Below, piece after piece: positions 1-64,000 of a stretch of DNA of 64,000 nucleotides. A program made the position numbers and the translations under genes. Position 1 is the stretch's first letter. Every line of letters begins with the position of its first letter. The notes under the pieces were generated by a model that was not told the origin of the DNA, ran no database searches, and saw nothing but the letters and a program-made list of their open reading frames with translations. The stretch comes from Kiritimatiellia bacterium (GTDB lineage: Bacteria; Verrucomicrobiota; Kiritimatiellia; RFP12; UBA1067), in the NCBI GenBank assembly GCA_017525475.1, contig JAFXST010000028.1, positions 11,656-75,655 of the forward strand, given 5' to 3'.

Positions 1-924
1 TTTGGCGGCTATTTTGGCGATGGCGGCATTGAGATCGAGGCAGGCGGCGCGGCTGATCTCGGCGGGGCTGTTGCCTTTGGCGATAATGGCGAGATGCCCC
101 GCCTCGATTGCCGGCATCAGAGCTACGCCGGGGCTGTAATCGTGCGGCAAGGCATAGGGCGATACTTTTATAATCTTGGTATCTTGGCGCTGGAGCAGCA
201 AGTCCAGGATTTGGCGCTCGCCAGGGCTGATAAAGCCGCTAAGCACGGTAATCTTGCCAAGTTGCGGCGCCAAATACTGCACCAAGGCCGCAAGTTGCTC
301 CTCGCTATTGTGCCGCGAAACTCGTAAGGCCACCAATGGGCGCTTGCTCGCTAGTAGCTCCACCGCGCCCACTCCGCGCCAATATTCGCCCGGCGTGAGA
401 CACCGCGCATTAAGCGGCTCCATCATACGCAACAATCCGCGGTTGTTGCGCAACTCCCATTTGAGCGGATTGTAGGCAATGTAGCGCTCTACCGCCTCGA
501 TTGCGCCGCGGTCCAGGCAGAGCCAATCGTGGTAGCCTTGCTGCCAAAGCGCACCCTCGCCGCCGATTTGCCAATAACAGCGGTTGATCCAGCTCTTGAA
601 CTTGCCCACGGCCGTATTCAGCGTGCGGATGGCCGCGCGGTGTTCAAGCCCGGGCTTGAGGTATAGCGACAAGTGCACATGATCGGGCATTACCACATGG
701 CCGTGCAAAACTAGCGCCTCGGCGTTGAATACGCGCTCCATGGAGGCAAGCGCCTTATGCCCAAGCGCCGATAGCGCCATAGCGCCATCTACTACCGCGC
801 CAAATACCTGGCGGCGCGGTTTGGTGGTTATGGTTATAAATAGCGCCGCGCCTCGGCTGTAGTCATAGCCGCCAAACCGCCGGTAATGCGCAATCTCGGA
901 CATAGTGAGAGTATTATAGCGCAT
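1..924 (-). CDS. Partial CDS running off the window start. The N-terminal ~165 aa is an IS200/RAYT-like HUH Y1 transposase domain; it is fused to a >=150 aa C-terminal extension of unknown function
   Basis: Reverse-strand frame is open from ATG at 922-924 to position 1 with no stop. It is absent from the ORF track because it has no in-window stop. HUH motif HGHVVMPDHVHLSLY and catalytic-Tyr motif YIAYNPLKW are seen in the translation. Confidence 0.5.
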   Translation of the reverse strand, partial: MRYNTLTMSEIAHYRRFGGYDYSRGAALFITITTKPRRQVFGAVVDGAMALSALGHKALASMERVFNAEALVLHGHVVMPDHVHLSLYLKPGLEHRAAIRTLNTAVGKFKSWINRCYWQIGGEGALWQQGYHDWLCLDRGAIEAVERYIAYNPLKWELRNNRGLLRMMEPLNARCLTPGEYWRGVGAVELLASKRPLVALRVSRHNSEEQLAALVQYLAPQLGKITVLSGFISPGERQILDLLLQRQDTKIIKVSPYALPHDYSPGVALMPAIEAGHLAIIAKGNSPAEISRAACLDLNAAIAKIAAK

Positions 925-1048
925 TTGCCGCCATATGTCAAGCGCAAAGTTGGACTTTTTAGCCAAAAAAGGAAACCGCCCTCGATCGAGGACGGTTTCT
1001 TTTGCGTTATGCCGTATGGCTTAGGCGCGCAGTGATCGCGTGCGATTG

Positions 1049-1675
1049 CTATTTACTCAACTTGTCGACAGGCGTTATGGTCTTGGCTCGTTGCACCAAT
1101 ACATATACATTAAACACCGCCATGGCAACAAAGAATACAATGCCGGCAATGCCAAATGCAACCATCCAACGACTTGGTGAAGTGAGCAATCCCGCCGCAC
1201 TATATATCGATCCCGCAACCGATAGCATCAGCGACATCAGCATCGAGTAGATATCGCGTTGTTCAGCGCGCCGGATGCGATCGATCTCCATATCGGAGGC
1301 CAAAGCATTCAACCTGTTCGACAATCTCTGCAAGGCCTTTACAAACGGAGTCAATGCCGCAGCCCTACGAATCAATGCAAGGCGCTCAGCAAACGACATC
1401 TCCTGCACCGCTTTGACATTGCGGAAAACCGGATAGAGTTCGCGGAACAAGGCCATATTGCCATCATAGTTGGGGACTAGCTGACGCAAAACATCAAGCG
1501 GACAATTCTTGGATTCGAATGTCCGAACTATCTCAAGCTGACTGTTGATTATTGCATCAAATGCATCAAACCAAGCGCGCCGGCAATGCGATACCACTTT
1601 GGCCTTTTCGCTATCAACATCGGTATCGGCACCAGGCGCCAACACCTTGAGCAGATGATTGCCGGCATAACGCAA
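1049..1675 (-). CDS. Hypothetical protein with two C-terminal TM helices. It has a TTG start and may be the 3' part of a frameshifted gene that continues into ORF 1794..2012
   Basis: 208-aa ORF. The only in-frame start is TTG and the first ATG is at codon 74. The frame stays open upstream to 1781, while the 72-aa ORF 1794..2012 ends at 1794 in another frame. The region is AT-rich. Confidence 0.35.
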   Translation of the reverse strand: MRYAGNHLLKVLAPGADTDVDSEKAKVVSHCRRAWFDAFDAIINSQLEIVRTFESKNCPLDVLRQLVPNYDGNMALFRELYPVFRNVKAVQEMSFAERLALIRRAAALTPFVKALQRLSNRLNALASDMEIDRIRRAEQRDIYSMLMSLMLSVAGSIYSAAGLLTSPSRWMVAFGIAGIVFFVAMAVFNVYVLVQRAKTITPVDKLSK

Positions 1676-1793
1676 CTGGTTGATAGCGGCGGTAGGAACT
1701 GCTCCCGATATGCGCTCGCAACGCTTGATCGCGTTGTTCAGCGCGCCGGAATTGCGCCTTAAGCTTGTAGAAATCCAAAGTCACGAGCTAAAG

Positions 1794-2012
1794 TCAAATC
1801 TTGTGGGACTGATCCTGATAGAGGACCATATCGCGGAATATTTCCCGCCCGGATGCCATAGCCTCGTTGCCCTGCGCGCCAAGACTGGTGGTTGAGGAAA
1901 CCGTCAGATATTGAATGGCATCGTCAGCAGAAGCATATTGTTCTATATCAGAATAACTACGCGACCTGAACGGCCGCATCAAAGCAACTAGTCGCTTAAC
2001 TATATTAATCAT
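1794..2012 (-). pseudogene. 72-aa ORF directly downstream of a consensus promoter. It is possibly the 5' part of a frameshifted gene continuing into 1049..1675
   Basis: The promoter at 2036-2070 points into it. A single frameshift near 1781-1796 would fuse it to the 208-aa ORF. Confidence 0.3.
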
Positions 2013-2035
2013 TAGATTAATCCGTAAGAACGCGC

Positions 2036-2070
2036 ATATTATACCATATTTTCGTCTCGTTTGTCAAGCG
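2036..2070 (-). promoter_or_regulatory. Sigma70-type promoter. -35 is TTGACA (2062-2067), spacer 18 nt, extended -10 is TGGTATAAT (2038-2046)
   Basis: Reverse complement reads cgcTTGACAaacgagacgaaaataTGGTATAATatg. It belongs to a family of 8 near-identical promoters in this window. Confidence 0.6.
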
Positions 2071-2115
2071 GAATCTGAGGATTTTGCGCATTTTTAGCCT
2101 TTGCTGGTGGCTTAA

Positions 2116-2165
2116 GTGCGACTGTGTTCGCAATCGAGAGCGAGAACATCGTGGGGTACCAGCAG
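2116..2165. repeat. Left arm of a 50-bp inverted repeat (47/50 identical to 5024-5073). It lies at the 5' end of the start-less secreted-protein gene copy
   Basis: gtgcgactgtgttcgcaatcgagagcgagaacatcgtggggtaccagcag matches the reverse complement of 5024-5073. Weaker similarity extends about 60 bp further. Confidence 0.8.
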
Positions 2166-2915
2166 GTGTCTGTTCCTAATGGCTTCTCGCTCTTTACCGC
2201 CACCTTCAAGAATATTGGCGACACCAAAACTTTTGATTTGAATTCGCTTCGTCCTACCGATCCCAACGGCAATGTTATTTCCTTGTCGGATGGCACCATC
2301 TATGTCTGCGTGCTTGACAGCTCTGGCAATTATGGTGAAAACATCAAGTGGCGTGGCAAGACCCTTGGCGGGTGGTCTAAAGATGGCACCACCATCATTG
2401 CCAACGGGGAAGTCACTATTGGTGAAGGCGTTGGTATCGCGGTCTATAATAACATCAAGGTAGACGGCGACGGCAACGAAACCACCAAAAAGACCGGTGT
2501 CGCGGCGCCAGCTAAGTTCCAAGTAAGCGGAGAAGTTGATCTTGTTTGCAAGAACTTGGCTGCTCCTGGCTTCTCGATTAGTGGCAATTCCACCCCCTCG
2601 ACCATCGATTTGACCGCTGTCAGGCCTACCGATCTTAATGGTAAAGTGCTTAACCTTTCTGATGGTACAGTTTACATTTGCCTTTTGGATACTGTTGGCA
2701 ATTATGGAGAAAACATCAAGTGGCGCGGCAAGACCCTCGGCGGTTGGTCGGTTGATGGTACTAATCTGATTTCTCAAGGTGACTATGTTATCGCTGCCGG
2801 CTCTGGCTTCGCGATATATAACAATGTCAAGGCCGATTCGGATGGAAATGAATCTACGGCCAAGAAGGCAACGGCAACGAGCATCTATCTGAGCCTGCCT
2901 CCGCCTGTGCAATAA
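2124..2915 (+). CDS. Paralog (A') of the secreted internal-repeat protein 4302..5093. It lacks an ATG and a signal peptide, so it is either a silent cassette copy or starts at GTG
   Basis: Translation IESENIVGYQQVSVPNGFS... is near-identical to mature A for its first 30 aa. The upstream in-frame sequence GFCAFLAFAGGLSATVFA is a degenerate signal peptide with no start codon, and there is a stop at 2076. It carries two internal repeats (..NYGENIKWRGKTLGGWS..) and is one of only two plus-strand genes in the window. Confidence 0.5.
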   Translation: MFAIESENIVGYQQVSVPNGFSLFTATFKNIGDTKTFDLNSLRPTDPNGNVISLSDGTIYVCVLDSSGNYGENIKWRGKTLGGWSKDGTTIIANGEVTIGEGVGIAVYNNIKVDGDGNETTKKTGVAAPAKFQVSGEVDLVCKNLAAPGFSISGNSTPSTIDLTAVRPTDLNGKVLNLSDGTVYICLLDTVGNYGENIKWRGKTLGGWSVDGTNLISQGDYVIAAGSGFAIYNNVKADSDGNESTAKKATATSIYLSLPPPVQ

Positions 2916-2961
2916 TTTTGTGCGGCAAGGGGTCGCACGAACAAACAAACAAAGGAAAACA

Positions 2962-3543
2962 ATGAAAAAACTGATAATTGGTGCAGCAATTTGTTGCGCA
3001 TCGCTGTTCGGATTTTCCGCAACAGTTAACTGGCCATCGGCCGGCATTCAGACGACTGGTGACTTTGATTCGGGCGAAGGCGATTATGCTGCCGGGTATG
3101 CCGTATATCTGTTCAATAATGCCGGCTCCTACACTCAGGCCCAGATGCTGTCGCTCATCACGGCTGGCACAGGCTGGGAAATCGCTTTTGCTAACGAAAC
3201 AAAAGCCTATCTTGGTTCTGCAGTAGCGGATGCTGATGGCGCGTTCAGCCCTGCAGTCGATGCTACTGTTGCGGATGGCGACTTCTCGGGCTACCTCGTA
3301 ATCTTCGACGCGGATAGCTATGATAAGGCAACTTATGCTTTCGTGTCCGAGACATACAATGCATCCGACAACTCCATGCATAAGATGTCGCTCGAGTACG
3401 ATGGCAAGACTTGGGTAAATGCGCTTGATTACAGCACTGCCGGTCAGGCTGGCTCCAATTGGCATGCCATTCCGGAGCCGACTTCGGGACTGCTGTTGCT
3501 CGTTGGCGGTGCGCTGCTCGCGCTCAAGCGTCGTCGCGCCTAA
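2962..3543 (+). CDS. PEP-CTERM sorting-domain protein (B')
   Basis: MKKLIIGAAICCASLFGFSATVNW is a signal peptide. The C-terminus IPEPTSGLLLLVGGALLALKRRRA has the PEP motif, a TM helix and an Arg cluster. It shares the start context caaaggaaaacaATGAAAAAACT with genes at 4254 and 5093. Confidence 0.75.
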   Translation: MKKLIIGAAICCASLFGFSATVNWPSAGIQTTGDFDSGEGDYAAGYAVYLFNNAGSYTQAQMLSLITAGTGWEIAFANETKAYLGSAVADADGAFSPAVDATVADGDFSGYLVIFDADSYDKATYAFVSETYNASDNSMHKMSLEYDGKTWVNALDYSTAGQAGSNWHAIPEPTSGLLLLVGGALLALKRRRA

Positions 3544-3666
3544 GCCATACGGCATAACGCAAAAGAAACCGTCCTCAATCGAGGGCGGTTTTCTTTTGTC
3601 TATAAACCATGAGACTGCCCCAATCGGGACAGTCTCACGAGTTAGACTATTATAGTCTCGATACGC

Positions 3667-4254
3667 TTAGGCCAAGCGACGGCGACGGAGAGCCAGCAAG
3701 GCACCGCCTACGACGAGCAACAGCCCGCTCGTAGGTTCAGGAATCGGCTCCGGACCAGAACCCGAAGAGATCGTCGACCAATCGGAAACAAGACCGGTGT
3801 AGAGGTCGCCAGCATCGCCAAAGAAGGCTCCGCCTGCAATAACAGAATCGGATACCTTTACCTGCCCGAGGGATGCGATAGTAAACGCAGAACCGTCATC
3901 TACTGACGAATCGACGAGTACTAGCATGAGACTTGCATATGCGGGACTGGCCGTGTCATCATACGACAAGCCAGCGCCAGAAAACGCCAACTCGCCATCA
4001 GCCGTGACTACACCAGCGGTAGCGTTGAGTGCAGAACCGAGCACGGTAGTTCCGGTAGTAGTAAGTGCTTCTTGCAACGCAAGTTGCGTATAAGCGCTAC
4101 CATCAAACGCATAGCCACAATAGCCAACGAGAGTGGAGTCCGCATCGCCATCAGTTTCGGTTACCAAACCGAGCGACACATTCCAGTTTACAGTTGCAGC
4201 ATTCAGGCCAATTGCCGCCAAGGCAACCGCGAACGCCATCATGAGTTTTTTCAT
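3667..4254 (-). CDS. PEP-CTERM sorting-domain protein (B), paralog of 2962..3543
   Basis: MKKLMMAFAVALAAIGLNAATVNW is a signal peptide. The C-terminus PEPIPEPTSGLLLVVGGALLALRRRRLA is a PEP-CTERM signal. Confidence 0.75.
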   Translation of the reverse strand: MKKLMMAFAVALAAIGLNAATVNWNVSLGLVTETDGDADSTLVGYCGYAFDGSAYTQLALQEALTTTGTTVLGSALNATAGVVTADGELAFSGAGLSYDDTASPAYASLMLVLVDSSVDDGSAFTIASLGQVKVSDSVIAGGAFFGDAGDLYTGLVSDWSTISSGSGPEPIPEPTSGLLLVVGGALLALRRRRLA

Positions 4255-4301
4255 TTGTTTTCCTTTGTTATGCACCTAACACCACGCTAGGCACTTAAAT
4301 C

Positions 4302-5093
4302 TTAGAGTTCCGGAGCCGGGAGGATAATCTGGGCGCCGTTGGCATTGCCGCAGTATACGATGAAGCCTTCGCCAGCATCAAACTGAACCGCATCACCTTC
4401 AATCAGAGTGTCACCATCGTACCAACCAGCCGGAGTCTTGGTGGAATAGTACTTGTACTGAGTACCATAAGTACCTTCTGAATCAACCTTGCGAACAATC
4501 ACGGCACCAGCGCTCTTCGTGGTGCCAGAGCCCGAGGTTTTCCACTCGCTACCATCGTACTGCTTGCAAGCAATAGCAGAAAGATTAATGGCAACAGGCG
4601 AGGCATTGCCAGAGAACGAATAGCCTTTGGGTACGAACTTGCCGGCAGGAACAAGACGAACCGAACCAGAAACCTGGAGAACTGCGCCATTGGCGTTGCC
4701 GCAATAAACAATCATACCCTCGCCAGACTCAAACTTAACTGCGTCGCCAGTAATCTGAGTATCACCATCGTACCAACCAACCGGGGTCTTAGTGGAATAG
4801 TATTTATACTGAGTTCCATAGGTGCCTTCAGTGTCGACCTTACGAACAATTACCGCACCAGCGCTCTTCGTAGTGCCAGAGCCCGAGGTTTTCCACTCAG
4901 AGCCATTCGACTGCTTGCAACCAATCTCGCTCAAGTTGAAATCGGTGGCGGTAATGTTCTCAAAGGTGGCGGTGAAGAAGGAGTAGCCCTTGGGGATGGA
5001 GATCTGCTGATAGCCCACGATGTTTTCGCTCTCGATTGCGAACACAGTCGCACAGAGTGCGCTCATGGCAGCTGCGCAAATAAGTTTTTTCAT
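4302..5093 (-). CDS. Secreted protein (A) of unknown function carrying a recent internal tandem duplication. It is the expressed copy of the mirrored cassette
   Basis: Signal peptide is MKKLICAAAMSALCATVFA. Two ~80-aa segments are nearly identical (DGSEWKTSGSGTTKSAGAVIVRKVD.EGTYGTQYKYYSTKTP.GWYDGDT). A consensus promoter sits 95 nt upstream. Confidence 0.7.
   Translation of the reverse strand: MKKLICAAAMSALCATVFAIESENIVGYQQISIPKGYSFFTATFENITATDFNLSEIGCKQSNGSEWKTSGSGTTKSAGAVIVRKVDTEGTYGTQYKYYSTKTPVGWYDGDTQITGDAVKFESGEGMIVYCGNANGAVLQVSGSVRLVPAGKFVPKGYSFSGNASPVAINLSAIACKQYDGSEWKTSGSGTTKSAGAVIVRKVDSEGTYGTQYKYYSTKTPAGWYDGDTLIEGDAVQFDAGEGFIVYCGNANGAQIILPAPEL
4328..4943. repeat. Intragenic tandem duplication. 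Copies at about 4328-4568 and 4703-4943 have a ~375-bp period and >90% DNA identity
   Basis: The shared segment gcaccagcgctcttcgt.gtgccagagcccgaggttttccactc is seen around 4510-4555 and 4860-4905. Confidence 0.7.
5024..5073. repeat. Right arm of the 50-bp inverted repeat, inside the 5' coding region of gene A just after its signal peptide
   Basis: Its reverse complement gtgcgactgtgttcgcaatcgagagcgaaaacatcgtgggctatcagcag matches 2116-2165. Confidence 0.8.
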
Positions 5094-5191
5094 AGTTGTT
5101 TTCCTTTGTTTTTACCCTTGGTCGGTAGAACCGCATGCGATCACCTGCCGCAAGTCATGCCTACTATTCCTTAGGATGAGAGTATTATACC

Positions 5192-5226
5192 ATATTGAGG
5201 GCTTGTTTGTCAATAGGGTTTTTCAG
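5192..5226 (-). promoter_or_regulatory. Sigma70-type promoter. -35 TTGACA (5218-5223), spacer 18 nt, extended -10 TGGTATAAT
   Basis: Reverse complement reads ccctaTTGACAaacaagccctcaataTGGTATAATactc. It drives gene A (start 5093). Confidence 0.6.
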
Positions 5227-5474
5227 GTTTTTTGACGAACATACTGGCCCCAGTCGCCGCGAAGAAGCCCGGCAAACGAAAGGTCTTCGTCGATATCGGG
5301 CCAGTGCAAGCCATCCTCATCCACTTCGATATGGACGAGTTGCTCCGGCGTTGCTCGTTCAAGCCGCCAGTTACCGGCAATGGGGAAAGAGAAAGACACG
5401 TCATTGGGCAGGCGGACATTAAAGCGCGAATCGGCAAACGACACGGCCGCCTTGTCTTCAGTCAAAGTATTCAT
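5223..5474 (-). CDS. DUF2442-family small protein, the second gene of a DUF4160/DUF2442 pair
   Basis: 83 aa. ..NDVSFSFPIAGNWRLERATPEQL..DEDGLHWPDIDEDLSFAGLL.. is typical of DUF2442. It overlaps the upstream DUF4160 gene by 17 nt. Confidence 0.6.
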   Translation of the reverse strand: MNTLTEDKAAVSFADSRFNVRLPNDVSFSFPIAGNWRLERATPEQLVHIEVDEDGLHWPDIDEDLSFAGLLRGDWGQYVRQKT

Positions 5475-5691
5475 GCCATTTCCTCCTTATGGTTTCGATG
5501 TTTTCCTCCGCGAGGTCTTGCGCCTTGCGGAGCTCCTGCACTTTCATGCCTTTCGACTCCAACAGTTGCACGTCGTTCGAGACATCGAACTTAGCCTTGC
5601 CAGACCCCGTCTTGACGTGAACGTGTATCGGTTCATGTTCGTTGGAAAAGAAATAAAAATTATAACCATCCTTGGTAAATACGTTTGGCAT
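5458..5691 (-). CDS. DUF4160-family small protein, the first gene of a DUF4160/DUF2442 pair
   Basis: 77 aa. The conserved motif is NEHEPIHVHV. A consensus promoter lies 20 nt upstream. Confidence 0.6.
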   Translation of the reverse strand: MPNVFTKDGYNFYFFSNEHEPIHVHVKTGSGKAKFDVSNDVQLLESKGMKVQELRKAQDLAEENIETIRRKWHEYFD

Positions 5692-5715
5692 TGTATTCCT
5701 TTCGCTTACTGCCGG

Positions 5716-5750
5716 ATATTATACCATATTTCCGTCTTACTTGTCAAGCG
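5716..5750 (-). promoter_or_regulatory. Sigma70-type promoter. -35 TTGACA (5742-5747), spacer 18 nt, extended -10 TGGTATAAT
   Basis: Reverse complement reads cgcTTGACAagtaagacggaaataTGGTATAATatcc. Confidence 0.6.
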
Positions 5751-5782
5751 TTTTTAGTAAATATTGGGGAACTAGGCACACA

Positions 5783-5814
5783 CCCTTCCGTGCCTTCCGT
5801 GTATTCCGTGGTTA
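5783..5814. repeat. Left copy of a ~32-bp direct repeat holding three TTCCGTG heptamers at 9-bp spacing. Its partner is at 6056-6087
   Basis: cccttccgtgccttccgtgtattccgtggtta compared with cccttccgtgaattccgtgtattccgtggtta. Confidence 0.7.
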
Positions 5815-5850
5815 AATAACGAAAGTGCCTGGCGGGCATCGTGGTGGACA

Positions 5851-6031
5851 CATCTCAACGGTGACACCTTTTGACCAATACGGTGTCACCTTTTCATCAA
5901 AACGGTGTCACCTTTTGACCAAAACGGTGTCACCTTTTCATCCAAACGGTGACACCTTTTGCATCAAACGGTGTCACCTTTTGTATCAAACGGTGTCACC
6001 TTTTATATCGAAAGGTGTCACCGTTGAGATG
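5851..6031. repeat. About 180-bp element. Eight tandem 22-23-bp units (ACGGTGTCACCTTTT plus 7-8 variable nt, dyad core GGTG(T/A)CACC) are bounded by perfect 18-bp terminal inverted repeats CATCTCAACGGTGACACC
   Basis: Direct reading of 5851-6031 shows this. The units carry no unique spacers, so it is not CRISPR-like. Plus-strand ORFs 5825..6130 and 5949..6239 are just translations of the repeat. Confidence 0.75.
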
Positions 6032-6055
6032 CATCTACCACGAGACAAGGATAGC

Positions 6056-6087
6056 CCCTTCCGTGAATTCCGTGTATTCCGTGGTTA
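6056..6087. repeat. Right copy of the ~32-bp TTCCGTG-triplet direct repeat
   Basis: It matches 5783-5814 with 2 mismatches. Confidence 0.7.
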
Positions 6088-6093
6088 TATTAG

Positions 6094-6145
6094 AGGGAAC
6101 AGGGAAGAGGGAACAGGGAAGAGGGAATAGGGAACAGGGAAGAGG
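6094..6145. repeat. Tandem heptamer repeats GGGAACA/GGGAAGA. On the transcribed minus strand they read CCCUCUU/CCCUGUU, which is C-rich and G-poor. They lie directly 3' of the stop of gene 6146..6859
   Basis: About 7 units abut stop codon 6146-6148. The composition resembles a rho-utilisation (rut) tract. Confidence 0.5.
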
Positions 6146-6859
6146 TCAGGGCTTGAAGCCCATGGGCGAGAGGATGGCGGCGGCGTCTTCAGGGGCGAGG
6201 GCGCCGCTTTGCACCCGGCCCAAGATCTGGGCGCGGTAGGTGCGCTCCATGGCTTGGCGTTCGTCGAGGAACGCGGCCAGGCGCTCGAGACCGTTGGACA
6301 TGGCCACATATTTGCGCGCTTCGTCCTTGATACCCACCAAAATGCGCTTTAGCTCCACGAGTTCGGCGGGATCGGCGGGGTCGAAGACGACTAGCGCCTT
6401 AAGCCCATCAACCGTAAGTTCGCTATCGGCCACCTCCAGCGTTTCGCCCGGCATGGCATAGCGCGCGAGGTAGCGATCGGTGGGGTTGGGGAGCAAGGAG
6501 GCCAAATCGAGCGCGCCCAAATCCACAAAGTGGCGAGGCGAGGCCGTACCCACGATGGCCGAGGCGACGAGAGCCTTTTCGGCGCGCTGCTTGAGCGCTT
6601 GAGGGGCGCGGGCCGAGGTGGCCCAAAGCGCCACGGCAACGCCCAAAGTAAGCGCCACCAACAAAAGGAGCCACATATCGCGCTTGCGCAGGCCCTTCAA
6701 ACCCAAGCGCACCACGGGCGCAATGCGCTCGGTTACGCGAATGGGGCGTATGCCTTGGCGGCGAAGCTCGGAGTAAGCCTCGTCTTTGCCGGGCGCGGAT
6801 ATGATACCCTCGTGCTTGAGCCCGGCGGAATCCTGGTAAGTATAGAGGAAAGTCCTCAC
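6146..6859 (-). CDS. Hypothetical membrane protein. Its N-terminal cytoplasmic domain resembles the GspF/PilC N-terminal domain and is followed by one TM helix
   Basis: MRTFLYTYQDSAGLKHEGIISAPGKDEAYSELRRQGIRPIRV follows the F-Y-x-D-x-G...L-R-x-x-G pattern of T2SS-F N-termini. The start forms an ATGA overlap with the upstream gene. Confidence 0.45.
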   Translation of the reverse strand: MRTFLYTYQDSAGLKHEGIISAPGKDEAYSELRRQGIRPIRVTERIAPVVRLGLKGLRKRDMWLLLLVALTLGVAVALWATSARAPQALKQRAEKALVASAIVGTASPRHFVDLGALDLASLLPNPTDRYLARYAMPGETLEVADSELTVDGLKALVVFDPADPAELVELKRILVGIKDEARKYVAMSNGLERLAAFLDERQAMERTYRAQILGRVQSGALAPEDAAAILSPMGFKP

Positions 6860-7545
6860 TTGCGCTCTTGGGCAAGCTCGGCTTCGACTTCGGCCGCGAT
6901 TTTGCGCTCGCGCTCGTCGGTGGGCGCGGGTGCCAGGCCTTCAAAGCAGGCGTCGCGGTAGGACATGGTCTGGAACTGGGTGATGCCGAGGCTCTTGAGG
7001 TTGGGGAAGATGGCCATGAGCGAATCGAAGGTCACGAGTTCGCCGGCCGCATCGAGATCGGATACGGAATACACGGGGCGCATGGACGAGGCCGTATACT
7101 TGGAGACGGCGCCGCCCAAGACGATGGTGGCGACGCGCAATACTTCCTTCTCGAGCTGCTTGGGCGCGAGGCCCTGCGCATTGACGACGCCCCACTTTTC
7201 CTCCATGGCGATGAGCGAGAGGGGGAGCGCGGGGTCGCTGGCCACGAACACGGCCGCGTTGGCGCCGCCCATTTTGTCCTTGGCGCCAACCAGCGCGAAT
7301 TCGCCCTGGCGCAGCTCGGCGTTGATCATCATGATGTTGCCGATCTTCTTGGCGGCGGTGGCAAGCGGCTCTTCGGGAGCTCCCGCGGCATTGACGATGG
7401 CGAACACGCCTTCGCCGCCGATGGTCACCATGGGGCCTTCGTCGACCGGCGGGGGTGGCGGCGCTTTGGGGGCGGCGGCGCGCTTGGGCGCGGCAACGGC
7501 GGTAAAGGCGGCGGCAAGCGCCAGGACGACAACTAGTTTGTGCAT
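6856..7545 (-). CDS. Secreted hypothetical protein
   Basis: True start is MHKLVVVLALAAAFTAVAAP with GGAGG 8 nt upstream. It includes a Pro-rich linker. Confidence 0.5.
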   Translation of the reverse strand: MHKLVVVLALAAAFTAVAAPKRAAAPKAPPPPPVDEGPMVTIGGEGVFAIVNAAGAPEEPLATAAKKIGNIMMINAELRQGEFALVGAKDKMGGANAAVFVASDPALPLSLIAMEEKWGVVNAQGLAPKQLEKEVLRVATIVLGGAVSKYTASSMRPVYSVSDLDAAGELVTFDSLMAIFPNLKSLGITQFQTMSYRDACFEGLAPAPTDERERKIAAEVEAELAQERK

Positions 7546-7561
7546 GGTTTGTTCCTCCAAA

Positions 7562-8341
7562 TCAGTAGATTTCGCGGGTTTCTTCGTTGTAGCGCAGGGG
7601 CTTGATGCCCTCGGCGTCGAGCACCTCGTTGACCTTTTCCACAAACTCGGCCGCGAGTTCGGGCTCTTCCTCGATTACCTGCTCCACTTCGTCGCGGTAG
7701 TTGTTGCGCTTTTCGAAGCCCTTCTTGAGCTCCTGGAAGTAGAACTGCATGAAGTCGTCGGGGTCGCCGCCCTCCTTGATGAACTCGAGCATCTCGCGCT
7801 TGGCGTAGCCCACCATTTCCTTGGCGTTCTTGGCCTCCTCGGAATCGGTCTCCTTGATCTCGTTGTGCGAGATGAGGATGGCCACCAGATTGTCGCGCTC
7901 CTCCTCGCTGAGGCTCGGGATGGGCATGGGCATGTCGCCGAGCTCGGTGTGGCAAATCCACGAGAGCAGCTGCTCGGTGCCGGTTTTGAAGGTGCGGTTG
8001 GTGATGCGGTCCCAATCGATATCCTTGCGCACGTCGTAGATGGTGAGCGGGCGGCCATCGGGCCCGAAGCCGAACGGAGCATCGGCGGTGGGGGCTTGGG
8101 AGAGGGTTTGGGCGAGCTCGTGCACCGGGGCGAGATCGGCCGGCTTATCGGCGATGGCGCCCGCGATGGCGCGGCGCTCCTTGGCGGGTTTGGCGCCCGG
8201 AAGCGTGGGGGCGCCGAACATCACGACCCAGGCGGCGACGGCGCCACCCACCACGACGATTAGCGCGATAAGCCCCCGCAAGACGCCGCCGCGTTTGGGC
8301 TTTTGGGCGGGAGCGGTTGTTTTACCGGTATTCCAAGCCAT
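7562..8341 (-). CDS. Membrane-anchored hypothetical protein with an acidic C-terminal region. It is the first gene of a three-gene operon of unknowns
   Basis: 259 aa with an N-terminal TM (LIALIVVVGGAVAAWVV). A consensus promoter lies about 30 nt upstream. Confidence 0.5.
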   Translation of the reverse strand: MAWNTGKTTAPAQKPKRGGVLRGLIALIVVVGGAVAAWVVMFGAPTLPGAKPAKERRAIAGAIADKPADLAPVHELAQTLSQAPTADAPFGFGPDGRPLTIYDVRKDIDWDRITNRTFKTGTEQLLSWICHTELGDMPMPIPSLSEEERDNLVAILISHNEIKETDSEEAKNAKEMVGYAKREMLEFIKEGGDPDDFMQFYFQELKKGFEKRNNYRDEVEQVIEEEPELAAEFVEKVNEVLDAEGIKPLRYNEETREIY

Positions 8342-8374
8342 ATTGCATCCTAGCTAGATTTTCGAGATTGGGGG

Positions 8375-8408
8375 ATATTATACCATATTCCCCGCCAAAA
8401 TTCAAGCG
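8375..8408 (-). promoter_or_regulatory. Sigma70-type promoter. -35 TTGAAT, spacer 17 nt, extended -10 TGGTATAAT
   Basis: Reverse complement reads ccgcTTGAATtttggcggggaataTGGTATAATatcccc. Confidence 0.55.
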
Positions 8409-8413
8409 GAAAT

Positions 8414-9088
8414 TTAGCGATTGGCGGCCAGCCAATCGAGGATGCCCTGGGCGATGGCGCGGGCGATTTGGGCGCGGCAGGCGGGGTCGAACGCTTCGCG
8501 GCAACCGTCCGGGTGGGTCAGGAAATCGGCCTCGACAAGGACGGAGGGGATTTCGGGCGAGCGGGTTACCGCGAAATTGGCATGGAGCGAGTCGCAGGGC
8601 GCAAGGCGCGCGGCGATGGCCTCCGCAAGCCGCTGCCCGAGGTCGTTCCAGCTGTAGACGGCACGGTAGCGCACGGCGAGCGGATCTTTGCCCGCCGCGG
8701 GGGCATTGTGGTGGATCGACACGAACGCATCGGCCTTGAGCTCGTGGGCGCGGCGAGGACGCTCGTAGAGGGGAACGTCGCTATCGTCCTCGCGCGTCAT
8801 CATCGCCTCGACACCCGCTTTGACAAGCTCGTCCCGGACCGCCAGCGCCAAAAGGAGATTGGCCTCGCTCTCGAAGCGGCCGTCGTAGCCGCGGCAGCCG
8901 TGGTTCTTTTTTCCCCCATGGCCGGGATCGATAAAGACGAGCGGCGAGACGCGATCGGCCGGACGCGTTGCGGGCGTATCGGCGGCATAGGCGAGCTTGG
9001 TATAGACCCGCTCGGGAACCGCGTTGGTGTTTTCGATTTCGTCGGGGCCGAAGAGCGACATCATCGCAAGGACGATCAAGCCGGACAT
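8414..9088 (-). CDS. N-acetylmuramoyl-L-alanine amidase (Amidase_3 family)
   Basis: Carries the IDPGHGG and HHNA motifs and an N-terminal membrane anchor. Confidence 0.75.
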   Translation of the reverse strand: MSGLIVLAMMSLFGPDEIENTNAVPERVYTKLAYAADTPATRPADRVSPLVFIDPGHGGKKNHGCRGYDGRFESEANLLLALAVRDELVKAGVEAMMTREDDSDVPLYERPRRAHELKADAFVSIHHNAPAAGKDPLAVRYRAVYSWNDLGQRLAEAIAARLAPCDSLHANFAVTRSPEIPSVLVEADFLTHPDGCREAFDPACRAQIARAIAQGILDWLAANR

Positions 9089-9777
9089 AGGGTGGTTAAA
9101 GCGTTTTGGTAGGTTATCGCGGCAAAATCGGCGAATTCCACCCCTTTGAGCTCCGCGAGGAATTTGGCCGTATGGTAGACGTTGGCGGGTACGTTGGGCG
9201 TGCCGCGCAAGGGGACGGGGGCGAGATAGGGCGAGTCGGTTTCGACGAGCAGGCGCTCGAGCGGCACCACTTTGGCCGTTTCGCGCACGTTGTCGGCCGC
9301 GCGAAAAGTGACGATGCCGGAAAAGGACACCATAAACCCGAGATCGAGAAGCTTACGGCCGAACCCGGGCGAGCCGGTGAACGAGTGGATGATGCCCCGG
9401 GCCGGGATGTGCCTTAGGCACGCTAAAGTATCGTCGTCAGCCTCGCGGGTGTGGATGACTACCGGCTTATCGAGCTTTTGCGCGAGCTCCAGCTGCTCCT
9501 CGAACAGCGCGAGCTGCTTAAGCCGCGTTTGGGGCGAATAATGGTAGTCGAGCCCGATTTCGCCCACGGCATTGGCGTTTTTGTAGTCGATCGGCGCGCG
9601 CTCCACTTCGATTTGGTCGCGGTCGTAGCCCAAGGCGACAAAGCCGGTATTGGCCGCAATGGCGGCCCGGTTTAGCTCCGGCGAGCCGCCTACCGCCATG
9701 ACCGTAAGTTCCACCCCTTCCGGGAGCGAGCCCAGCTCGACGGGGAAATGCGCGTGGGTATCGAAGAGGCGGATCAA
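9076..9777 (-). CDS. tatD: TatD-family metal-dependent hydrolase/DNase
   Basis: Carries DTHAHF, GEIGLDYH, HTREA and DSPYL signature segments. Confidence 0.8.
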   Translation of the reverse strand: MIRLFDTHAHFPVELGSLPEGVELTVMAVGGSPELNRAAIAANTGFVALGYDRDQIEVERAPIDYKNANAVGEIGLDYHYSPQTRLKQLALFEEQLELAQKLDKPVVIHTREADDDTLACLRHIPARGIIHSFTGSPGFGRKLLDLGFMVSFSGIVTFRAADNVRETAKVVPLERLLVETDSPYLAPVPLRGTPNVPANVYHTAKFLAELKGVEFADFAAITYQNALTTLCPA

Positions 9778-11891
9778 CGCACGACCTCATAGCCGTGCGG
9801 TTTGCCGCCAGTGATCTTGAAGTCCACGAGTTTGCCGTCGCGCCAGCTGATATCCACCGTATAGCCGCCGCGCGCCTTGAGCCCCTGCACCTCGCCATTG
9901 CGCCACCACGACGGTAACGCCGGCAAAATACGGATCAAGACCTTGCCCTCGGGCGTAGTCTCGTGGCTCTGGAGAAGCATCTCGCACACGGCGCCGACGA
10001 GGCCGAAATTGCCGTCGATCTGGAACGGCGGATGGTTGGCGAAGAAATTGGGCAGGATGTTGCATTTGGCCATTTCGACCAGCATTTCGCCGGCCTTGTC
10101 GCCATTGCCGAGCCGCGCCCAGATGGCGGCGCGCCAGGGCCAGGTCCAGCTGCGCTGCGAATCCTTGGTGGTGGTGCGCCCTTCGCGCAGCGTGACTTCG
10201 GCCGCATGGGCGAAATAGGGCGTGGCGGCGCGGGTGATGGTACTGCCGGGATAGACGGCGAAGAGATGGCTGGTGTGGCGATGGTCATCGCCCTTGACGT
10301 CGATATCCTCCTGCCATTCCTGGAGCTGCCCCCAAGAGCCGATCTTGTTGCCGCCCAACCGCCCGAGGAGCGTGTGGGCGTACAGGTCGTCGTTGCGGCC
10401 CAGGACGCGCTGCGCCTCGATTACGCACTTCAACAGCTCGGCCAGGATCTGCTGGTCGTGCATCACGCCATCGGCCACCGGGCCATGCTCGGGGCTCCAG
10501 CCGTCGGCCACGAGGAGCGTGGCTTCGCGCCCCACCTTGAGGCGCGAGATCATGAAGCGCGTGGCGTCCTCCAAAAGCGGCCAGGCGACGAACTCGAGAT
10601 AATCCTTATCCTGCGTGTAGCGGTAGTGCTCGTACGCCATCACCGCCATCCACGGCGCGCCCGCGAAATTCCACTTCCAGCCGCCGCCGCCGAACGCGTT
10701 GAGCGAGGTGCGGTAGGCCACGCCCTTGGAACCGGGGAAGGCAAGGCGCGTTTCCCGGGCGGCGGTACGGTTGGCGGCCGCGAGGAAATCGGTGACCGGC
10801 AGCCACAGCTCGGCGAGGTTGGCCGGCTCCACCCCCCAGTAGTTCATCTGGAAATTGATGTTGGTGTGGTAGTCGGAATGCCACGGCGGCTGGTTGTAGC
10901 AGTTCCAGATGCCCTGCAGATTGGCCGGGAGCGTGCCCGGGCGCGACGAGGAGATGAGGAGGTACCGCCCGTAGTTGAACAAGGTTTCGATAATCTCGAG
11001 GTCCAGATACTCGCGCCACGCCGAGGAAAACATTTCGGTAAACCAGTTGCGGTTGATGCCGGCAAGTTCCTCCGACGCGGTAAAGTCGCGCGAGGGCGTT
11101 TTGCCGGCGGAGGCGATGTCGAGGCGCACGCGGTCGAAATACCGGCGATAGTCGGCTACGTGCTCGGCCTTGATGAGGCTAAAGTCGGCGTTGAAGGCTT
11201 GCGGGTACTGCCGGCACTCCTGCCCGAGGCCGAAATCGCCGCGCCGCAAATCGTAGGCGGTGCGCGCGCGCAGATACACGGTAAGCGTGGTGGGGCTCTC
11301 CCAATGCCAGTCGACGCGGGCGACGTAGTGGAGTTGGTTGGGGAGCACCCCCGCAAAGCCGAGCGAATTTTCGCCCAGGCGCACCGTGCGCTCGCCGTGG
11401 ACGCCGGTAAGCATCAGGCGCGCATCGAACGGCTCCACCGCCTTGAACCTGAGGGCGATCACGTTGCGCGGGGCGCTTGCGAACGCCTCGCGCTCCACGC
11501 CGCCAAAGCGCACGGTATGGACGGCGGTAGCAAGATCGAGCGTGCGCGAGTAGTCTTTGGCCTTGGGAATATGGGTAAAATTGATGGCGAGGAAGCCGAA
11601 ATTCTGGTAGTCGCCCACCGTCTTGTCGGTAAGCACGCTCTCTTTGACGCCGGACGCGCCCGAAATGTTGGCATCTCCCGTCCAGAGCGAATCGACGTTG
11701 AACTGCACGAGTTCCTGATCGGTGCCGCCCTGGATCATGGCGCCCAACCGGCCGTTGCCGATGGGGTACCAGCTGTTCATCAGCTGCGCGTCGCCGGGAC
11801 GGTCAGCCCAAATCCGAGTTCCGCCCGTCGCCGAAGGCGCGATCGCGCTGACGGCGCACGTGGCGATTGCCAAAGCCGTGATGGGTTTCAT
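9774..11891 (-). CDS. Glycoside hydrolase family 95-like protein (alpha-L-fucosidase-like), secreted
   Basis: Likely start is MKPITALAIATCAVSAIA (signal peptide). The N-terminus NSWYPIGNGRLGAMIQGG...VQFNVDSLW is typical of GH95. Confidence 0.65.
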   Translation of the reverse strand: MKPITALAIATCAVSAIAPSATGGTRIWADRPGDAQLMNSWYPIGNGRLGAMIQGGTDQELVQFNVDSLWTGDANISGASGVKESVLTDKTVGDYQNFGFLAINFTHIPKAKDYSRTLDLATAVHTVRFGGVEREAFASAPRNVIALRFKAVEPFDARLMLTGVHGERTVRLGENSLGFAGVLPNQLHYVARVDWHWESPTTLTVYLRARTAYDLRRGDFGLGQECRQYPQAFNADFSLIKAEHVADYRRYFDRVRLDIASAGKTPSRDFTASEELAGINRNWFTEMFSSAWREYLDLEIIETLFNYGRYLLISSSRPGTLPANLQGIWNCYNQPPWHSDYHTNINFQMNYWGVEPANLAELWLPVTDFLAAANRTAARETRLAFPGSKGVAYRTSLNAFGGGGWKWNFAGAPWMAVMAYEHYRYTQDKDYLEFVAWPLLEDATRFMISRLKVGREATLLVADGWSPEHGPVADGVMHDQQILAELLKCVIEAQRVLGRNDDLYAHTLLGRLGGNKIGSWGQLQEWQEDIDVKGDDHRHTSHLFAVYPGSTITRAATPYFAHAAEVTLREGRTTTKDSQRSWTWPWRAAIWARLGNGDKAGEMLVEMAKCNILPNFFANHPPFQIDGNFGLVGAVCEMLLQSHETTPEGKVLIRILPALPSWWRNGEVQGLKARGGYTVDISWRDGKLVDFKITGGKPHGYEVVR

Positions 11892-12501
11892 GTACGAATC
11901 CTTTCCCTCGCAATACCGGAACGCCCCAACCATAGCGGATAGCCAGGGCCCTCAGGATGAAAATGGCCACTACGCAAATGATGCCGGAAATATCGGTACT
12001 TACGCCGAGCTTGATGAGCGCCATGTAGAGCCCGCCGCCCGCCGCGCACGCCATGCCGTAGAGTTCCTTGCGGAAGATTAGCGGCACTTCGTTGATGAGC
12101 ACGTCACGGATGACGCCGCCGAAAACCGCGGTGATGACGCCCATGATGATCGAGACCATGCCGCCGAAACCCGCGACCAGGGTCTTTTCGAGACCGACGA
12201 CCATGAAGACCGAGATCGAGATCGTATCGAACACGAACCAGGTGATCTTTTCGGAGATGAACTGGCGGCCGAAGATCCACATCATGACGAGCGCGAGGAA
12301 CGTGGTGAGGATGTAGGAGGGATCGTCCATCCAGAAAGGATGCGTCTGCAGCAGGAGATCGCGCAAGGTGCCGCCGCCCAGGGCCGTCGCAAAGCCGATC
12401 ACGAACGCGCCGAACCAGTCGAATTTTTTGGCGCTCGCGAGCCGAATGCCCGAGACTGCGCCGGCGAAAGAGCCGATATGGAAAAGGATTACCTCGAACA
12501 T
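11803..12501 (-). CDS. UPF0126-family membrane protein (YadS/TRIC-like, two GGG-RD repeats)
   Basis: Carries LGGGTLRDLLL and FGGVIRDVL repeats. The C-terminal tail overlaps the GH95 start. Confidence 0.6.
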   Translation of the reverse strand: MFEVILFHIGSFAGAVSGIRLASAKKFDWFGAFVIGFATALGGGTLRDLLLQTHPFWMDDPSYILTTFLALVMMWIFGRQFISEKITWFVFDTISISVFMVVGLEKTLVAGFGGMVSIIMGVITAVFGGVIRDVLINEVPLIFRKELYGMACAAGGGLYMALIKLGVSTDISGIICVVAIFILRALAIRYGWGVPVLRGKGFVHETHHGFGNRHVRRQRDRAFGDGRNSDLG

Positions 12502-12505
12502 CGCG

Positions 12506-13453
12506 TCAGAACTTGTTCTTGCGCGAGAGGATGTAGAAGACGGCCCCGATGATCGCGGCCAGCACCGCCGAAATGCCCATCACGAAGCCGAAGGCGTGGT
12601 GGGTGGCCTGGAACGGCAAGGCGATGTTCATGCCGTAGATCGACGCGATTAGGGTAGGTACGGCCAAAAGAATGGTGACGGCCGTCAGGTACTTCATCAC
12701 GTTGTTCATGTTGTTGTTGATGATCGAGGCGAACGCGTCCAAAGTGCCGTTCAAAATGTTGGCGTGGATGGTGGCCGTCTCCAGCGCCTGCTCGTATTCG
12801 ACCATGGCGTCTTCGAGCTGGTCGCGGTCGTCCTCCGAAAGCTGGAGCTGGCGCGAGGTGTTGGCGCGCGCGAGGGCGATGGTGTCGGCCTTGAGCGAGG
12901 TGGTGAAGTAGACGAGCGCCTTCTCGATGTTGAGGAACTTGAGCAAGATCTCGTTGGAGATCGACTCGTGGATCTCGTCTTCGAGGGCGTCGGTTCGCTG
13001 GTGGAGATCGTGCAGGTAGCGGAGGAACAGCACCCCGCCGTGCCACAAGAGGCGGAACGCGAAGCGGCAACGGTCGGAAGGCGGACAGACGCGGCGGATC
13101 TGGTCGAGAAACGCGGCGGTGACCGGCGTCTGCACGTTGCAGACGGTGACTACCATGTCGGACAAAAGGATGATGCCGATAGGCACCGTGCGGTAGGGCA
13201 CGACATCGTCGTCGTCGACCATGTACGGCACGTGGATGAGGAGCATCGTAACCCCGTCGTCGTAGTCGAAACGCGGGCGTTCGTCGCGGTCCAGGGGGTC
13301 GGTAAGGAAGTCGCGCGGGATGATGCCGCCGGAAAAGCCGAGCACGCTCTCGAGCTCGGTGGTGGTGGGCTCCACCAGATTTATCCAGCAATTGGGCACG
13401 AAGTTGGGGCTCTCGCGAAGCCCGCCGTTCTCCCACTTGTAGATGGTCATCAT
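12506..13453 (-). CDS. corA: CorA-family magnesium/cobalt transporter
   Basis: YGMNIALP (the GMN motif) is followed by two TM helices at the C-terminus. Confidence 0.8.
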   Translation of the reverse strand: MMTIYKWENGGLRESPNFVPNCWINLVEPTTTELESVLGFSGGIIPRDFLTDPLDRDERPRFDYDDGVTMLLIHVPYMVDDDDVVPYRTVPIGIILLSDMVVTVCNVQTPVTAAFLDQIRRVCPPSDRCRFAFRLLWHGGVLFLRYLHDLHQRTDALEDEIHESISNEILLKFLNIEKALVYFTTSLKADTIALARANTSRQLQLSEDDRDQLEDAMVEYEQALETATIHANILNGTLDAFASIINNNMNNVMKYLTAVTILLAVPTLIASIYGMNIALPFQATHHAFGFVMGISAVLAAIIGAVFYILSRKNKF

Positions 13454-13484
13454 GGATAAACCTCCTTCCCGGTTGCCGCCGTCC

Positions 13485-14495
13485 TCAGGCCAGCTGGCTC
13501 AGGAAGCGGATGTCGTTTTCGTACAGCCAGCGGATATCGGGGATGCCGTACTTGATCATGGCGATGCGCTCCACGCCGAAGCCGAAGGCATAGCCCGAAA
13601 CCGCCTTGGGGTCGTACCCCACGAAGCCGAAGACGCGCGGATCGACCATGCCGGCGCCGGCGACCTCGATCCAGCCCGAATCCTTGCAGACGCGGCAGCC
13701 TTTGCCTTTGCAGACGTGGCAGGAAAAATCCACCTCCACCGAAGGTTCGGTGAACGGGAAGAAGTGGGGGCGGAAACGCACCTTGACGCCGTCGCCCATC
13801 ATTTCGCGGGCGAAATACGCGAGGACGCTCTTCAAATCGGCGAGCGACACCGGCTTGGTGTCGACGTAGAGCCCTTCGATCTGGTGGAAGTTGGCGCTAT
13901 GGGTGGCGTCGGTGGTGTCGCGCCGGAAAGTGCGGCCGGGGCAGATCACGCGGATCGGCGGCTTGTTGGCCAGCATGGTGCGGATCTGCACGGGCGAAGT
14001 CTGCGTGCGCAGGAGGCAATCGTCGTTGAACCAGAAGGTGTCGGTGCGGTCCTGCGAGGGATGGTGCGCGGGCGTGTTGAGCGCCGTAAAGTTGTTGAAG
14101 CGGTTCTCGAGCTCGGGGCCGTCGGCCACCGTAAAGCCCAAATGGCCGAAGATGCGCGCGGTTTCCTCGATGACGCGGCTGAGCGGATGCTTGGCGCCCA
14201 AGGTAAACCACCGCCCCGGCATGGTAAGGTCGGCAGCGACCGCCTTTTCGGCCTTGTCGCCCAGGCCCTTCTCCGCCAGCGCCTTTTCGACCTCGGCCTT
14301 CCACGCCTGGATGGCCTTGCCGAACGCCGGACGCTCGGCCGGCGGCACGTCCTTCATGCCCTTGATGAGCGCGGGGATGGACCCGTTGCGCCCGATGTAC
14401 TTGACGCGCAAAGCCTCCACCGCCGCGGCGTCGCCGGCGGCGGCGATTTCGGCGAGGCTCTGCGAGCGTGCGATCTCCAATTCTGCCAATGTCAT
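13485..14495 (-). CDS. pheS: Phenylalanine--tRNA ligase alpha subunit
   Basis: Start is MTLAELE with GGAG 8 nt upstream. The class II synthetase core FRPHFFPFTEPSVEVD is present. pheT is not adjacent. Confidence 0.85.
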   Translation of the reverse strand: MTLAELEIARSQSLAEIAAAGDAAAVEALRVKYIGRNGSIPALIKGMKDVPPAERPAFGKAIQAWKAEVEKALAEKGLGDKAEKAVAADLTMPGRWFTLGAKHPLSRVIEETARIFGHLGFTVADGPELENRFNNFTALNTPAHHPSQDRTDTFWFNDDCLLRTQTSPVQIRTMLANKPPIRVICPGRTFRRDTTDATHSANFHQIEGLYVDTKPVSLADLKSVLAYFAREMMGDGVKVRFRPHFFPFTEPSVEVDFSCHVCKGKGCRVCKDSGWIEVAGAGMVDPRVFGFVGYDPKAVSGYAFGFGVERIAMIKYGIPDIRWLYENDIRFLSQLA

Positions 14496-14517
14496 TATCT
14501 CAACTCCAAAAACGGCG

Positions 14518-15906
14518 TCACTGGCCATGCTGGGCCTTGAGCGCCTGGGAAACGGCCAGCATGCGATCGGCCAGATCTTCGAAGCCCACGTCGTTGGAAT
14601 AGACGTCCTTGTAGCAGGAGTAGGCCTTTTCGAGGTCGCCGGCGCTTTCGGCGCAGAGACCGAGCTGGTAGACGACCTTCTTCTTGAGCTCGTCCATGGT
14701 GGGGATCTGGTCGCGGGCGGTCTCGAGCTGCATGATGCCCATGTCGGTCTGGCCCTTCATGATGAAGCACATCGCAAGGTAATAGAGCGCCCAGAGCCGG
14801 TCCTTGGGGGACTTCTGCGCGAGCTGCAGGTGCTCGAGCGCCTCGTCGTAGTATTCGTAGGTGAAGTACTGGAGCCCCAGTTCGTAGCGGAGGTGCAGAT
14901 CGTTGGGGTAGCGCTCCACGCGCTGGGCGAGATCGTCGAACACGAACTGGTTCTTCTCGGCCTCGAGGTTCTGCGCGCCTTCCTCGTCGCCCGCTTCGCG
15001 CAGCGCGGCGATCTGCTGGTCGTAGTAGTTGACGCGGTTCTGGCTGAGCATGCGGTCGAGCTCGGGATCCATGGCGCCGGCGGCCTGGATGGCCTCTTCG
15101 AGCGTCTGCACGGCCTCGGCGTAGCGCTTGTTCTGCGCGTAGAGACGCGCCAAGGCCCGGCGGGCGTTCATGTTCTTGGGTTCGGCCGCGATCTGCTGGA
15201 GCTTCTCCTGGATGAGCGCTTCGGCGTCGTCGCCGGTGATCACCGCCTTGTTGGCCTGGTCGAGCTTCTTGGCCTGCTCCTTGTTGGCGATGAGGTTCTG
15301 GAAGCCGCCCTTCTTGCCGGCGGTCGCCTCCCAGCCCGAGCTCATGGTGGCGCGGGCTTCGGCGTTCTTGAGCATCGCCAGCACGCGCTGGTCGCCCGGC
15401 TTCATCTCGGAGAGCTTCTGGTACGCGTCGCGCGCCTTGTCCCAGCGTTGGGCCATGGTGTAGTAGGTGGCCACCCGCTCCAGAAGCGCGGGATCGCGGT
15501 TGGAGCACTCGTAGGCCGCCTCGATGGTGATGGCGGCGTGGTCGGCCTTGCCGGCGGCCTCGGCCGCCTTGACGGCGCATTCCATGTTGTCGGCGTCGAG
15601 CGGGTTCTGCTTGAGGAGCTCCTCGGCTTCGGCCATGGCGGCGCGGCCATCGCCCTTCTTGACGAGGCCCATGATCTTGTTGCGGGCCATCATGTAGCCG
15701 AGCTTGGCGCCGAAACCGGCCTTGCCGTTGCGCTTGAAGTTGGCGATCTGGGCCGCGCGCAGGAGCTTGCGCGTTTCGAGCACGTCGGGCGCCGCTTTGA
15801 TGGCCTCCATGAGCATGTCCACCGCGAGTTCGTACTTGCCGGACTCCAGCGCCTGCCGGCCGCGATTGGTGAAGTTCTGGGCTTTCTGCGCCAAATCAAC
15901 TGCCAT
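14518..15906 (-). CDS. Tetratricopeptide-repeat protein
   Basis: TPR-like repeats are present throughout the 462 aa. Confidence 0.6.
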   Translation of the reverse strand: MAVDLAQKAQNFTNRGRQALESGKYELAVDMLMEAIKAAPDVLETRKLLRAAQIANFKRNGKAGFGAKLGYMMARNKIMGLVKKGDGRAAMAEAEELLKQNPLDADNMECAVKAAEAAGKADHAAITIEAAYECSNRDPALLERVATYYTMAQRWDKARDAYQKLSEMKPGDQRVLAMLKNAEARATMSSGWEATAGKKGGFQNLIANKEQAKKLDQANKAVITGDDAEALIQEKLQQIAAEPKNMNARRALARLYAQNKRYAEAVQTLEEAIQAAGAMDPELDRMLSQNRVNYYDQQIAALREAGDEEGAQNLEAEKNQFVFDDLAQRVERYPNDLHLRYELGLQYFTYEYYDEALEHLQLAQKSPKDRLWALYYLAMCFIMKGQTDMGIMQLETARDQIPTMDELKKKVVYQLGLCAESAGDLEKAYSCYKDVYSNDVGFEDLADRMLAVSQALKAQHGQ

Positions 15907-15945
15907 AACTGTCTCCTTGCAACTTTAGCTTGAAATTCCTTTGGG

Positions 15946-16464
15946 TTACCACGGGTACGCGACGATATCGTCGACGATCTGCCGCGCCAGATCGTCGGCC
16001 GCCCGGGCCGATGCGTCGCGCCGGGACGTCAAAGTATCGCTCGGGGTGTCGTCATAGACGGTATACGCGGTATACTTCTTGTTGTCCACCACTACCTGAC
16101 CGCGCCGCTTGTCGATGACCGACACCTTAGCCACGATGGTAAGGCGCGAAGAAAAATGGCGACCGTTGGACATGCGGTCGCCCGCCAGCCTGGAAGCCGA
16201 GGTATTGACGATTACGCCTTGCACTTCAACTGCGGCATCGCCCACATCGCGGATTTTGAAGGTGCCCTCGCGCTGGAACTCGCGCAGCAACTGGCGGGTG
16301 GCCACGGGCCCGAGCTCGGTGATGTCGCTCTCGTTGCGGAAAGTGGGCACGCTCACGGTGCGCAGCTCCTGGGGCACCTTGCTGGTCCACTGGTAAGTCG
16401 TCTTGCAGCCGGCCATGGCCAGCGCCAAGAGCATCGCGGGGAGGATAAACCTAGTCATATTCAT
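15946..16464 (-). CDS. Outer-membrane lipoprotein, LptE-like
   Basis: MNMTRFILPAMLLALAMAGC carries a lipobox. It is about 170 aa and has an ATGA overlap with the upstream TPR gene. Confidence 0.5.
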   Translation of the reverse strand: MNMTRFILPAMLLALAMAGCKTTYQWTSKVPQELRTVSVPTFRNESDITELGPVATRQLLREFQREGTFKIRDVGDAAVEVQGVIVNTSASRLAGDRMSNGRHFSSRLTIVAKVSVIDKRRGQVVVDNKKYTAYTVYDDTPSDTLTSRRDASARAADDLARQIVDDIVAYPW

Positions 16465-17648
16465 TTTGCGAGCCACAGATAATACCATTTGGGACGGTTG
16501 TCCTCCAGCGCCTGGCTGGCGGCGGCGGCCTCGCGCGCTTCGCGTTCGGCCATATAGTCGTGGAGCCACGGCGGCTCGAAGGCGTTTTCCTCGGTCGTAG
16601 CGGCCTCCGCGGCCGCGGCGACGGCCGATTCGGCCTCGAGCTCCTCGAGCCGCGCGCGCGCCTCGGCGGCATGCTCGCCCTCGGGATAGTCCTCGAGATA
16701 GAGCTTGTAGGCGTTGATGGCGCTGCGGCGGGTGCGGGTGCGCGAATCGTAGAATTTGCTCCCGATGTACGTGGCCGTATCGAGCGCCTTGCGCGCCTCC
16801 TCCAGCCACGCCACGTAATCGCTACGTTCGGAGATGGTGCAGTCGGAACGCACCGCGAGCTTCAGGAAGTTGATGGTGTCGCGGATGCGGCCGCGGTTGT
16901 AGCTATGCTCGTCGATAAGCCGCATGCGCACCTTGGCTTCGCGGTGCATGGCCGTGCGCGCCTCGACCGTGCCGGGATGGAGATTGCGCAGATTCTCGTA
17001 GACTTCCACCGCGCGCTCGAGTTTGCCCTCGTCCTCGCGCAGTTCGGCGATGGTGAGCATGGCGCCGGGCACGAACGCGGCCCCCGGGGCGCGCAGCACC
17101 AGCGCCTCGTAGGCGCGGCGGACGTCCACCGTATTGGCGAAGCGGAAGAACATGATGGTCTTGCCCTCTTCGCGCATCTTCTCGCACATGGCGAAATCGG
17201 ACTCCACCACCTTGGCGTAATTGCATTTGGCGGAGAAGAAATCGAGGAGATAGCGGTATTCCTCGCAAGCGTCGATATAGTCGCCCTCGCGCTCCTTGAG
17301 CTCGGCGAGCTTCAGCTGCGCCTCCGGCGCCTCGGGCGCGGTGGGCCATTCCTTGACGAGCGCGTCGTAGGCGCGGGCGGCGCGCCAGAACTTGTCCTGG
17401 GCGTCCAGCTCCTCCGCCCAGACGAGTTGCTCGGCGGCGGTATCCATTTTGGGCCCGCTGAACCAGCGGAACCAGCCAGGGGTTTTCTTGGAAGGCTTGA
17501 CGATCTCGTCTTCGGAATCGAACCCGGGATAGGCGTCGGTCGCATACTTTACGCCAGGCCCGGGGCTGAGGCCGGGCTGCAGCGGCTCCGCCGTCAGAAA
17601 CATGGCGGAAAAGACGAGCAGCGAAAAAAGGCAAATTTTCACTTTCAT
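16461..17648 (-). CDS. Secreted TPR-like protein (BamD/YfiO-like)
   Basis: It has a signal peptide and TPR-like helical repeats. The promoter -10 ends only about 7 nt upstream of its ATG. Confidence 0.45.
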   Translation of the reverse strand: MKVKICLFSLLVFSAMFLTAEPLQPGLSPGPGVKYATDAYPGFDSEDEIVKPSKKTPGWFRWFSGPKMDTAAEQLVWAEELDAQDKFWRAARAYDALVKEWPTAPEAPEAQLKLAELKEREGDYIDACEEYRYLLDFFSAKCNYAKVVESDFAMCEKMREEGKTIMFFRFANTVDVRRAYEALVLRAPGAAFVPGAMLTIAELREDEGKLERAVEVYENLRNLHPGTVEARTAMHREAKVRMRLIDEHSYNRGRIRDTINFLKLAVRSDCTISERSDYVAWLEEARKALDTATYIGSKFYDSRTRTRRSAINAYKLYLEDYPEGEHAAEARARLEELEAESAVAAAAEAATTEENAFEPPWLHDYMAEREAREAAAASQALEDNRPKWYYLWLAK

Positions 17649-17655
17649 AGGGTGT

Positions 17656-17688
17656 ATTATACCATATTGAGCAATACTTCGTCAATAC
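17656..17688 (-). promoter_or_regulatory. Sigma70-type promoter. -35 TTGACG, spacer 18 nt, extended -10 TGGTATAAT. The predicted TSS coincides with the ATG, giving a leaderless mRNA
   Basis: Reverse complement reads cgtaTTGACGaagtattgctcaataTGGTATAATacaccctATG. Confidence 0.55.
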
Positions 17689-18739
17689 GTTTTAAGTTAT
17701 TTCTCGTAAGCCCCGTGCCCGAAGGTAGACATAGCCCCGTGCGGAAGAGACGCTCGGCCGTCTCGCCCCCCACTACCGGACAGCCCGCGAACACCGGTTG
17801 CAAATGCATCGGCTTCCAGACCGGGCGCACCTCGATATCGGCGCGGTCGAACGCTTCGACAAGCCGGTCGCGCGCTTGCTCGCTCGCTAAGAGCCGGATG
17901 GTCAGCCAGCAGTTGCCGCCGGGCGAATGCTCGAGATACTCGCCGCCCAGCTCGAGATAGTGGCGGTAGAGGCGGCGGCGCTTTTCGAGGATGGTCTTGA
18001 GCCGCCCCAGTTGCGCGCAGCCGATGGCCGCGAGAATATTGGAGAGGCGGTAGTTGTAGCCGACTTCGCGGTGTTCGTACCACAAAACCGGCTCCCGCGA
18101 TTGCTGCGCGAGCTTGGCGGCCCGCCGGGCCAGTTCCGGGTCGTCGGTAAGCACCGCGCCGCCGCTCGAGGTGGTGACGATCTTGTTGCCGTTGAACGAA
18201 TAGATGGCGGCGACACCCGCCGACCCGGCCGGGCGGCCGTCGCGGACCGCCCCTACGGCCTCGGCGCTATCGACGACCAGCTGGGCGCCATAGGCGGCGG
18301 CAAGCGCCTCGAGCGCGCCGTAATCGCAGCAGTTGCCGTAGAGATCCACCCCCAAGACGAGCTTGTGGCGCGACTTGCAGGCTTTGAGCGCTTGTTCGAG
18401 GAGTTGGGGTTGGATCAGCCCCTGGCTATCGCAATCGACAAACGTCAGCTTGGCGCCACGGTGGAAGGCCGGGCCCACGGAGGCCACGAAAGTAAGCGTA
18501 GGGGCGAAGACCGTCCAATCGCCATTAACGCCCAGGCAGTGCATGATCAGATCGAGCGCGGCGGTGCCGCTGCTGACGGCGACGGCATGGCGACGGCCGG
18601 CGAGCGCGGCAAGTTGCCGCTCGAAGCGCTCCACGTCCGGCCCGCACGGGGCGAGGTACTTGGAATCGAAAGCCGCGGCTACGGCCTTGCGCTCGGCGGC
18701 GCCGGCGAACGGCGGCGAAAGGAAAATGCGCTTACTCAT
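17657..18739 (-). CDS. DegT/DnrJ/EryC1/StrS-family PLP-dependent sugar aminotransferase
   Basis: Starts MSKRIFLSPP and contains the SFNGNKIVTTSSGGAV PLP-lysine region. Confidence 0.75.
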   Translation of the reverse strand: MSKRIFLSPPFAGAAERKAVAAAFDSKYLAPCGPDVERFERQLAALAGRRHAVAVSSGTAALDLIMHCLGVNGDWTVFAPTLTFVASVGPAFHRGAKLTFVDCDSQGLIQPQLLEQALKACKSRHKLVLGVDLYGNCCDYGALEALAAAYGAQLVVDSAEAVGAVRDGRPAGSAGVAAIYSFNGNKIVTTSSGGAVLTDDPELARRAAKLAQQSREPVLWYEHREVGYNYRLSNILAAIGCAQLGRLKTILEKRRRLYRHYLELGGEYLEHSPGGNCWLTIRLLASEQARDRLVEAFDRADIEVRPVWKPMHLQPVFAGCPVVGGETAERLFRTGLCLPSGTGLTRNNLKRIDEVLLNMV

Positions 18740-20147
18740 GGTAGTTGATGGCCATACCTTCGGCGGTGGCGCGGCAATAGGTCTTGGTTTGGGGATTGTA
18801 GTAGCAAAGTTCGCTGTCGGGCGTGGACGGGGCGCCGTCGGCGACGAAATAGCCCTTCCATTCGTTTTCGCCCCAGTCGTAGGCGGCTCCCGGAGGCAGA
18901 TAGCCGCGAGGCACGAATCCGCCGTTGGGGAGCAAAAGCCGGTAGGTGATGGTGATGATATCGTTGGTGCCGACGTTAAGGAGGTCGGGCATGGCCACGA
19001 AGCGCAGGTTTTCGGCGACGATGCCGCTGAAATCGCCGGGCTGGCTATCCGCGTCGAGCGGGCGGACTTTGACGGCGAGGGGCGAAGAATCGGCCGCAAA
19101 GGAATTGGAGGAGGTACTCACCATATGGAAGCCCGCCCGGTTGATTTCGCGGCGCTCGGTGACCATGCCGGCGACGCGGAAGGTAAGCGCGGGATTGTCC
19201 ATGGGCACGTCGAACCGCGCCGGGAGCCGCCAACGGCACGCGTCCACCTTGACGGGCTTGCCGACCCAGGAAAGGCCGTAACTGTCGCTGGGGGTGATTT
19301 GCTGCACCACGATTTCGCCCGCGCCCTGCGGCTCGACGGCGAGCAGAAACTCGAACGGCTCGCCCACTTTGAGTTCCGGCGACGAAAGCGTAACCACCAC
19401 CGTGGCCACCGCGGCAAAACGCTTGATGGCCTTGCCGAGCAACAGCAGCGACACCATGAGCGCGAGCGCGAACGAGAGGACGATAGTCGCCTGGCGCGGC
19501 CACGGGTATTTGACGAGCGGCTTCGCCACCACCCGCCAAGCCGGCAGTTCCGCATCGGGATCGCCGAGCATGCGCGCGCGCACCGCCACCATGGCCGCTT
19601 CGATCGCCGGCGTCTGGCCGCGCGTCCAGGCCATGGCGTTAAGCCGGCTGAGAGCCCCCGCGTAATCGCCTTGATGGGCGAGCCGGCACAGCTCGAACCA
19701 CTCGTCGCCGGCGTCATCGGGCGGTTCGGGGAACGGCGGATAGGCGTTTTCGCCGTCGAGATCGATGGCGAGATCCGCGCCGGCCTTGGCGTGCACCGGC
19801 ACCGGATTGGCGCTGAAGCGCAAATCGCCGCACTTGAATTCGATGGCCGGCAGCCACAACACCCCCGCCTGCAGGGGCCGGACGCGATAGGTGACCCGCC
19901 GCGCGCCGTCGACGGTTTCGGTTTTGGCCGAGGCCTGGTCGAGCTTCCAGACGCGCCCGTCGAGGGCGCGGGATAAACGGGGCGGATGGAGCGCGGCAAA
20001 ATCGGCATTGCCGATAAAATCGACCGTCAGCGTCATCGGGTCGCCGACTTTGACGTTGTTGCAGTCGAAAAACGCCCGCGCGCGCAAATCGGTGCCGGTA
20101 ACCCCCGCAAGTTCGATGGCGGCCAAGAACAGCCCGGCCAAAATCAT
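18732..20147 (-). CDS. BatD-like (oxygen-tolerance family) membrane protein
   Basis: Signal peptide MILAGLFLAAIELAG. The topology is two extracytoplasmic domains, one central TM, and a C-terminal domain. Confidence 0.4.
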   Translation of the reverse strand: MILAGLFLAAIELAGVTGTDLRARAFFDCNNVKVGDPMTLTVDFIGNADFAALHPPRLSRALDGRVWKLDQASAKTETVDGARRVTYRVRPLQAGVLWLPAIEFKCGDLRFSANPVPVHAKAGADLAIDLDGENAYPPFPEPPDDAGDEWFELCRLAHQGDYAGALSRLNAMAWTRGQTPAIEAAMVAVRARMLGDPDAELPAWRVVAKPLVKYPWPRQATIVLSFALALMVSLLLLGKAIKRFAAVATVVVTLSSPELKVGEPFEFLLAVEPQGAGEIVVQQITPSDSYGLSWVGKPVKVDACRWRLPARFDVPMDNPALTFRVAGMVTERREINRAGFHMVSTSSNSFAADSSPLAVKVRPLDADSQPGDFSGIVAENLRFVAMPDLLNVGTNDIITITYRLLLPNGGFVPRGYLPPGAAYDWGENEWKGYFVADGAPSTPDSELCYYNPQTKTYCRATAEGMAINYHE

Positions 20148-21064
20148 CGGCGCACCACCTTGTAGCGGATCGTGAGCGACTCGCGGGAGAACCGGGCGAT
20201 GAACTCGGGACTGAGCCCGCGGACGATGCCGACGCTTCTCGCCACCTGCAGCGCCGCGCGGTCGGAGACGCCGTCGCCGCAGGATCTCGCGAGCTTGACG
20301 TCCACCATGCGCCCGGAAGTGGCGAACTTGACCGACAAAAATACCGTGCCTTCGGCGCCGATGGATGGCGACAGCTGATTCCATTTGTCGTTGAGCGCCA
20401 TCTGGACGAGACTTACGCCCAGTTGCAAATCGCTCGTGGCCAGCTGTTCGGAGGTGCCGGGCTTGTAGCCCTGGTTGAGGAGTTTTTGGATTTCGGCCTC
20501 CGAAAGCGTTTTCTTGGCGGTGCGGCCGTTGCCCGAGGGCGCGTTCTTGACGACCGTCTTGACCTCTTTGGCGGATTTGCGCATCCTGGCCAGGCGCTCC
20601 TCGCGCGTTTCCTTGGGCTTCTCCGGCTTCTTCTCCGGCGGTTTCTCCTTGGGCTTTTCTTCGGCCTTGGGTTTCTCCTCCACCTTGGGCTTCGGCTTGT
20701 CCTTGGGCTTCTCCTCGACCTTGGGCGGCTCTTCCTTTTTAGGCTCCTCCTTGATTACTTCCACCGCCTCCTGCTTGGGTTCGATTTTGGGCGGGTCGGG
20801 CGGTGGGGGCGTGGGATCCGGCGGCGGGGGCGGCGGCTCGGGCTCGGGATTGTCCAAGGGCGGCGGCTCGTTCTCTTCGCCGTCGAGATTCTTGTTGACC
20901 ACCACCGTAAGATCGATCGGGATAACCGTTTCGCGCGGACGGAAGCGGACGAGCGCCAGCATCGCGAGGACGGTAAAGAAAATTACATGGACGAGGAGCG
21001 ACACGCCCAGCGTGAACGGCGAGACGACCGGCGGCACCTGGCGTTCCTCGTCGAAATCGACCAT
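20144..21064 (-). CDS. tonB: TonB energy transducer
   Basis: N-terminal TM, a Pro/Lys/Glu-rich spacer (PEPEPPPPPPDPTPPPPDPPK, EEKPKDKPKPK) and a C-terminal TonB domain. Confidence 0.8.
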   Translation of the reverse strand: MVDFDEERQVPPVVSPFTLGVSLLVHVIFFTVLAMLALVRFRPRETVIPIDLTVVVNKNLDGEENEPPPLDNPEPEPPPPPPDPTPPPPDPPKIEPKQEAVEVIKEEPKKEEPPKVEEKPKDKPKPKVEEKPKAEEKPKEKPPEKKPEKPKETREERLARMRKSAKEVKTVVKNAPSGNGRTAKKTLSEAEIQKLLNQGYKPGTSEQLATSDLQLGVSLVQMALNDKWNQLSPSIGAEGTVFLSVKFATSGRMVDVKLARSCGDGVSDRAALQVARSVGIVRGLSPEFIARFSRESLTIRYKVVRR

Positions 21065-21477
21065 TACTTCTCCACCGTCACCAGACTCATCCGGCGGATG
21101 CGGCACTTGTAGATGATTTTGACTACGCCCATCACGCTGCCGTAATCGAGCCGCTCGTCGCCGCGCACCAATACCGGCACGTCCGGATCCTCGGCCGCCA
21201 TCTGCTTGAGCGTGACTTCCAGATCTTCGGCCGTGGTGGGCTTGTCGTTGAGGAAGATCCGGCCGGTGGAATCGATGGTTACGGTATTGGCCTTGCCGTT
21301 TTTGGTGGGGAGCTCGTCGGTCTTGGCCTGCGGCAGCAGGATGGACACCCCCTGTTCCAACGCCGGCAAGGTGACGATGAACGTGACCAGCAGCAAAAAG
21401 GTGAGATCGATGAGCGAGTTCATGTCGATCTGCGCCTTGGGGCGCTCCACGCGCCGCCTGCGTCGGCCGAGCGCCAT
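21064..21477 (-). CDS. exbD: ExbD/TolR biopolymer transport protein
   Basis: Starts MALGRRRRRVERPK...DLTFLLLVTFIV and has a periplasmic domain. Confidence 0.8.
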   Translation of the reverse strand: MALGRRRRRVERPKAQIDMNSLIDLTFLLLVTFIVTLPALEQGVSILLPQAKTDELPTKNGKANTVTIDSTGRIFLNDKPTTAEDLEVTLKQMAAEDPDVPVLVRGDERLDYGSVMGVVKIIYKCRIRRMSLVTVEK

Positions 21478-21479
21478 AA

Positions 21480-22205
21480 TTATTCGCTCCTCCCCTGGAA
21501 CTCGCAGGCGATGCGGCCGATCAGCTCGTCGGCGAAGCCTTCCATGTCCGAGGTGATGTCGCGCACGGTAGCGGTAAGCTTGTTGTAGGCCATGACGCCG
21601 GGGATGGCGATCAAGAGCCCCACCACCGTAGTCACCAACGCCGAAGAAATCGACGGCGCGATGGTGGCCAGGTTGGCCGAGCCGGCGCTGCCCATTTCGG
21701 CGAACGCGTCGAGCACGCCCCAAACCGTGCCCAACAGCCCGAGCATGGGCGAAAGCGCGACGATGGTGGCGATAACCCCCATGCCGTGCTCGACTTTGAT
21801 CTCCTCCTCGTCGAGCGCATGTTCGCAGGCGCCCTTGACGAGTTCGATTTCGCGGGCGGTGAGCGCCGCCGCGTTGGGCGAACCCGCGCCGCGGCCGGCC
21901 AGCATCGAACGGGTGTCGGGCGTAAGCAGCTTGAGGAGCCGATCGCAGGTACGCGCGTAAATCCCCTCGAGCCCCGAGGCCGAACGGGTCGGCCGGTTGC
22001 GCAGATAATACTCCAAGACGTCGCGGTCTTCGGTAAAGTCGCGGACGAACCGCTTGAGGAGGAGACTTATTACCCCCAGTTCCTTGGCCTTGCCGATGAT
22101 TACCGCCAGCATCGCCACGCTCCCCAAAAGCTGCAGCGCGACAATGCCCTGCCCCATAAGATTGGATTTGATGAAACCTTCAACCAGCGAGTTCGCGAGC
22201 AACAT
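21480..22205 (-). CDS. exbB: ExbB/TolQ/MotA-family proton channel
   Basis: Three TM helices. The C-terminal motif is GLLGTVWG. Confidence 0.8.
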   Translation of the reverse strand: MLLANSLVEGFIKSNLMGQGIVALQLLGSVAMLAVIIGKAKELGVISLLLKRFVRDFTEDRDVLEYYLRNRPTRSASGLEGIYARTCDRLLKLLTPDTRSMLAGRGAGSPNAAALTAREIELVKGACEHALDEEEIKVEHGMGVIATIVALSPMLGLLGTVWGVLDAFAEMGSAGSANLATIAPSISSALVTTVVGLLIAIPGVMAYNKLTATVRDITSDMEGFADELIGRIACEFQGRSE

Positions 22206-23187
22206 TGGTTACTTGTCCTTCCGGCGGGAGATCGCCGCGGGTAAAGCCGCACGCCTCCAGCACTTGATCGGTAGTTCGGAAATGCGCCTTGCAGTGGTTC
22301 ATGAGGTAATTCGGACCTTCCGCACGGACACGTTCGATTGCAAATTCTTTGACTTTGGGGTCGCTGGAGCCGATCGGTAGCGCCGACTCGGGATCTTCGC
22401 CCTGCATCTCGCGCAAAAACAGCTCGCGCGCGATCACCGAGGCCGCCGCAACCGCGATATCGTCCTCGGCCTTGTGGCGCTGCACGACCTCCACCCGGCG
22501 CCCCCGCTCCTTGAGCGCTTTGGCGATGGTCGATTCGGTGTGCGCGAACTGGTCGACGACCACGCGGGGGCAAGCGGGCTGCTTGCCCAACAGTTCCTCG
22601 ATGGCGGTGGCGTGCGCCCAGGCGAGCATGCGGTTGATGTTCTTCATCCGCGCATACAGCCGGTTGTAGGCGGCGTTGCCGAGTTTGACGACGGTGTAGC
22701 GCTCCGGACCGAGCAACTTGCGCAAGGCGGCGCCGACCGCCAGCACCTGCTTGTCGCTCATCTGCTTGCAGTCGCGCGCGCCCAGTTCCTTCATCTGAGC
22801 GCTCAAGCTCTCGTCGGTGTAGCAGCAGGCCACCACCAGCGGACCGAAATAGTCGCCCTTGCCGGACTCGTCGCTGCCGGCGTGGGCGGAAAAGTTCTCG
22901 GGGTGCAGCACCTCCTCGTAGCCGAGCGATGCCGCCCCCAAAACCTTTGGTTCGAGCACGAACAGGACGAAATCCTCCGCACCGCGACCTTGGATGCAGA
23001 GTTTGCGCCGGCCGTGCTTTTCTTTTTCGTACAAGGTGGCGTTGAAGCGGTCGCCCTCGACGGACCACAGCGCATACGGCACCTCGCGGCGACGGTAGTT
23101 GCCGGTAAGCATCACCCCCAGGAGGAGTTCCTGCTGATCCTCCGTAAGTTCGTAGGTGTAGGTGGTCCTGGGGGCGATGTCGCTCAT
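22180..23187 (-). CDS. rnhC: Ribonuclease HIII
   Basis: GSDESGKGDYFGPLVVA is the RNase H type-2 catalytic motif in its HIII form, preceded by an N-terminal ~90-aa domain. The start overlaps the kbl stop. Confidence 0.7.
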   Translation of the reverse strand: MSDIAPRTTYTYELTEDQQELLLGVMLTGNYRRREVPYALWSVEGDRFNATLYEKEKHGRRKLCIQGRGAEDFVLFVLEPKVLGAASLGYEEVLHPENFSAHAGSDESGKGDYFGPLVVACCYTDESLSAQMKELGARDCKQMSDKQVLAVGAALRKLLGPERYTVVKLGNAAYNRLYARMKNINRMLAWAHATAIEELLGKQPACPRVVVDQFAHTESTIAKALKERGRRVEVVQRHKAEDDIAVAAASVIARELFLREMQGEDPESALPIGSSDPKVKEFAIERVRAEGPNYLMNHCKAHFRTTDQVLEACGFTRGDLPPEGQVTNVARELAG

Positions 23188-24362
23188 CAGCGGCTCTTGG
23201 CGAACGCCTGGATGGCGAAGTCGATGTCTTCGGGCGTGTGCGCCGCCGACATCTGGGTGCGGATGCGCGCCTTGCCCATGGGCACCACGGGATAGAAAAA
23301 TCCGGTGGCGTAGACGCCGTTCTTGTAGAGGTTTTCGCTCATCTTGACGGCGACTTCGGCGTCGCCCAGCATGACCGGAACGATCGGATGGTGGCCGGGC
23401 ACCAGATTGAAGCCGAGCGCCTCCATGCCCTTGCGGAACCGCTGCGCGTTGGCGTTGAGCGTCGCGCGCAGTTCCGGACGGGTGCGCACGAGTTCGATGG
23501 CCTTGATGGAAGCGGCCGCGACCGGCGGCGGGACGGCGTTGGAGAAGAGATAGGGACGCGCCTTCTGGCGGAGGATGTCCACGATCTCCTGGCGGGCCGC
23601 CACATAGCCGCCCGAAGCGCCGCCCAGCGCCTTGCCGAAGGTGCCGGTGATGATGTCGACGCGACCGGTGCAGCCGCAGTCCTCGACCGAGCCGGAACCG
23701 TTGGCGCCCAAAACGCCGACCGCATGGGAATCGTCGACCATCACCAGCGCCGAGTACTTGTCGGCGAGGTCGCAGATCTCCTTCAAGGGGGCGATGATGC
23801 CGTCCATCGAGAAGACGCCGTCGGTGACGATGAGCTTGAAGCGCGCCCCGGCCTCGTCGGCCGCAACGAGCTGCTTTTCGAGATCGGCCATGTCGCCGTT
23901 GGCGTAGCGGAAGCGCTTGGCCTTGCACAGGCGCACGCCGTCGATGATGGAGGCGTGGTTGAGCGCATCGGAGATGATGGCGTCCTCGGCCGATAGCAGC
24001 GCCTCGAACACGCCGCCGTTGGCGTCGAAGCAGGAGCCGAAGAGAATGCAGTCGTCGGTGCCGGCGAAGTCGGCCACCGTGCGTTCGAGCTCCTTGTGGA
24101 GCGTGTCGGTGCCGCAGATGAAGCGCACCGAGCCCATGCCGTAGCCGTATTTGGCGGTGGCCTCGCGCGACGCCTCGATTATCTCGGGATGGTTGGCGAG
24201 CCCGAGATAGTTGTTGGCGCACATGTTGAGGAGCTTGGTGCCGTTGTCGAGCACTACCCGCGCGCTCTGGGGAGTTGCGATGATCTTTTCGTTTTTGTAG
24301 AGACTCTTGGCCTTGAGATCGGCGATGGTCTCCTGCAGATGGGCCTGGAATTTTCCGTACAT
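23187..24362 (-). CDS. kbl: Glycine C-acetyltransferase (2-amino-3-ketobutyrate CoA ligase)
   Basis: Belongs to the PLP-dependent AONS family and lies directly downstream of tdh. Confidence 0.85.
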
Positions 24363-24374
24363 TTGTGTTCCTCC

Positions 24375-25403
24375 TTAAGCTTCCCAATCGAGAATGACCT
24401 TGCCGGACTTGCCGGAGATCATGGCTTCAAAGCCCTTCTCGAAGTCGGTGTATTTGTAGTGGTGGGTGATTACCGGGCTGATATCGAGCCCGCCCTGGAT
24501 CATGGCGCCCATCTTGTACCAGGTCTCGAACATTTCGCGCCCGTAGATGCCCTTGATCTTGAGCCCCTTCCAGACGATATGGTTCCAGTTGACCTTGGTT
24601 TCGGGGCCGTGGATACCCAAGAGCGCGATGCGCCCGCCGGTGTTCATGGACTCGATCATCTGGTTGAGACAAGGCGCGGCGCCGCTCATTTCGAGGCCCA
24701 CGTCGAAGCCTTCGACCATGCCGAGTTCCTTCATCACGTCCTCGAGCCGCTCGTTCCTGGAGTTGACCGTGCGCGTGGCGCCGAGCTGCTTGGCTAGCCC
24801 CAGGCGGTAGTCGTTGATGTCTACCACCACCACATTGCGGGCGCCCACGTACTTGGAAATGCCCGCCGCCATGATGCCGATGGGACCGGCGCCGGTGATG
24901 AGCACATCCTCGCCCACCATGTTGAAGCTGAGCGCCGTATGGGTGGCGTTGCCGAACGGGTCGAATATGGCGTAGAGATCGTCGCTGATCGACGGGTCGC
25001 AATGCCACACGTTGGACTCCGGAATGCACAGATACTCCGCGAACGCGCCGTCGCGGTTGACGCCCACGCCCTGGGTCTCGCGGCACAGGTGGCGCTGGCC
25101 GGCGCGGCAGTTGCGGCAATGGCCGCACACGATGTGCCCTTCGCCGGAGACGCGCTCGCCCACCTTGACGCTCTTGACGTTGGAGCCTACCTCCACCACT
25201 TCGCCCACGTACTCGTGGCCGATGGTCATGGGCGGCCGGATGGTCTCCTGCGCCCAGCTGTTCCACTCGTAGATGTGGACGTCGGTACCGCAGATTGCGG
25301 TTTTCTTGATTTTGATGAGCACGTCGTTGATGCCCACTTCCGGAATCGGTTTTTCCACCAATTCCACGCCTTTTTGCGGCGCTACCTTAGCTATTGCTTT
25401 CAT
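24375..25403 (-). CDS. tdh: L-threonine 3-dehydrogenase
   Basis: Zinc-ADH family (GHEYVGEVV...CGHCRNC). tdh-kbl synteny supports the call. Confidence 0.85.
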
Positions 25404-25428
25404 GGTTTTTCGTTTTGGATTTTTGAGA

Positions 25429-26526
25429 TTATTTCGCGTAAAAGCGGAATTCGGTCGAAGTAGTGTACCGTTCGCCCGCCTTGACGACGGTGGTGGGCCA
25501 CTGGGGCTTGTTGGGCGAGTCGGGAGCGTGCTGGGTCTCCAGCGCCACGCCGCAGCGGAACGAAAGGTGCTCGCCGCCCTTGGCGGTCTGGTCGTAGCTG
25601 GCCCAGTTGGCGGTATAGACCTGGAGGCACGGCTCGGTGGTGTACACGTCGACGCACCGCCCGTTCAGCGGGCAGTAGAGACCGCCGGCATACACGAGCC
25701 CGCCCTTGCCGCCGGCCATGATGCCTTCGTTCAATACCCAGTTGTGGTCGTAGCCCTTGCCGATCTCCAGCTGTTCGCCGGCTTCGTTGATGCGCTCGCC
25801 GATGCGCATGCCCTTGCGGAAATCGAACGGGGTGCCGTCCACTTTGGCGATCTCGCCGGTAGGGATCTGGCCCTTGTCGGTAGGAGTGACCGCGTCGGCC
25901 GCGATGGTCATCACGTGATCTTCGATGGTGCCGCCGGCTTCGCCCTTGAAGTTGAAGTAGACGTGCTGGGTCATGTTGATGGGCGTATCCTTGTCGGGTA
26001 CGGCCTCGTAATCCACGCGCCAGACGTTATCCTTGGTGACGGTATAGACCACCTTGACTTCCACCTTGCCGGGGAAGCCCTCGTCGCCGTCGGGGGAGAC
26101 GTGCGTAAAGGTCACGCCGACATTGTCGCCGTCGACGAAGGGTTCCGCCCCCCACACGTAGGCATCCCAGCCGCGCGCGCCGCCGTGGAGATTGCAGCCG
26201 ATGCCGCCGGGGGCGTTGTTGAGCGCCGGCAGCTTGTACTCCACGCCGTTCAGCGTAAAGCGCCCGGCGGCGATGCGGTTGCCGTACCGGCCGATGATGC
26301 AGCCCCAGTAGGGGTCGCCGTTGTCCCAACCGGCGGGGGAATCGAAGCCGACCACCACGTCCTTGAGATTGCCGTCGCGGTCGGGTGTGAAGAGCCGTAC
26401 GACCTTGCCGCCGTAGTCGCTCGCTTCCAGAACCATGCCGCCGGCGCCGTTCAAAACGAACTTGCGCGCTTTTTCGCCGTATTTGGTGGTGCCGAAATCG
26501 GCAACCGAATAACTGGGTTTAGCCAT
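25429..26526 (-). CDS. galM: Aldose 1-epimerase (galactose mutarotase)
   Basis: Mutarotase family hallmarks are present. Confidence 0.75.
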
Positions 26527-26539
26527 GTGGATTCCTTTC

Positions 26540-27762
26540 TTATTCGTAACGCAGACAATCTATGGGGTTGAGTTTGCTGGCGCGATAGGCGGGATAGAAC
26601 CCGAAGAATACGCCCACAAACGCGGAAAAACCGAACGAGAACAAGGCCGACGACACCTCGATGACGATCGGCCAGTGCTTGATGGCGCCGATGAGCCGGG
26701 CCACGCCCACCCCCAGCGCCACGCCGAGCAGCCCGCCCACGGTGGCGAGCACGATCGCCTCCAGCAGGAACTGCGCGAGAATCATGAACGGCGTGGCCCC
26801 GATGGCCATCCTGAGCCCGATCTCCTTGATCCGCTCCGTGACCGACACGAGCATGATATTCATGATGCCGATGCCGCCGACCAGCAGCGAAATCGCGGCC
26901 ACCACGGTCAGGAGCACCGTCATCAACCCCGTGACCGAACCGATGGTGTTCATGATTTCGGTGGTGTCGCGCGTCTCGAAATCGTCGTCCTGGTAATCCG
27001 CAAGTTTGTGCCGCTGCCTCAGCAGCGCCGAAATCTCGCGCTTGGCCTCGTCGAGGTCGTTCATGTCGTGGAGCGAAAGGTTCATCATGTTGATGGACTT
27101 GAACGACGAACCCTGCAACACCCGGGAGACCGTGGTGTAGGGCGCCATGACCGTATCGTCCTGGTCGTCGCCCCAGTTGTTGGCGCCCTTGGAATTCAAG
27201 AGCCCCACCACCTTGAACGCCATGTTGTTGATGCGCATGGTCTTGCCCACCGCGTCTTCGTCGCCGAAAAGATTGTTGGCCACGCTCGTGCCGATCACGC
27301 ACACCCGGGCCGCCCGGCGCTCCTCCTGCTCGCTGAAGAACCGGCCGTCGCGCAGCGTCCAGTTCTTGATGTCGGGGAATTCGGTGGACACGCCCTGCAC
27401 GCGCGTGGACCAGTTCTTGTTCTGGTACATCAATTGGCTGGCGGCGTTGACCTGGGGCGACGCGTACGCGATCAGATGCGATAGTTCGTTTTTGATCGCC
27501 AGCACGTCCTCGGCGGTCATGTTCTGCCCGCCGCCCAGGCCCTGGTGGACGGCTCCGGCCGGGCGGCGCTCGGGGAACACCATCACGAGATTGTTGCCCA
27601 TCTGGCTGATCTCCGCCACCATCATGGCGCTCGCGCCTTTGCCGATGGCCAAGACCGCGATCACCGCCGCGATGCCGAAAATGATGCCGAGGCACGTGAG
27701 CAGCGAACGCGTCTTGTTGCGGAAGATGGCCAATACCGCCACCTTGAAGATCATGGCGATGC

Positions 27763-27766
<4 letters not shown>
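26540..27766 (-). CDS. ABC transporter permease, MacB/LolC/FtsX family
   Basis: Four TM helices with a large periplasmic loop. Confidence 0.8.
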
Positions 27767-28457
<691 letters not shown>

Positions 28458-28461
<4 letters not shown>

Positions 28462-29639
28462 TGCTTGGCGGCGGGAGCGGTACCTTTGTTTTTGCCGCGC
28501 TGCGGCGGTTTGGGCATGAACGGGTTGGAGGCGCCGGCGGCGCTTTTGGCGGTTGCCGTCTCGTAGCCGATCACTACCTGGGCGCCTTCCAGGCTGTCGT
28601 CGAGCACCTGGGTGAACGAAGCGTCGCTGACGCCGAACGCCGGCTGCACCGCCTCGATGTCGCCATCGGCGCCGAGAATCCAGAGCTTGCGCCCTTTAAG
28701 CTCGGTCTCTTTGTCCTTAGGGCGAAATCTGAACGCAGCCTGCGTGACCGCCAAAGCGTCGTCGGCGCGTTCGGTCTCGATGGCCAAGGTGACCGTCATG
28801 CCCGGGAACAGCTTCTCGCCGCGGTTTTCGGCCTCGATGATGATGGGATAGGTAACCACGTTGTTGGTGGTGCTCGAACTGATGCGCACCTGCTTGACCG
28901 TGCCGGTGAACTTGTCGCGGTAGGCGTCGGCGGTAAACTCGACCTTCTGCCCTTCGCGGATGTTGCCCACGTCCGCCTCCGGCACCGACGCCTCGATCCA
29001 GATGGTCTTGAGGTCTTCGGCGATGGTCAGCAGCCCCACCGCGTTCATCGACGACACCACCGTCTGCCCCTCGTCGACCGAGCGGGTTATCACCACGCCG
29101 TCGACGGGGCTCACGATCGTGCAGTAGTCGAGATTGGCCTTGGCCTGGCTGACCGACGCGCGCGACTGCTCCACCGCCGCGCGGGAGGCGGCCAGCTGGG
29201 CCGAGGCGCTGTCGCGCGCCTCGATCGCCGCATCCAGATCCGCTTCCGAGCAAGACAGGGTCTCGCGCAGTTTCTGTTTGCGCGCCAGCGTCTTTTCCGC
29301 CAGCGTCAACGTGGCCTCGCGGAGCATCACGTTGGCCTCGTTCTGGTGGAGCTGCGCCACGGCGCTGTCGTAGTTGGCCTGATAGACCAGCGGGTCGATC
29401 AGCGCCACCACCTGGCCGTTGGTGACCACCGAATTGTAGTCGACGAAGAGCTTGACGATCTTGCCGTTGACCTGCGCGCCGACCTCGACCTTCTTGATCG
29501 GGGTCACCGTGCCGGTGGCCTCGACCGTCGAGACGATGTCGGTGCGGCTTATCGGCGCCGTGCGATAGGCCGGCGGCTTGGGTTTGTTGGCGCCGAACAG
29601 CGAAAACGCCGCCAGCGCGCAAAAGATCGCACCGTTCAT
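28458..29639 (-). CDS. Efflux periplasmic adaptor protein (MacA/HlyD family)
   Basis: Starts MNGAIFCALAAF and has a coiled-coil hairpin plus a beta-barrel. Confidence 0.8.
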
Positions 29640-31051
29640 TGTTCCTCCTCCCCGCCGATATAGTTGGGATATTCGCCCAAGAGCCTGAACAGCCGCGCCT
29701 CGGCGATCTGGGCGGCGTAGAAATTCTGCACCCGGTCGCCCAGGGCCGTGACCATGGAGTTGACCGCGTCGGCATAGTCGAGCTGGTTGCACTCGCCCAC
29801 GAGATACTGCTGGGAAACCACTTCGAAATTCTCCCGGGCCGCCTGGTAGGTGGCCTCGGCCGACGCGCACGCCACCCGGGCGTCGTCGCGGGTGGCTATC
29901 GCCTCGGACAGCTGGCGCGAAAGCTGCTGCTCGGACTCGTCCACGTCCAGGGCCGCCTTCTGCATGGCCACCACCGCCCGGTCGACCGCGGTCACGCCGC
30001 CAAAGCCGGAAAACAGGTTCTGCGTCAAATTGGCGCCCCAGCTCCACCACCACAGCGGATCCGTCCAGTTGATCGACCCCGACAGCGAAAGGCGCGGCAG
30101 CAAATCGGCCCGGGCGGCGTCCACCATCTTCGACGACGCCCTGAGGCGCGCCCGGGCGATTCGCACCGCCGGCGAATTGGTGCGGGCGTATTCGAACGCG
30201 GTTTCGACCGGATAGTCGGTATCCGGGAACGCCCTTACGCAATTGTCGATGGGATTGCCGATGTCGGCCAAGATGTCGTCGCGGTTGGCCTTGGAAACGT
30301 CGAGCCCCAGCACCTTCACGAGTTCCGCGCCCGCGGTCTTGACGGCGTCCTGCCGCACCACCACCTGTTCTTTGGCCTGCGCCAGGTTCTTCTTGGCCTG
30401 CAACAGATCGGACAGTTGGGTCTCGCCGGCGTCCAAGCGCCGCTGCGCCCGCTCCACCTGCACCGCGTTGACGAGTTCGTTGGTGTAGGCGATCTCCAGG
30501 AGCGCATCGGCGCCGAGCACGTTGAAGTACGCCCCGGAAACCTCTTCGAAAATCGAAAACCCGGTCTCCAGCATCGAATGCTCGGCGGCGATGATCCGCT
30601 CCGATTGCGCCAGCGCCCGGGACATGTTGCGACCCCAGTCCCACAGGAGCAGATCCACCGAAAGCGCGGCGGAAGCCTTGCCGTGCTTGGCCCACCTCAG
30701 GCCATGCGAGCGGTCGGCGCTTTCGCTGAAGCCGGCCGAAGCGTCCACCGTGAACGCATGCCATGGATTGTCCGACAGCAGCGGCGCATCGGCGTCGATC
30801 TCCTGGAGCGCCAATCGCGCGTCGTCCAGTTCCAGGAAGCAGGCGGCCATGTCGGGGCGGTTGGCGATGCCGAAGCCCACCAGATCCTCGAGCCCCAGGT
30901 CGGTAAGGTCCAGAAACTCGCTTTCCGCGGCCACGTAATCGTCGCGGCCTTTGTCCTCCAGGGCCTCCTGGGCCTCCTTGGACTTGCGGATGGTTTCGCA
31001 GCCGGCGAACATCGCCAGCGCGGCCAAGGCGATACGATAGCTGTGTTTCAT
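29636..31051 (-). CDS. TolC-family outer-membrane efflux channel
   Basis: Signal MKHSYRIALAALAMFAGC and two OEP repeats. Confidence 0.75.
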   Translation of the reverse strand: MKHSYRIALAALAMFAGCETIRKSKEAQEALEDKGRDDYVAAESEFLDLTDLGLEDLVGFGIANRPDMAACFLELDDARLALQEIDADAPLLSDNPWHAFTVDASAGFSESADRSHGLRWAKHGKASAALSVDLLLWDWGRNMSRALAQSERIIAAEHSMLETGFSIFEEVSGAYFNVLGADALLEIAYTNELVNAVQVERAQRRLDAGETQLSDLLQAKKNLAQAKEQVVVRQDAVKTAGAELVKVLGLDVSKANRDDILADIGNPIDNCVRAFPDTDYPVETAFEYARTNSPAVRIARARLRASSKMVDAARADLLPRLSLSGSINWTDPLWWWSWGANLTQNLFSGFGGVTAVDRAVVAMQKAALDVDESEQQLSRQLSEAIATRDDARVACASAEATYQAARENFEVVSQQYLVGECNQLDYADAVNSMVTALGDRVQNFYAAQIAEARLFRLLGEYPNYIGGEEEQ

Positions 31052-31052
31052 A

Positions 31053-31730
31053 TCAAACGTCTATCCTTATTATCTTGCGGATCATCAGCCAACCGAGCAC
31101 GATCAGCGCGACCATCGCCAGCACGGCGGCGACACCGATCGGCGAAAACAGGAACGGGAGCATCATCTCCGGTTTGAGGAGGGTCATCGCCACCCCCAGG
31201 AAGACCGGCATCAGCGAAACGATAATCCCCTGGAGCCGACCCTGGGCGGTGAGCGTGCGGACCTTGCGCTCGATCTTCATGCGCCCGCGGATGGTGTCCG
31301 AAATCTTGTCGAAGATCTCGGTCACGTTGCCGCCGGTCTTGCGCGAAATGAGAATCGCCGTGCAGACCAGGGAAAAATCCTCGCTGCCGACCCGTTCGTT
31401 CATTGCCTCCAACGCCTCCTCCATGGTCATGCCGATCTTGAGCGACTGCAGCAGGATCTTGAACTCGTCCGCCAGCGGGCTTTCGCCGTTTTCGACCACC
31501 GACTCGAACGACTGGTTGATCGAGAGTCCCGCCCTCAAGGCGTTGTTCATGGTGGCCAGCGCATCCGGCAACTGCTCGTTGAACCGGGCGCGCCGCCGGT
31601 CGTTGAGATAGCGCGCCAACGGCGAGGTCCCCGGTTGCCACGCGGCGTTGAAATTGATGCCGGACAGCAGGCGATAGGCCACGCCCGCGACCATACAGCC
31701 GAAGAGAATTGCTATAATCAGCGGAGTCAC
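31053..31730 (-). CDS. TadB/TadC-like platform protein with a single T2SS-F domain (GTG start)
   Basis: 225 aa. Its GTG start overlaps the cpaF stop (GTGA), and its stop lies 1 nt before the tolC start. Confidence 0.6.
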   Translation of the reverse strand: MTPLIIAILFGCMVAGVAYRLLSGINFNAAWQPGTSPLARYLNDRRRARFNEQLPDALATMNNALRAGLSINQSFESVVENGESPLADEFKILLQSLKIGMTMEEALEAMNERVGSEDFSLVCTAILISRKTGGNVTEIFDKISDTIRGRMKIERKVRTLTAQGRLQGIIVSLMPVFLGVAMTLLKPEMMLPFLFSPIGVAAVLAMVALIVLGWLMIRKIIRIDV

Positions 31731-33382
31731 GTCGCAAACATCCCCTTGTCCACGTTGATGCCGCGCTGGGCGAGATCGTCGAAGAAGCTCGGCATCAGCC
31801 CGGTGGGCTTGAACTTGCCCACGATCCGGCCCTTGCCGTCGATACCGGTCTGCTCGAACACGAAAATATCCTGCATCACGATCTGGCTGCCTTCCATGCC
31901 GGTGACTTCGCTGATGGCCATCACCCGCCGGGAACCGTCGGAAAGACGGGCTTCGTGGATGATGATGTCGACCGCCGAGGCGATCTGGTCGCGGATGGCC
32001 TTGCTCGGCAGTTCCATGCCGCTCATCAGCACCATCGTCTCCAGACGCGAAATCACGTCGCGCGGCGAATTGGCGTGCACGGTCGTCAGCGATCCGTCGT
32101 GGCCGGTATTCATGGCCTGGAGCATGTCCAAGGCCTCGCCGCCGCGGCATTCGCCGACGATGATCCGGTCCGGGCGCATGCGCAGGGAATTGCGCACCAG
32201 ATCGCGGATGGTAACCGCCCCCTTGCCCTCGATGTTCGCCGGGCGCGACTCGAGGCGCACCACGTGCGGCTGCTGGAGCCGCAGTTCGGCCGCGTCTTCG
32301 ATGGTCACGATGCGCTCGCGCGAAGGTATGAACCCGGAGAGCAAATTGAGCAGCGTGGTCTTGCCCGAACCCGTGCCGCCGGCCACGATGATGTTCTTGC
32401 GCATTTCCACGCACAGCCGCATGAAATCGGCCGCCGCCTGGTTCCAGGTGCCGAAACGGATGAAGTCCTCGGCCGTCAGCGCCTCCTTGGCGAATTTGCG
32501 GATGGTGATCGTCGGCCCCGAGAGCGCCAGCGGCGGGATGATGGCGTTGACGCGCGACCCGTCCGGCAAGCGCGCGTCCACGTACGGCTGGCTCTCGTCG
32601 ATGCGCCGGCCGAGCGGCGCCACGATGCGTTCGATCACCGCCATCACCGAAGCTTCGTCGGTGAACTGCTGCGGCGACAGCTCCAGCCGCCCGTTGCGCT
32701 CCACGTACACCTTTTCGGGGCCGTTGACCATGATTTCCGAAACCGTATCGTCCTCGAGCAGATCTTCCAGCGGGCCTAGCCGCATGGACTCGTTGAACAC
32801 GTCCTGCTCCAGCAAGTCCGGGTCGATGCCCTCAGGCATCCGGCCGCGGCCCAGAACCTCACCCACGATTTCGCTTATCTTGTTGCGGGCGGTTTCCTCG
32901 AGCCCGTCCTTTTCCACGCCGGAAAGCGTCAATTTTTTGAGATCCAGCCGCCGCAGCAGTTCGCGCTGGATCTGCCGCTTGATGTCGGTGTAGTACGGAT
33001 TGGCCGCGGGGGCGGGCTCCGCCTCCGCTTCCGCGTCGTCGTCCGCACCGGCCGCGAACGCGTTCGTGGCCTCGACCGCCGACTCGTCCGCCGCCGCCAC
33101 CGTGTCGGAAACCCGTAGCATCGCCGGCCCGATCTGCACCACGGCCGTCGGCGACAGCGTTACCGGAGAGGAAATCAAATCGCCGTTGACGTAGGTGCCG
33201 TTGGCGCTGCGCAAATCCTCGAGCGTGGCCACGCCGCCGCGTATCGTCAAGAGCGCATGCCGCTCCGAGACTTCCGGCGCCGAGAGCAGAATGCGGCAAC
33301 CGTCGCTGCGGCCGATCAGATAAATCCCGTCGGCCAGTTCCCGGGTTTCGCGATTGCCGTCGATCAGCGTCGTCAACGTCAT
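31727..33382 (-). CDS. cpaF: CpaF/TadA-family secretion ATPase with an N-terminal FHA domain
   Basis: An FHA segment (GIYLIGRSDGCRILLSAPEVSERHALL..GTYVNG) is followed by AGGTGSGKTT (Walker A) and CpaF motifs. Confidence 0.85.
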   Translation of the reverse strand: MTLTTLIDGNRETRELADGIYLIGRSDGCRILLSAPEVSERHALLTIRGGVATLEDLRSANGTYVNGDLISSPVTLSPTAVVQIGPAMLRVSDTVAAADESAVEATNAFAAGADDDAEAEAEPAPAANPYYTDIKRQIQRELLRRLDLKKLTLSGVEKDGLEETARNKISEIVGEVLGRGRMPEGIDPDLLEQDVFNESMRLGPLEDLLEDDTVSEIMVNGPEKVYVERNGRLELSPQQFTDEASVMAVIERIVAPLGRRIDESQPYVDARLPDGSRVNAIIPPLALSGPTITIRKFAKEALTAEDFIRFGTWNQAAADFMRLCVEMRKNIIVAGGTGSGKTTLLNLLSGFIPSRERIVTIEDAAELRLQQPHVVRLESRPANIEGKGAVTIRDLVRNSLRMRPDRIIVGECRGGEALDMLQAMNTGHDGSLTTVHANSPRDVISRLETMVLMSGMELPSKAIRDQIASAVDIIIHEARLSDGSRRVMAISEVTGMEGSQIVMQDIFVFEQTGIDGKGRIVGKFKPTGLMPSFFDDLAQRGINVDKGMFAT

Positions 33383-33383
33383 T

Positions 33384-34178
33384 TCAGTGCCCCAGCTTCT
33401 GCTGCCGTTTGAGGTTCAAGGTTTCGATCTCCTCCCGGATTTTGGCGTAGTCCACCGGCGGCAACTCGCGCTCGAAACTGTTGTCGTTGCGGTTGCGCAA
33501 GGTAAGCACCAGCTTGCCGCGCATCTGTTCGGCGAACGCGAGCATCTCGGCTTCGCGCGGCGAAACCTCCAGCGTCACCGTACTGTAGCCCCGGTTCGGG
33601 CCTTCCAGCTTGGCGGTGGCCTGGCCGGTGGCGAGCACCAGCACGTTCTGCAGGATGGTGCTCGTCACCACGTCGCCCTGCCGCACGGTGCCGTCGGCCT
33701 GCGGGAAGGTAAATGTCCCGATCACGTCCACGTGGTCGTTGGCCTTGACGATGCCCGACACCGACGCCGCGCCCGAACAATTGATCGAAATCGCGCGCAT
33801 CTGCCGCTTGATGTCGCCGGATAGCCCCCGTTCGCCGGGATTGCCGCCTTCGATATCGCTCCAGAACACCACATCGCCCCTCGCATGGCCCAATACCGTC
33901 TTGCGCCCGATGATGTCGTCGACATTCTCCTCGGTTACCGCCTGGCCGCGCATGCCCATGGCCGGCACGGTCTTGACACCCAGATCGGATTTGGCGAGAC
34001 CAGTCCCGGCGGGCGTATCGTTCTTGAAGCACAATACGTCAACCTCGCCGTAGCGCCGGTTGAAATCCTCGCGATCGCGATTGAGCGCCCGTTCGCGTTC
34101 GCCGATATAGAACCTGGCCAGAAACGCCGCCGCGATTCCGGACATCAAGCTCACCACCAGAATAATGTTCTTGGACAT
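33384..34178 (-). CDS. cpaB: CpaB/RcpC Flp-pilus assembly protein (SAF domain)
   Basis: Starts MSKNIILVVSLMSGIAAAFLARFY (TM), followed by a periplasmic SAF-like domain. Confidence 0.65.
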   Translation of the reverse strand: MSKNIILVVSLMSGIAAAFLARFYIGERERALNRDREDFNRRYGEVDVLCFKNDTPAGTGLAKSDLGVKTVPAMGMRGQAVTEENVDDIIGRKTVLGHARGDVVFWSDIEGGNPGERGLSGDIKRQMRAISINCSGAASVSGIVKANDHVDVIGTFTFPQADGTVRQGDVVTSTILQNVLVLATGQATAKLEGPNRGYSTVTLEVSPREAEMLAFAEQMRGKLVLTLRNRNDNSFERELPPVDYAKIREEIETLNLKRQQKLGH

Positions 34179-35944
34179 CAGAACAGCCCCCTCACCTTGC
34201 CGGTTTCGGTATCCACGTCGATGCGCCGGTAGGCCGGCGATGCGGAAGTGCCGGGCATCAGCTTGATTTCGCCGGCGACCGGCACCACCAGGCCCGCGCC
34301 CTTGTAGATGAGCACGTCTTTTACCGGCATGCGCCAGCCCTTGGGCCGGCCCAGCAACTTGGGATCGTGCGAAAGCGAATATTGGGTCTTGGCGCAGCAC
34401 ACCGGCAAATGCGCCGTTTCGGGATCGGCCTCGAACATCTCGAGTTTCTTGAGCGCCTCGCTTTCGTAGTCCACCCCGTCGCCGCCGTAAACTTCCTTGA
34501 CCTGGCGCTCGATGCGCACGCGTAGCGGCTCATTGAGATCGCACAGATACGCGAAGTTATTGGGCTCGTCGCACGCGGCCACCACCTGCCGCGCCAGCTC
34601 CTCGGCGCCTTCGCCGCCCTTGAGCCAGTGGTCCGAAACCGCAAAGCGCGCCCCGGCGCCCTCGGCCACCTTGCGCACCAGTTCGCGTTCGGCCGGGGTA
34701 TCGGTGTAAAAGGCGTTGAGGCACACCACCGGGCGGATCCCGGCGCGCTTGATGATGTCGATGTGCGCAAGAAGATTGTCGCACCCCTTCCCGAGGAGCT
34801 CCAGGTTTTCGGTGGAATACGCCGGATCGAGCGGCAAGCCCGCCTTGACCGCCGGGGCGCCGCCGTGCGCCTTGAGCGCGCGGACCGTGGCCACCAGCAC
34901 CACCGCGTCGGGCTTGAGGCCCGAACAGCGGCACTTGATGTTCCAGAACTTCTCGAACCCCATGTCGGAAGCGAACCCCGATTCGGTGACCACGTAGTCG
35001 CCGAGCGCGCAGGCGAGACGATCGGCCACCACCGAGTTCTGCCCGATGGCGATGTTGGCGAAGGGTCCCGCGTGCACGAACATCGGCTGGCCTTCCAGCG
35101 ACTGCATGAGCGTGGGCTTGATGGCGTTGACCATCAGCGCGCACATGGCGCCGTCCACTTCCAGGTCGCGCGTGGTCACGGGCCGGCCGCTGCGCGAATA
35201 GGCGACGATTATCCTCCCCAGCCGCTCGCGCAGATCCTTGAGGTCGGAGGCCATCGCGAGAATGGCCATCACTTCGGAGGCCACCGAAATGTAGAACCCC
35301 GAGTCGCAGTTGAAGCCGTCGAGCTTGCCGCCGCGGCCGATTTCGATGTTCCGGAGGCCCTGCGCGCAGAAATCCATCGCCCAGCGGAACTGGATGCGTT
35401 CGGGGTCGATGTCGAGCCGCACGAGCCCGCGCTCGGCCAGCCACGCATCGTCGTGGTTGCGCTCGTGCTGCATGCGCGAATTGAGCGCCACCATGGCGAT
35501 ATTGTTGGCGTTGGTGATCGCGTCCATGTCGCCGGTGAGCCCGAGCGACAGCGAGGTGAGCGGCACCACCTGCGCAAGTCCCCCGCCGGCGGCCGAACCC
35601 TTGATGTTGAACGTGGGGCCGCCAGACGGCTGGCGCACGCAGCCGATCACCTTCTTGCCCAGGCGCCCCAACCCCTCCACGAGACCGAGCGTGGTGGTGG
35701 TCTTGCCTTCGCCCAGCGCCGTGGGGGTGATGGCGGTAACGTCGATATACTTGCCCTGGCGCCCCGCGCCCACGCGCTTCAGGACCTTGGTCACGTCGAC
35801 TTTCGCCAGCACCTCGCCGTACGGCGTCCATTCGCCGGGTTCGAGCCCCAGTTCGGCCACCAGGTCCTTGGCGGGCCTGAGGCCCGCGTCTTCGGCAGCC
35901 TCGGCGATCTGCCAGTCTTTCATCTTCGTCGGATCGAGTTTCAT
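34178..35944 (-). CDS. fhs: Formate--tetrahydrofolate ligase
   Basis: Full-length match to FTHFS hallmarks, including the P-loop EGKTTTT. Confidence 0.9.
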   Translation of the reverse strand: MKLDPTKMKDWQIAEAAEDAGLRPAKDLVAELGLEPGEWTPYGEVLAKVDVTKVLKRVGAGRQGKYIDVTAITPTALGEGKTTTTLGLVEGLGRLGKKVIGCVRQPSGGPTFNIKGSAAGGGLAQVVPLTSLSLGLTGDMDAITNANNIAMVALNSRMQHERNHDDAWLAERGLVRLDIDPERIQFRWAMDFCAQGLRNIEIGRGGKLDGFNCDSGFYISVASEVMAILAMASDLKDLRERLGRIIVAYSRSGRPVTTRDLEVDGAMCALMVNAIKPTLMQSLEGQPMFVHAGPFANIAIGQNSVVADRLACALGDYVVTESGFASDMGFEKFWNIKCRCSGLKPDAVVLVATVRALKAHGGAPAVKAGLPLDPAYSTENLELLGKGCDNLLAHIDIIKRAGIRPVVCLNAFYTDTPAERELVRKVAEGAGARFAVSDHWLKGGEGAEELARQVVAACDEPNNFAYLCDLNEPLRVRIERQVKEVYGGDGVDYESEALKKLEMFEADPETAHLPVCCAKTQYSLSHDPKLLGRPKGWRMPVKDVLIYKGAGLVVPVAGEIKLMPGTSASPAYRRIDVDTETGKVRGLF

Positions 35945-36906
35945 AGTCCTACCGCCTTTCTGGCTTGCTCCATTGCCGGGGCCGCCGCCGCCCGCGCTTT
36001 GCGCGCGCCCTCGGCCAGCACGTCCTCGATGTAATCCATGTCCTTGGCGAGTTCCTCGCGCTTGGCGCGGAACGGGTCGAACATGCGGTGATAGGCCGCC
36101 AGCAGCTCCTTCTTGGCGCTGCCGTAGCCGTAGCCGCCCTTGCGGAAGTTGCCGGCCATCTCCGCCGTCTCCGCCTCGGTGGCGAAAAGCTTGTACAGAT
36201 TGTAGATGGCGTTGCCCTCCGGATCCTTGGGCTCCTCCATCGTCCTGGAGTCGGTGACGATGCCCATCACCTTCTTCTTGATCGCCTTGGCGTCCTCGAA
36301 AAGCTCGATGGTGTTATGGTAGCTCTTCGACATCTTCTGCCCGTCGGTCCCGGGGATGGTGGCGACCGTCTCCGGAATATAGGCGTCGGGCAGCTTGAAG
36401 ATCTCGCCGTAGGCGTTGTTGAACTTCTGCGCGAGGTCGCGCGTCACCTCGAGATGCTGCTTCTGGTCCTTCCCGACCGGCACCAGATCGGCGTTCATGA
36501 TGAGGATGTCGGCCGCCATCAGCACCGGATAGGCGAACAGCCCGTGCGTGGCGTCGAAGCCGTGCGCCATCTTGTCTTTGTAGCTGTGGCAACGCTCCAA
36601 AAGGCCCATCGGGCAAAGGCAGGAGAGATACCACGCCAGTTCCTGGACTTCGGGCAGGTCCGATTGGCGGTAGAGCACGGTCCTTTCGGGGTCGATCCCG
36701 CAAGCGAGATAGTCGAGCACCACGTCCCGCGTGGCCCGGCGCAGCGTCTCGCCGTCGCGAACCGTGGTCATGGCGTGGAAATTGGCGATGAACATGAACA
36801 TCTCTTCGCCCGCGTTCTGCAACGTCACCATGTTGCGGATCGCGCCGAAGTAGTTGCCCCAGTGCAGTTTGCCCGAAGGCTGGATACCGGTAAGGATTCT
36901 TCTCAT
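35941..36906 (-). CDS. trpS: Tryptophan--tRNA ligase
   Basis: Starts [21 protein letters not shown] (HIGH-type) and carries KMSKS. Confidence 0.9.
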
Positions 36907-37718
36907 TTTGCTTCTCCGAAAACCGCTCGCGCGTAGATCCCGCTGGGGCAGACGCCGTCCAGCAGCATTTCGCCCGTCTCGATCCGCGCCGCCGGCCACA
37001 GCTGGGCGAGGATTTTCTCCGCCACTTTGCAGCTCAGCCCCTGCGTGTGCGACGAAAAGAGCACGAACGCCGGGTCGGCGGACAACAGCGACTTGACGAG
37101 CTCCATCGTCTCCTTGAGGTCGCGCTCGATCTTGTACGTTTCGCCGCCGGCCCCGCGCCCGAAAGTCGGCGGATCGAGGATGATCGCGTCGTATTTGCGC
37201 CCGCGCCGCAGTTCCCGGCGCATGAACTTGTGCGCATCGTCCACGATCCACCGGATCGGCCGGTCCTCGAGCGCGTTGAGCCGGGCGTTCTCCCGCGCCC
37301 ACTCCACCATGCCTTTGCTGGCGTCCAGGTGGCACACTTCCGCGCCCGCGAGCGCGCAGGCCATGGTGGAACCGCCCGAATACGCGAACAGGTTGAGGGC
37401 GCTATGGAACTTGCGGCCCGTTATCCACCGCCATTGGTCGCGCTGCTCCGGGAAAATCCCGAGATGGCCGAAATCGGTGCCGCTCAGGCGGAACTTGATC
37501 CCGCACGTCTCGATGGTCCATTCCTTGGGCAGATTCGCCCGCCCGTGCCAGTTGTTGCCGTCTTCGCGGTCGAAACTGGCATCGGCGGCCGCCCACTCGG
37601 CATCGGACAGCTCCCGGCGCCAAAGCGCCTGCGCGCACGGGCGCGCGAGCACGTAGCGGCCGAACCGCTCGAGCTTGCGGCCGTCGCCGCTGTCCAGGAG
37701 CCTGTAGTCGTCGTTCAT
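36903..37718 (-). CDS. Class I SAM-dependent RNA methyltransferase (RlmI/YccW-like catalytic domain)
   Basis: SAM-binding motifs LNLFAYSGG and [10 protein letters not shown]. Confidence 0.6.
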
Positions 37719-39454
37719 TTGCCCGGCTTCGTCGCCTCGTCGAAATCCACCCGCAAGGGCACGTCCGGCAGGCACGTATGCTCCGACATGGCCGTTTTGA
37801 GCTCGTCGGCCTTGTCCTCGTCGTACCACCAGTACCCGAATACGCTATCCTCGTCGCCGTAGCGCGACATCACCGCGTCGGGCATGCCGAATTTGTTCCA
37901 GTAGAGGATGCGCTTCTCCGCGATGTTCCACAAAAACGCGTACGGCACCTCCTCGCACACCAGCCGGTCGATTTCCCGGTAGGCGTCGAGCCGCTCCGCC
38001 ATCGTCATCATCCCCTTTTCGCGGGCGATCAGTTCGTCCACCGCCGCCGACTTGAAGCCCACGTAGTTGTTGGAACCCTTGCGGTCGGCTTCGGAACTCG
38101 TCCATTGCGTCTCGGGATTGCGGAAGATGGAGGCGCCCCAGCTGGACCAGGTCATCTCGAAATTGAACTGGTCCATGTCGCGCATCCACCCGGCGAAATC
38201 CTTGCGGGTGATCTCCATGGTGATGTTGCACTGCCTCAGCGCATGGTTGAAGAGCGCCAGGAACTTGTCTTCGGTGCCCGAGCGCGAGAGGAACGTGAAC
38301 TTGAACCCGTTCTCGTACCCCGCTTCTTTGAGGAGCCGCTTGGCCTCCTCGACATCGTACTCGTAGAACCGGTTTTGGCACGGGTGGGCTTCGTCGTACA
38401 GATCGGTGTAGATGGAATTGAGCAGGAAGTACTCCCCGAACATCATGGTGCGGTTCATGGTTTCGCGGTCGATCAGCATGGCCATGGCCTTGCGCACCCG
38501 CACGTCGTCGAACGGCGGCTTGCGCATGTTCATGGCGAACCCCTGGAAGCCGATCGGCGCGTGGTTGGAGACCCGGCGCTTCAGTATCCAGTTGCGGTCG
38601 AACTTCTCCCCGTGCGTCTCGGCCGACATGATGCGCGCCGTATACACGGGATACACGTCGATGGCCCGCTTCTTGAGCGCCTCGAAGGCGTTTTCGTTGT
38701 CCACGTAGTAGCGCATCACCAACCGGTCGAAGTTGCACACGTACTTGCAGCTCGCCATATCCCGGCGCCACCAGTCGAGGTTGCGCGAAAACTCGCTTTC
38801 CACCTGCTCGTCCACCCGCGAGAGCATATAGGGGCCGTTCACCGGGCAGCCGACGAGATCGAGCTTGTTGAAGTCCTGCCCCTCGAAGTAATGCTTGGGC
38901 ATGATGTAGAAAAAGCCGCAGTGCTGCAGATCGCGCCAGTCCTTGGGCGCGCCCGGCTTCTTGCGGAACCGCACGGTGCGCGCATCCAGCACCTGCGGGC
39001 TCTCGAAGAGCCCCAGGATCATCTTCCACGGGCCCGTGTCGTTATGCTGGTCCATGATCGTGTCGAACGTCCACTTCACGTCCTCGGCGGTCACGGGCTC
39101 GCCATCCGACCACCGGGCGTTTTCGTCGAGCACGAACGTAAACACTTCGCCGTCGTCCGAGATGCACCAATGCCGGGCCAGCCCCGGCACGAAATCCAAA
39201 GTCTCGGTGTCTGTGCCGAGCAGCGTCTCGAACATCATCTGGAACGTCATCATCGTGTACGTGTTGTTGTCCACGTACCCGTTGAGGCTCTTGGGCGCCT
39301 GGCCGCCCGAAAACCGGATGGTGCCGCCCTTCTTGGCGAGCGGCGAGGCGATGGGATCGGGCGTATCCTCCCAATCCGGGGCCGGGTACCACGTATCGGC
39401 CATTGCCGCCGCCCCCGCCATCGCCGCCAAAAACGCTATAGTCGTCTTGCTCAT
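37715..39454 (-). CDS. ABC transporter substrate-binding protein, family 5 (peptide/opine type)
   Basis: Signal peptide [19 protein letters not shown] and an SBP_bac_5-like sequence. Confidence 0.7.
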
Positions 39455-39478
39455 TTGCCTTTATGCTCCTTGCACTTG

Positions 39479-41107
39479 CTATTCGACCAGTCTCCCGGTG
39501 ATATCTTGCTTGATTTCGTCCGAAATCACGAATACGGCGTCGGCCGCGCCCACGGTCGCATACCAGCCGTCGGCAGTGCGCGCGCCCACGAGGATGTTCT
39601 TGCGCGCGACGCCCGGCGTCGTCAGATCCACCGCCAACTGCCCGGTCGGCCGGTCGAGGCCGTAGGCGCTGAGCTCCGCGTCCGACACCTTGAGCCGCAC
39701 CACCTGTTTCGCCTTCATCTCTTCCAAAACCGTTAGCAGCCGCGCCACCGCACTTTCGTTGGCGCGCCGCCGGCCGTCCGACTCCTCCAGCATCCACACC
39801 TTGCGCTCGGGGTTGAACACGAGCTTGTCGTCCGCCACCACCAGGCGCTTGATATCTCCACGGGGGATTTTGACGATATCGAGGCTACGCAGATCCTCCA
39901 TGCGGTCGCTCCCGAACAGCGCGTCGCGATTCACCGCCACCGGCTCGCGATTGGTCGAAATCGAAACCAACACCCCGCCCGGCATGCGATCGGCGGCGTT
40001 GAGTTCGGCGATCCGGGCCGCCACCCTGCCGGCCGTACGCCGATCGGCCGGCGCGCTCACCGGCGATTCCAGCTGCCAGGAGCCGTCGGCCAGGCGATGC
40101 AGCAGGCAGTTGACGCCGCCGTCGTTGATGGTTATCGAATCGATCGAGGCCGCCTCCACCGGGAAGAGGCGCGAATCGCTGAACTTGTCGCCGCCCTTCT
40201 CCAAATCTTCCTTGAGTTTGGCGTCCACGGTCACGATGGCGCTGCCGCCGAAGACCGACGCGAACACCAGCCCGTCGCCGGCCCCCTTGCCGAAGCTGAC
40301 CGTGCGGTCGGCACCGTCCACGCCGTGCAGGGTAACGCTGAGCGCGGTTTCCGGGTCGAGCCCGTAGCCCGACAACAGCCCGATGCCCGCCACCGCCGTG
40401 CCGTCCTTCTCGTCCACCGGCCAGATGAAATCTTTGGCCTCGGCCTCCAGAAGTTCGCCCAGAAACTTGTTGAACCGCTCGTTGGTGGCGCGATTGCACT
40501 CGATGCGCAGGAACTTGCCCGCTTTAAGGCGAATATCCACCGTCGAGACCTCTTCGACGGACAGATTGACGAGCTGCCGCCGCCGGAAACCGTTCAAGTC
40601 CACGTCGGCCGCCGCAAACACGCTCTTGGGCAGCACGAACACCAGATTCTCGTCTTTGCGCGCGGCGTAAACGCCGTCGCCGGCGGGCAATTCGTCGCCG
40701 AACTCCACCTCGTAGACGCCCGAAGGCGTGAACGCCTCCACCATCAGCCGCGGTTTGTCGAGCCCGAAATCGCTCCGGGTCCGCCCCAGCCGCGCCAGTT
40801 CCGAATCCGACAGCGTCTCGTCGATCGCCGTAAAGCCGAGCGCGTCCTTGAGTGCCGCCACCTTCATCAATTCAGCTTCGCCGCTCACCGGGAACGTCAG
40901 TTTCCACTTGGCCGCGTTGGTGATGGCGAGGCTCCGCCCGTCCGGACGGCTGATCGCGAACGCCACCGCGTCGTCGGCCTCCGGGAGCAGCGAGCCGTGC
41001 ATGGCGATGCGGCTGCGCGAATTGCTCCGCAGCGACACCAAAAGATGCGCCGCCAAAATCAGCAGGATCGACAACAGCAGTTTGATGATTACGCCCGAGG
41101 ACTTCAC
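39479..41107 (-). CDS. DUF4340-domain protein
   Basis: N-terminal TM, 542 aa. It sits in the usual genomic position next to GldG-type ABC auxiliary components. Confidence 0.5.
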   Translation of the reverse strand: MKSSGVIIKLLLSILLILAAHLLVSLRSNSRSRIAMHGSLLPEADDAVAFAISRPDGRSLAITNAAKWKLTFPVSGEAELMKVAALKDALGFTAIDETLSDSELARLGRTRSDFGLDKPRLMVEAFTPSGVYEVEFGDELPAGDGVYAARKDENLVFVLPKSVFAAADVDLNGFRRRQLVNLSVEEVSTVDIRLKAGKFLRIECNRATNERFNKFLGELLEAEAKDFIWPVDEKDGTAVAGIGLLSGYGLDPETALSVTLHGVDGADRTVSFGKGAGDGLVFASVFGGSAIVTVDAKLKEDLEKGGDKFSDSRLFPVEAASIDSITINDGGVNCLLHRLADGSWQLESPVSAPADRRTAGRVAARIAELNAADRMPGGVLVSISTNREPVAVNRDALFGSDRMEDLRSLDIVKIPRGDIKRLVVADDKLVFNPERKVWMLEESDGRRRANESAVARLLTVLEEMKAKQVVRLKVSDAELSAYGLDRPTGQLAVDLTTPGVARKNILVGARTADGWYATVGAADAVFVISDEIKQDITGRLVE

Positions 41108-43152
41108 GACCGGTGGCTCCGTTTGAGGGCGTAGGCGATCATCGCCAGGAACAGCGCGAGCGGCACGCCCACCACCATCGTCGCCGCCGCGCGAATGCGC
41201 TCACGGCGATCGAAAGGCAGCGTCAGCACGCCCGGTTCCAGGCCCCCGCCCACCATGGCGTCCGCCCCCGACAGATACGCCACGATATTGAGGAAAAAGT
41301 CGCAATTGGCGTTTTTGCGCGCCGCCAGCTGTCCGTTCATGGCAAAGAGCGCATCGCCCACCACCGCCACGCGCGTAGGCCTGAGCGCCAGATCGCTACC
41401 CGTACCCGCGCCACGTTCGCCAACGGCGGCAAACGTCTGGCCGCCCGACATCGCCAGCGGCACGTACCCCACCTTGTCCGCACCCGCCCCGGCTTCGGCC
41501 GCGGCCGACGGCTGCATGGCCACGGGGCTGTCGAGGATAAGCTGCGTGCCCTTGAGCGGCTCGGTTATCGCATGATCGCCGAATTCGGTGATGATGAGGT
41601 CGCTGCCCGAAACCGTCCGGTTGGACTTGACCGCCACGGCGGGCACCGGCTTTACGCCCCACATCGGCAGCAGCGACCCCACGCCGGCGGCCTCGGCATT
41701 CTCCAGCATGGCCAGCATGCGGCCGCCGCCCATCAGATACGTCTCCAGCCGGGCGATTTCGGTGCGGGAAAAATCGGTCTTGGCCGCCGCCACCACCACC
41801 AGCGCGCAGTCTTCGGGCACCGTCTCCACCTTGGACAGCGCCAGTTTGCGGTTCACGTAGCCGTCGCGCGCCAATTCGCGGGCGATATCGCTCATGCCCC
41901 ACACGTCGTAGCGGTCGAACTCGGCTTCGCCGTGGCCCTCGGTCCAGTATACGGTTTTGCGGTGGGGATTGGCCACCAATTGCAAAATGGCGCTCGCGAG
42001 CTCGCGTTCGCCGAGACCGTCGGCGATCGGCACCGAAACCGTGCGGCGGGCGCGGCGCAAAACCACCGACTCGCTCTTGCCGCCCTGCCGCACCAGCCGT
42101 TCGGCCTCGCCCAGATCCCAACGCGGATCCACGAACTTGAGGCTGAGTTTGAGCCCGCCGGTCTGCTCCGCCTCGCGCTTGAGCGCGCGCAGCAAAAACA
42201 CCGTTTCCCTGAAGCGCCGGTCGCTCCGCGGCAGAAACGCTGCCGCTTCCACTTCGCCCTCGGCGCCGGCCAGGATGGAACGCGTGCGCGACGAAAACTC
42301 CCGCGCCGCGCCCACCGGCAGCTCCAGCGTGGCGTTCAGCCGCATCGCCAGCGACAACGTGAGCGCCGCCGCCACGATCGAGAGGAATATGACGAGCCGC
42401 GCCGAACGCCGGTACATCCTGGCGCTGTGGCCGGCGAACCTTAGAATCATCACGTAGCGCACGGCGATCACCAGCGCCAGCACGGTCAATACCGCATACC
42501 CCAGGAGCATGCCGGTCGAAACCACCCCCGAGGCCATATCCAGCACGTGCGCGTCCAAAATCATCTGCCCCATTTCGAGCCGCCGCTCGGGGAGCCACGA
42601 AACGGCCGCGAACCACAGCGCGCGCGGGATGATCACCGTAACCGTCAGCGCCGCCATCGCCGCCGCCGCCGCATGGCGGAACCGGGCCGACATCATCAGC
42701 CCCACCGCGCTCCACAGCGCGCTTTGGACGAGCAAGGCCGTCACGGCCAGCACCGGGAAATCGATTTCGAGGTCCATCGCCGCCAGCGTACCCCACACCG
42801 TAAACCAGCTCGTCAGGATGGCGGCGGCCATCATGGTGCAGACGCCCAGGAACTTGCCCATGACGAGTTCCAGTTCCGATACCGGCGCCGACAACAGCAG
42901 CTCGGCGCGGCCCGACAGCCGCTCGTCGCTCCACACGTCCATCGCCAGAAACGACGCGAGCATCGGCAGCACGGGGGAGAGCGACACCGCCCACAGTTCG
43001 CCGAGCGCGAGCCGCCCGCCTTCGCCCAGCTCCACGTTCACGCAGAAGCAAATGGCGGTACCGGCCCAAAACGCCCCCAGCGCCAGCGCCGTGGCGTAGA
43101 AATTGCGCGCCATGCCCAAGGTCCTCAGCCAAGTTACGCGCACCGGGCTCAT
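41104..43152 (-). CDS. Fused ABC-2 permease (GldF-like) and GldG-like periplasmic auxiliary component
   Basis: Starts MSPVRVTWLR. The N-terminal ~250 aa has six TM helices; the C-terminal ~430 aa GldG-like domain ends with a TM anchor. Confidence 0.6.
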   Translation of the reverse strand: MSPVRVTWLRTLGMARNFYATALALGAFWAGTAICFCVNVELGEGGRLALGELWAVSLSPVLPMLASFLAMDVWSDERLSGRAELLLSAPVSELELVMGKFLGVCTMMAAAILTSWFTVWGTLAAMDLEIDFPVLAVTALLVQSALWSAVGLMMSARFRHAAAAAMAALTVTVIIPRALWFAAVSWLPERRLEMGQMILDAHVLDMASGVVSTGMLLGYAVLTVLALVIAVRYVMILRFAGHSARMYRRSARLVIFLSIVAAALTLSLAMRLNATLELPVGAAREFSSRTRSILAGAEGEVEAAAFLPRSDRRFRETVFLLRALKREAEQTGGLKLSLKFVDPRWDLGEAERLVRQGGKSESVVLRRARRTVSVPIADGLGERELASAILQLVANPHRKTVYWTEGHGEAEFDRYDVWGMSDIARELARDGYVNRKLALSKVETVPEDCALVVVAAAKTDFSRTEIARLETYLMGGGRMLAMLENAEAAGVGSLLPMWGVKPVPAVAVKSNRTVSGSDLIITEFGDHAITEPLKGTQLILDSPVAMQPSAAAEAGAGADKVGYVPLAMSGGQTFAAVGERGAGTGSDLALRPTRVAVVGDALFAMNGQLAARKNANCDFFLNIVAYLSGADAMVGGGLEPGVLTLPFDRRERIRAAATMVVGVPLALFLAMIAYALKRSHRS

Positions 43153-43778
43153 ACTTTGCCGTTCTCCATCGTCAGGATCCGCGAAGCCCACTTGTTCATT
43201 TCGGCCGTTTCGTGGCCGGTGGCCACCACCGCCGAAAACGCCGCCGCCTCCTTGAGGATGGCCGGCATGGCCTCGCGCATTTCGGCGTCCAAGGCTGCCA
43301 TGAAATCGTCGAGGAGCACCACCCGCGGCCGCAGCAAGAACGCATCCGCCAGCGCCACCCGCTTCTGCTGCCCGTACGACAGGTTCTTGATCGGCCGCCG
43401 CTGCAGGTCGCCGAGGCGCATGAGTTCGAGGCCGTCCTCCACCCGCCTGCGGATGCGCCGCTTGAGTTCGCCCTTGAGCCGCGCGCGGTAGACGAGGTAT
43501 TCCTTTACCGTCATGTCTTCGTACAGCGCCACCCGCTCGGGCAGGTACCCGAGCTGCCGCCGGTACCACATGGTGTCGGCGAGCGCGTCCTTGCCGTCGA
43601 ACGACACCTGGCCCGAGGTCGGCACGAGGAGCGTGGCCAGCAGCTTCATCAGCGTGGTCTTGCCGCACCCGTTGGCGCCGGTTATCGCCACCGTTTCGCC
43701 GGGCGACACCACGAAGCTCACATCCTTGAGGATGGGAGTTTTGGTGTAGCCGAACGAAATATTCCTTACTTCAAACAT
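43149..43778 (-). CDS. ABC transporter ATP-binding protein (GldA-like)
   Basis: Walker A GANGCGKTT, signature LSYGQQKR and Walker B LLDD. Confidence 0.8.
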   Translation of the reverse strand: MFEVRNISFGYTKTPILKDVSFVVSPGETVAITGANGCGKTTLMKLLATLLVPTSGQVSFDGKDALADTMWYRRQLGYLPERVALYEDMTVKEYLVYRARLKGELKRRIRRRVEDGLELMRLGDLQRRPIKNLSYGQQKRVALADAFLLRPRVVLLDDFMAALDAEMREAMPAILKEAAAFSAVVATGHETAEMNKWASRILTMENGKV

Positions 43779-44029
43779 GCCGCCACGTCGCGCCGGATGT
43801 TTTCCTTGGCCAGTTGCATCGAATCGTACTTGAGGCTCAAAATCCCGTTTTTCAAGAGAATGGTCCCGGCCTGCACGCCATCGTAGCGCCCCAGCGCCGC
43901 CTTGACCTTGCCGAGTTGCGCGTCGGTGAGCTCCGGGAACGGCTCGGCGAACTCGCGCAAATCCTCGCGGCGGCAGCCGGACAGGCCCGCGATCGCGAAA
44001 ACAAGCGCTATGGACAACAGCTTAGGCAT
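43766..44029 (-). CDS. Small lipoprotein
   Basis: MPKLLSIALVFAIAGLSGC carries a lipobox. 87 aa. Confidence 0.45.
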   Translation of the reverse strand: MPKLLSIALVFAIAGLSGCRREDLREFAEPFPELTDAQLGKVKAALGRYDGVQAGTILLKNGILSLKYDSMQLAKENIRRDVAACLK

Positions 44030-45206
44030 ACGTGCTTACGTCGGAACCGGGCCCGAACGGCGAAAGCTCGCGGAGTTTGCGGATCACGGGCGGTATCGCC
44101 TCCAGGGCGTAGTCCACCTCGTCCATCGTGTTGTAGCGCGACAGCGAGAACCTTACGCTCCCGTGCACCGCCACAAAAGGCACGCCCATCGCCCTGATCA
44201 CATGGCTCGGGTCGAGCGACCCCGACGCGCACGCCGAACCCGTCGATACGCAAATCCCGAGGTCCGAAAGATGGTAGGCTATCGCCTCGCCCTCGATATA
44301 CTTGAACGACACGTTCAAAGTGCCGGGCAGGCGACTAAAGCGATCGCCGTTGACGATCATGTCGGGGCAGGCTGCCAAAAGCCCCGCCTCGAGCTTGTCG
44401 CGCATGGCCTTGAGGCGCACGGCCTCGTCGGCCATCAGGCCTTGCGCGAGGCTGCAGGCCTTGGCGAGGCCCACGATGTACGGCACGTTTTCGGTGCCAG
44501 CTCTGAGGCCCCGCTCCTGATGGCCGCCCAGCATGAACGGCTTGAGGTGCGTGCCCTTGCGCACGTAAAGGAGCCCCACGCCCTTGGGCGCATGGAACTT
44601 GTGGCCCGACATAGCGAGCAAATCCACGCCGACCTTCTTGACGTCCACCGGGATTTTGCCGGCCACCTGCACCGCATCGGTATGGAGGATGGCGCCATGC
44701 TCGCGGCAGATTTCCGCGACTTGCGCCATGGGGAAGACTACCCCGGTCTCGTTGTTGGCCCACATCACCGAGACTAGCGCCTTGTTGGTGCCGGCGAGTT
44801 GGGCTTCAAGTTCGTCGAGATCGAGCCGACCGAGATTGTCCACGCCCACTTCGGCCACCTGATAGCCCTGGGCCTTCAGGCGCCGGCAAGGCTGCAGCAC
44901 GGCCGGATGCTCCACCTTGGTGGTGACGATCTTGGTCCCCGGCCCGTAGAATTCCGCCGCGCCGCGAAGAGCCGTATTGTCCGATTCGGTGGCGCACGAG
45001 GTGAAGATTATCTCTTCGGGCGACGCGTTCAAAAAGGCGGCCACTTCCTCGCGCGCGGCATCGAGGTGCCGGGCGACATCACCGCCAAACGCATGCATGG
45101 AACTGGGGTTGCCGTAGGCGTCCGAAAAGAACGGAAGCATCGCTTCCGTCACCTCCGGCGCAACCCGCGTAGTGGCGTTGTTGTCAAAATAGACTATTCT
45201 TCTCAT
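44022..45206 (-). CDS. nifS: Cysteine desulfurase (NifS/IscS family)
   Basis: Carries SGHKFHAPKG (PLP-lysine) and the active-site-loop cysteine SACASGS. Confidence 0.85.
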   Translation of the reverse strand: MRRIVYFDNNATTRVAPEVTEAMLPFFSDAYGNPSSMHAFGGDVARHLDAAREEVAAFLNASPEEIIFTSCATESDNTALRGAAEFYGPGTKIVTTKVEHPAVLQPCRRLKAQGYQVAEVGVDNLGRLDLDELEAQLAGTNKALVSVMWANNETGVVFPMAQVAEICREHGAILHTDAVQVAGKIPVDVKKVGVDLLAMSGHKFHAPKGVGLLYVRKGTHLKPFMLGGHQERGLRAGTENVPYIVGLAKACSLAQGLMADEAVRLKAMRDKLEAGLLAACPDMIVNGDRFSRLPGTLNVSFKYIEGEAIAYHLSDLGICVSTGSACASGSLDPSHVIRAMGVPFVAVHGSVRFSLSRYNTMDEVDYALEAIPPVIRKLRELSPFGPGSDVSTYA

Positions 45207-45218
45207 TGTTGAATGGAT

Positions 45219-45250
45219 ATTATACCATATTCCTGCCCGAAAATCAATAG
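45219..45250 (-). promoter_or_regulatory. Sigma70-type promoter. -35 TTGATT, spacer 17 nt, extended -10 TGGTATAAT. The -10 ends about 12 nt from the nifS ATG, giving a near-leaderless mRNA
   Basis: Reverse complement reads ccctaTTGATTttcgggcaggaataTGGTATAATatccattcaacaATG. Confidence 0.55.
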
Positions 45251-45318
45251 GGGCTAAATAAAAAGTTTGCCCCTACGGCCTGATATTAGGCCATCGTTTT
45301 CCTGGTTTCGACCAAAAG

Positions 45319-46935
45319 TTAGGCGGAGCGCTCGGCGAGTTCGGCCCAGCGGTCGACGAGACCGTCGAGTTCGGTCTGGGCGGCGGCGAGGCGATGGCAT
45401 TCGTCGGCACTGCCGGCGCCTGTGGCCAGCTTGGCGTTGAGTGTGGCCACTTCCTGTTCCAGCGCCTCGATCCGGCCGGGAAGTACGGCGAGCTCGCGCT
45501 GCTCGTTGTACGAAAGCTTCTTGCGCTTTTGCTCCTCCGGCGGCGGTGCGGCACGTTCCTGCTCTGGCGCCGCCGGAGCCTTGGCGTCCGCCACGGCAGC
45601 CGCTTGACTTGCGCCCAACTCCCCGAGGTTCAAGGTGCCGGTGACCACATTGTCCATAAACTCGCGATCGTGGCTCACGAGTAGGATGGTTCCCTTGAAC
45701 TCCATCAACTCCTCTTCCAGGAGTTCCAGCGTTTCGATATCGAGGTCGTTGGTGGGCTCGTCCATCACAATGAGATTGGCTGGCTTCAGAAAGAGTTTGG
45801 CAAGGATAAGCCGCGCCCGTTCGCCGCCGGAAAGCGCCTTGACCGGGGTGCGGCAACGCTCGGGCGTAAACAGAAATTTGGCGAGATACGCATACGGCGT
45901 ATCGCCCGGCATGTTCTCGAGCACGCTAAGTTCCGGCTTGAGTTCGCTGCGCAACTGATCGAAAAACACCATCTCCACATTGGTGCCGAGCGTAACCTTG
46001 CCGCTGGTGGGTTGGAGGCGGCCGGTGAGAAGTTTGAGGAGCGTAGTCTTGCCCGAACCGTTGGCGCCAGCCAACCCCAGACGCTCGCCCCGCAAGATAT
46101 CCATGGTCAGATGTTCGACGATCGGACTTTTGCCGGGGTAGGCAAAGGTCATATCCTCCACCTTGATTACGCGCACGCCCCCGGGGAGCGCCGAATCGAT
46201 GCGCAGCGCCGCGGTACCCAGCGCCTTGCGGCGCGCGGCGAACTCCTTGCGCAGTTCCACGAGCGCGGCCACCCGGCCCTCGTTGCGGGTGCGCCGGGCC
46301 TTGACGCCCTTGCGGATCCACGCCTCCTCCTCGCGCAGCTTCTTGGCCTTGCGTTCCCAATACACGGCCTCGTCGGCCATCAACTCGGCCTTGCGGCGCA
46401 CGAAGGTGGTGTAATCGCACTCCCAGCCGCTCAGTTCGCCGCGGTCAAGGTCGTAGATGCGCGTGGCGATGCGCCTCAAAAACCGGCGGTCGTGCGTAAC
46501 CACGAGGAGCGACAGGTCGCGTTGGCGCTTGATCATCGATTCGAGCCAGTCGATGCTCTCGGTATCGAGGTGGTTGGTGGGCTCGTCCAGGAGGAGGAGG
46601 TCGGGTCGCGAGAGTAGCGCCTCGGAGAGGATCTGCCGCCGGCGCATGCCACCCGAGAGTGCATTGAATGCGTTATCTCCCGGCCGGTCGGCCGGAACCG
46701 CCTGCGAAACGTATACCACCTTGAGGCCCGGCGCGCGCACGATCTGCCCCGAATCGGGTTCTAGCTCGCCCGCAATCACTTTGAGGAGCGTGGATTTGCC
46801 TTCGCCGTTGCGCCCGGTGAGCGCGGCGCGCATGCCCTTGGCGATCGACATTGTAACCTTGTCGAGCACGTTGGGCCCGCCGTAGGCGAGCGAAACCTCG
46901 CTAAGCGAAAGCTGAAAGTCGCTCATGGCCGCCAA
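45319..46935 (-). CDS. ABC-F family ATPase (two ABC domains plus a C-terminal coiled coil, Uup/EttA-like)
   Basis: Two Walker A/signature pairs. The C-terminal helical tail is charged. Confidence 0.8.
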
Positions 46936-46964
46936 AGGCAGAAAAGGCGCGGATTGCCCGCGCC
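46930..46964 (-). terminator. Rho-independent terminator-like hairpin after pgk (GGCGCGG-caatc-CCGCGCC followed by UUUUCUGCCUUU on the minus strand)
   Basis: Stem 46946-46952 pairs with 46958-46964. The U-tract lies at 46935-46945, and the element overlaps the start region of the ABC-F gene. Confidence 0.5.
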
Positions 46965-46996
46965 CTTCCTGTTGCCAAACCTAAAGGCAAAAGCGA

Positions 46997-48289
46997 TCAA
47001 AGATCGTTCAAGGCCGCTACGCCGGGGAGTACCTTACCTTCGAGGAACTCGAGGCTGGCGCCGCCACCGGTGGAGATGTGCGACATTTCCGCCGCCTTAC
47101 CCGACTTCTTGACCGCGCTCACGCTGTCGCCACCGCCGATGATGGAGGTGCCGCCGTTGGCCTTGACGGTTGCGACCGCGTCGCAAACGCCGTAAGTGCC
47201 CTTGGCGAGCGGCGCGAATTCGAAGCAGCCCATGGGGCCGTTCCAGACCACCGTCTGGGCGCCCTTGATGGCTTCGGCGAAAAGCTCCACCGACTTGGGC
47301 CCGATATCCAGACCCATCCAACCGTCTTCGATGTCGCCCTCGGTCACCTTGATGGTGATGTCGCTGGCGTCCTTCTCGGCCGGGAATTTATCGGCCACCA
47401 CGTTATCGACGGGTAGGAGGATCTTGACTCCCTTGGCCTCGGCGGCCTTGAGCATTTCGCCGCAGTAGGCCACCTGATCGTCCTCGCAAAGCGAAGCGCC
47501 GACCTTGATGCCCTGGGCCTTCTTGAAGGTGTAGGCCATGCCGCCGCCGATGATGAGCGTATCGACCTTGGCGAGGAGGTTCTTGACCACCGCGAGCTTG
47601 TCGCTCACCTTGGCGCCGCCCAGAATGGCGACGAAGGGACGCACGGGATTCTCCACCGCGTCGCCCAGGAACTTGAGCTCCTTCTCGAGGAGAAAGCCCG
47701 AAACCGCCGGTTGGAGATAGCTGGCGATAACCGCCGTGGAGGCGTGGGCGCGGTGCGCCGTGCCGAAAGCGTCGTTGCAGTAGATGTCGCCGTAGGAAGC
47801 GAGCTTCTTGGCCATCGCCTCGCGGGCGGCTTTGAGCTCGGCCTTCTTGGTGGCGTATTCTTCGTCGGTCAGATGGATGCCCTTCTTCTCGTCGTCCTTC
47901 TTGACCTTGCCGTCCTCGGCCTTGTAGAAGCGGGTATTCTCGAGGAGCGCCACTTCGCCCGGTTGGAGCGCGGCGACGATAGCATCGGCGGCCATGCAAT
48001 CGGGGGCGAACTTGACCTCGCGCCCGAGCTTGCGGGAGAGCTCCTCGGCCACGGGCTTGAGCGAGAACGCCTCCTCGTAGCCCTTGCCCTTGGGACGCCC
48101 GAGGTGCGACATCAGCACCAGCGAGCCGCCCTGCGCGAGCACGTACTCGATGGAGGGGAGCGCCGCCACGATACGGGTGTCGTCGGTGATCTTGCCCGAG
48201 CCGTCCTTGGCCATGGGCACGTTGAAGTCGACGCGCATCACCACGCGCTTGCCCGCGAGGGCAACGTCACGCAAAGTCTTCTTGGCCAT
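46997..48289 (-). CDS. pgk: Phosphoglycerate kinase, carrying an extra ~35-45-aa Lys/Glu-rich insertion
   Basis: N- and C-terminal PGK motifs are intact. The insert is [46 protein letters not shown]. Confidence 0.9.
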
Positions 48290-48292
48290 GGC

Positions 48293-48589
48293 TTAAGCCT
48301 CCTTGGCGGTGGCCTTGGCTGCCATCTTGTTGAGCTTGAGCTGGGCGCGGCTCTTCTTGCGGTCGGCGGTATTCTTCTTGATGATACCCTTCTTCACCGC
48401 CTTGTCGAGACCCGAGACGAACTCCTTGAACTTCTTGCCCGCAGTCTCCTGTTCGCCCGCATCGGCGGCCTTGAACAGCTTCTTGTGCGAGTCGTGAAGC
48501 TTCGCCTTGACGACGGAGTTACGCTTGTTCGCCTTAGCATTCTGACGATCACGCTTCCTGGCGGCACGACCGCCCTTGATGTTAGCCAT
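48293..48589 (-). CDS. rpsT: 30S ribosomal protein S20
   Basis: Basic 98-aa protein with an S20-like sequence. Its stop lies 4 nt before the pgk start. Confidence 0.85.
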   Translation of the reverse strand: MANIKGGRAARKRDRQNAKANKRNSVVKAKLHDSHKKLFKAADAGEQETAGKKFKEFVSGLDKAVKKGIIKKNTADRKKSRAQLKLNKMAAKATAKEA

Positions 48590-48627
48590 TGTTCTTTATC
48601 TCCTTGGTTTGGAAAATTTTTCTGTAT

Positions 48628-48660
48628 ATTTTACCATATCCGCCCGCAAAAATCAATAGG
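48628..48660 (-). promoter_or_regulatory. Sigma70-type promoter. -35 TTGATT, spacer 17 nt, extended -10 TGGTAAAAT
   Basis: Reverse complement reads ccTATTGATTtttgcgggcggataTGGTAAAATataca. Confidence 0.5.
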
Positions 48661-48665
48661 TAATC

Positions 48666-49235
48666 TTACAAAAGATGCTGACCGCCGTCCACCGGGATTA
48701 CGGCGCCACAGATGGTGGGCGACTCCAAAAGGAACCTTACCGCTGCGGCCACCGCCTCGGGCGTGGGGCGGCCAAAGGGCGTAAGCCCGGCCGCCTCGTG
48801 CACCGCGACCGGAGCGATTACAGGCCCCGGCGCCACCGCGTTGACTCTTACGCCCGCGTGGAATTTAAGCGTCTCCTTAAGCAAAAGCCATTTGGAGCGA
48901 CAATAGCATTCTTCCGGCTCCGAGGCGAGGTTCAAGATGCGGTTATCGAGGATATTTACCACGTTGGGCGCCAATTTCTCCGCAATAATGCGCTTGGGGG
49001 CCAAGTAGTTGACGGCCATAATATCGGCCTCGGGGCCCGTGAAGAGTCCGGCATTGTTGACGATGGCGTCGAACTTGGGGAGACTCCACTCGCCGCGGAA
49101 ATCGGCAAGGTAGTCGGCCCCGGCGTCCGGTCGATGCGAAGACACGGCAACTTCGTAGCCGCAAGCGCGCAAGTGCGCGGCGATGGCGAGCCCCAGCCGG
49201 GTGGTGCCGCCCGTAACCAAGACCTTATGCCGCAC
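48666..49235 (-). CDS. Short-chain dehydrogenase/reductase (SDR) family oxidoreductase
   Basis: VLVTGGTTRLG Rossmann motif and NNAG. Confidence 0.65.
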   Translation of the reverse strand: MRHKVLVTGGTTRLGLAIAAHLRACGYEVAVSSHRPDAGADYLADFRGEWSLPKFDAIVNNAGLFTGPEADIMAVNYLAPKRIIAEKLAPNVVNILDNRILNLASEPEECYCRSKWLLLKETLKFHAGVRVNAVAPGPVIAPVAVHEAAGLTPFGRPTPEAVAAAVRFLLESPTICGAVIPVDGGQHLL

Positions 49236-49689
49236 CGGTAAGCATCCCCAATGCGTGGATTACCGCCTGCTCGCGCACCTTTGCGCGGTCGCCCGGGAAA
49301 AGCACTTTCTCGGTGCGCACGCCCGCTTGGGAGGCGATACCGAACCAGACGAGGCCCACCGGCTTTTCGTCGCTGCCGCCCTTGGGCCCGGCGATGCCGG
49401 TGACGCTGACGGCCAAATCCGCCCCGGTGAGCCGCCGCGCGCCCTCGGCCATCTGCGCCGCACACTCCGAGGAGACCGCGCCCTTGGTCCGGAGCGTCGC
49501 TTCGCTGACGCCCAACACCTTCTGCTTCATATAGTTGGCGTAACTGATGATGCCCCCCAAGAACACGTCGCTCGAACCGGGTACGGCGGTGATGGCGGTA
49601 CCCACCCCGCCGCCGGTACAACTCTCGGCGGTGGCGCAGGTGAGATTTTTGGCTCGCAACAGCTCGATCAGATTTTTGGCGGCTGGCAT
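49225..49689 (-). CDS. pncC: CinA C-terminal-domain protein (nicotinamide-nucleotide amidohydrolase PncC-like)
   Basis: Starts MPAAKNLIELLRAKNLTCATAESCTGG, which carries the conserved CinA_C motif. Confidence 0.75.
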   Translation of the reverse strand: MPAAKNLIELLRAKNLTCATAESCTGGGVGTAITAVPGSSDVFLGGIISYANYMKQKVLGVSEATLRTKGAVSSECAAQMAEGARRLTGADLAVSVTGIAGPKGGSDEKPVGLVWFGIASQAGVRTEKVLFPGDRAKVREQAVIHALGMLTGAA

Positions 49690-50339
49690 TCGAGTAACCT
49701 CCTTGCTTGACGGGCCACGGCTTGGCACGAATCGATTACGGCGGCGCGGCCGTTGGCCACGCGCTCGATCAGGGGACGAAGATGCGGGAAATGCGTGCAA
49801 CCGAGCACCAGCTGGTCGGCTCCGGCGGCGAGGAGCGGCTCCACCGCCGTACGCACCGCCGCTTCGGCCTCGGGGCCGTCGACGACGCCGCGTTCCACCA
49901 GCTCCACCCAGTCGTCGGCCATGCGTTGCAAAACGGTTACGCCCGCGGCGAACTTGCGCGAGGTCTCGCGGTAGAGCCGCCCGCCGAAAGTGCCGCGCGT
50001 GGCGAGCACCCCCACGACGCCCGTCTTGGTGGCTTGGGCGGCCGGCTTGATGGCCGGCTCCAGCCCCACGAACGGCACCTGCGGATATTTGTTGCGCAAA
50101 AAGTCGATGGCCTGGGCGGTAGCGGTATTGCACGCGACCACAATTAGCCGGCATTGGTGGCGGTCGATCAGTTCTTCGGCGATTTGGCCCGCGATCGTTT
50201 CGATCTCCGCGCGCGACTTGTTGCCGTAGGGGCAGTTGGCGTTGTCGGCGATATAGACGAACGGCTCGCCCGGACACTCGCGCATAAACGCCTCGAGAAT
50301 GCAAAGCCCGCCAAAACCGCTGTCGAAGAAGCCGGTCAT
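49668..50339 (-). CDS. murI: Glutamate racemase
   Basis: FDSGFGGL and the two catalytic Cys regions (VVACNTA, LGCTHFP). Confidence 0.85.
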   Translation of the reverse strand: MTGFFDSGFGGLCILEAFMRECPGEPFVYIADNANCPYGNKSRAEIETIAGQIAEELIDRHQCRLIVVACNTATAQAIDFLRNKYPQVPFVGLEPAIKPAAQATKTGVVGVLATRGTFGGRLYRETSRKFAAGVTVLQRMADDWVELVERGVVDGPEAEAAVRTAVEPLLAAGADQLVLGCTHFPHLRPLIERVANGRAAVIDSCQAVARQARRLLECQPPKI

Positions 50340-50662
50340 GGATAAATGGCGCTGGCGCTGTCGAGATCGGGGATGGCGCCGAATTTGGTTACCTTGACTT
50401 TGCGCGCGCCGTAGCCTTCGAGCGCTTCGTAGACCATCAGCGCGGCCCGTTCGATAAGGCGCGGCTTGGCCGCAACGAGTACGGCGGCCACCCGGTCTTT
50501 GACGGCCACGTAATCGACCGTATCCGCGAGATTGTCGCTCTGGGCGGCGGTGTCGGGGATTTGGAGTTCCACGTCCACGCGAAGCGATTGGGGCGCAAGC
50601 CGTTCGTGCGGCAAATCGCCGATAATGCAACTTACCTTTATGCCGTCAAGCGTAAGCAACAT
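50336..50662 (-). CDS. folB: Dihydroneopterin aldolase
   Basis: MLLTLDGIKVSCIIGDLPHERLAPQSLRVDVEL is the FolB fold pattern. Confidence 0.6.
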   Translation of the reverse strand: MLLTLDGIKVSCIIGDLPHERLAPQSLRVDVELQIPDTAAQSDNLADTVDYVAVKDRVAAVLVAAKPRLIERAALMVYEALEGYGARKVKVTKFGAIPDLDSASAIYP

Positions 50663-51230
50663 AGACAAAAGCCCTTTCGGTGGTCGTAAACTCCAGCAAA
50701 TTTCCGGTGGCGCGGTTGAGCGTGGCGCGGTAGAGACTATCGAACTTGACTTGACCGAGCGGCCACTTAAGGCCCTTGCTCTCGATCCGCGTATCGGAGT
50801 AAGGCGCAAATACCGAAACCGGCTGGCCGGGCAGGACCGGGATCAAGACGGGGTTGTCCCGCGGTGCGAGCGGATGGAAGACGCCAAAATCGGTAATTAC
50901 CTTAAGGCCGATATCCAGCGCGAAAAAGAGATTGCCGAGCGTATGGTCCTCGCGCTTGCCGGTGGCGCCGACGACTACCAAATCCTCGTGCCAACCGTTA
51001 AGCACGCAATACCGATAGGCTTTTTGGAGGTCGTTGGTGTCCTGGTCGGGCATTTGCACGTCCACCGTACCGCTGTCGCCATCGCCCACCGTGACGATAC
51101 GGTCGAACCCTTTGGCCTTGGCTTCGTCGCCGGCGCTGTCGCAAGCGACAATACGCTCCGCCTTAAGCAGCGCCTGCCACGCTTCGCCGCCCGGTTTCGG
51201 GAAATCGCCCGCCGCGAGGATAACCGTCAT
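50646..51230 (-). CDS. Thiamine pyrophosphokinase
   Basis: TPK-like, 194 aa, with the catalytic N-domain (MTVILAAGDFP...) and the thiamine-binding C-domain. Confidence 0.55.
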   Translation of the reverse strand: MTVILAAGDFPKPGGEAWQALLKAERIVACDSAGDEAKAKGFDRIVTVGDGDSGTVDVQMPDQDTNDLQKAYRYCVLNGWHEDLVVVGATGKREDHTLGNLFFALDIGLKVITDFGVFHPLAPRDNPVLIPVLPGQPVSVFAPYSDTRIESKGLKWPLGQVKFDSLYRATLNRATGNLLEFTTTERAFVYVAYA

Positions 51231-52453
51231 CGTTTTACCTCCTCGCCGGACGCCAATTGGCGCTTGACCGCCGCCGAAATGCCGTTGCGCAAAGCCAAAA
51301 ACCGCACCGAAGGACTGCCGTCGGGATAGACGAGGAAAGTGTCGCCCGCCGGCCAATTGCCGAACGCGGCGTCAAGGTCGGGATTCTCTGGCCAGGAGTT
51401 GTAAGCCCAGCGCAAAAAGCCGTCGAGCCCGTGACTGGCGGGATAGGCGCCAAGATAAAGCGCTTCCTCGCGGGGCGAATCGATAAAGGTATTGGGGCAC
51501 TCGGGCACGCAACAGACGTAGCAGGTGGTCTTGAGTCCCCGCGCGCGGCGTTCGGTCGCCCAGCGCTCGAAATCGCCGTCCACATATTCGAGCGCGCCGG
51601 AATAATAGGCGATTTCGGTATCGCCAAAGTCGCCGGCGCGGCGATTGCCGGCCATCTGGAGTTTGAGACCGGGCGCCACCTCGCCAACGAGCGCGGCTAC
51701 CGCCGCCACGTCGCCGGGACTGCGTTCGTCCAAGGCGATGAAGACGCGCTCGCGCCAGCCCTTTTGCGTCAGATGCGCGTCGAGACTCTTGAGGTACGGC
51801 GTCCAGAATGCCGCATATTCGGCCGTACCGGGGCGAAGCTCGCGCACCACTTCGTTGCCGGCGGCGTCGCGCCAACGGTGCAAATACCCCCACGGGCAAA
51901 GCGTCCAGCACGAAATGTACGGGCCGAGACCGCAGCTTTGGCCGAATTCCACGTACTCGTCGAAAAGCGTATAGTCGTATCGCCATTCGCCCTCGTCCAG
52001 CTTGGTTGCCTGGACCATGGTGCCGTAGCCGTCGTAGCACTGGTGGTTCCAGGGGAGATCGATCAAAGTGACCGTAAGGCACTTTTGCCCCGCATCGGCC
52101 AGTTGCTCCCACAATGGGCGCATCGCCGCGTAGTGCGCCGGCGAAAACGGCTCCACTTTGGCCGTACGTGCTACCGCCCACGGATGTTGCCACAAGTCGA
52201 GAAAATAATCCGACTTGCCGAGCGGCGGCATCGAGCGCGGCAATACCTCAACCTCGCCATAGCGCCCGGGCGGCACGTTGGCCACTATCTCGGCTACATC
52301 GTCGCCTTGGCCCCAGACCACCTTGTCGGAGTGGCCGCCAATGCTCGCGATGGCGCCGCGGCGCACGACGAGCGGCGATTCCACCGGACCGAAGTGGTAA
52401 AGTTTCTCGCCTTGCCAAAGCTGGAGCGTCGCCGCCAACACCGCCAAGATCAT
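51227..52453 (-). CDS. Hypothetical glycoside-hydrolase-like protein (DUF4091-like)
   Basis: 408 aa, starting MILAVLAATLQLWQ. The start overlaps the upstream transporter stop (ATGA). Confidence 0.4.
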   Translation of the reverse strand: MILAVLAATLQLWQGEKLYHFGPVESPLVVRRGAIASIGGHSDKVVWGQGDDVAEIVANVPPGRYGEVEVLPRSMPPLGKSDYFLDLWQHPWAVARTAKVEPFSPAHYAAMRPLWEQLADAGQKCLTVTLIDLPWNHQCYDGYGTMVQATKLDEGEWRYDYTLFDEYVEFGQSCGLGPYISCWTLCPWGYLHRWRDAAGNEVVRELRPGTAEYAAFWTPYLKSLDAHLTQKGWRERVFIALDERSPGDVAAVAALVGEVAPGLKLQMAGNRRAGDFGDTEIAYYSGALEYVDGDFERWATERRARGLKTTCYVCCVPECPNTFIDSPREEALYLGAYPASHGLDGFLRWAYNSWPENPDLDAAFGNWPAGDTFLVYPDGSPSVRFLALRNGISAAVKRQLASGEEVKR

Positions 52454-53766
52454 ATTATCGAGAGGAAAATGGCCACGAACATGAGCGGAGCCAGATAACG
52501 GATGAGCACGCGGTAGTAGCCAAACCCGAACATCCGGTGCCGGCCGTGCTGGGTGGCCTCGTAGCGTACGAAGTCGGGCCCGACGATCCAGCCGATGAAG
52601 ATGCAGGTCGAAAAGGCGCAGATCGGCATGAGGATATTGTTGGCGAAATAATCGACCTTGTCGAGGAAGCCGATCGAAACCGCGCTCGGGATGGCGGCCA
52701 ACGCCGCGTAAACGGCCACCGCCACCGTGCCGATACGGCGGTTGATGCCGGTGCGGTCGCAGAGCGAGGCTACGCACGTTTCGCATAGCGAGATATTGCT
52801 CGTCAAAGCCGCAAAGAGGACGAGCGTAAAAAACGCCACCGCCACCAAACGCGTGCAGGGCATCTGGGCGAACACTTGCGGGAGCGACACGAACATGAGC
52901 CCCGGCCCCGCCGTCTTGGCCAGCGCTTCGCCGCCAAAGGCGAATACCGGAGGTACGATGATAATGCCCGCGACGAACGCCACCAGCGTATCGCAAAAAC
53001 CGATCTGGAACGCGGACTTGGGCATGTGGGTTTCTTCGGGCACGTAGGAGCCGTAGGTAATCATGATGCCCATCGCGATCGAAAGCGAAAAGAACATCTG
53101 CCCCATGCCCGCCAGAAGCATCTTGCCGAGGAGCGGCGGCGAAAAACGCCCGTCCACCATCAGGCGCGAGAAATCGGGTACGAGATAGTACTTGAGCCCC
53201 GCTCGCGCGCCGCTTTGGCAACACACGAACACCGCCATCGCCACGGTCAGCGCCAATAGCGCCGGCATCATCACCTTGTTGGAGCGCTCCACGCCCTTCT
53301 GCACTCCGAACCAGATGAACGCAAAGGTCATGGCCGCGAACAAAAGCATCATCGTCACGGCCTCGGGCGCGTTGCCGACCGCTTGATCGAAATCCGGCGC
53401 GGTACCGGCAAAGAAATACTGCCCCAGATACTTGAGGCACCATCCGCCGATAACCCCATAGTAAGGCATGATCAAAAACGGAATCACCGTACCGAGCCAG
53501 CCCACGAAAATCCAGCGCTGGTTGAGCTTGCGGAAGGCCTCGATGGGCGACAGGCGCGTGGCGCGGCCGATGGCGATCTCGGTGATGAGCAGAAACACCC
53601 CGAATCCCAGGAAGAGCAGCAGGTAAGTAAGGAGGAAGATCCCCCCGCCATAGGTGGCCGCATACGACGGGAAGCGCCACAGATTGCCAAGCCCCACCGC
53701 CGAGGCGGACGCCGCGATTATGAAGCCGAGCTGTCCCGACCAGCTGTCGCGTTTTGTTTTTTCCAT
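52450..53766 (-). CDS. Neurotransmitter:sodium symporter (NSS/SNF) family transporter
   Basis: Carries GLGNLWRFPY-type motifs (AVGLGNLWRFPSYAATYGGG) and about 11-12 TM helices. Confidence 0.85.
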   Translation of the reverse strand: MEKTKRDSWSGQLGFIIAASASAVGLGNLWRFPSYAATYGGGIFLLTYLLLFLGFGVFLLITEIAIGRATRLSPIEAFRKLNQRWIFVGWLGTVIPFLIMPYYGVIGGWCLKYLGQYFFAGTAPDFDQAVGNAPEAVTMMLLFAAMTFAFIWFGVQKGVERSNKVMMPALLALTVAMAVFVCCQSGARAGLKYYLVPDFSRLMVDGRFSPPLLGKMLLAGMGQMFFSLSIAMGIMITYGSYVPEETHMPKSAFQIGFCDTLVAFVAGIIIVPPVFAFGGEALAKTAGPGLMFVSLPQVFAQMPCTRLVAVAFFTLVLFAALTSNISLCETCVASLCDRTGINRRIGTVAVAVYAALAAIPSAVSIGFLDKVDYFANNILMPICAFSTCIFIGWIVGPDFVRYEATQHGRHRMFGFGYYRVLIRYLAPLMFVAIFLSII

Positions 53767-53839
53767 TCCGCTATTTTCCTCTCCATGCGCTTCAGTTCCT
53801 CGGCGCGCTTGGCGGTACGTTCGTAGTCGCCGTCGGCCA

Positions 53840-53998
53840 TCAGCGCGCCTGCGCCTCGATGAGTTGGGCCCGGAGCGAGGCGATCTCGGCCTTGGCGGCC
53901 TTGAGCTCGTCGCGAAGCGAGAAAATCATCACCGCCATGGTGCCCACCACCACGATGGTCACGAGCGAACGCAGCATCTGCAACATGAATCTTTTCAT
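53840..53998 (-). CDS. Small single-TM protein (52 aa) upstream of the NSS transporter, possibly a MetS-like small subunit
   Basis: MKRFMLQMLRSLVTIVVVGTMAVMIFSLRDELKAAKAEIASLRAQLIEAQAR has one TM helix and an amphipathic helix. Its stop overlaps a further 41-codon ORF that runs into the transporter start region. Confidence 0.4.
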   Translation of the reverse strand: MKRFMLQMLRSLVTIVVVGTMAVMIFSLRDELKAAKAEIASLRAQLIEAQAR

Positions 53999-54038
53999 AG
54001 TATCGGCTAGTTGGTCGATTAGGGGTTGAGGTTAACTT

Positions 54039-55124
54039 TTACACGATCAGCATGCAATCACCATAGGAGAAAAACCGGTAATCGGCCTTTACCGCCATGG
54101 CGTAGGCGCACAGCACCCGCTCCCGCCCCGCAAGCGCGCTGATCATCATCAGGAGCGTCGACTGCGGCAGATGGAAGTTGGTGAGCATCGCATCGCACAC
54201 CTTGAACCGGTAGGGCGGATAGATGAAGATATTGGAGGCGCCGCTCCCGGGGACGATAAGTTCGTTGTCGCCCTCGGCGCGTTCGCGATTGGCCACCGTC
54301 TCCAGCGTACGCACGGTCGTGGAGCCGCAGCACACTACCCGGCCGCCGCGCGCCTTGCACGCGTTGATGGCCGCCGCCGCCTCGGGCGGGACGGTAAACG
54401 CCTCGAAGTCCATTTGGTGGTCTTCGATATTCTCCGCCTTCACGGGGCGGAAGGTGCCGGGGCCCACGTGGAGCGTAATCGCCGTACGCTTTACGCCTTT
54501 ATCGTCGAGCGCCTTGAAGATTGCGTCGGTAAAGTGCAGCCCCGCCGTAGGCGCGGCCACGCTCCCCACATGCCGGGCGTAGATGGTCTGGTAGCGCTCG
54601 CGGTCGGCCAGTTCTTCCTCGCGGGTGCCCTCGCGCTTAACGTAAGGCGGCACCGGCGTATGGCCGAATTCGTCGAGGAGCTCCATGAGCGGGCGCTCGC
54701 AGACGAACTCCACCTTCCACATGCCGATTCCCGAAAGCGGCGCGAGCAGCTTGACCTTGAGCTCGCCCTGGGGGCCGAAAACGCCGATTTGGCCTTCGCG
54801 GCACTTGCGCCCCGAGCCGATGATGCAATTCCACACCAGTTCGCGCACCGTCTCGGCCTCGGGGGCGGCGTTGACCATCAGCACCTCGAGCCGGCCTTCG
54901 GAATCGGCCCATTGGCCGATAAGCCGGGCGGGGAACACCTTGGTGTCGTTGACCACCAACAGGTCGTTTGGCGTCAGGTACTCGACGATATCGGCGATAT
55001 GCCGGTGCTCCAATACGCCGGTATCGCGATGCAGCACCATCATCTTCTCGGTGCCGCGTTCGGGCGCGGGATGCTGGGCGATCAGCCGTTCGGGGAGCGG
55101 ATACCAGAATTGCGACGTCTTCAT
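54039..55124 (-). CDS. queA: S-adenosylmethionine:tRNA ribosyltransferase-isomerase
   Basis: Starts MKTSQFWYPLPERLIAQHP with QueA-like sequence throughout. It occupies the position where secY normally follows rplO. Confidence 0.85.
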   Translation of the reverse strand: MKTSQFWYPLPERLIAQHPAPERGTEKMMVLHRDTGVLEHRHIADIVEYLTPNDLLVVNDTKVFPARLIGQWADSEGRLEVLMVNAAPEAETVRELVWNCIIGSGRKCREGQIGVFGPQGELKVKLLAPLSGIGMWKVEFVCERPLMELLDEFGHTPVPPYVKREGTREEELADRERYQTIYARHVGSVAAPTAGLHFTDAIFKALDDKGVKRTAITLHVGPGTFRPVKAENIEDHQMDFEAFTVPPEAAAAINACKARGGRVVCCGSTTVRTLETVANRERAEGDNELIVPGSGASNIFIYPPYRFKVCDAMLTNFHLPQSTLLMMISALAGRERVLCAYAMAVKADYRFFSYGDCMLIV

Positions 55125-55133
55125 TTCAAGCAA

Positions 55134-55170
55134 AGAAGGGATGCGGCCTCAATCGCCGCATCCCCTTCTT
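55134..55170 (-). terminator. 15-bp-stem hairpin (AAGAAGGGGAUGCGGC-gauugag-GCCGCAUCCCUUCUU) between rplO and queA. It is a probable intrinsic terminator or attenuator ending the ribosomal-protein operon
   Basis: A near-perfect inverted repeat at 55133-55170 lies directly after the rplO stop (55191). Confidence 0.5.
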
Positions 55171-55190
55171 GAACCCGGCATGATTCCGGA

Positions 55191-55628
55191 TCAGGCAACG
55201 GTGCCGCCGGCCTGTTCGATCTTGGCCTTGGCCGCCGCCGAGCAGGGGACCTTGACGGTCAGCTTCTTGGTGAGCGTGCCGGTGCCGAGGATCTTGACCT
55301 TGGGCTTCTTGTTGCTGGAGAAACCGGCCTTGGCCAGCGACTCCACCGTAACTTCCGCGCCCGCCTCGAACTTCTTTTCGAGATCGGCGAGGTTCACGGC
55401 CAGTGCCTTGTCGTTGAAGGCGGCGTTGTTGAAACCGCGCTTGGGCAGCCGGCGGACGAGCGGCATCTGGCCGCCTTCGAAGCCGAGCTTCTGCTTGTGG
55501 CCCTTGCGGGCCGCCTGGCCCTTGTGGCCGCGCGTGGAGGTTTTGCCCATACCCGAACCGCAACCGCGGCCCACGCGTTTGCGGCGCGAGCGGGCTCCGG
55601 GGGTGTTGACGAGATTGGAAAGTTCCAT
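55191..55628 (-). CDS. rplO: 50S ribosomal protein L15
   Basis: MELSNLVNTPGARSRRKRVGRGCGSGMGKTSTRGHKGQ. Confidence 0.9.
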   Translation of the reverse strand: MELSNLVNTPGARSRRKRVGRGCGSGMGKTSTRGHKGQAARKGHKQKLGFEGGQMPLVRRLPKRGFNNAAFNDKALAVNLADLEKKFEAGAEVTVESLAKAGFSSNKKPKVKILGTGTLTKKLTVKVPCSAAAKAKIEQAGGTVA

Positions 55629-55643
55629 TGTGCTACTCCTTCC

Positions 55644-56138
55644 TTAGGCGCGCAGCGCCGCGATTTCCTCCGCCGAGCGGAGCTTCATGAGCGCGTTCAT
55701 CGTGGCCTTGACCACGTTGAGACGGTTCTTGGAACCGAGCGACTTGCCGACCGCGTCGCGGATGCCGGCCGCCTCGAGGACGGGACGCATGCCGCCGCCG
55801 ACGATCAGGCCCGTACCTGCGGGAGCGGGCTTGAGGAGCACCCGGCCGCCGTCGCACACGCCTTCGACGTCGTGCGGGATGGTGGTGCCGTGGAGCGTAA
55901 CCTTGCGCATATCCTTGCGCGCGGCCTCGCCGCCCTTGCGGATGGCGTCGCTCACTTCGTTGGCCTTGCCGAAGCCGACTCCGACCTTGCCCTCCTTGTC
56001 GCCGACCACGATCACCGCCGAAAAGCTCATGCGGCGACCGCCCTTGACGGTCTTGGCGCAACGGTTGATGAATACGGTATGTTCGTCGAGAGCGTCTTCG
56101 GCGCCCGCGTCACCGCGCTTGTCACGATTGATTGCCAT
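55644..56138 (-). CDS. rpsE: 30S ribosomal protein S5
   Basis: Starts MAINRDKRGD... with S5 dsRBD and C-terminal domains. Its stop lies 15 nt before the rplO start, so there is no room for L30. Confidence 0.9.
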   Translation of the reverse strand: MAINRDKRGDAGAEDALDEHTVFINRCAKTVKGGRRMSFSAVIVVGDKEGKVGVGFGKANEVSDAIRKGGEAARKDMRKVTLHGTTIPHDVEGVCDGGRVLLKPAPAGTGLIVGGGMRPVLEAAGIRDAVGKSLGSKNRLNVVKATMNALMKLRSAEEIAALRA

Positions 56139-56139
56139 G

Positions 56140-56496
56140 TTACTTCTCCTCCGCGGTGATGGAAATACCGTTCTCCACGACGGCGTCCACGATCGCCTTG
56201 ACGCGACCGGTGAACTTGTTGCCGCCACGATCCACGACTACCCGGGCGATGCCGGCGGCCTTGGCCGCCTCCGCCGCGCTCGCGCCCAGCGTCTTGGCGG
56301 TTTCGAGGTTGGCCTTGCCGGCCTTCAGGCTCGAAGCCGAAGCGAGCGTGCGCCCGGCGTCGTCGTCGATGAACTGGACGTACAGATTCTTGTTGGTCAC
56401 GCAGATCGACATGCGCGGGCGCGCCGCAGTGCCGGCGATGGCCTTGCGGATGCGCTGATGGCGCTTCTGGCGCTGTTCTTTGCGGTTGAAGCTCAT
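56140..56496 (-). CDS. rplR: 50S ribosomal protein L18
   Basis: Recognisable L18 sequence in the correct operon position. Confidence 0.9.
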   Translation of the reverse strand: MSFNRKEQRQKRHQRIRKAIAGTAARPRMSICVTNKNLYVQFIDDDAGRTLASASSLKAGKANLETAKTLGASAAEAAKAAGIARVVVDRGGNKFTGRVKAIVDAVVENGISITAEEK

Positions 56497-57032
56497 TAGG
56501 CCACCTTCTTTCCTTGTTTGCGGCGGATCTTCTCGCCCACGTACTTGATACCCTTGCCCTTGTAGGGTTCGGCCGGATAGAACGAACGGATGCGCGCGGC
56601 CGACTCGCCCACCTGAGCCTTGTCGATGCCGGTGATCGTAACCTGCAGACCGTCGTTCTCCACCGTGACCTTGAGCCCGGCGGGGATGGGGTAGATCTTG
56701 GGCGAAGCGAAACCGAGCGAAAGCGCGAGGTCGGTGCCCTTGAGCACGGCCTTGAAACCGGTACCTTCGATCGACAGCTGCTTGGTGTAGCCCTTGGACA
56801 CGCCGGTCACCATGTTGTGGATCAGCGCGCGGGCGAGACCGTGGAAGTTGCCGAGCGTGGCATCGTCCGCACAGGCGACGACAATCTTGCCGTCTTCGAT
56901 CTTCGCCGTGATGCCTTCATGCATCGTATAGGCAAGCTCGCCGAGTTTGCCCTTGACAGTTACCGTCTGCCCGTCGATGGCGGCGGTCACGCCGTCCACG
57001 AGAGCCACGGGTTCTTTTCCGATTCGAGACAT
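56496..57032 (-). CDS. rplF: 50S ribosomal protein L6
   Basis: Starts MSRIGKEPVALVDGV. Confidence 0.9.
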   Translation of the reverse strand: MSRIGKEPVALVDGVTAAIDGQTVTVKGKLGELAYTMHEGITAKIEDGKIVVACADDATLGNFHGLARALIHNMVTGVSKGYTKQLSIEGTGFKAVLKGTDLALSLGFASPKIYPIPAGLKVTVENDGLQVTITGIDKAQVGESAARIRSFYPAEPYKGKGIKYVGEKIRRKQGKKVA

Positions 57033-57053
57033 TGTCTTTGAGACTCCTTGGAA

Positions 57054-57446
57054 TTATGCTACCGTGCAGATGATTTCGCCGCCGAGACGCGCCTTCTTGG
57101 CCTCTTGGCCGGACATGATGCCCTTGGAGGTCGAGATCACCGCCAGGCCCATGCCGTCGAGAACGGCGGGGATCTGACCCACGGAAGCGTACTTCCGGAG
57201 GCCCGGCTTGGACACGCGCTTGAGCTCGGTGATGGCGCTCACGGCCTTGTCGGTGTACTTGAGCGTGACCACGATCTTGCGGGGAAGCGCGGTGGTCACC
57301 ACGTAATCGGCGATATAGCCGGCGTCCTTCATGACGCGGGCGATTTCGGCCTTGACCTTGCTGGCGGGGATTTCAACCGAGTAAAGGCGCGCCTTCACCC
57401 CGTTGCGGATCACGGTCAGCATATCGGAAATGGGATCCATGCTCAT
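57054..57446 (-). CDS. rpsH: 30S ribosomal protein S8
   Basis: Starts [16 protein letters not shown]. Confidence 0.9.
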
Positions 57447-57469
57447 TGTTCTGATTCCTTTCCTTGTTG

Positions 57470-57655
57470 TTACCACGAGGCCTTGGTGACGCCGGGGATG
57501 AGACCGGCCACCGCGAGCTCGCGGAAGCACAGACGGCACACGCCGAACTTGCGGATGTACGCATGGCGGCGGCCGCAACGCTGGCAGCGGTTGTACTGGC
57601 GCACCTTGAACTTGGGCGTGCGCTTCTGCTTTTCGATAAGACACTTCTTAGCCAT
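57470..57655 (-). CDS. rpsZ: 30S ribosomal protein S14, zinc-binding type Z (61 aa)
   Basis: [43 protein letters not shown] shows the CxxC...CxxC pattern. Confidence 0.9.
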
Positions 57656-57657
57656 GA

Positions 57658-58194
57658 TTAGTTCCTCCCTGCGAACGGCATGCCCATGGATACGAGAAGT
57701 TCCTTGCAGGCCTTGTCGTCGTTGCTGCTGGTGACGAAGGTAATGTCCATGCCCGAGTGGCCGCTGGCCGCTTCCACCAGTTCGGGGAAGATGCCGTGCT
57801 CCTTGAGGCCCATGGTGTAGTTGCCGGCGCCGTCGAAACCGCGGTTGCTCACGCCGCGGAAGTCGCGGATGCGCGGCAGGGCCGTGGAGATGAGGCGGTC
57901 GGCGAACTCCCACATGCGCTCGCCGCGCAGCGTGACCTTGGCGCCGATCACCATGCCCTCGCGGAGCTTGAAGTTGGAGATCGACTTCTTGGCCTTGCAG
58001 AGCTGGGGCTTCTGGCCGCTGATGGCCGCGAGATCGTCGACGAGCTGCTTCTGCTCGTCCTTGCTCACGATGCCGAAAGCCATGTTGAGGACGATTTTCT
58101 GCAGGCGCGGAACCAGCATCTTGTTGGTGGTGCCGAGCTTCTGCTCGAGCTCCTTCACGATGCGGTTGTCGTATTCTTCTTTGAGTCTTGCCAT
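57658..58194 (-). CDS. rplE: 50S ribosomal protein L5
   Basis: Starts [13 protein letters not shown]. Confidence 0.9.
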
Positions 58195-58208
58195 ATTAAG
58201 TCTCCTTC

Positions 58209-58520
58209 TTAGAGGGCCTTGCCGCTCTTCACGGCGATGCGGGCCTTCTTGCCGTCCTTCTCGCCGGTGCGCACGCGGGTGCCCGCCTTCTTTTCGGCGT
58301 CGTAGGGCATGAGCTTGCAGAGGCGGATGGGCATCTCCTTGTCGATAAGGCCGCCGGCCGTCTTTTCGGTGCGGCGCATGGCCTTCTTGTGCATGTTGAG
58401 GCCGCCCACGATCGCCGTGCCGGCCTTGGTGTCGACGCTCATCACCGTGCCGGTCTTGCCCGCGTCGTTGCCGCGGGTGACGATTACGGTGTCGTTCTTC
58501 CTGATTCTTGCAATAGCCAT
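58209..58520 (-). CDS. rplX: 50S ribosomal protein L24
   Basis: Starts MAIARIRKNDTVIVTRGNDAGKTG (KOW motif). Confidence 0.9.
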   Translation of the reverse strand: MAIARIRKNDTVIVTRGNDAGKTGTVMSVDTKAGTAIVGGLNMHKKAMRRTEKTAGGLIDKEMPIRLCKLMPYDAEKKAGTRVRTGEKDGKKARIAVKSGKAL

Positions 58521-58537
58521 TTTGGCGTTCCTTTCGC

Positions 58538-58903
58538 TCAGACCACTTCCGGGGCCATTGAGAGGATCTTCATGTAATTGCGATCGCGCAGCTCGCGCGC
58601 CACCGGCCCGAAGATACGGGTGCCGATCGGGTTGAGCTTGGAGTCCACCAGCACGCACGCGTTCTGGTCGAAATGCACCGTGGAGCCGTCCTCGCGGCGG
58701 ATGGGCTGGCCCGTGCGGACGATGACCGCGGTGGCGACCGAACCCTTCTTGATGGATCCGGTGGGGCTCGCCTCCTTGATGGCGACGCGGATGATGTCGC
58801 CCAGGTGCGCGTACTCCTTGCGCTGCTTGAGGATGCGGAAGCACATCGCGCGCTTGGCGCCGGTGTTGTCCGCAACTACGAGATTGGAGAGTTCCTGCAA
58901 CAT
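58538..58903 (-). CDS. rplN: 50S ribosomal protein L14
   Basis: Starts [17 protein letters not shown]. Confidence 0.9.
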
Positions 58904-58915
58904 GGTGGTGTCTCC

Positions 58916-59170
58916 TTACTTGACGATGCGCCAACGCTTGGTGGCGCTCAAGGGACGCGTTTCCATGATGGTCACGGTATCGCCGACCTTGGCGGTATCG
59001 TCCTCGTCATGCGCGTGATACTTCTTGCTGCGGGTAACGATCTTGCCGTACAAGGGATGGCGTTCGCGGTAGCTCACCGTAACGACCACGCTCTTGGCGC
59101 CCATCTTGGACGCGACCACGCCCTTGCGCACTTTGCGCGCGCCGCGTGCAGATACAGATTCCGTGCTCAT
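58916..59170 (-). CDS. rpsQ: 30S ribosomal protein S17
   Basis: Starts [21 protein letters not shown]. Its ATG overlaps the rplP stop (ATGA), so no L29 gene lies between them. Confidence 0.9.
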   Translation of the reverse strand: MSTESVSARGARKVRKGVVASKMGAKSVVVTVSYRERHPLYGKIVTRSKKYHAHDEDDTAKVGDTVTIMETRPLSATKRWRIVK

Positions 59171-59592
59171 CAGATTTTTACTCCTGCGCGGGTTATGAAC
59201 TTGGTGTGGATACCTATCTTGGTGGCCGCGAGACGGAGGCACTCCTTGGCCACTTCCTCGCTGACACCGCCCACTTCGAACAGCACCTTGCCGGGGAGGA
59301 TCACGGCGGCCCAGAACTCGGGGTTGCCCTTGCCTCCGCCCATACGCACTTCGATAGGCTTGCGGGTCACGGGCTTGTCGGGGAACACGCGGATCCAGAG
59401 CTTGCCCTTGCGCTTCATCTCGCGGTTGATCGCCACGCGGCACGCTTCGATCTGCGTGGCCGTGAGCAGTCCGCGCGTCAGCGCCTTGAGGCCGAACTCG
59501 CCGTACGCGAGTTCCGTGCCGCTCGTGGCGTAGCCCGAACGGTTACCCTTGGAAACCTTGCGGTATTTTACTCTCTTGGGCATCAAAGGCAT
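59170..59592 (-). CDS. rplP: 50S ribosomal protein L16
   Basis: Starts [16 protein letters not shown]. Confidence 0.9.
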
Positions 59593-59595
59593 ATC

Positions 59596-60291
59596 TTACC
59601 TCCCCTCCTTGCGGTCTCCGCGCTCGCGGCGCTCGCCCCGGCGCTCGGTCCTGGGGGCGCGGGCCTGGAAACCTTCCTTCTTGCAGATCCAAACCTTGAG
59701 GCCGATCTTGCCGGCCGTGGTGTTGGCCTCGGCGAAACCGTAGTCGATGTTGGCGCGGAGCGTGTGCAGCGGCACCTTGCCTTCGCGCGACCACTCGACC
59801 CGGGCGATTTCGGCGCCGTTGATACGGCCGCCGGCGTGGATCTTGATGCCGTCCACGCCCATGTCCATCGCCACCTTCATCGCCCGCTTCATGGCGCGCT
59901 TGAGCGCGATGCGGCGCTCGAGCTGCTGGGCGATCGATTCGGCCACGAGCTGGGCGTCGGCGTCGGCGCCGACCACTTCCTTGATCTCGAGGTAGACTTC
60001 CTTCTTGGTCATCTTCTCGAGGCTGGCGCGCACGGCCTCCACGTCATCGCCCTTCTTGCCGATGATCACGCCGGGGCGTGCGGAGAAGAGGGTTACGCGG
60101 ACGCGGCTCAAATAGCGCTCGATCATGATCTTGGAGACGCCCGCTTCGGCGAAACGCTTCTTGCAGACGTCGCGGATCTGCTGGTCTTCCACCAGATACG
60201 CGCCAAAGGTTTTCTTGGGCGCAAACCAGCGGCTGCCCCAGGCGTGGTTGACGCCGACGCGAAAACCGATCGGATTGACTTTCTGACCCAT
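59596..60291 (-). CDS. rpsC: 30S ribosomal protein S3
   Basis: Starts [14 protein letters not shown] (KH domain). Confidence 0.9.
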
Positions 60292-60638
60292 TATTTAGCC
60301 TCCTTCTTGGCATCGGTGAGCACTACCTTGCAGTGGCACAGGCGGCGGGCGATCGGATGGGCCGAGCCGCGCGCGGTGGGCCAATAGCGGCGCATGCGCA
60401 CCGACTCGTCGAACACGCACAGCTTGACGGTGAGCGTATCGGTGTCGAGCCCGTTGTTGTTCTTGGCGTTGGCCATGGCGCTCAAAAGCGTCTTTTTGAG
60501 GATTTCGGCCGCCTTCTTGGGGCTGAACTCCACGATCTTGAGCGCGTCGGCGGCTTTCAGGCCCTGGCACGCCCGGGCGAGGGGACGGCCCTTGAAAGCC
60601 GACATTCTCGCGTTGCGGGTGATAGCAGTAACTTCCAT
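60291..60638 (-). CDS. rplV: 50S ribosomal protein L22
   Basis: Starts [19 protein letters not shown]. Confidence 0.9.
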
Positions 60639-60650
60639 TTTTTACACCCC

Positions 60651-60929
60651 TTACTTGTCGGCCTTGGCCACCGAGTTGCCGTGCGACTTGAACGTGCGCG
60701 TGGGGGCAAACTCGCCGAGGCGGTGTCCGACCATGTTTTCGGTAATGAAGATCGGCATGTGCTGCCGGCCGTTGTGGATGGCGAACGTCAGACCCACGAA
60801 CTCCGGGAGCACCATCGAACGGCGGCTCCAGGTTTTGATGGGCTGCTTCTTGCCGCTCGCCTGCATCTTCTCGACCTTCCGGAGGAGGCTGGCCTCCACG
60901 TAGGGTCCCTTCTTGAGAGAACGTGACAT
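60651..60929 (-). CDS. rpsS: 30S ribosomal protein S19
   Basis: Starts [20 protein letters not shown]. Confidence 0.9.
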
Positions 60930-60932
60930 GGA

Positions 60933-61757
60933 TTATTTCCTCCTCTTGACGATTACCTTGTCCGAAGCCTTGCGCTTGGCGCGGGTCTTGCCGCCCTTGG
61001 CAAGCTGGCCCCACGGCGAACGCGGATGGCTGCCGCCGGAGGTGCGGCCTTCGCCGCCGCCCATCGGGTGGTCGACCGGGTTCATCGCCACGCCGCGCAC
61101 GGTCGGGCGAATACCGAGGTAGCGCTTGCGGCCGGCCTTGCCGAGCTGCACGTTGCCCCAGTCCTTGTTGCCCACCGAGCCGACGCAAGCGAGGCAGCGG
61201 CCGTCGAAAATGCGCACTTCGCCCGAAGGCATCTTGAGCGTCACGCGGTTGCCGTCGCGGGCCATAACCTGGCATTCGTTGCCGGCGCTGCGGGCCACCT
61301 TGGCGCCGCGGCCGGGCACGAGCTCGATGGCGTGCACCATAAGGCCGAGCGGGATCTGCGCGAGCGGCAGACAGTTGCCCACCACCGCTTCGGCCTTGGG
61401 GCCGTTCATCACCTTGGCGCCGACCTTCAGGCCCTCGGGGGCCAGAATGTAGCTCTTCTCGCCGTCGGTATACTCGATGAGCGCGAGATAGGCGCTACGG
61501 GTAGGATCGTAGGCGATGTCCTTGACCGTGGCTTCGACGTCGAACTTGCTCCGGCGGAAGTCCACGATGCGCATGCGCTGCTTGGTGCCGCCGCCGTGGT
61601 GGCGGGTCGTGATGCGGCCCTGGTTGTTGCGGCCCGCGGTCTTGCGGACGGCCTTGGTCAGGCTCTTGACCGGGCGCTTCTCGGTAAGTTCCTCGAACGA
61701 GGGCGAAAGGCGGAAGCGCATTCCCTGGCTGCGAGGCTTGTAGTTCTTGAGTGCCAT
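60933..61757 (-). CDS. rplB: 50S ribosomal protein L2
   Basis: Starts [15 protein letters not shown], with the conserved core [21 protein letters not shown]. Confidence 0.9.
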   Translation of the reverse strand: [274 protein letters not shown]

Positions 61758-61772
61758 ATCTTTTGGGTCTCC

Positions 61773-62054
61773 TTAGACCTGTTCGATGCGCTCGCCGGCC
61801 TTCACGGTGACGATGGCGCGCTTCCAGGTTGCTTCAGTGACTGCACGGCGGGTGCCGCGCACGTACCTCTTGCCGCCCTTGATGTTGGCGGTCCTTACCG
61901 CGAGCACGTGCACGCCGAACTTCTTCTCGACGGCCTCGGCAATCTGCGGCTTGGTGGCCTTGACGGCCACTTCGAGCATATAGCGGTTCTCCACCGACAG
62001 GCGGCTGCCCTTCTCGGTGATCAGCACCCTCTTGATGATCTCTTCGTTCGTCAT
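61773..62054 (-). CDS. rplW: 50S ribosomal protein L23
   Basis: Start is MTNEEIIKRVLITEKG. An alternative upstream ATG at 62075 would add 7 aa. Confidence 0.85.
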   Translation of the reverse strand: MTNEEIIKRVLITEKGSRLSVENRYMLEVAVKATKPQIAEAVEKKFGVHVLAVRTANIKGGKRYVRGTRRAVTEATWKRAIVTVKAGERIEQV

Positions 62055-62064
62055 GTTAAGCTCC

Positions 62065-62658
62065 TTACTTGGCAAGACGCTCGATGAGCGCGTCGAAACC
62101 GGCCTGGTCGCAGACGACCTGCTTGCTGACCATGAGCGTGTAGACGTCGATGGCCCGGGCGGTGGAATAATCGATGCGCGGCAGGTTGCTGGTGACGAGA
62201 ATCACCGTTTCGTCCGCGTCCTTCTGCACCACCACGGCGCTGCGCTCCACGCCCAAGTCCTTGAGGAGCTTGGCCATGAGCTTGGTCTTGGGGGCCTCGA
62301 AGTCGAACTTGTCGACCACGATCACCTCGCCGGCCGCGAGCTTGTCGCTCAGCACGCGCTTGAACGCCAGGTTCCACACCTTCTTGTTGAGCTTCTGCTC
62401 GAAGCAGCGCGGCTTGGGGCCGTGCGCCACGCCGCCGCCGCGCCACACCGGGCTCTGGCGGAAGCCGGCGCGGGCGTTGCCCGTACCCTTCTGCTTCCAG
62501 GGCTTCTTGTTGGAGCCGGCCACTTCGCCCTTGCCCTTGGTGCTGGCGGTGCCTGCACGCATGGCGTTGCGGATGGCGGTTACGGCGTCCTTGACGGCCT
62601 GCGCGCCCTTGTCGGTGACGAGCAGCGCCTTGTCGAAAACAGTTTCAACCTTGGTCAT
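62065..62658 (-). CDS. rplD: 50S ribosomal protein L4
   Basis: L4 family, 197 aa. Confidence 0.9.
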   Translation of the reverse strand: MTKVETVFDKALLVTDKGAQAVKDAVTAIRNAMRAGTASTKGKGEVAGSNKKPWKQKGTGNARAGFRQSPVWRGGGVAHGPKPRCFEQKLNKKVWNLAFKRVLSDKLAAGEVIVVDKFDFEAPKTKLMAKLLKDLGVERSAVVVQKDADETVILVTSNLPRIDYSTARAIDVYTLMVSKQVVCDQAGFDALIERLAK

Positions 62659-62661
62659 TGC

Positions 62662-63312
62662 TTAGGCCCCCTTCTTTACGTTGTTCTTGAGGGACTTGCG
62701 GACTATCACCGTGCCGTTCTTGGCGCCGGGCACCGAACCCTTGACGAGAATGGCGTTGTCTTCGGGGCGGATAGCCACCACCTCGAGATTCATCGCCTTG
62801 CGGTTCACGTCGCCCATGTGGCCGGGCATCTTCTTGCCCTTTTCGATCCAGCCGGGGAGGTCGCGAGCCGCGAGGCCGCCAGTACGGCGCTTGGAGTGGC
62901 CGCCGTGCGTCATGTTGCCGCCCGCGAAGTTGTAGCGCTTCAAAACGCCCGCGAAACCGCGGCCCTTGGTGACGCCGGTCACATCCACGTACTTTACGCC
63001 CTCGAAGTTGGCCACGGTCAGCGTATCGCCCACCTTCACCGCTTCGCCCGCGTCGAGCGCGAATTCCTTGAGCATCCTCACGGCGCCGTCGAGCCCGCCG
63101 GTCTTCTTGAGGTGGCCCGCCTCCGCCTTGGTGAGGCGCTGCGTCTTCTGCACGCCGAAACCGAGCTGGGCGGCCACGTAGCCGTCCTTCTCCAGAGTCT
63201 TGAGCTGCACCACCGGGCAGGGGCCGACTTCGATCACGGTCACGCACGTGCGCTTGCCGTCGGCGTCGTACACCTGGGTCATGCCGATCTTCTTGCCGAT
63301 CAAACCTTCCAT
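62662..63312 (-). CDS. rplC: 50S ribosomal protein L3
   Basis: Starts MEGLIGKKIGMTQVY. Confidence 0.9.
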   Translation of the reverse strand: MEGLIGKKIGMTQVYDADGKRTCVTVIEVGPCPVVQLKTLEKDGYVAAQLGFGVQKTQRLTKAEAGHLKKTGGLDGAVRMLKEFALDAGEAVKVGDTLTVANFEGVKYVDVTGVTKGRGFAGVLKRYNFAGGNMTHGGHSKRRTGGLAARDLPGWIEKGKKMPGHMGDVNRKAMNLEVVAIRPEDNAILVKGSVPGAKNGTVIVRKSLKNNVKKGA

Positions 63313-63322
63313 GTCGACCTCC

Positions 63323-63631
63323 TTAGACCTTGATGGTGATGTCGACGCCGGCAGGCAGATTGAGCTTCTTGAGCTCGTCGATCGTCTGCGCGGTGGGGTT
63401 GACGATGTCGAGAAGGCGCTTGTGGGTGCGCATCTCGAACTGGTCCATGGACTTCTTGTTGACGTTCGGCGAACGGTTCACCGTGAAACGCTCGACACGC
63501 GTGGGGAGCGGGATCGGCCCCACCACCTGCGCACCCGTGCCCCGGGCCGTGTCGATGATGCCACCGACGGCCGTATCCAGCACACGATGGTCGTATGCCT
63601 GGAGGCGGATGCGTACTCTCTGCTGTTGCAT
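63323..63631 (-). CDS. rpsJ: 30S ribosomal protein S10
   Basis: Start is [19 protein letters not shown], with AAGGAAAG 7 nt upstream. The ORF-track start at 63673 is likely too long. Confidence 0.9.
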
Positions 63632-63885
63632 TTTGCGTCTTTCCTTGTTGTTTGTTGTCTGGTTGTCCTGCATTTCGGCGGCTACGCAATCGACGGGCTC
63701 GGGATCGCTCCCGGTTGCCGCCGGAGGCCCGTTTCAGGCGCCTCGCGCGCAGTTTTGCTTCCACGCAGTATCCACCTTCCAAAAGCGATGCCCACGGAGC
63801 CGTCGCGCCGTGGGCATGCTTGCCTTCGGACACGACGCGGCCGGATTTACCGACCCGTATCGCACCTCCCTTTTCGGGTGAAAGT
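63632..63885 (-). promoter_or_regulatory. About 250-nt 5' leader of the S10 operon, a candidate L4-type autoregulatory leader
   Basis: This is the interval between the predicted TSS (~63885) and the rpsJ start. The long structured leader is G+C rich. Confidence 0.4.
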
Positions 63886-63891
63886 TGTGCT

Positions 63892-63921
63892 ATTATAGCA
63901 TATTTGCCTTCCTGCTGTCAA
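63892..63921 (-). promoter_or_regulatory. S10-operon promoter. -35 TTGACA (63916-63921), spacer 18 nt, -10 TATAAT (63892-63897)
   Basis: Reverse complement reads ccctaTTGACAgcaggaaggcaaatatgcTATAATagcac. This is a perfect consensus for both hexamers. Confidence 0.7.
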
Positions 63922-64000
63922 TAGGGTATTTTACCTTTTTCCGAGGCGTTCGCCCGAATAGCGGCTGGCGTGGATGGGGCCCCACCACCATTCGTTTTCG

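Follow-up and report, generated by a model that had tools for sequence, protein, structure and literature searches.

A candidate multi-cassette DNA-inversion switch for a cell-surface protein pair in a Kiritimatiellae bacterium

In a 64,000-nucleotide stretch of DNA (the window) from a rumen/gut Kiritimatiellae bacterium, two copies of a two-gene cassette face each other and only one has a promoter, which raises the question of whether DNA inversion determines which copy is expressed. The first-pass annotation read this layout as inversion-based surface-protein variation. Our analysis supported that reading and revealed a larger system than the one described: we estimate a probability of roughly three in four that the window holds half of a multi-cassette inversion switch (shufflon) varying a cell-surface protein pair.

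The source contig holds four A-B cassettes, two of which lie inside the window. ORFs and gene calls bore out a plus-strand copy (2124–3543) facing a minus-strand copy (3667–5093). On the plus strand, the A' gene (2124–2915) is followed by B' (2962–3543), and the body of A' in this silent cassette (2166–2915) belongs to an intact open frame of 278 codons (2079–2915). On the minus strand, the A gene (4302–5093; body of A in the expressed slot, 4302–5003) is followed by B (3667–4254). As initially proposed, A' and B' are the only plus-strand genes, every other recognisable gene of the window lying on the minus strand; the cassettes also sit in a lower-GC segment (0.48–0.58 across 1–6 kb vs 0.60–0.68 in the rest of the window) beside a HUH-transposase-domain gene, which we identified as Y1/HUH and RAYT-like. 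This transposase gene is missing from the L008 version of the locus and is not a conserved part of it.

A and A' are each an internal duplication and showed 40% protein identity to each other, in agreement with the strong divergence reported outside the arms. The protein in the currently expressed slot, A, is predicted to be a secreted two-repeat all-beta protein; its AF2 model was all-beta (pLDDT 62) and gave no fold match in the PDB, and searches of Pfam and NCBIfam returned no family for it. B and B' matched TIGR02595 with 21.7 and 23.0 bits, respectively (cut-off 16). Both begin with MKKL, end with PEPTSGLLLLVGGALLALKRRRA and carry the features of PEP-CTERM substrates (PEP motif, transmembrane helix, basic tail and signal peptide), and the B-type proteins are accordingly predicted to be sorted by an exosortase. 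B has its own ribosome-binding site and its own signal peptide and, judging from the sequence, is probably co-transcribed with A.

The right-hand copy has a sigma-70 promoter at 5184–5213 on the minus strand (TTGACA, 18-nt spacer, TG-extended TATAAT; 12/12 match), close to the 5192–5226 first assigned, and this region was 97% conserved relative to the expression leaders of L008 and L010. It is followed by the expression-site leader (5054–5183, minus strand), comprising the 5' UTR, the ribosome-binding site of A (AAGGAA, 5102–5107), the ATG (5091–5093) and the first 13 signal-peptide codons (MKKLICAAAMSAL), so that A starts with an ATG and a full signal peptide (MKKLICAAAMSALCATVFA), as had been claimed. 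The left-hand copy had been described as lacking an ATG, with a stop at 2076 and a degenerate remnant, and this also held. Its silent leader (2076–2115, plus strand) consists of an in-frame TGA (2076–2078) and a start-less signal-peptide remnant (GFCAFLAFAGGL), which reads GFCAFLAFAGGLSATV; no ATG, GTG or TTG occurs between this TGA and GTG 2124. No plus-strand promoter was found ahead of A'. The nearest, P2 (2038–2067, minus strand; 12/12 match), faces away from A' and drives the minus-strand ORFs at 1049–2012. In L008, L012 and L019, the silent leader of A' precedes other bodies and P2 is kept beside it, indicating that P2 travels with the leader. All silent leaders have in-frame stops or no start codon at all, and each genome contains a single cassette with promoter, ribosome-binding site, ATG and signal-peptide start. 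The promoter at 5184–5213 sits outside the segment bounded by the cores described below. A promoter inverton of the Akkermansia/Bacteroides type was rejected because the promoter is not bracketed by inverted repeats.

A repeat search identified inverted arms of 110 nt at 2116–2225 and 4944–5053 (82% complementary). Within them, 2116–2165 and the reverse complement of 5004–5053 were identical at 47 of 50 positions (94%); the length, identity and orientation of the arms thus stood as first described, whereas the right arm, placed at 5024–5073, lies 20 nt further left. These two core segments, s3 of the silent cassette (2116–2165, plus strand; also recovered by core alignment) and s4 of the expression site (5004–5053, minus strand; encoding CATVFAIESENIVGYQQ), share a 26-mer with exactly two copies in the window vs 0 expected from 100 shuffles. 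A core of about 45–50 nt beginning GTGCGACTGTGTTCGCAATCGAGAGCGARAACATCGTGGG is present at the 5' end of every cassette and was shared by ten cassettes in the alignment; in the four cassettes of the source contig it is identical and its orientations alternate + - + -, providing the inverted short repeats at segment boundaries that characterise shufflons. It encodes precursor residues 14–30, and the predicted signal-peptidase site (between VFA and IES) falls inside s4. The best-conserved 30-nt block was 96–100% identical over all six cassette pairs vs 20–50% in the flanks, with conservation dropping off about 50–110 nt from the core start.

A search for further silent cassettes, as suggested by the first-pass annotation, revealed a second mirrored pair, A1'-B1' / B1-A1, 1.2–4.1 kb to the left of window position 1, giving a locus with two mirrored pairs, at least four cassettes in all, and one expression site. 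Several clustered alternative alleles, another shufflon feature, are found in the source contig (four), L008 (four) and L024 (at least five). At the centre of the pair in the window lies segment c (3454–3746, unstranded; 293 nt), which contains the B' and B 3' ends encoding the PEP-CTERM anchors, a bidirectional terminator (3565–3592) and a second hairpin (about 3611–3636). It shares 96% identity with the corresponding central part of the second mirrored pair, and the partners flanking it vary among strains; it is a second conserved module and likewise a site of re-assortment. An orphan inverted copy of its left half (958–1029, minus strand; PEP-CTERM 3' end and terminator) is 92% complementary to 3535–3606 over 72 nt, and the 63-nt core of this copy is 98% identical to L004 4316–4378. 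It is probably the scar of an earlier rearrangement.

Comparison of orthologous loci revealed an identical expression leader joined to a different A body in each of L004, L008, L010 and L017 (the last 29 nt of the leader being compared in all four). The leader precedes the A body in L002, L003 and L004, an A'-like body joined at the core in L010 and L011, the A1 body in L017 and L018, and a further body type not present in this strain in L008 and L009. A constant expressed 5' part is thus fused in frame to alternative segments, as in shufflons. In L007, the A-B cassette known from the window occupies the far-left, LpxI-side slot in start-less form and reversed orientation (silent A body P0015; L007 9993–11375 vs L004 12092–10710 reversed, 96.8% match). 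Two samples have the A1 body after the expression leader, and two others have it after a silent leader; the L017 (expression) and L019/L012 (silent) forms agree at 254 of 254 amino acids and show 99.3% DNA identity over 2031 nt, with homology starting exactly at the core. The proposal that recombination at the arms would place A'-B' behind the promoter and signal peptide is supported by such exchange in these orthologous loci; the evidence consists of comparisons between strains and samples that are 84–99.3% identical, and crossover positions are not resolvable to a single nucleotide. Equivalent arrays in two other lineages (L024 and L014) each contain one ATG-bearing cassette, and that of L024 has A-type cassettes in alternating orientation. 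Strictly alternating orientation with a single expression site recurs in three lineages.

The silent cassettes are under purifying selection. Cassette alleles in any slot, including a silent-silent pair, showed dN/dS values of 0.07–0.12, and A' compared with the expressed A'-like allele of L010 gave 0.08. At about 0.1, the silent cassettes are not pseudogenes, and the combination of intact frames and such values in cassettes that have neither start codon nor promoter indicates that they must be expressed regularly. We infer that switching probably recurs within a clone.

The locus very probably varies the cell surface by DNA inversion. The expression site (5004–5213, minus strand) supplies the promoter, ribosome-binding site, ATG and first 13 signal-peptide codons, and each of the four cassettes, arranged in two convergent pairs, consists of an A gene body and a complete B gene, three of them being silent for want of promoter and start codon. 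In the proposed mechanism, the core at the expression site would recombine reciprocally with a silent core of opposite orientation and so invert the intervening DNA. A new A body would thereby be joined in frame to the promoter and the beginning of the signal peptide, and its B partner would switch along with it. Through nested inversions, any of the cassettes could reach the expression site, and half-pairs could be re-assorted further by way of the 293-nt segment at the centre of each pair. Deletions would be possible as well, because relative to the expression site two of the four cores have a direct orientation.

The nearby invertase sought on the basis of the first-pass annotation was not found: neither the window nor the 10 kb on either side of the locus in L004 and L008 contains a recombinase gene, and the sole DNA-breaking enzyme near the locus is the RAYT-like Y1 transposase. 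The dedicated recombinase expected of a shufflon does occur in sister arrays, where a tyrosine recombinase adjoins the array end in L024 and L014. Members of this family of about 315 aa (P0026) matched the phrog_1 integrase (E = 8.6e-13) and had no match in a Pfam search; the AF2 model (pLDDT 81) gave a Foldseek probability of 1.0 to IntI, XerH, lambda Int, Tn1549 Int and Cre. Among the invariant residues are R162, K189, R268 and Y298/Y299, which were assigned by inspection to roles in the R-K-(H)-R-(H/W)-Y catalytic set. The model points to a tyrosine recombinase with an Integrase/Cre fold. Provided that the switch exists, the chances are about even that it works by conservative site-specific inversion through a Kiritimatiellae-type tyrosine recombinase encoded elsewhere in the genome.

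The main alternative for the enzyme is RecA-dependent recombination on the core. The same architecture and inversions would then be driven by homologous recombination or gene conversion with no dedicated recombinase, acting on the 45–50-nt core and the 293-nt central segment in a manner resembling Campylobacter fetus sap; we regard this as possible, if the less probable route. It fits the lack of a linked recombinase in this lineage, the re-assortment among strains of central segments that are 96% identical, and the traces of homology-driven rearrangement, among them the orphan c fragment. The core is uniform inside one genome and different between species, which implies concerted evolution and is likewise compatible with gene conversion. 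However, with 44–50 nt of identity the core comes close to the minimum that RecA needs to recombine DNA efficiently, and the conserved 5' regions of sap homologues, at roughly 600 bp, are far longer. The left edge of the core is also sharp, with GTGCGRCWGTG kept in three lineages while the remaining core differs, and this, like the recombinase adjoining the sister arrays, argues against the RecA route.

It is unlikely that switching is not programmed at all, with cassettes reshuffled on evolutionary timescales only, through DNA exchange between strains (homologous replacement with the conserved ends as arms), and the locus static in any clone. It is true that the alternative junctions all stem from different samples and strains, that the locus is part of a low-GC, TA-rich variable island, and that a collection of 15 billion proteins lacked the flipped products expected of exactly this strain, although only about five assemblies carry it. 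Against a static locus stand the intact silent frames with dN/dS near 0.1 even between silent cassettes, the recurrence of alternating orientation around one expression site in three lineages, and the L017 and L019 cassettes, only 0.7% apart yet behind different leaders.

The view that these are ordinary convergent paralogues, with a core maintained by protein-level constraint and A' either a decaying 5'-truncated pseudogene or translated from GTG 2124, is largely refuted and very improbable. Gene callers do place the A' start at GTG 2124, and the core encodes a conserved peptide (ATVFAIESENIVGYQ); however, neither a ribosome-binding site nor a promoter was found before this codon, the core is conserved at synonymous positions as well (44 nt with one polymorphism across ten bodies), peptide and core are both different in a sister species, dN/dS is about 0.08, and the same bodies are found both behind the expression leader and apart from it. 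Chimeric contigs from metagenome assemblers collapsing repeats are a still poorer explanation of the alternative junctions: many informative contigs are short (1–5 kb) and end near repeats, but every junction type was repeated in at least two independent samples or assemblies (L010 and L011; L017 and L018; L012 and L019; L008 and L009; L002, L003 and L004), and the final MEGAHIT k-mer apparently implied by the k141 contig names exceeds the 44–50 nt of the core.

The favoured reading, a multi-cassette inversion switch, was compared with known systems. The sap locus of Campylobacter fetus has one promoter, several promoter-less homologues with a conserved 5' segment, nested inversions and no adjacent invertase; the 5' conserved regions span hundreds of bp, each homologue keeps a start codon of its own, and inversion depends mainly on RecA. 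The single promoter, the promoter-less homologues with a common 5' segment and the missing adjacent invertase are shared with our locus, as the proposed nested inversions would be, whereas here only 45–50 nt are common and the expression site retains the start codon and the beginning of the signal peptide. Nested DNA inversion of these S-layer genes is covered by Tu et al. 2001 and Dworkin & Blaser 1997, as listed in PMC1950947. The sap pattern of long conserved 5' regions in complete genes is not seen here, as conservation drops off at 50–110 nt and the silent cassettes are start-less.

The R64/IncI shufflon, operated by Rci, exchanges PilV C-terminal segments through asymmetric short repeats with one conserved arm, its 19-bp sfx sites lying near the 3' part of the gene. 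Both systems have multiple invertible segments, a constant 5' part joined to alternative 3' parts and this asymmetry of the short repeats, and the sister arrays have a tyrosine recombinase at the array end; in the lineage of the window, however, the recombinase is unlinked. R64 swaps pilin C-terminal tips, whereas here nearly the whole mature protein and a second gene would be exchanged near the signal-peptide cleavage site.

Akkermansia muciniphila has promoter invertons next to PEP-CTERM genes (PMC11892184), and intragenic invertons recode genes in gut bacteria (PMC10028968). Akkermansia is likewise a gut bacterium of the PVC superphylum with PEP-CTERM surface proteins tied to inversion; there, promoters of about 150 bp flip between inverted repeats of about 16 nt as an ON/OFF switch, whereas here the promoter is fixed and whole-cassette segments of 2.8–9 kb would invert to give alternative alleles.

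In the Mycoplasma pulmonis vsa and Mycoplasma agalactiae vpma loci, where surface lipoproteins are shuffled by site-specific inversion, the promoter and the DNA for the N-terminus (signal peptide) belong to a single expression site. The silent genes have neither promoter nor 5' end, and inversion at a short site in the 5' coding region fuses a silent gene to the expression site (PMC4534519; PMC11868660, the latter also defining the term shufflon). Silent genes without promoter and N-terminal DNA, and a site inside the 5' coding region, are found here too: the locus is probably a shufflon-type, vsa-like system in Kiritimatiellota with PEP-CTERM partners. It differs in having no adjacent recombinase equivalent to HvsR/Xer1 in this lineage, in belonging to a diderm of another phylum whose proteins are not lipoproteins, and in its two-gene operon cassettes (A with PEP-CTERM B) arranged in convergent pairs around a conserved terminator segment.

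In the ORF listing of region 1-7000, two two-gene modules do face each other: the plus strand carries A' (2124-2915) and B' (2962-3543), the minus strand B (3667-4254) and A (4302-5093). The assignment of B and B' as PEP-CTERM proteins held, as both passed the sorting-domain model TIGR02595 (21.7 bits for B and 23.0 bits for B'; cut-off 16 bits). A and A' had no family match in Pfam or NCBIfam and shared 40% protein identity, and a repeat search recovered the internal repeats attributed to them, each gene being an internal duplication. The AF2 model of A was all-beta (pLDDT 62), with no meaningful PDB fold match. We infer that A is an all-beta secreted protein and B an exosortase substrate, and that the two probably assemble into a variable surface structure on which phages, predators or the host exert selection.

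The arms of the inverted repeat extend over 110 nt at 82% identity (2116-2225 and 4944-5053). The 50-nt repeat described by the first-pass annotation was recovered with 47 of 50 positions identical (2116-2165 and 5004-5053), but the coordinates assigned to its right arm had been 20 nt too high. A 26-mer from this core occurred exactly twice in the 64 kb, against an expectation of zero. The lower GC content around the locus and the minus-strand orientation of all remaining recognisable genes in the window were also seen, and Rfam and tRNA scans over 1-10 kb gave no matches.

The proposal that only the A copy can be expressed was upheld. The minus strand at 5213-5184 carries a TTGACA-18-TATAAT promoter that is perfect and TG-extended; AAGGAA, ATG and MKKLICAAAMSALCATVFA follow in that order. 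Upstream of A', no plus-strand promoter was found; the closest promoter (2067-2038) is oriented away from the gene, and an in-frame TGA at 2076 precedes the start-less remnant GFCAFLAFAGGLSATV. A weak hairpin with a T-run (plus strand, 2068-2087) within the conserved silent leader just 5' of A' could shield the silent cassette from read-through. The minus strand has, within 5 kb, four promoters that match the sigma-70 consensus at 12/12 positions (913-941, 2038-2067, 5184-5213 and 5718-5747). In three of them the -10 box is TG-extended, and these three are about 70% identical across 48 nt (ATTATACCATATT...TTGTCAA); the promoter module is unusually stereotyped within this island.

The system is larger than the first-pass annotation had described, with four A-type genes rather than two. 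ENA contig k141_417894 (locus L004), which was 99.985% identical to the window across the 13.5 kb compared, extends approximately 7 kb leftward beyond it (subtracting 7039 from an L004 position gives the window position). To the left of the window, some 1.2-4.1 kb from its first base, this contig carries another mirrored pair, A1'-B1' (plus) and B1-A1 (minus). The core is common to all four A-type genes, in orientations + - + -, and A alone has a start codon and promoter. The expression leader lies at 5054-5183 and the silent leader of A' at 2076-2115, and those of the second pair are at L004 2860-2897 and 5836-5880. In the four-way alignment, the best-conserved 30-nt block was 96-100% identical in all six pairs, with bodies at 20-50%. 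At its centre, each pair has a 293-nt segment (96% identical between the two pairs) made up of two PEP-CTERM 3' ends with terminator hairpins. Part of this segment, namely the B' 3' end and terminator hairpin, recurs as an orphan inverted copy (958-1029; 92-98% identical), which has no adjoining PEP-CTERM gene and is probably the scar of a lost cassette. Exact protein look-up matched the locus proteins to MBR4522966.1 and others from a Kiritimatiellae MAG (locus tags IKO64_01795-01850).

To compare cassette arrangements between strains, we used the homologues of A' and their contigs. Two related loci (L010 and L011) have the expression leader of the window, at 93.5% identity and with MKKLICAAAMSALCATV unchanged; at the core it runs on into an A'-like body and B', a junction that was read at the nucleotide level. 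The same flank, a gene trio including a T2SSF_N gene, was present in two others (L008 and L009), where an identical leader precedes a body type missing from the window strain; three start-less cassettes of alternating orientation followed the expressed one. In L007, the slot adjoining LpxI, which holds A1' in the source strain, contained the window's A-B cassette, start-less and in the opposite orientation (L007 9993-11375 corresponds to L004 12092-10710 reversed, at 96.8% identity), and this arrangement is the product that would be expected from inversion between the outermost cores. Furthermore, protein P0022 (271 aa, A1 cluster), encoded in L017 (ENA) and L018 (JGI), consists of the expression leader and an A1 body, and the identical 254-residue A1 body lies behind a silent leader with an outward-facing promoter in L019 (ENA) and L012 (JGI). 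L017 and L019 were 99.3% identical over 2031 nt from the first base of the core, and their upstream sequences were unrelated. The postulated inversion-type swapping of bodies behind one leader is supported by these between-strain comparisons (L007, L008/L009, L010/L011 and L017/L018). What faces A1-B1 also varied: L004 has B1'-A1', L010 has an A'-like cassette, and L017 and L019 have an L008-type B, so that recombination must also occur in the central segment.

Hypothetical flipped products of the window strain (the signal peptide with A', A1' or A1, and a start-less A) were absent from a collection of 15 billion proteins, although few assemblies contain that strain. An exact-core scan of GTDB species genomes gave no match, and the same scan of JGI metagenomes matched L012 only. 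Overall, the original observation is confirmed and its interpretation is supported.

In the best-supported model, the expression-site core would recombine reciprocally with a silent core in inverted orientation and so flip the 2.8-9 kb between them. A new A body would thereby be fused in frame to the promoter, RBS, ATG and 13 codons of the signal peptide, and the B downstream of it would switch with it. The recombination site would overlap the signal-peptidase cleavage region, and a fixed promoter and signal-peptide start would thus be spliced to alternative two-gene modules. The conserved bidirectional-terminator segment would serve as a second re-assortment point.

The most likely catalyst, with a probability of about 0.5 if the switch exists, would be a trans-acting tyrosine recombinase of an approximately 315-aa family (that of protein P0026). 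The sister species UBA3783 (L013 and L014) has the same layout with a different core that is uniform within its genome (GTGCGACTGTGGCGAARGCGGACG...ATCGTSGGCTATCAG), which indicates that the site evolves in concert. The window lineage, UBA3783 and L024 all have the same left edge of the core, GTGCGRCWGTG. A family member, a 316-aa ORF without a Pfam match (8912-9862), adjoins a silent cassette in L014. In the related lineage L024, a family member (612-1559) directly precedes an array of five or more A-type cassettes whose orientation alternates; only one of them starts with ATG and a signal peptide (MKKLTIGAISALCAAVAFGDVVSSDVVGY), and the others start at a common core. The family comprises at least 805 protein clusters (90% identity), mostly from Kiritimatiellae in rumen and gut metagenomes and many on short, broken contigs. 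It matched the phrog_1 integrase (E = 8.6e-13), and its model had a predicted tyrosine-recombinase structure (pLDDT 81) with Foldseek probabilities of 1.0 to IntI, XerH, lambda Int, Tn1549 Int and Cre. In some cases these recombinases border A/B cassette arrays, and elsewhere they lie in unrelated contexts or next to AbiE or AAA_14 islands. No homologue was found in the window, L004, L007 or the examined part of L008, and the remainder of the window consists of housekeeping genes.

The main rival for the catalyst is RecA-dependent recombination on the short core, which we consider less probable. A tyrosine recombinase would give a fixed 6-8-nt exchange near GTGCGACTGTG, and homologous recombination would give crossovers scattered over 50 nt; the junctions compared leave the crossover unplaced to the single nucleotide. 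Apparently differing crossover points in L007 and L010 were dropped as evidence, since allelic differences between the strains explain the pattern equally well. A core dyad (TGCGA-N6-TCGCA) in the window lineage was likewise dropped, being kept in neither UBA3783 nor L024. Two neighbouring genes were rejected as the recombinase. The 334-aa gene beside the L008 array encodes a Fic protein, and the RAYT-like Y1 (IS200-type) transposase gene (1-903) is missing from the L008 and L019 versions of the locus, where the equivalent spacer is without it; to our knowledge, no HUH enzyme inverts dsDNA.

The silent cassettes might instead be pseudogenes, but all of their frames are intact, and dN/dS of allele pairs was 0.07-0.12 irrespective of whether the copies were expressed or silent, one of the pairs consisting of two silent copies. 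For start-less genes to stay under purifying selection, they must at times be expressed, and such occasional expression is what an expression-site switch, unlike the pseudogene reading, would predict. Chimeric contigs are argued against as the source of the alternative junctions because every junction type recurs in at least two independent assemblies.

Several other elements accompany the cassettes. The RAYT-like gene is flanked by a 110-nt, 92% inverted repeat (1034-1143; L004 6671-6780), which suggests a past inversion or insertion; its right arm forms the 3' end of a 208-aa membrane-protein ORF (1049-1675). Fragmented minus-strand ORFs of 208, 56 and 72 aa at 1049-2012, with a perfect 23-nt direct repeat (1253-1275 and 1728-1750) and a repeated peptide RRAEQRD, suggest a gene that has decayed or been rearranged within the spacer separating the cassette pairs. 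Between toxin-antitoxin-like genes and the T2SSF_N gene, region 5783-6142 contains a tandem array (5829-6043) of six to eight 22-nt units around the palindrome GGTGTCACC, which is itself a 100-nt inverted repeat (5839-5938 and 5944-6043), is flanked by 35-nt direct repeats (5783-5817 and 6056-6090) and is followed by 14-nt AGGGAACAGGGAAG repeats (6094-6142). The array could serve to bind a protein, and a single related unit adjoins the RAYT-like gene (L004 6842-6878). Tandem 9-nt CCGGATTAT-type repeats (L004 1865-1938 and 2702-2872; 4.2-5.2 kb left of the window start) flank a 23S_rRNA_IVP-family (Avd-like four-helix) gene and end at the leader of the leftmost silent cassette.

The gene trio at 6146-8341 (237 aa with the T2SSF_N domain, 229 aa and 259 aa) flanks the expression site, as it also does in L008 and UBA3783 (L013), and may be functionally tied to the variable A/B proteins. 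At a further locus (L020), a similar trio lies beside a recombinase-family member, and a 23S_rRNA_IVP-family gene adjoins that tyrosine recombinase. A DUF2442/DUF4160 gene pair (5223-5691) directly upstream of the expression-site promoter is replaced by a Fic/Phd pair in L008, and the inter-pair spacers hold PIN, AbiEii or DUF3800 genes, varying by strain; this variety marks the locus as a hotspot for toxin-antitoxin/defence-like modules.

Kiritimatiellota are abundant in the rumen and gut and almost uncultured, and we know of nothing reported on their surface variation. The locus offers a concrete, testable candidate for programmed surface variation in this phylum. It would tie PEP-CTERM/exosortase cargo to allele switching rather than ON/OFF promoter flips, and it suggests that the driver is probably a large family of tyrosine recombinases that has gone unannotated. 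It is possible, at somewhat less than even odds, that the arrays represent an undescribed, lineage-wide shufflon family of rumen and gut Kiritimatiellae, with a cleavage-site core, terminator re-assortment and a trans-capable, Pfam-invisible tyrosine recombinase. If so, surface variation would rank among the main traits of this uncultured clade, one that has escaped notice until now. Loci of this kind break metagenome assemblies and inflate apparent strain diversity, and recognition of the core motif makes switching measurable in existing rumen datasets by PhaseFinder or long-read mapping.

The logic of the window locus matches that of shufflons in general. It differs from the Campylobacter fetus sap locus, whose mechanistic details are taken here as general background, in its very short common segment and in silent genes without start codons. 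As far as the reference titles in PMC1950947 convey, the likeness to sap lies in one promoter, nested inversions and the lack of a linked invertase. The switching logic also matches that of Mycoplasma pulmonis vsa and M. agalactiae vpma, in which silent genes acquire, through inversion, the promoter and amino-terminal coding sequence of a single expression site (PMC4534519; PMC11868660). Literature keyword searches gave no report of inversion systems in Kiritimatiellota among the titles listed (15 of 73 matches in one of them), the related find being Akkermansia of the related phylum Verrucomicrobiota, in which PEP-CTERM genes are under small promoter invertons (PMC11892184), a different device from that of the window locus. 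The comparison supports reading the locus as a probable variant of known inversion-switch logic, new for Kiritimatiellota.

Follow-up and report, generated by a model that had tools for sequence, protein, structure and literature searches.

The repeat element between the DUF4160/DUF2442 pair and the gene at 6146-6859 of the window (the whole 64-kb stretch of DNA that was analysed, from a Kiritimatiellia bacterium) is an array of palindromic sites, which is probably an orphan copy of the operator array cognate to an HU-HIG-type protein, and which would as such modulate or insulate the adjacent toxin–antitoxin promoter. Arrays of this architecture are dispersed over multiple loci, they have a fixed register at the promoter of an HU-like gene, and the sequence of their core co-varies with the clade of the protein encoded by that gene. 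From these comparisons we infer physical binding, oligomerisation and the direction of any regulatory effect.

The array and its surroundings

The features of the locus, in window positions, are as follows.

5223..5691, minus strand: pair of DUF4160 (5458-5691) and DUF2442 (5223-5474), a toxin–antitoxin-like cassette downstream of a sigma-70 promoter
5718..5747, minus strand: consensus sigma-70 promoter of DUF4160/DUF2442 (TTGACA, 18-nt spacer, TATAAT, TG before the -10)
5783..5817, plus strand: direct repeat A (three TTCCGTG heptamers spaced at 9 bp), situated between the toxin–antitoxin promoter and the array
5851..5868, plus strand: left inverted-repeat arm of 18 bp (CATCTCAAC and core 1), strain-specific and unconserved in the family
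5860..6022, plus strand: tandem array, at 22-bp spacing, of the 9-bp palindromic core GGTGWCACC (eight copies), a candidate platform for eight HU-HIG-type dimers
6014..6031, plus strand: right inverted-repeat arm of 18 bp (core 8 and GTTGAGATG), which is TTAGCGATGC in relatives
6056..6090, plus strand: direct repeat B, again three TTCCGTG heptamers spaced at 9 bp, with 91% identity to repeat A
6094..6145, plus strand: tract of GGGAACA/GGGAAGA heptamers (7.4 copies), directly after the stop of gene 6146-6859
6146..6859, minus strand: gene of 237 aa with a T2SSF_N match, its stop abutting the heptamer tract

The eight GGTGWCACC cores are the only ones in the 64-kb window, and all lie within 5860-6022 at a spacing of exactly 22 bp; 0.30 cores are expected by chance, and none of 100 shuffles of the window reaches eight. 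The period found by TRF is also 22, and no other 22-bp array exists in the whole window. Cores 1 and 5 are GGTGACACC and the remaining six are GGTGTCACC. The complete site, AAAM-GGTGWCACC-TTTT, is palindromic over 17 bp, and a spacer of 5 bp comes after it; when considering 110 units from 16 arrays, the inner T-G-W-C-A-C is invariant, with A-tract and T-tract flanks and an exact 22-bp period. The element (5851-6031) is 181 bp long, being 18 + 7x22 + 9. The 22-bp tandem palindromic array of the first-pass annotation is therefore retained with a different count, as there are eight cores in total rather than eight units plus two ends, cores 1 and 8 being located within the inverted ends. The concern that the array is an assembly artefact is dispelled by the presence of the same eight-unit array in the independent metagenome assemblies L001, L002 and L003, of which L002 and L003 represent a strain different from that of the window, with other flanks. 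The window array is 90-93% identical to the arrays of L115, L086, L103 and L085.

The sequence at 5851-5868 (CATCTCAACGGTGACACC) matches the reverse complement of 6014-6031 at every position, in agreement with the 18-bp terminal inverted repeats described earlier. The other copies of the array end in TTAGCGATGC or TTAAGCATCAT, and perfect inverted ends are found only in the window's strain; since TTAGCGATGC occupies the right arm in the relatives, the perfectly symmetrical state of this strain is derived. The flanking direct repeats do consist of three TTCCGTG heptamers at 9-bp spacing and do lie outside the inverted ends, but they span 35 nt each instead of 32 bp, at distances of 33 bp and 24 bp instead of about 35 bp on both sides. 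In strain L002 a Phd/Fic cassette intervenes between repeat A and the array. Repeat B is also found to the right of the related L085 and L097 arrays, beside other neighbouring genes, and thus travels with the array. The heptamer tract does run up to the stop of gene 6146-6859, as annotated before; it is C/T-rich on the transcribed minus strand, and its copy number varies between strains (7.4 in the window, about 3 in L002).

The product of gene 6146-6859 is identical to MBR4522972.1 (Kiritimatiellae bacterium), and this gene is the last of a conserved core of 62% GC before a low-GC variable island. On the other side, the toxin–antitoxin-like pair matches PF13711 (E 3.7e-18) and PF10387 (E 6.3e-13), and its promoter is on the unit-1 side of the array, with 112 bp from the -35 to core 1. 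The toxin–antitoxin cassette that adjoins the array in strain L002 is another one, in inverted orientation, and the neighbouring gene converges on the array. A tRNA search of the window gave no matches. The earlier view that the element is not a CRISPR array is supported by the 22-bp period and by variable spacers of only about 5 bp; CRISPR arrays have repeats of 23-50 bp and unique spacers of similar length.

Arrays at HU-like genes and at other loci

In L086, L099, L104 and L115 an HU-like gene, whose product matches PF14848 (HU-DNA_bdg), has the array directly against its -35. The identity of the window array is 90-91% with the L086 and L115 arrays at the HU locus and 73-81% with those of the other groups; the window array shares with L086 and L115 (the P0002 type) the same AAAC-GGTGTCACC-TTTT units, and the L086 protein is 99% identical to P0002. 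An upstream array with a period of about 22 bp is present in all ten close-clade homologues (35-100% identity to P0002 in the protein alignment) whose upstream DNA was fetched. The homologue loci with an array are L099, L104, L107, L110, L111, L112 (judged by eye only), L113, L114, L115, L116 and L118, L111 being without a recognisable promoter. At the nine homologue loci with a recognisable promoter the arrangement is the same throughout (9/9), with seven units in a single register, the centre of unit 1 lying 11 bp upstream of the -35 and the remaining units following at 22-bp steps.

The palindromic core is GGTGWCACC for P0001, P0002 and P0003, CCCTNAGGG for P0005, CATASTATG for P0007, CGTCWGACG for P0008, P0027 and P0036, and GGTNNNACC for P0012. 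The core sequence thus co-varies with the protein clade, while the palindromic nature and the register are kept; the arrays of clade D lack the A4/T4 flanks and preserve the architecture. As each core belongs to the gene's own upstream DNA, part of this co-variation could be due to shared descent. At the one locus examined for generality among distant HU-HIG proteins (L120, encoding the more distant homologue P0205), no 7 x 22 array is found.

The family of promoter-anchored HU-HIG operator arrays was defined from L086, L099, L104, L107, L110, L113-L116 and L118. As in this family, the window array consists of tandem units with a 22-bp period, each a palindrome of about 17 bp, with the core and flanks seen at the cognate HU-like gene of its species group. 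It differs in having eight units, as in L002/L003, where all other full-length GGTGWCACC copies have seven (L097, which is cut by the contig end, shows three). At the position expected for the -35 the hexamer of the window is ATGTGT, the nearest -35 being the one at 112 bp, and there is no HU-like gene in the 64-kb window; the window copy is therefore classified as an orphan.

Array copies with seven units also occur at several unrelated loci in related Kiritimatiellae. A pattern scan for three GGTGWCACC at 21-23 bp gave 73 loci, which are mostly unrelated, for example 21-bp repeats within coding sequence, or different arrays of 22-23 bp in genera such as Bifidobacterium, Collinsella and Sphingopyxis; the members of the array family are L030, L033 and L065 alone, and L030 and L033 show that at least two arrays can be present in one genome (MAG RGIG6845). 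Orphan arrays of the GGTGWCACC type adjoin a TIR-domain gene (PF13676) and a RelB/PIN pair, and also genes that we take, from their N-terminal sequences, to be an MreB-like gene and a ribosomal protein L25/Ctc gene. Their orientation is mostly conserved, with the unit-1 end toward the downstream promoter, and the group-2 orphans have kept a vestigial GTCAAG -35 at this end. The number of units (7-8) and their unit-by-unit order are conserved across species. No neighbour genes common to the window and the other array loci were found, and hence there is no conserved operon; the HU-like gene is the sole gene consistently linked to the array. No match was found when the DNA or the pattern was searched for in collections of phages, plasmids and viruses. 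The earlier question of units elsewhere in the genomes is thereby answered in two parts: dispersed copies do exist at unrelated loci, but a generic REP family is not in agreement with the promoter register, which is fixed at the HU-like gene.

The candidate protein and the proposed role of the array

The HU-like protein, whose gene is outside the window, has about 250 residues and consists of an HU-DNA_bdg domain (PF14848) and an Ig-like domain. The PF14848 match is above the Pfam cut-off, and those to PF14734 and PF18291 are below theirs. When the AlphaFold model (pLDDT 81) is compared with known structures by Foldseek, the best match is 4FMR (E 5e-10), across both domains, and a GGKPGG-type tail is conserved in the alignment of the homologues; a linker with the sequence KKPPR is conserved as well. 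At E <= 1e-10 the homologues amount to 98 representative clusters. NCBIfam has no name for these proteins, and tblastn searches with them against plasmids gave no match. The entry 4FMR is BVU_2165, a Bacteroides HU-HIG/Ig protein of the HU-HIG clade of the HU/IHF superfamily (Burroughs et al. 2017, PMC5499826). The proteins of the present study have the characteristics of HU-HIG proteins, which are a modified HU domain (here PF14848) with a C-terminal Ig-like domain or a glycine-rich tail, and the HU-like gene likewise stands alone, without conserved operon partners. They differ from those described in PMC5499826 in being from Kiritimatiellae instead of Bacteroidetes, and in that each is accompanied by a promoter-anchored 7 x 22-bp palindrome array. 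In that study it has been argued that the Ig-fused HU-HIG proteins are unlikely to bind DNA by the HU clasp and that HU-HIG proteins are unlikely to be sequence-specific factors, and no DNA target was reported (Burroughs et al. 2017, PMC5499826).

An array of sites for a dimeric DNA-binding protein, which was among the first-pass proposals, is the reading favoured here, considering the 17-bp palindromes at two-helical-turn spacing, the 90-91% identical array that is promoter-anchored at an HU-DNA_bdg gene, and the co-variation of the core with the clade. The candidate protein in the window's species group would be that of the P0002 cluster, with its PF14848 HU-like domain and Ig-like domain (about 250 aa). 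One protein dimer may bind to each 17-bp palindrome, and with the 22-bp spacing, being approximately two helical turns, eight dimers would be positioned along roughly one face of the DNA, jointly forming a nucleoprotein filament that covers about 170 bp. Where the array abuts the -35 of the gene for the protein itself, such a complex would most likely be autoregulatory. In the window, it would be located between the end of the conserved operon and the toxin–antitoxin promoter, at the edge of the low-GC variable island, where it most likely modulates or insulates this promoter; it would also titrate the protein. The P0002-type gene has been placed at the level of the window's species group. The binder of the array could also be another, unseen factor.

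Control or insulation of the adjacent toxin–antitoxin promoter at the island boundary is our best guess for the role of the array at this locus. It is possible, as suggested by the first-pass annotation, that the array regulates the DUF4160/DUF2442 operon. The conserved orientation of the arrays toward the downstream promoter speaks for this, and the 112 bp to the -35 and the different, inverted cassette beside the array in L002 speak against it. With the orphan array at least 112 bp from the nearest -35, as compared with 11 bp at the HU-like gene, and with a converging gene in L002, direct promoter control is uncertain.

Alternative explanations and wider implications

It is unlikely that the array is a centromere or chromosome-organising site (compare parC, sopC and the omega arrays) that is captured by the HU-like or another protein for segregation or anchoring. 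Its anatomy is that of plasmid centromeres, with 7-8 tandem palindromes at two-turn spacing, adjoining the gene of a cognate protein and clade-specific; moreover, several copies are present per genome, dnaA-dnaN is 9 kb from the array in L002 and L003, and in L099 an ORF with a GyrB-like N-terminus, as read from its sequence, is 3.4 kb away. However, the Pfam annotation tables of the loci list no ParA, ParM or TubZ-type NTPase beside any array or HU-like gene, there is no dnaA within 58 kb in the window's own strain, and the other arrays adjoin unrelated genes. A plasmid-type partition centromere was rejected, as no partner NTPase Pfam family occurs in any locus table, and so was a chromosomal parS (TGTTNCACGTGAAACA), for which the window has no site at up to three mismatches. 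An iteron origin was discarded as well, the neighbours being DUF4160/DUF2442 and the T2SSF_N-like gene, without a Rep gene. Up to 1.4 kb from the array there is no DnaA box; the closest TTATCCACA-like site, with one mismatch, is at 7635, and the DnaA-box count in the window is no higher than chance. On inspection of the sequence no AT-rich unwinding region stands out. The closest known systems share several of these features. The omega repressor of plasmid pSM19035 (inc18) binds as a dimer, cooperatively, to 7-10 contiguous short repeats of mixed orientation, and omega arrays are located upstream of several promoters, including its own, being both operator and centromere; omega, however, is a plasmid-encoded ribbon-helix-helix protein with a ParA partner (delta) and 7-bp units without spacer, whereas here there is a 17-bp palindrome per 22 bp, an HU-like + Ig-like protein, a chromosomal location and no linked NTPase. 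The iterons of the theta plasmids R6K, RK2, P1 and F are 4-9 tandem sites with a spacing of about 22 bp beside the gene of the cognate protein, with which the iteron sequence co-varies, and orphan iteron arrays elsewhere titrate the protein; iterons are asymmetric, are bound by winged-helix Rep monomers and lie beside DnaA boxes and an AT-rich unwinding region, whereas the sites here are palindromic. In R1 and pSK41 parC and F sopC (type II/Ib), helically phased tandem repeats are located at or upstream of the promoter of the centromere-binding protein, which also autoregulates, and each sopC unit contains an inverted repeat; these systems always have a partner NTPase (ParM or ParA) in the operon, and none is linked here.

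The remaining explanations concern the repeat itself. An RNA-level function, in which the array is transcribed from the upstream operon and folds into one or more stable hairpins that terminate or insulate transcription or stabilise the 3' end, is very unlikely. The region 5780-6150 folds far better than shuffles on both strands (-163 and -168 kcal/mol; z = -10.3 and -8.9), arrays usually follow the stop of one gene and precede the promoter of the next co-oriented gene, and the cores remain palindromic while their sequence differs between clades. Terminator prediction finds no other terminator after gene 6146-6859, which is also in favour of this reading, but it finds no terminator-like site on the array either, as the first-pass annotation had judged. 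Moreover, such a fold is the automatic outcome of repeating any 17-bp palindrome, the complementarity of spacers at mirror positions is barely higher than that of other spacer pairs (7.0 versus 6.06 of 13), and the 18-bp inverted repeat that would form a perfect stem base is found only in the window's strain. The T-tracts are inside the stems, without a free U-tail, there is no Rfam match in the window at the gathering threshold, and the L104 array is already preceded by a GC-rich hairpin and T-run, an intrinsic terminator by eye. At the HU-like genes the array is upstream of the promoter and in a fixed register to the -35, which is a constraint at the DNA level. The array is also hardly likely to be a cis-acting structural element without a dedicated protein (curvature by phased A/T-tracts) or the site of another transcription factor; A4 and T4 tracts recur at the 22-bp period, and in most loci the arrays are upstream of consensus promoters, but curvature leaves unexplained the invariant GGTGWCACC core and the clade-specific core swap in a preserved register, the clade D arrays keep their architecture without these flanks, and only the HU-like gene is consistently array-linked. 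Highly improbable, finally, is a non-autonomous mobile or dispersed repeat (MITE, BOX-like or REP-like) without host function, mobilised for example via the RAYT-like Y1 transposase at the left edge of the window. Such a repeat would be in agreement with the multiple copies at unrelated intergenic sites, with the inverted ends and flanking 35-bp direct repeats of the window copy at the edge of a variable low-GC island holding the Y1_Tnp-like gene, with a 2-unit array remnant beside that gene, and with the frequent breaks of assemblies at the array. The ends, however, are unconserved between copies, gaps of 33 bp and 24 bp separate the ends from the direct repeats, one of which is displaced by a cassette in L002, each genome has only a handful of copies, and unit number (7-8) and order are conserved across species; the register at the HU locus, fixed down to 35% protein identity, marks this placement as ancient and functional. 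The hairpins on either side of the RAYT-like gene are of another kind (CCGCCC-ATATAA-GGGCGG), and REP/BIME dispersal via RAYT was rejected, as these hairpins differ from the array unit and the window has a single array. Nor does the earlier suggestion of a MITE with a captured satellite hold, as the perfect inverted ends are confined to the window's strain and no target-site duplication is seen. The BOX elements of Streptococcus pneumoniae are dispersed and intergenic, with a variable number of internal tandem units between pairable end modules; their end modules are conserved and they have more than 100 copies, whereas here the ends differ, the copy number is low, and the 7-8 units keep their order.

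Read as an orphan operator array, the window array would give a protein family without any DNA target so far its first candidate for one. HU-HIG is a large, fast-evolving family without known function or ligand, of which one clade is now tied to a fixed-register array. A further-reaching and doubtful proposal is that the HU-HIG proteins of this clade are array-nucleated, sequence-specific chromatin organisers, each recognising its own 17-bp palindrome and assembling on a 22-bp-phased array of 7-8 units, and that the orphan arrays would function as boundaries or in silencing or anchoring at the edges of low-GC islands rich in toxin–antitoxin and defence genes. If true, the arrays would be a PVC-lineage counterpart of the nucleation sites of xenogeneic silencers or of centromeres, and the published prediction of HU-HIG proteins as non-sequence-specific would be overturned. 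The arrays may also reveal how the Kiritimatiellota, a poorly studied gut/rumen phylum, organise or insulate variable DNA. The five different cores provide concrete, testable protein–site pairs, to which EMSA, DAP-seq and reporter assays can be applied. The array copies elsewhere on the chromosome are often at the edges of variable islands, beside toxin–antitoxin or defence genes.

The array and its flanks in the window

The sequence at 5783-6145 reads as the first-pass annotation had described it, and the finding is genuine and goes beyond a curiosity. The core GGTGWCACC occurs eight times in the window, always within 5860-6022 and at a spacing of exactly 22 bp (TRF also gives a 22-bp period), as compared with 0.30 occurrences expected by chance, and no shuffle of the window reaches eight. 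The annotation was right about the repeat array and about its inverted ends, 5851-5868 and 6014-6031 being perfect complements, but it overcounted in placing eight units between these ends: there are eight cores in all, and cores 1 and 8 belong to the 18-bp inverted ends, such that the 181 bp of 5851-6031 equal 18 + 7 x 22 + 9. The eight-unit array is also present in independent metagenome assemblies, including that of a second strain with other flanks, which rules out an assembly artefact. The two direct repeats are 91% identical, and the adjacent gene (6146-6859) encodes a 237-aa product with the same sequence as MBR4522972.1 of a Kiritimatiellae MAG.

The array is placed on a compositional step, with about 50% GC to the left (about 900-6100) and the core genome of 62-64% GC to the right. 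The low-GC region contains inverted, duplicated PEP-CTERM-type gene pairs, the DUF4160/DUF2442 pair and a Y1-transposase-like gene, and 2124-5093 is a variable low-GC gene-family island.

Features of the window
1-903, minus, Y1_Tnp (IS200/RAYT-like) protein of 315 aa with a long C-terminal extension, starting at the left edge
2124-2915 / 2920-3543, plus, gene pair copy 1: 263-aa protein (start FAIESENIVGYQQ) and ~200-aa PEP-CTERM protein
4302-5093 / 3667-4275, minus, gene pair copy 2 (inverted): 263-aa protein (start FAIESENIVGYQQ) and ~200-aa PEP-CTERM protein
5747-5718, minus, perfect consensus promoter driving DUF4160/DUF2442, directed away from the array
2038-2067, 5184-5213, 5718-5747, 17656-17685 and 63892-63921, all minus, the five consensus promoters
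5783-5817, direct repeat A, 3 x TTCCGTG
6056-6090, direct repeat B, 3 x TTCCGTG
6094-6145, heptamer tract, 7.4 copies

The five near-identical promoters (TTGACA-N13-TATGGTATAAT) compare with 0.01 expected by chance, and this promoter cassette, of ~45 bp, is also found ahead of different toxin-antitoxin pairs outside this strain and species (L002, L084, L103). Further copies of the 263-aa/PEP-CTERM pair are found outside the window and in strain L002. Just past the left edge, the Y1_Tnp gene is followed by a pair of inverted CCGCCC-ATATAA-GGGCGG hairpins, and these by a two-unit remnant of the 22-bp array (AAAAGGTGAGACGTTTT..AAAAAGGTGTCACCTTAA), oriented opposite to the main array; in L001 the gene, hairpins and remnant are covered by 15957-16904 and 16890-17062.

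As in the window, strain L002/L003 has the array, its two direct repeats and the three right-hand genes, but only about three heptamers as compared with 7.4. The toxin-antitoxin cassette beside the array is swapped: DUF4160/DUF2442 (5223-5750) in the window corresponds to Phd/Fic (L002 11065-11760), which separates the array from direct repeat A and has the opposite orientation and the promoter sequence seen in the window. In L002/L003, dnaA-dnaN are 9 kb from the array, whereas TatD/amidase genes are found there in the window. Synteny breaks at about 8419 of the window, compared with L002 1-8441, upstream of the conserved three-gene block, where L002/L003 have dnaA-dnaN and other genes and the window strain has TatD, amidase, GH95 and PheS. 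The difference indicates a large rearrangement, whose breakpoint would be some 2.4 kb away from the array. Several assemblies (L005, L007 and L009) end about 50 bp past the stop codon, within the heptamer tract. On the transcribed strand this tract is a C-rich, G-poor run straight after the stop codon, resembling a putative Rho-loading (rut)-like site.

Dispersed copies of the array

Scanning the genomes of 185,579 species for three cores at 21-23 bp gives 73 loci, the majority being coding repeats without relation to the family, or arrays of other kinds. Three have the unit type of the window (GGTGWCACC-TTTT, about 5 nt, AAAM): two on separate contigs that belong to a single Kiritimatiellae MAG, and one from a 'Verrucomicrobia' MAG. 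Nine further loci come from a metagenome scan, and no similar array was found in the viral, phage and plasmid collections searched. The full-length copies at these loci all have seven units at exactly 22 bp, which can be aligned one by one with those of the window. Pooling 110 units gives as logo a 17-bp palindrome, AAAM-GGTGWCACC-TTTT, whose inner positions are invariant and whose centre is always A or T.

The genes beside the array differ between loci. At most loci the unit-1 (promoter-side) end faces a consensus promoter directed away from the array, and the other end follows the stop of a co-oriented gene. Perfect inverted ends are found only in the window strain, relatives ending in TTAGCGATGC or TTAAGCATCAT, and direct repeat B is also present beside the arrays of L085 and L097. 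The flanks differ by 3-15 percentage points of GC at most arrays (L002, L065, L084, L087, L088, L099 and the window), the lower-GC flank usually being on the unit-1 side, which is suggestive of island boundaries.

The species-genome scan also finds 22-23-bp arrays with a GGTGWCACC core that are unrelated to this family, for example GGGTGACATG-GGTGTCACC-CCGT... (L019, L067, L055, L024, L027, L041, L075 and others), in Collinsella, Bifidobacterium, Sphingopyxis, Paenibacillus, Oceanospirillum, Acidobacteriota and Mycobacterium; they have the appearance of iteron or arm-site arrays belonging to other elements.

The HU-like protein and its upstream array

In L086 and L099 the -35 hexamer immediately adjoins unit 1, and the product of the downstream gene is 247 aa long and contains a PF14848 HU-DNA_bdg domain. 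Homologues of this HU-like protein were collected and the surrounding DNA was retrieved for ten, all of which have an array of about seven units with a ~22-bp period upstream of the start (that of L112 judged by eye only; L111 has no recognisable promoter). When nine loci are anchored on the -35 hexamer, with 22-bp windows centred 11, 33, 55 bp and so on upstream, seven palindromic units are recovered at 9/9. The core changes with the protein clade (P-numbers are protein clusters).

Array core by protein cluster
GGTGWCACC, P0001-3
CCCTNAGGG, P0005
CATASTATG, P0007
CGTCWGACG, P0008, P0027, P0036
GGTNNNACC, P0012
GGTGGGACC, P0004

The fixed register, together with a core changing with the protein, looks like the pattern of a protein and its own operator. 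Compared with the HU-locus arrays of L086 and L115 (protein P0002), the window array shows 90-91% identity, but with those of other groups only 73-81%. The 64-kb window has no HU-like gene, which makes its array an orphan copy. A vestigial GTCAAG is retained at the unit-1 end of group-2 orphans, which suggests that orphans derive from duplication of the promoter-upstream array. The window array belongs, as an orphan, to a class of operator-like arrays that had not been described before and that is linked in Kiritimatiellae to a protein of HU-HIG type. Tandem operators or iteron-like arrays for protein binding are already known as a kind of element; what is new here is the family of the protein, the strict 7 x 22 architecture anchored on the promoter, and the dispersal of orphan copies.

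In the AlphaFold model of the protein (mean pLDDT 81) the N-terminal half is HU-like, the linker is disordered and basic and contains a conserved KKPPR, and the C-terminal domain is beta-rich. Among solved structures the best match, across both domains, is 4FMR (BVU_2165, Bacteroides vulgatus; E 5e-10), which is also the sole match of a sequence-profile search of the PDB. In Pfam, PF14848 is above the cut-off and DUF4469 (Ig-like) and HU-HIG are sub-threshold. The number of representative clusters recovered in a profile search rises from 14 (E <= 1e-30) to 98 (1e-10) and 476 (1e-3). In its build the protein is of the HU-HIG type described by Burroughs et al. 2017 (PMC5499826), where conserved gene neighbours were not found, HU-HIG proteins were judged unlikely to be sequence-specific transcription factors, and clasp-mediated DNA binding was judged unlikely for Ig-fused forms. 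The literature searched on these domains and such arrays gave nothing else relevant.

In L088 a truncated HU-like paralogue (8015-8530) is found 2.6 kb from an orphan array; only its C-terminal two-thirds are present, the N-terminal part being replaced by an oppositely oriented gene with its own consensus promoter. The more distant HU-DNA_bdg homologue P0205 (L120) has no 7 x 22 array upstream, so the architecture is established for the close clade only. The P0205 5' leader has four TGCCATTAA / TTAATGGCA motifs, and downstream of the gene are two tandem arrays, of 23 bp (with GTGACACC) and 22 bp (L120 repeat and motif sites: 5840-6000, 7287-7372, 7862-7945).

Possible functions

The array consists of eight phased 17-bp palindromes, occurs in several copies per genome, is in fixed register with the promoter at the HU-like gene and has a core that co-varies with the protein. 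Most likely each palindrome is bound by one dimer, and neighbouring dimers would contact each other, since with a 22-bp spacing they share almost one face of the DNA. A complex ending 11 bp from the -35 would then autoregulate the protein's own gene. In the window, the complex would lie between the 3' end of a conserved operon and a toxin-antitoxin promoter, at the island edge, where it could modulate or insulate this promoter and would titrate the protein. More speculatively, the protein may recognise the A/T flanks through its conserved basic linker and the core through its variable parts.

A terminator or insulator acting at the RNA level would match the position of the array and its very stable predicted fold, but any palindrome array folds likewise, mirror spacers are barely more complementary than other spacers, a terminator-like site is not called, and the fixed register at promoters is a constraint at the DNA level. 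A centromere-like role is possible, although a partner NTPase is linked at none of the array or HU-like loci looked at, and parS is absent from the window. A MITE or REP-like element is contradicted by array ends that vary between copies, displaced direct repeats, conserved unit order and the different kind of hairpins around the Y1-transposase-like gene. For a replication origin, a Rep gene and DnaA boxes are missing beside the array.

Further short tandem repeat families are seen beside the arrays of L085 (oriented; about 960-1100), L103 (about 3040-3190), L115 (about 770-860) and L084 (about 1690-1740). One has a palindromic unit, CTACATCGTGATGTAGACGNCG, of about 22-24 bp; others have a 9-bp period (ATGGGACNN, AAATCGNT), reminiscent of the window's TTCCGTGNN triplets. 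Such repeats may represent additional sites for proteins.
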